NCBI GenBank assembly: GCA_048882485.1
Contig: JBHLRP010000077.1
Span: 1-11,204 of the forward strand
DNA length: 11,204 bases
From: Candidatus Thorarchaeota archaeon
GTDB taxonomy: Archaea; Asgardarchaeota; Thorarchaeia; Thorarchaeales; Thorarchaeaceae
Direction: 5' to 3'
Shown here: positions 1-11,204 of the stretch, in pieces
Position numbering within the stretch: the first letter of the stretch is position 1
How the letters are laid out: each line of letters begins with the position of its first letter
The notes under the pieces: model-generated
Databases searched by the model: none
What the model saw: the letters and a program-made list of their open reading frames with translations, nothing else
Told to the model about the DNA's origin: nothing
Made by a program: the position numbers and the translations under genes

Positions 1-432
1 GGATTCAGGCTTGGGTATGCTATCGCGGATTCTGATATCATCAAAAGGATGGCGGCTATTCAGTATCGACAGGTGACTTGTGTACCAGAATTCATCCAGC
101 ACGCTGGAATCGCTGCACTGGATTGCGAGGACGATGTTTCACGGAATGCATCAATAATCGAATCGCGCCTGAAGACTGCTAGTAGGCTCCTTAGGCCCTT
201 CCCTCTCACCTTCACTGAGTCCGAAGGAGGTTTCTACATATTTCTCCGTATGGCTGACGAATCAATGAGCGGGTTAGAGTTTGCGGACCGATTACTCTCA
301 GAGAAAGGCGTCTGTCTTCAGCCTGGGGTAATATATGGACACGAGTTTTCCTCATACTTCAGAATATCAGTCTGCACTTCCGACGATAGTCTTGTCGAGG
401 CAATAACACGCATCGGGGAGGTCTTGGAGTGA
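1..432 (+). CDS. PLP-dependent aminotransferase class I/II (aspartate/aromatic aminotransferase-like), 5'-truncated
   Basis: Frame is open from base 1 (GFRLGYAIADSDIIKRM...), so the track start at 49 is internal. GFRLGY matches the G(W/F)R(L/I)G motif after the PLP lysine. GGFYIF, PG..YG and YFRIS (carboxylate-binding Arg) are typical of fold type I. Adjacent to tyrA. Confidence 0.88.
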   Translation, partial: GFRLGYAIADSDIIKRMAAIQYRQVTCVPEFIQHAGIAALDCEDDVSRNASIIESRLKTASRLLRPFPLTFTESEGGFYIFLRMADESMSGLEFADRLLSEKGVCLQPGVIYGHEFSSYFRISVCTSDDSLVEAITRIGEVLE

Positions 433-1313
433 GAATTGCCATCATCGGTGCAGCTGGACAGATGGGGATGTGGCTCATCAATCACTTCGTTTCCCAGGGC
501 CATATCTTGGTGGGATCAGACTCTCGCAGTGATGAGCTTCGCGAGTTGGCTGAAACACATGACCTAATCCTTGCCAGCAGCAACTCGGCAGCTGTGAAAG
601 ATGCGGACGTCGTAGTAGTTTCTGTTCCAGTTACAAAGACCTCGGAAGTGATTCAGAATATAGCACCACAGATGAAGCCAGACGCAGTACTATGCGAGAT
701 ATCATCAGTGAAAGGCAAGATTCCCATGACTCTTCAAGAAGCGTCCAAAAAGGGAATTCGGCCACTGTGCATTCATCCGATGTTTGGTCCTGGTACACGC
801 TCTCTCAAGAAGAGAATCATACTGATACCAATTGTGAATCTGGCTGTTGAGGATGGTATTGTAGAAATCCTGTTTCCCGATTCTGAGATTATAGTGGCAG
901 ACCAAGAGGAACATGATAAAATCATCGCCCTCACGATATCACTGCCATATTTCGTTAATATGATCCTCGCCTCTGTATTAGCCGACGAGGATGTCAATCT
1001 GCTGGAGCGACTCGGTGGAACGACCTTCACTATGCAGCTCATGTTAACGGCGAGCATTATGTCGCAGTCCCACACCCTCCATTCGACTATGCAGTTTGAG
1101 AACAAGCACGTGCTTAATTTGCTACAGAAACTCCAGCTTAGAATGAGGGAGAGCATTGCCAGTCTTTCAGATATCGACTTTGGCAGATTCGAACAGATAT
1201 TCTTGGAAGCTAAAAACGGGCTTGGCGAGGGAGTTGACCTGGGGCAGAAATACAATGAGATGTACACGGTACTTGAATCCTTGAGAGGAGAGAATGGGAT
1301 GGTGAAGCAGTGA
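429..1313 (+). CDS. tyrA: Prephenate/arogenate dehydrogenase (TyrA family)
   Basis: Rossmann motif IIGAAGQMG, VSVP, EISSVK, IHPMFGP (catalytic His), EEHD motif. GTG start overlaps the upstream TGA (GTGA 429-432). Confidence 0.9.
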   Translation: MRIAIIGAAGQMGMWLINHFVSQGHILVGSDSRSDELRELAETHDLILASSNSAAVKDADVVVVSVPVTKTSEVIQNIAPQMKPDAVLCEISSVKGKIPMTLQEASKKGIRPLCIHPMFGPGTRSLKKRIILIPIVNLAVEDGIVEILFPDSEIIVADQEEHDKIIALTISLPYFVNMILASVLADEDVNLLERLGGTTFTMQLMLTASIMSQSHTLHSTMQFENKHVLNLLQKLQLRMRESIASLSDIDFGRFEQIFLEAKNGLGEGVDLGQKYNEMYTVLESLRGENGMVKQ

Positions 1314-2395
1314 TGAAGGTCTCATTCGTCGTCAAGACAAACAGCAGAGAATATCCTGTGTGCGTTGGTCAGAATATTCTCCCCCAAGTCGGTGATTCTG
1401 TATCGGAAACTGCAGATCGGATCATCATTGTTACGGACGAGGGAGTTTTCGATATCTACCTCGACATGATTACTAAGGGTCTAAGCAATTCGGGGGTCAA
1501 CGCAGTCACAAAGGTCCTTCCTGCAGGAGAAAACATCAAGTCGCTGGCTATGGCAGAGAATCTATACAAGTTTCTTCTCGAAAATCAGGCCTCACGGTCT
1601 GACACTATTCTTGCTCTTGGTGGTGGAGTCATTGGTGATCTTGCCGGTTTTGTCGCATCGACATACAAGAGAGGGATGGGTCTGATACAGGCCCCAACCA
1701 CTCTACTCAGCCAGGTCGATTCGGCATTGGGAGGGAAGACTGGAGTTAACTTCCCTGTCGGAAAAAACCTGGTCGGGACCTTTTATCAGCCAAACGCCGT
1801 AGTGGCAGATGTTGCAGTCCTCACAACTCTCAGTGATGATGCTTTCATCTCAGGACTTGGGGAAGTTATCAAATATGGGGCAATCATGGACAAGGAATTG
1901 CTCAACATCCTCATGGACAATAGATATGAGATTCTTGCAAGAGATCTAAACATTCTGTCCCGGATTGTCAAACGATGTTTGAGAAACAAGGCACGTGTGG
2001 TGGAGGAAGATGAGAGGGAGGAGAAACGCAGGAGAGAGGTTCTCAATTTTGGCCATACCATAGGCCATGCCATTGAAACCTGTTCTAAGCACAAAGTACC
2101 TCATGGCTATGCAGTAGCAATTGGGATGGTTGAGGAGGCTCGTTTCGCTATGAGGGAAGGTCATCTTGATGAGCAATCCCTGGATTCACTGGTTTCTATT
2201 TTGGAGGCTTTTGGCCTCCCCACCAGAATTCCTGCAGACGTGGATATGACTGAATTTGGAGATGTTATCCTGCAAGACAAGAAGATTCGACAAGGTCTGC
2301 TTATACTCCCAATTCTAATTGAACTCGGTAGCACTGAACTAAGGACTGTGGATGCGCCACGCGCTCTAATCCCCAAAAGAGGAGGAGATAGATAA
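1313..2395 (+). CDS. aroB: 3-dehydroquinate synthase (classical AroB)
   Basis: GE.IK, LGGGVIGDLAGFVASTYKRG, PTTLLSQVDSALGGKTGVN, KNLVGTFYQP, EVIKYG, LNFGHTIGHAIE, HGYAVAIGM, DKK. Start is ATG 1313 (TGATG overlap, GGTGA at 1301-1305) or GTG 1310. Confidence 0.96.
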   Translation: MKVSFVVKTNSREYPVCVGQNILPQVGDSVSETADRIIIVTDEGVFDIYLDMITKGLSNSGVNAVTKVLPAGENIKSLAMAENLYKFLLENQASRSDTILALGGGVIGDLAGFVASTYKRGMGLIQAPTTLLSQVDSALGGKTGVNFPVGKNLVGTFYQPNAVVADVAVLTTLSDDAFISGLGEVIKYGAIMDKELLNILMDNRYEILARDLNILSRIVKRCLRNKARVVEEDEREEKRRREVLNFGHTIGHAIETCSKHKVPHGYAVAIGMVEEARFAMREGHLDEQSLDSLVSILEAFGLPTRIPADVDMTEFGDVILQDKKIRQGLLILPILIELGSTELRTVDAPRALIPKRGGDR

Positions 2396-3471
2396 TGTTA
2401 GTAGTAATGTACAAAGAAGCGACAGAAAAGCAAATACAGAAGGTTATCGACGTAATTGAAGAACTCGGATACACGGCAATCCCCAATCCTGGGGTAAGTC
2501 GAACCGTGATTAACATCACAGGAGAAGTGGACTTACTCGACTCAAGTAGGCTAGAGGGGCTTCCAGGAGTCATGAATCTCATTCTTGTAACCAAGCCGTA
2601 TAAGCTGGCAGACATTGAGTCAAAACTGGAGGGGACGGTAATTGAGGTAGGCGATGTAGAGATTGGTGGGGGTCGCCCCATTGTTATCGCAGGCCCCTGC
2701 AGTGTCGAATCGAGGGAGCAGATTCTCAAGGCTGCTGTTGCAGTGAGAGAAGGTGGTGGAGATATGCTCCGGGGCGGTGCATTCAAACCTCGGACTTCCC
2801 CCTACTCCTTCCAGGGTCTTGGTGTGGAGGGTCTCAGACTTCTCGATGAGGCTCGCAAGGAGACAGGTCTCCCAGTAGTTTCCGAGGCTGTCGATGTTGA
2901 GAGTTTCCCCGCTGTGGAAGCCATGGTCGATGTCATCCAGATAGGCGCCAGGAATATGCAAAATTATTCCCTTCTAAAGCGCGCAGGACGAGCTAGAAAG
3001 CCTGTGTTGTTGAAGAGGGGGTTGTCTGCAACACTCTCTGAGTTGCTTGCTGCCGCTGAGTATATCATGGCAGAAGGGAATCATGACATAATTTTGTGTG
3101 AACGGGGTATCAGGACCTATAGCGATCACACACGCTTCACGCTTGACCTGAGTAGCATACCCGAACTACGAAGGCTCACGCATCTCCCACTGATTGTTGA
3201 CCCAAGCCATGCTGCAGGGAAAAGGGACATGGTTATTCCTCTGGCACGCGCTGGTCTTGCAGTTGGCTCGGATGGCATCATAATTGAGGTTCATCCGAAG
3301 CCCGAGGAAGCACTTGTGGATGGCCCACAGTCACTCACGCTTGATATGTTCCGTGAGTTCATGGAGAATCTTCCCAAGAATGGACTCTTGACACACAGCA
3401 CGAGACAGGTGAATAAGGGGGTCAATGACACCCCAGTAGCATCTTGGACACCAAGCGAATCCAATGAGTAG
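2395..3471 (+). CDS. aroF: DAHP synthase type I-beta with N-terminal ACT/ferredoxin-like regulatory domain
   Basis: IAGPCSVES, RGGAFKPRTSPYSFQG (KPR(T/S) is DAHPS-specific versus KANRS in KDO8PS), IGARNMQN, LLKRG, LCERGIR, DPSH. About 70-aa N-terminal domain as in Thermotoga maritima AroF. AGGAGG at 2380-2385 and TAATG overlap. Confidence 0.95.
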   Translation: MLVVMYKEATEKQIQKVIDVIEELGYTAIPNPGVSRTVINITGEVDLLDSSRLEGLPGVMNLILVTKPYKLADIESKLEGTVIEVGDVEIGGGRPIVIAGPCSVESREQILKAAVAVREGGGDMLRGGAFKPRTSPYSFQGLGVEGLRLLDEARKETGLPVVSEAVDVESFPAVEAMVDVIQIGARNMQNYSLLKRAGRARKPVLLKRGLSATLSELLAAAEYIMAEGNHDIILCERGIRTYSDHTRFTLDLSSIPELRRLTHLPLIVDPSHAAGKRDMVIPLARAGLAVGSDGIIIEVHPKPEEALVDGPQSLTLDMFREFMENLPKNGLLTHSTRQVNKGVNDTPVASWTPSESNE

Positions 3472-3490
3472 GATGGAGTTGGGCGGTTGA

Positions 3491-4168
3491 ATGAAGAAGA
3501 TGCTATGCGTTTCGGTGACGGGGCGCTCCATTGAAGAATGCTCCAAGACCATAGCCTCGACTGATGCTGACTTAATAGAGCATAGAATGGACTTCATGAA
3601 TCGAATCCAGGGGCTAACTGCCATCTATGATGCAGCCAAGGTTCCAATTATCGCCACATGCAGAGCTCCACACGACGGAGGCCATTACAGCGGCAATGAA
3701 GAGAGCAGAATTGGATGTCTCATTGAAGCAATCTCGGCAGGAGCATCTTATGTTGACATTGAACTAGAAACGGATACAACTCTGATGAGCATGATTCGTG
3801 AGAACGCTGATGAAGCCAACTCCAAACTGATTGTGTCAAAGCACTATGTTGATTCGACCCCTAGTGTTTCAGAATTACAAAGTGTACTCGACAGACTCGT
3901 TATTGCAGGGGCAGACATCATGAAGCTAGTCACTACTGCAAACACCATGGATGATTGCGGAAGAATATTGCACCTCTATCACACAAACTGTAAACCAGCG
4001 CGCCCAATGATAGCTTTCGCGATGGGAAACCTTGGCAGGTTCACCAGACTTACTGCGCTATATCTGGGCGCTCCTTTCATGTATGTGTCTCAGGATCTTG
4101 GTGAGAAAGCTGCTCCGAGCCAAATCACTTTGTCTCAGATGAGAGCCCTCTTGGAGGTGCTAGAGTGA
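3491..4168 (+). CDS. aroD: Type I 3-dehydroquinate dehydratase
   Basis: E.R.D (EHRMD), IATCR...GG, YVDIE, S.H, DIMK (Schiff-base Lys), AMGNLG..TR, APSQ (canonical APGQ). Confidence 0.93.
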   Translation: MKKMLCVSVTGRSIEECSKTIASTDADLIEHRMDFMNRIQGLTAIYDAAKVPIIATCRAPHDGGHYSGNEESRIGCLIEAISAGASYVDIELETDTTLMSMIRENADEANSKLIVSKHYVDSTPSVSELQSVLDRLVIAGADIMKLVTTANTMDDCGRILHLYHTNCKPARPMIAFAMGNLGRFTRLTALYLGAPFMYVSQDLGEKAAPSQITLSQMRALLEVLE

Positions 4169-5013
4169 AACGAGTCGTCATTGTTGGATATCCTTTGGGT
4201 CACTCGTTGAGCCCAGTCATGCATAATGCAGCGCTGACTGAACTTGGTCTAGATGATGAGTTCAAGTATGAGGCTATGCCCCTATCCAGCAATGAACTTC
4301 GTGGATTCGTGGAGTCCATTCGAAGGCGTGAGATTGAGGGTGCCAACATCACAATTCCTCACAAGACAAAGGTGATGACGTATCTATCAACCATATCTTC
4401 GGAGGGATTAGCTGTGGGCGCAGTGAATACACTTCACCGAAAAGATGGCTTAGTGATTGGGAGTAACACAGACATCCAGGGATTTACTGAAGCCATTAGA
4501 GAAAATGGGCTAGATCCTCAAGGCATCAATGCTGTTATTTTGGGTGCAGGAGGTGCGGCTAGGTCAGTGGCATATGGTTTGACTGAAGCTGGAGTAGCAA
4601 GATTGGGGATCTTCAATCGCACGGTTGATGCGGCGAATCGGTTGGCATCAGTGATGCCTCGTGGGAGGCTATTGGAGGTTCGTTCAGGAGCTAAGCCGAC
4701 AAAGGATGACCTTGAGCACTCCGATTTGCTTGTCAATTGCACTCCAGTCGGAATGGCTGGTTATTCACCTGAGGAATCACCTATAGAGTCATCTTTGCTA
4801 TCTAGCAGCGTAGTCGTGATGGATCTAGTATACAATCCTCTTCGCACGAAGCTACTAATGGAAGCTGATGAGGCGGGATGCAAAACAATTGACGGAGTTG
4901 GAATGCTTGTTCATCAGGGGGCCATAGCATTTCAGCTATGGACCGGGAAGAAAGCACCTGTTGAGGTCATGAAGGACACAGTGCTACGTGCATTAGTGGG
5001 GAACGATCGATGA
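4165..5013 (+). CDS. aroE: Shikimate dehydrogenase
   Basis: GYPLGHSLSPVMHN, GANITIPHK, GAVNT, NTD, GAGGAAR, NRT (NADP-type), NCTPVGM, DLVYNP, MLVHQG. GTGA overlap with aroD. Confidence 0.96.
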   Translation: MKRVVIVGYPLGHSLSPVMHNAALTELGLDDEFKYEAMPLSSNELRGFVESIRRREIEGANITIPHKTKVMTYLSTISSEGLAVGAVNTLHRKDGLVIGSNTDIQGFTEAIRENGLDPQGINAVILGAGGAARSVAYGLTEAGVARLGIFNRTVDAANRLASVMPRGRLLEVRSGAKPTKDDLEHSDLLVNCTPVGMAGYSPEESPIESSLLSSSVVVMDLVYNPLRTKLLMEADEAGCKTIDGVGMLVHQGAIAFQLWTGKKAPVEVMKDTVLRALVGNDR

Positions 5014-5534
5014 AGAAAGCCCAGAGAAGCATCAGTCTGATCGGTTTCATGGGTACTGGTAAGACAACTATAGGAAGAGCCCTAGCCAGTTCGCTAAAGC
5101 GAGATTTCATTGATACTGACCCACTCATTGAGAGCCGTGTGGGCAAGTCCATCTTTCGTGTCTTCTCCGAAGATGGAGAGGCCTTCTTTCGTGACATTGA
5201 AGCCCAGATCGTAAAAGAAGTGTATGGAATCAGATCTTCCGTTGTGGCACTGGGAGGTGGTGCAATTCTCAACCCGGAAATCGCCACTTTGGTTAGGGAA
5301 AACTCAGCAGTTGTGCTTCTTAGATCATCTGTTGAAACCATTATCTCAAGGACATCTTCCAATAGGCTACGCCCACTCCTCAATGTGACAGCTGAAGACC
5401 TCAAACAGAGAGTCACTACGCTTCTTACAGAAAGAGAGGCTGCATATTCTGATGCAATGGATATCGAGATTCATACTGACTCAATGAATGTTGGTGAGGC
5501 TGTATCTGAGATAGTCCGGAGGTTGGAACTCTGA
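5010..5534 (+). CDS. aroK: Shikimate kinase, bacterial AroK/AroL (NMP-kinase fold) type
   Basis: Walker A GFMGTGKTT, DTD, GE..FR..E, GGG, RPLL; 174 aa. ATGA overlap with aroE. Confidence 0.95.
   Translation: MKKAQRSISLIGFMGTGKTTIGRALASSLKRDFIDTDPLIESRVGKSIFRVFSEDGEAFFRDIEAQIVKEVYGIRSSVVALGGGAILNPEIATLVRENSAVVLLRSSVETIISRTSSNRLRPLLNVTAEDLKQRVTTLLTEREAAYSDAMDIEIHTDSMNVGEAVSEIVRRLEL
5518..5523 (+). promoter_or_regulatory. Shine-Dalgarno site (GGAGGT) for aroA
   Basis: GGAGGT lies 7 nt upstream of the in-frame CTG at 5531. There is no comparable site ahead of GTG 5570. Confidence 0.7.
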
Positions 5535-6820
5535 GGGTCATAGTATATAGATCCACCATCGATGGTACTGTGGATGCACCACCCTCCAAGAGTTACACGC
5601 ATAGAGCTATAATCTGCGGCCTGCTCTCTAAAGGGACAACGAAACTTAGGAATGCGCTATTCAGCGATGATACTAGGACCACACTGAGAATATCCGAGAT
5701 GATGGGCGCCGAGGTTCGTCAAGAAGATGATATTGAAATTACGGGTCCAGATGAGCTAAAGGCACCTGCCTTTGAGATGAACTGTCATGGTTCTGGCACG
5801 ACACTTAGAATATTTACAGCATTATCTGCACTCACATCAGGAAAATGTGTGCTTACAGGGAATGAATCATTACGGAGAAGACCCATCGGAGACCTCCTTG
5901 ACGGTCTGCGTCAACTGGATGTAGATGCCAGATCCCTAGGCGGCAATGGTTTACCTCCCGTGGAGATACGCGGGCAGGGTATCAGAGGGGGCATAGTCAG
6001 AATCCGTGGTGATGTGAGTTCTCAGTATGTAACAGGCCTTCTTTTTGCATGCTCAAAAGCCAATAAGGCCTCAAAGATTGAGCTCACGACGGAGTTAGAG
6101 TCTCGACCATATGTTGAGATGACACTAAATGTCATGAGCCAATTCGGGGCTGAAGCAGAGCCTTCCAATGATTGGAGAAAATTCAGTATACCAGGAAACC
6201 AAGATTTTCAGTCACAAGATTACACAATTGAGGGGGACTTCTCGTCAGCTGCATTTCTAATGGCAGCAGGTGCTCTCACGGGAAGTGTGAAGGTGAAAGG
6301 ACTCCGAATGGACTCAATACAAGGCGATGCCGCTGCGGTCAGTCTTCTGAAATCAATGGGCTTAGAAATCATTTCTGGCAGGGATAATTTCAAAGTCAGC
6401 CACAACGAGATGCAAGCCATTGAGATTGATGCATCAGACATCCCTGACCTAGTGCCAGTGATGACCGTATTGGCTACTCAGGCTAATGGCATCACGAAGA
6501 TATACAATGCAGGACGGCTAAGGCTCAAAGAGAGTGATAGGCTTTCAACAGCATCTCAGGAACTGCGGAAAATGGGTGCAGAAATCACAGAATCGAGAGA
6601 TGGTCTGACTATTAGGGGTCCTACCGCTCTTAGTGGCGCAGTTCTTAACTCCCATAAAGACCATCGCATAGCCATGGCAGGCGTGATAGCAGGACTTGTT
6701 GCAGAGGGTGAAACCGTGATTGAGGACATCAGGTGTGTCACAAAGAGCTATCCTGGTTTCGTAAAGGACATGCAATCTATTGGTGCTGAAATAGAATTAG
6801 TTTCAGGAGGAATTACATGA
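5531..6820 (+). CDS. aroA: EPSP synthase (3-phosphoshikimate 1-carboxyvinyltransferase)
   Basis: PPSKS, SGTTLR, L..RP, VSSQY, SRPYVEMT, EGDFSSA, PDL, RLKESDR, DHRIAM, KSYP. Start moved from GTG 5570 to CTG 5531 (see findings); the identity is firm and the start is inferred. Confidence 0.95.
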   Translation: MRVIVYRSTIDGTVDAPPSKSYTHRAIICGLLSKGTTKLRNALFSDDTRTTLRISEMMGAEVRQEDDIEITGPDELKAPAFEMNCHGSGTTLRIFTALSALTSGKCVLTGNESLRRRPIGDLLDGLRQLDVDARSLGGNGLPPVEIRGQGIRGGIVRIRGDVSSQYVTGLLFACSKANKASKIELTTELESRPYVEMTLNVMSQFGAEAEPSNDWRKFSIPGNQDFQSQDYTIEGDFSSAAFLMAAGALTGSVKVKGLRMDSIQGDAAAVSLLKSMGLEIISGRDNFKVSHNEMQAIEIDASDIPDLVPVMTVLATQANGITKIYNAGRLRLKESDRLSTASQELRKMGAEITESRDGLTIRGPTALSGAVLNSHKDHRIAMAGVIAGLVAEGETVIEDIRCVTKSYPGFVKDMQSIGAEIELVSGGIT

Positions 6821-7899
6821 CGTTCATATTTGGAAAGGACTTCAAGATACAAGTATTTGGAGAGAGTCATGGGGAAGGAATTGGAGCGGTTATTGAGGGT
6901 TGCCCACCAGGACTCGAAATTGACCAGTCTAGGATTCAGCTCGAGCTGAACAGACGCCGCCCAGGAACAGGATCTTTGGTTTCTCCACGGTCTGAACCTG
7001 ATACCTTCGAGATCAGAAGTGGCGTCTTTAAAGGAAAGACTACAGGTGCGCCCATATTGATGACAATTTCCAACAAAGATGTCGACTCATCATCATATGA
7101 GGAGATCAAAGACACGCCTCGTCCAGGCCATGCAGACTACACTGCTCGAGTTAAGTATAGGGGCTTCAACGACTATCGCGGTGGAGGAATCTTCTCTGGA
7201 CGACTCACTGCCGCCATGGTGATGGCTGGGAGTATTGCTCAGCAAATCCTGAACCAAAAAGGCATCGAGGTCCTTGCTCATGTGATACAGATTGGACCTG
7301 AACGTGTTGGGCAAGAAGTTTCCGATGACGAGCTGCGGTCAAATGTCTATTCCAATCCTGTTCGATGTGCTAATAGAGAATCAGCAGAAAGGATGGAAGC
7401 TGTGATAAAGGATGTGAAGTCTGAAGGTGACTCCATTGGTGGTGTCATCGAATGCCGAATCATTGGAGTTCCTGCAGGAGTCGGGGAACCAATCTTTGAC
7501 TCTGTAGAGAGTGTTCTTAGTCACGCCATGTTCAGCATTCCAGGAGTAAAGGGGGTCGAGTTTGGTTCTGGCTTCAAGGGGGTTTCGATGCGCGGCTCTG
7601 AAAACAATGATACACTCCTCATAGTTGATGAGAAGGTGGGATGGAGCAAGAATGATGCTGGTGGAATTCTTGGAGGAATCACTAATGGCGCTCCGGTGTT
7701 ATTTAGAGTCGGTTTCAAACCAACATCAACGATCGCAAAGGACCAACGTACAATAGACCTCGCCAAAATGGAAGAGGTCCAGCTTCAAGCAAGAGGCCGA
7801 CATGACCCTTGCATTGTACCCCGAGCAGTACCTGTTGCTGTTGGACTTGCGGCAATCGCAATGGTTGACCTGCTTAAAAGAAACTCAGCAACAATCTAG
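6817..7899 (+). CDS. aroC: Chorismate synthase
   Basis: FGESHG, RRRPG, R.E.D, TTGAP, PRPGHAD, RGGG..SGR.T, GGILGGIT, FKPTSTI, GRHDPC. AGGAGG at 6805-6810 and ATGA overlap. Confidence 0.97.
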   Translation: MTFIFGKDFKIQVFGESHGEGIGAVIEGCPPGLEIDQSRIQLELNRRRPGTGSLVSPRSEPDTFEIRSGVFKGKTTGAPILMTISNKDVDSSSYEEIKDTPRPGHADYTARVKYRGFNDYRGGGIFSGRLTAAMVMAGSIAQQILNQKGIEVLAHVIQIGPERVGQEVSDDELRSNVYSNPVRCANRESAERMEAVIKDVKSEGDSIGGVIECRIIGVPAGVGEPIFDSVESVLSHAMFSIPGVKGVEFGSGFKGVSMRGSENNDTLLIVDEKVGWSKNDAGGILGGITNGAPVLFRVGFKPTSTIAKDQRTIDLAKMEEVQLQARGRHDPCIVPRAVPVAVGLAAIAMVDLLKRNSATI

Positions 7900-7914
7900 T
7901 TGATGTACACAAGT

Positions 7915-7934
7915 GAGTACGCCTGAGCATACTC
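7915..7934. repeat. Imperfect palindrome GAGTACGC-ctga-GCATACTC
   Basis: 8-bp arms with 7/8 complementarity and a 4-nt spacer, 15 nt after the aroC stop and just upstream of the TATA-like box. Function unknown. Confidence 0.5.
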
Positions 7935-7943
7935 GGAAACATC

Positions 7944-7962
7944 GGGAAATCGCTATATATTA
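7944..7962 (+). promoter_or_regulatory. Putative archaeal promoter (BRE-like GGGAAA plus TATA-like TATATATTA)
   Basis: Purine-rich GGGAAA at 7944-7949 followed by TATATATTA at 7954-7962, the clearest TATA-like run in the intergenic region. Standard spacing would put the start site near 7984. Confidence 0.5.
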
Positions 7963-8003
7963 CATTTTACGCCACTTGAATTGCCAAACGAAGTCATGTA
8001 GTA

Positions 8004-8151
8004 AGAGAAAGAAATCAAGAGAAACGGCAATTCCGCGTGAGTGGTCCATCCATAGAGACCGCTATGTTGACATGCCAAGGTCTGTCATATTTTAGACCTC
8101 TCGAAGCAACTACTATTCGTGTGGCACCCGTCTTTTTTGAGATTCTTCTCT
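8004..8151 (+). ncRNA. Candidate structured leader RNA or sRNA upstream of the homocysteine module (family unassigned)
   Basis: Hand-derived nested helices: 8004-8027/8128-8151, 8035-8046/8057-8067, 8073-8077/8122-8126, 8078-8084/8093-8099, 8102-8105/8116-8119. G-U pairs favour the + strand. No energy or covariation calculation was done. Confidence 0.4.
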
Positions 8152-8199
8152 GAGTATTTAGCTGCATGGCAGGGATAAATTGGCTTGGAGGCTAAGAAA

Positions 8200-9555
8200 A
8201 TGAAACAAGAGAAGACTATACGAGAGATAAACGAGAGAATTAGAGATGGATCTGTTCGAGTTGTGACTGGCTCTGAGATGACCGAGATAGTTGCAGAGAT
8301 TGGAGCAGACAAAGCAGTACATGAAGTGGATGTAGTCACCACTGGTACATTTGGTGCTATGTGTTCATCAGGGATCTGGATGAATTTCGGCCATGCTGAG
8401 CCTCCAATAAGAATGACACGCGTATGGTTGAATGATGTCGAGGCATATGCAGGCGTTTCAGCAGTAGATGCATACATCGGAGCCACACAACTGTCAGAGT
8501 CACTAGGAATGGAGTATGGTGGAGGCCATGTGATTGAGGACCTAGTCCGCGGGAGGTCTGTCCATTTGCGCGCTGAGTCATATGGTACTGACTGCTATCC
8601 AAGAAAGAGTCTCTCAGTTGAGATTCGAGCGGATGAGATGAATCAAGCTATAATGTCTAACCCGCGTGTCGGAGCTTTTGGAGCTGTGGCTACAAATTCG
8701 TCTCAGAAGACGATTTACTCATATATGGGGAAACTGCTGCCTGACTTTGGCAATGCAACCTTCTCTGGGGCTGGAGAAATCTCTCCAATTCGAAATGACC
8801 CACAATTCCGCACAATAGGTGTCGGAACGCGAATATTCCTTGGAGGAGCTGAGGGTTATGTCACCGGGAGCGGGACGCAACACAGTCCTAGTACCGGCCA
8901 AGGGACTCTGAGGGTCGAGGGTGATTTGAGAGAGATGTCCTCGGACTTCATCAAGGGTTGTATCTTCACAAGATATGGGGTATCACTTTACGTTGGTCTT
9001 GGGGTGCCTATTCCGGTTCTCAACGAAGAGGTTGCCAAGAGTACAGGAGTTTCTGATCAGGAGATTGTGACCAAAGTCATTGATTATAGCGTGCCCTCAC
9101 GTGCCAGACCCAAACTGCGGAAGGTTTCCTACTCGGATCTGAAGTCCGGTTCAATAGAGATAGATGGACGAGAAGTTAGGACTGCACCCATTTCAAGCTT
9201 CAGAGTAGCAAAAACTGTGGCGAACGAACTGAGGCAATGGATTGCGTCGGGTAAGTTCTTCCTAGCAAGTCCTGACAGATTGTTGTCATCTTCTGAAACC
9301 TATCGCCATATGGTGCAGAGAGAGTTGACGGCCGCCACTTCGGCAACACGTGCGAAGTTCCAACCCGAGAAGGATCAGTTTGTCACTCTGAACACGGATA
9401 GATGTGTAGAATGCGGTCTCTGTATTTCATTCTGTGAACAGGATGTCTTCGCATTTGACGATGAATTGACATTCACATTCAGTCCAGAACTCTGTTCTGA
9501 GTGTGAGCTGTGTGGTGATGTCTGCCCACAGAGAGCAATCTATCTTAAGAGCTGA
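8200..9555 (+). CDS. L-aspartate semialdehyde sulfurtransferase-like homocysteine biosynthesis protein (DUF39/COG1900, MA1821/MJ0100 family) fused to a C-terminal 2x[4Fe-4S] ferredoxin
   Basis: KTI.EINERI, VDVVTTGTFGAMCSSG (Cys55), AVDAYIGAT, YGGGHVIEDL, GTDCYPR (Cys132), YMG, NDP..RTIGVGTRIFLGG, GTQH. C-terminal CVECGLCISFC and CSECELCGDVCP. ATG 8200 is preferred over TTG 8185 because GGAGG sits at 8187-8191. Confidence 0.9.
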   Translation: MKQEKTIREINERIRDGSVRVVTGSEMTEIVAEIGADKAVHEVDVVTTGTFGAMCSSGIWMNFGHAEPPIRMTRVWLNDVEAYAGVSAVDAYIGATQLSESLGMEYGGGHVIEDLVRGRSVHLRAESYGTDCYPRKSLSVEIRADEMNQAIMSNPRVGAFGAVATNSSQKTIYSYMGKLLPDFGNATFSGAGEISPIRNDPQFRTIGVGTRIFLGGAEGYVTGSGTQHSPSTGQGTLRVEGDLREMSSDFIKGCIFTRYGVSLYVGLGVPIPVLNEEVAKSTGVSDQEIVTKVIDYSVPSRARPKLRKVSYSDLKSGSIEIDGREVRTAPISSFRVAKTVANELRQWIASGKFFLASPDRLLSSSETYRHMVQRELTAATSATRAKFQPEKDQFVTLNTDRCVECGLCISFCEQDVFAFDDELTFTFSPELCSECELCGDVCPQRAIYLKS

Positions 9556-9566
9556 GGTGGTGTTGC

Positions 9567-10280
9567 TTGTCACGACATTATCTGAGAATCGGTGAAACAA
9601 TTGCCAATGTGGTAGCAGACGAGGAGTTCTTCGAAATAGCTGAGGCTGCTGTAAAGCAAGCAAGGAAGGACATCCTTCAGCACATCAGATTCGATCCTCA
9701 TTTCCAGTTCAGCATGGAGCCAATATCGGTTCCTGAACATTCTCCTGACATCGTCAAGAGGATGGCTGCAGCTAGTACGCGAGTTGGAGTGGGACCGATG
9801 GCAGCAGTAGCTGGTGCAATCGCACAATATGCTGTCGAAGTTATGGTAGCTAGGGGCGCAACTCACATTCTGTTTGACAACGGTGGCGACATCGCCATGT
9901 ACCTAGATCGGCCGGCTGTAGTTGGCATCTACTCCGGAGAAAGTGGTGCTGACAATCTAGGAATACGATACACTACTTTGGGTGAACTGCAGGGCGTCTG
10001 TACGTCCTCTGCATCTATTGGTCACTCCCTCAGCTTAGGAAGAACGGATGCATCCATTGTCTTCTCAAAAGATGTGGCCCTTGCTGACGCCGCGGCCACA
10101 GCTCTTGGTAATTCTATCACAGAGGAGGACAAGGACCAAGTGTCACACGCATTGAGGACTGCAATGATTGAAGACATTGATGGAGCCATAGTCATCATTG
10201 GTGATACAATCGGGGCAGCAGGAGAGATTCCTCAGATTGTCCGAGCCAATGTCGACTTCAATCTCATCGCTAGGGGGTAG
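9567..10280 (+). CDS. UPF0280/COG2122 ApbE-like protein (MA1715 family, sulfide assimilation partner)
   Basis: GPMAAVAGAIA, DNGGDI, GVCTSSASIGHSLSLG, ADAAAT; 237 aa with no lipoprotein signal. TTG start with GAGGTG at 9554-9559. Typical neighbour of COG1900. Confidence 0.88.
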   Translation: MSRHYLRIGETIANVVADEEFFEIAEAAVKQARKDILQHIRFDPHFQFSMEPISVPEHSPDIVKRMAAASTRVGVGPMAAVAGAIAQYAVEVMVARGATHILFDNGGDIAMYLDRPAVVGIYSGESGADNLGIRYTTLGELQGVCTSSASIGHSLSLGRTDASIVFSKDVALADAAATALGNSITEEDKDQVSHALRTAMIEDIDGAIVIIGDTIGAAGEIPQIVRANVDFNLIARG

Positions 10281-10291
10281 AAGGTGAAAAG

Positions 10292-11204
10292 ATGAGTAAG
10301 CTGAAAGCTTGTGTCATGGGAGCAACTGGCATCGTGGGGCAACACTTTGTGAGAGCCCTAGACGATCACCCCTACTTTGAACTGAGTCTAGTCACAGCGT
10401 CAGAGCGTTCTGAAGGGGTGGAATATGGTGAAATTACTGATTGGATAGTTTCTGAGAGAGTTCCTGATGCAGCTCGACAATTGCAAGTCAACAGGACAGA
10501 CGCAGAAGCAATCGCTTCTAACGGGGTAGATCTCGTCTTCAGTGCGCTCCCCTCTGGGCGCGCGTATGACATTGAGGCGGAGTTGGCTTCTCGTGGTCTA
10601 CCAGTGTTCTCAAATGCCGGCGCCCATAGGATGAGTGCCCACGTGCCAATCCTCATTCCGGAGGTGAATCCTGAGCACTTGGGTTTGATAGATTCTCAGG
10701 AATACGATGGTGGCTACATAGTCACAAACTCAAACTGCTCAGTTTCAGGTCTTGTATTTGGGCTGAAACCACTTATGCCGTTTGTAATCAAGACAGTGAC
10801 TGTTTCGACTTATCAGGCACTATCGGGTGCTGGACGGAATGGTGTCGCATCGATTGACATCCAAGGAAATGTGATTCCATTTATTGCAAACGAAGAGGAT
10901 AAGATGCGAATCGAGGGACAAAAGATTCTGGGCACATTTCAAGATGGCTTAGTGAAGCCTGCAGACTTCAAGGTCTATGCGAGCTGTGCTAGAGTCCCTG
11001 TGATGGACGGTCATCTAGAGAGTGTGGTAGTGGAGTTTGATGCTCCGATTGATGTCGATGAAGCATCGCAGATCCTTTCCGTGTTCAGTGGGCCACCACA
11101 GGAGCTCAGACTGCCAACAGCGCCTGAGAAACCTATCACCCTACTTGAGGAACAAGATCGACCACAGCCGAGGCGTGACATCTCGGTGACAGAGGCCGGC
11201 AAAG
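10292..11204 (+). CDS. asd: Aspartate-semialdehyde dehydrogenase, archaeal/eukaryotic type, 3'-truncated (not in ORF track)
   Basis: Hand translation MSKLKACVMGATGIVGQHFVRALDDHPYFE..., with ASERS, VFSALP, SNA..HRM...PILIPEVN, TNSNCS (catalytic Cys 10736-10738), YQALSGAG, EEDKM, CARVPVMDGH (His 11012-11014) and DRPQPR. AGGTGA at 10282-10287; frame open to the window end. Confidence 0.95.
   Translation, partial: MSKLKACVMGATGIVGQHFVRALDDHPYFELSLVTASERSEGVEYGEITDWIVSERVPDAARQLQVNRTDAEAIASNGVDLVFSALPSGRAYDIEAELASRGLPVFSNAGAHRMSAHVPILIPEVNPEHLGLIDSQEYDGGYIVTNSNCSVSGLVFGLKPLMPFVIKTVTVSTYQALSGAGRNGVASIDIQGNVIPFIANEEDKMRIEGQKILGTFQDGLVKPADFKVYASCARVPVMDGHLESVVVEFDAPIDVDEASQILSVFSGPPQELRLPTAPEKPITLLEEQDRPQPRRDISVTEAGK

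Follow-up and report, generated by a model that had tools for sequence, protein, structure and literature searches.

A lineage-specific 5′ leader with a predicted, covarying long-range helix ahead of a homocysteine operon in Thorarchaeota

SAM/SAH riboswitches such as SAM-I (RF00162) are structured leaders of 100–200 nt that stand directly before bacterial sulfur amino-acid operons; they are closed by a long helix, the 3′ strand of which is close to the ribosome-binding site. In the bacterial ompA, ermC and aprE leaders, 5′-terminal stem-loops shield the 5′ end from end-dependent RNases. Most archaeal leaders are short or absent, and the methyltransferase operons of methanogens provide examples of long regulatory 5′ UTRs in archaeal mRNAs. 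To our knowledge, few cis-regulatory RNAs have been described from archaea, and no T-box leader is known there. The met operon of S. aureus has a T-box leader, and combines transcription-factor control with a long structured RNA (PMC7913692). The literature yielded no description of a cis-regulatory RNA in Asgard archaea, and full-text searches returned nothing on the leader reported here or on Asgard 5′ UTRs.

This leader precedes a Thorarchaeial operon for homocysteine biosynthesis (HcyBio). It belongs to no known riboswitch class, and is best described, from sequence comparison, as a lineage-specific structured 5′ leader with a covarying long-range helix that looks functional. It resembles SAM-I in its structured form and position, in the long closing helix with its 3′ strand near the ribosome-binding site, and possibly in having alternative pairings, but it has no four-way junction, K-turn, conserved core, terminator or conserved anti-Shine-Dalgarno (anti-SD) element; the P2 and GUGC elements of SAM-I are absent, the interior cannot be aligned between lineages, and the host is an archaeon. 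As in ompA, ermC and aprE, the first nucleotides of the transcript are predicted to be paired, and a second class of leaders under the same operator (Tes-type, see below) also opens with a 5′ hairpin. The partner of the 5′ end in the HcyBio leader, however, lies about 150–200 nt downstream, by the Shine-Dalgarno (SD) sequence, so that the predicted panhandle closes the whole leader, and both length and interior are conserved within lineages. With the methyltransferase 5′ UTRs of methanogens it shares an unusual length for an archaeal leader and a suspected post-transcriptional role, but no sequence or family relationship, and it differs from them in having a specific long-range helix with comparative support and a defined operator. 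The S. aureus met leader is similar in that a methionine-pathway operon comes under transcription-factor control together with a long structured leader; here, by contrast, no T-box model matches, and neither a specifier nor a T-box sequence is present.

The window, i.e., the whole stretch of 11,204 nt of Candidatus Thorarchaeota DNA that was analysed, carries all of its genes on the + strand (Table 1). A gap of 300 nt (7900–8199) separates aroC (6817–7899) from the HcyBio reading frame. According to the first-pass annotation, which was made from the letters of the window alone, every other intergenic gap is shorter than 20 nt; this holds with one exception, of 35 nt by the ORF calls (5534 to 5570). 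The same annotation had placed the leader in front of an archaeal homocysteine operon, and the source of the DNA (Thorarchaeota) and the Pfam matches of the downstream genes to a DUF39/HcyBio-ferredoxin enzyme and to asd bear this out. HcyBio operons belong to the sulfide-dependent homocysteine pathway of anaerobes. Of the 19 loci listed, 18 carry a strong AGGAGG about 8 nt 5′ of the start codon.

A second copy of the gap is present in the same assembly, on contig C35, where it sits 3′ of a his operon and not directly after aroC. The two gaps are 81% identical, and the whole of 7902–11204 is 88.9% identical between the copies. Apart from C35, a DNA search with the 300 nt gap gave no match in the window's own assembly, nor any in 40 relatives, and homologous loci were therefore gathered by way of the protein. 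The 451-aa DUF39-ferredoxin form of the enzyme is encoded in 14 other genomes of the family and in none of 16 genomes of the same genus. The comparison set consisted of 18 Thorarchaeial loci, 17 with an intact HcyBio gene and one remnant locus (L011).

Table 1. Features of the HcyBio locus, in window coordinates.
Feature	Positions	Strand	Remarks
Upstream genes, in order: aminotransferase fragment, tyrA, aroB, DAHP synthase, aroD, aroE, aroK, aroA, aroC		+	
Operator-like block CATACTCGGAAACATCGGGAA	7928–7948	+	Tandem TCGGRAA half-sites at 7933–7939 and 7942–7948, just 5′ of the TATA box
Putative TATA box TATATATT of an archaeal-type promoter	7954–7961	+	Fixed spacing to operator and TGCCA in aligned loci; function suggested by sequence
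TGCCA, initiator-like motif	7982–7986	+	Predicted start G7983, 29 nt after the TATA start
Predicted 5′ leader of the HcyBio operon, 217 nt	7983–8199	+	Counterparts in 18/18 family loci, single-copy in each one tested
S1, purine-rich 5′ arm	7983–8027	+	Holds the 5′ strands of the outer and closing helices
Bulged hairpin (8035–8046/8057–8067)	8035–8067	+	GTGGTC/GACCGC core conserved; 11/11 pairs, 9/11 in the second copy
AGGTCTG/TAGACCT hairpin	8078–8099	+	7/7 pairs; second copy 6/7, its changes being one-sided and compatible (TA>TG, GT>GC)
S2, internal segment competing with S3 for S1	8099–8126	+	Suggestive only, from folding models
S3, pyrimidine-rich 3′ arm	8128–8184	+	Ends 2 nt before the SD; T6 run at 8132–8137
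Shine-Dalgarno GGAGG (8187–8191) and ATG (8200–8202)	8187–8202	+	Frame backed by Pfam
HcyBio (DUF39) enzyme with fused 2x[4Fe-4S] ferredoxin domain	8200–9555	+	PF01837, 457.6 bits; Fer4 families
237-aa protein	9567–10280	+	No Pfam match; NCBIfam match to PRK04334-type hypothetical proteins
asd, aspartate-semialdehyde dehydrogenase, truncated by the window end	10292–11203	+	PF01118, PF02774

Upstream of the leaders, most loci share a block of the form tCATACTCkGAAACwTCkGGAAw, followed by four bases, TATATA, about 21 variable bases and yTGCCA. Of the 18 loci examined, 16 (15 of 17 intact ones plus the remnant) have the operator–TATA part in near-invariant form, 235–303 nt 5′ of the start codon. 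The promoters of the remaining two loci have diverged, yet both loci have a long leader that begins at TGCCA and has complementary ends. In archaeal promoters, transcription starts about 25–30 nt after the TATA box; the start was therefore predicted at the G of TGCCA, and the predicted length of the leader follows from it, in agreement with the putative 5′ UTR of 215 nt in the first-pass annotation. The prediction also agrees with the pattern of conservation, as the spacer between TATA box and TGCCA is variable among loci and conservation returns at TGCCA in all leaders. No sigma-70 promoter was found on either strand of 7850–8260.

The operator pattern occurred 45 times across 86 genomes of the family, compared with once for a reversed control pattern, and all but two outlying matches (each with one mismatch) precede either HcyBio or a gene for a Tes-like radical-SAM protein. 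A weight-matrix scan of the window's assembly returned three strong sites, namely those of the two Hcy operons and one before the gene of a 547-aa radical-SAM protein, which scores above the cut-off on the model for the tetraether lipid synthase Tes. Leaders of the Tes type are short, opening with a conserved 5′ hairpin (ACCACC/GGTGGT). When metagenomes were scanned with the operator pattern, the matches listed were mostly due to chance, with 2 of 120 being genuine. Since HcyBio and Tes-like genes both follow this operator, a protein factor probably governs transcription, and pathway-level control would be achieved most simply by a DNA-binding factor that the two gene classes share. Two divergent upstream genes were checked as candidate regulators, and neither matched a Pfam family. 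The operator/promoter block had been missed in the first-pass annotation, and it offers a protein-based route for the kind of methionine/SAM control that had been assigned to RNA.

Within the leader, a fold of 8004–8151 had been drawn by eye, in which nested outer and closing helices enclose a bulged hairpin and a three-way junction. A scripted check (by eye in the case of CGAA/TTCG) located all of these helices at their given coordinates. The outer AGAGAA/TTCTCT and GAA/TTC helices are fully paired (6/6 and 3/3), the closing helix (8015–8027 with 8128–8140) forms 12 of 13 pairs with G-U included, and the junction helices TGCCA/TGGCA and CGAA (8102–8105) with TTCG (8116–8119) form 5/5 and, by eye, 4/4. 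The region folds better than its dinucleotide shuffles (RNAfold; −46.5 versus −32.4 ± 3.7 kcal/mol, z −3.84, 0/200), and among 89 tiled windows of 148 nt on the contig it has the lowest score (z −3.07 with 40 shuffles, the next being −2.86), coding windows reaching z −2.9. The drawn arrangement was retained only in part. Its outer helices appear in the minimum-energy fold, but the interior does not, and is replaced by a long-range helix of 13 bp; scored without CGAA/TTCG, the drawn fold has −36.6 kcal/mol, about 10 kcal/mol worse than the minimum. The bulged hairpin is missing from the minimum-energy fold of the leader alone and present in a two-domain fold (see below), and the AGGTCTG/TAGACCT hairpin is found in the centroid and two-domain folds.

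The three-way junction does not survive comparison with the 81%-identical copy on C35, where pairs are lost and the CGAA arm is deleted. Of the 13 closing-helix pairs, that copy forms 9 where the window forms 12; its hairpins lack one or two pairs each, all changes in helices are one-sided, and the equivalent of 8004–8151 folds no better than shuffles (z +0.66). The caution given with the drawn fold, that the closing helix pairs low-complexity tracts, is justified: its arms are purine and pyrimidine tracts, and their pairing is promiscuous.

In the folding model, the panhandle formed by S1 and S3 extends further than the drawn fold, of which the closing and outer helices make up its inner half. 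The S1 x S3 duplex has a predicted energy of −34.2 kcal/mol, compared with −16.9 ± 3.1 in shuffles (z −5.7, 0/500), and S1 pairs better with S3 than with any of 373 other 57 nt windows of the contig. The corresponding arms on C35 give −25.7 kcal/mol (z −2.8). Seen from this assembly, the fold could be functionless, left over from purine/pyrimidine tracts or from the ancient insertion of an inverted repeat, in a spacer required for nothing beyond the promoter: its helices are of low complexity, the inner fold on C35 equals shuffles, and the leaders of window and C35 differ at a neutral-like rate (identity 0.79, against 0.81 at neutral sites), the pair being too close for this comparison to be informative. 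The evidence from other lineages makes such an origin very unlikely.

In all 18 loci, leaders of 185–303 nt run from TGCCA to the start codon; all have preserved the leader length and a 3′ arm placed at the SD. After the first 12 nt or so, no alignment is possible between the leaders of different lineages. The minimum-energy fold is nevertheless a rod in 13 of the 15 drawn leaders, in which the first ~45 nt are paired with the last ~45 nt before the SD. An alignment-free test of the first 40 nt against the last 40 nt before the SD gave a mean of −24.2 kcal/mol for cognate and −14.9 kcal/mol for non-cognate arms. With one representative from each of seven lineages, the cognate sum was −178.5 kcal/mol and the best of all 1854 derangements −119.8, so that the cognate arms win by nearly 60 kcal/mol; taken singly, the arms of the seven representatives have z scores of −2.4 to −6.6 relative to shuffles.

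A covariance model of a single lineage (R1) retrieves full-length leaders of two other lineages (E 1e-5 to 1e-2), and aligns them through the terminal helix and end motifs only, skipping 66–88 interior positions. In an alignment of eight leaders fitted with a covariance model, 37 of 60 pairs show double changes, a count matched by none of 500 shuffles and biased in that the alignment was fitted to the structure; for this reason, the main reliance is placed on the alignment-free test. Within lineages, RNAalifold and counts of pairs are compatible with both the panhandle and the second fold described below, with double changes in at most five pairs. The claim that this is a structured cis-regulatory leader is thereby upheld in its central point, since the long-range closing pairing is kept by compensatory change across relatives, making a cis-acting role of the RNA likely.

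Selection on the leaders is also apparent in their sequences. Within three lineages, leader identity is 0.67–0.89, far above the 0.30–0.60 found at fourfold-degenerate sites of the adjacent gene, and this too speaks against a functionless fold. At one locus (L047), where the protein is 85% identical to that of the window and fourfold-degenerate sites are 0.79 identical, the leader is nonetheless of a different type and cannot be aligned. We propose, from these comparisons, that what evolution retains is the panhandle and the length of the leader, and not its sequence. A MITE or other mobile inverted-repeat element was rejected, the leaders being single-copy in each of five genomes and the window leader having its only other copy at the C35 operon; the single copies count equally against an inverted-repeat origin of a functionless fold.

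The 5′ arm has a second potential partner in the internal segment S2, by way of TGGCA (8122–8126) with the TGCCA at the start, TTCGT/ACGAA, ACTAC/GTAGT and CTCT/AGAG. For the S1 x S2 duplex of the window, the energy is −20.6 kcal/mol (z −1.65); its counterpart in the second copy has −25.8 (z −3.8). When the first bases of the coding sequence are added, the minimum for the window becomes the two-domain S1:S2 fold (−67.3 versus −62.4 kcal/mol), so that the panhandle is not the predicted equilibrium fold; this two-domain fold contains both inner hairpins of the fold that was drawn by eye. Little energy separates the two folds, both in the window and in several other lineages. Most lineages have a segment analogous to S2, and RNAalifold prefers the internal-partner fold in two of them. 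In the alignment-free comparison, the cognate sum for the 5′ arm and internal segment (−149.1) is narrowly ahead of the best derangement (−147.1), with z scores for single lineages of −3.4 to +0.9. Folding models thus make bistability of the leader a suggestive lead, not a finding.

Two mutually exclusive partners of the 5′ end, at nearly equal energy in the window and several lineages, are what a metabolite riboswitch could exploit. Such an RNA would have its aptamer in 7982–8126 and would bind SAM, SAH, methionine, homocysteine or a sulfur compound, the ligand picking the partner of the 5′ end. The position ahead of a homocysteine operon, the length and structure of the leader, and purifying selection on leaders within lineages would also fit. 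However, cmscan with Rfam 15 under permissive filters gave no relevant match in 7700–8400 at E ≤ 10, nor in 15 homologous loci at E ≤ 5, making 16 loci without a match; the only hits were to an unrelated viral pseudoknot within aroC (E 5.5) and, beyond the leader, to a miRNA model (E 2.3). The suggested kinship to SAM-I, or to any other known riboswitch, thus fails at these thresholds. SAM-II to SAM-VI, SAM/SAH, SAH, T-box and thermometer families were rejected in the same way, none of their models giving a match.

The likeness to SAM-I had been based on the words ATCAAGAG, GCAAC and GAT, in the order of core nucleotides. The words are present at their positions in the window, but as a set they are not conserved in other lineages. 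No 7- or 8-mer, with one mismatch allowed, is common to seven lineages beyond the expectation from shuffles, which gives no support to a conserved ligand-binding core and leaves the interior free of conserved nucleotides across these lineages. We know of no riboswitch aptamer class that does not keep its core across phyla, and here the interior differs even where proteins are 85% identical, the covariance model carries over between lineages by its terminal helix only, and no conserved expression platform was found among anti-SD, terminator and start-region pairings. A direct metabolite sensor is accordingly disfavoured, and we regard it as decidedly improbable.

Other identities were considered. 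A bacterial-type attenuator was rejected, with no terminator-like site on either strand of 7850–8260; the T6 run, which is not conserved, forms part of the 3′ arm. A leader peptide was rejected as well: by eye, a frame of 29 codons from the ATG at 8064 loses this ATG and shifts frame in C35, with mostly non-synonymous changes. The mini-ORFs close to the 5′ end also lack conservation between lineages. Inspection by eye of the drawn helices revealed no bulge-helix-bulge, K-turn or C/D-box motifs in the arms.

Even the best anti-SD sites differ in position between leaders and do not surpass shuffles (z mostly 0 to +1.6). Between the 3′ arm and the start region, cognate combinations pair no better than non-cognate ones (p ~0.3). 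Neither element is conserved, and no consistent way for the fold to gate translation emerges from them. When the 5′ arm is blocked in the model, predicted accessibility of the SD changes strongly in some lineages, is unchanged or changes in the opposite direction in others, and does not change in the window. An RNA thermometer or SD-sequestering leader was rejected, as no SD-complementary element is conserved and the SD lies just outside the panhandle.

The lack of a conserved SD-sequestering element would suit a purely passive stability element, in which the panhandle hides the 5′ terminus from 5′-end-dependent decay, the SD lies beside the helix, and no switching occurs, regulation being left to the operator. 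It would likewise suit the 5′ hairpin of the Tes-type class, and the early onset of pairing, within the first 1–3 nt counted from TGCCA, that about 10 of the 15 drawn leaders show, a count that depends on the predicted start being correct. This is the main rival to the reading preferred here. A 5′ hairpin of about 10 bp would suffice for protection, however, and a passive element leaves unexplained why a leader of about 200 nt is conserved, why its interior is strongly conserved within lineages, and why the 5′ end has a second conserved partner. We therefore consider passive stabilisation possible but unlikely.

The rod-like fold with paired ends is also typical of stable small RNAs, and the T6 run could terminate transcription in the archaeal manner. 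The conserved promoter might then drive a separate small non-coding RNA gene of about 150–200 nt, with the operon started on its own, nearer the SD. Nothing like a second TATA promoter is seen from the T-run to the SD, the positions of T-runs are not conserved among leaders, no Rfam family matches, and whichever gene lies upstream, the 3′ arm invariably stops at the HcyBio SD. In genome G022, moreover, the leader is retained ahead of a 79-aa remnant of the enzyme with asd directly after it, so that it is still attached to this remnant gene and asd. A separate small RNA is thus extremely unlikely.

The preferred reading is a cis-acting leader. Transcription would start at about G7983, with the TATA box and the tandem-repeat operator upstream, the latter probably bound by a transcription factor and also controlling the Tes-like radical-SAM gene. 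The first ~45 nt of the leader (S1) would then pair with its last ~57 nt (S3) in a long interrupted panhandle, which would bury the 5′ terminus and stop just short of the SD. An action in cis after transcription, through protection of the mRNA 5′ end and/or ribosome access, is most likely, and the leader may alternate between the panhandle and pairing of its 5′ end to S2. That it has such a post-transcriptional role, as 5′-end protection or ribosome-access gating and possibly by way of the two alternative folds, we hold to be probable, if far from certain. The start site, the fold in the cell, the switching and its trigger are what we infer from sequence and folding models.

A bolder version of the preferred reading would make the leader a bistable archaeal riboregulator, the first in Asgard archaea, in which the 5′ end toggles between its internal partner and the one beside the SD on a sulfur-, methionine- or SAM-related signal, alongside the operator-binding factor; we consider this rather unlikely. 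The sensor in that case might be a fast-evolving, lineage-specific small-molecule domain or a dedicated RNA-binding protein.

The locus presents a testable case, with a promoter and operator common to two gene classes, a predicted start and a long-range helix that has comparative support. If the leader gates translation or decay, then it would show how methionine/SAM supply is controlled in these archaea, and could serve as a portable regulatory part. It also carries a caution, that a striking thermodynamic fold beside a methionine gene need not be a riboswitch.

The 5′ arm of the leader resembles the start region of the operon, with 8008–8023 being 81% identical to 8198–8213.

The aroC gene upstream of the homocysteine operon has its nearest relatives in genomes of the same genus (up to 78% amino acid identity), and the nearest relative of the DUF39-ferredoxin enzyme gene (HcyBio) is found in another genus (85%). 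A search of 16 same-genus genomes detected no HcyBio gene and no operator. Together, these differing affinities and the missing gene and operator suggest that the whole promoter-leader-operon cassette was acquired by horizontal transfer.

Positions of the cassette and of related features
Feature	Sequence	Position	Strand
aroC	window	6817-7899	
Cassette	window	7902-11204	
Cassette, second copy (L028, L037)	G000 contig C35	29778-33079	
Palindrome GAGTA-N9-TACTC	window	7916-7934	
Leader	window	7983-8199	
ATG-TAG and purine run in 5′ arm	window	7996-8023	
True start codon region	window	8198-8213	
HcyBio	window	8200-9555	+
Leader of compared locus	L047	1301-1503	
Remnant HcyBio locus (L011)	G022:C16	1500-2010	
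Operator-TATA block, Tes-like gene (L073)	G000 contig C6	~6076-6108	-

The same assembly (G000) holds the cassette twice, the two copies being 88.9% identical, and the second copy is placed after a his operon. The similarity begins 3 nt past the aroC stop codon, and the aroC gene beside the window cassette is only 67-69% identical to the other G000 copy. The two cassettes could be a true duplication or could come from two strains mixed in one bin, for which contamination is estimated at 5.8%.

The coding sequences of the window and locus L047 are recently related (0.79 identity at fourfold-degenerate sites) but their leaders are of different types and cannot be aligned. This mismatch implies that recombination broke the sequence close to the start codon, or that one leader was exchanged for another. 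The remnant locus of family genome G022 still has its operator, TGCCA leader and SD, and downstream of the leader a 79-aa N-terminal remnant of HcyBio runs directly into asd. In this genome the enzyme gene has been outlived by its leader.

The operator-TATA block (tandem half-sites plus TATA box) also precedes a Tes-like radical-SAM gene, both in G000, where the protein matches model NF045702 (628 bits), and in no fewer than 20 other genomes of the family (L194-L222), so that a lipid enzyme that uses SAM seems to be under the same regulator as homocysteine synthesis. Tes-type leaders are short, with a conserved hairpin, GAATACCACC...GGTGG, at their start.

The HcyBio enzyme matches PF01837 and, weakly, the model for methanogenesis marker 16 (148 bits against a cut-off of 364). 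A 2025 paper reportedly names the marker 16 family as a coenzyme M synthase; given this second match, it is the neighbouring genes, asd and the COG2122-like one, on which assignment of the window enzyme to homocysteine synthesis depends.

A palindrome overlapping the operator start occurs in the window and the C35 copy, and is missing from other lineages. The 5′ arm of the leader holds ATG-TAG followed by a purine run, an arrangement similar to that around the true start codon (direct repeats D2 and D3, 79-81% identical), as though the arm imitated a translation start.
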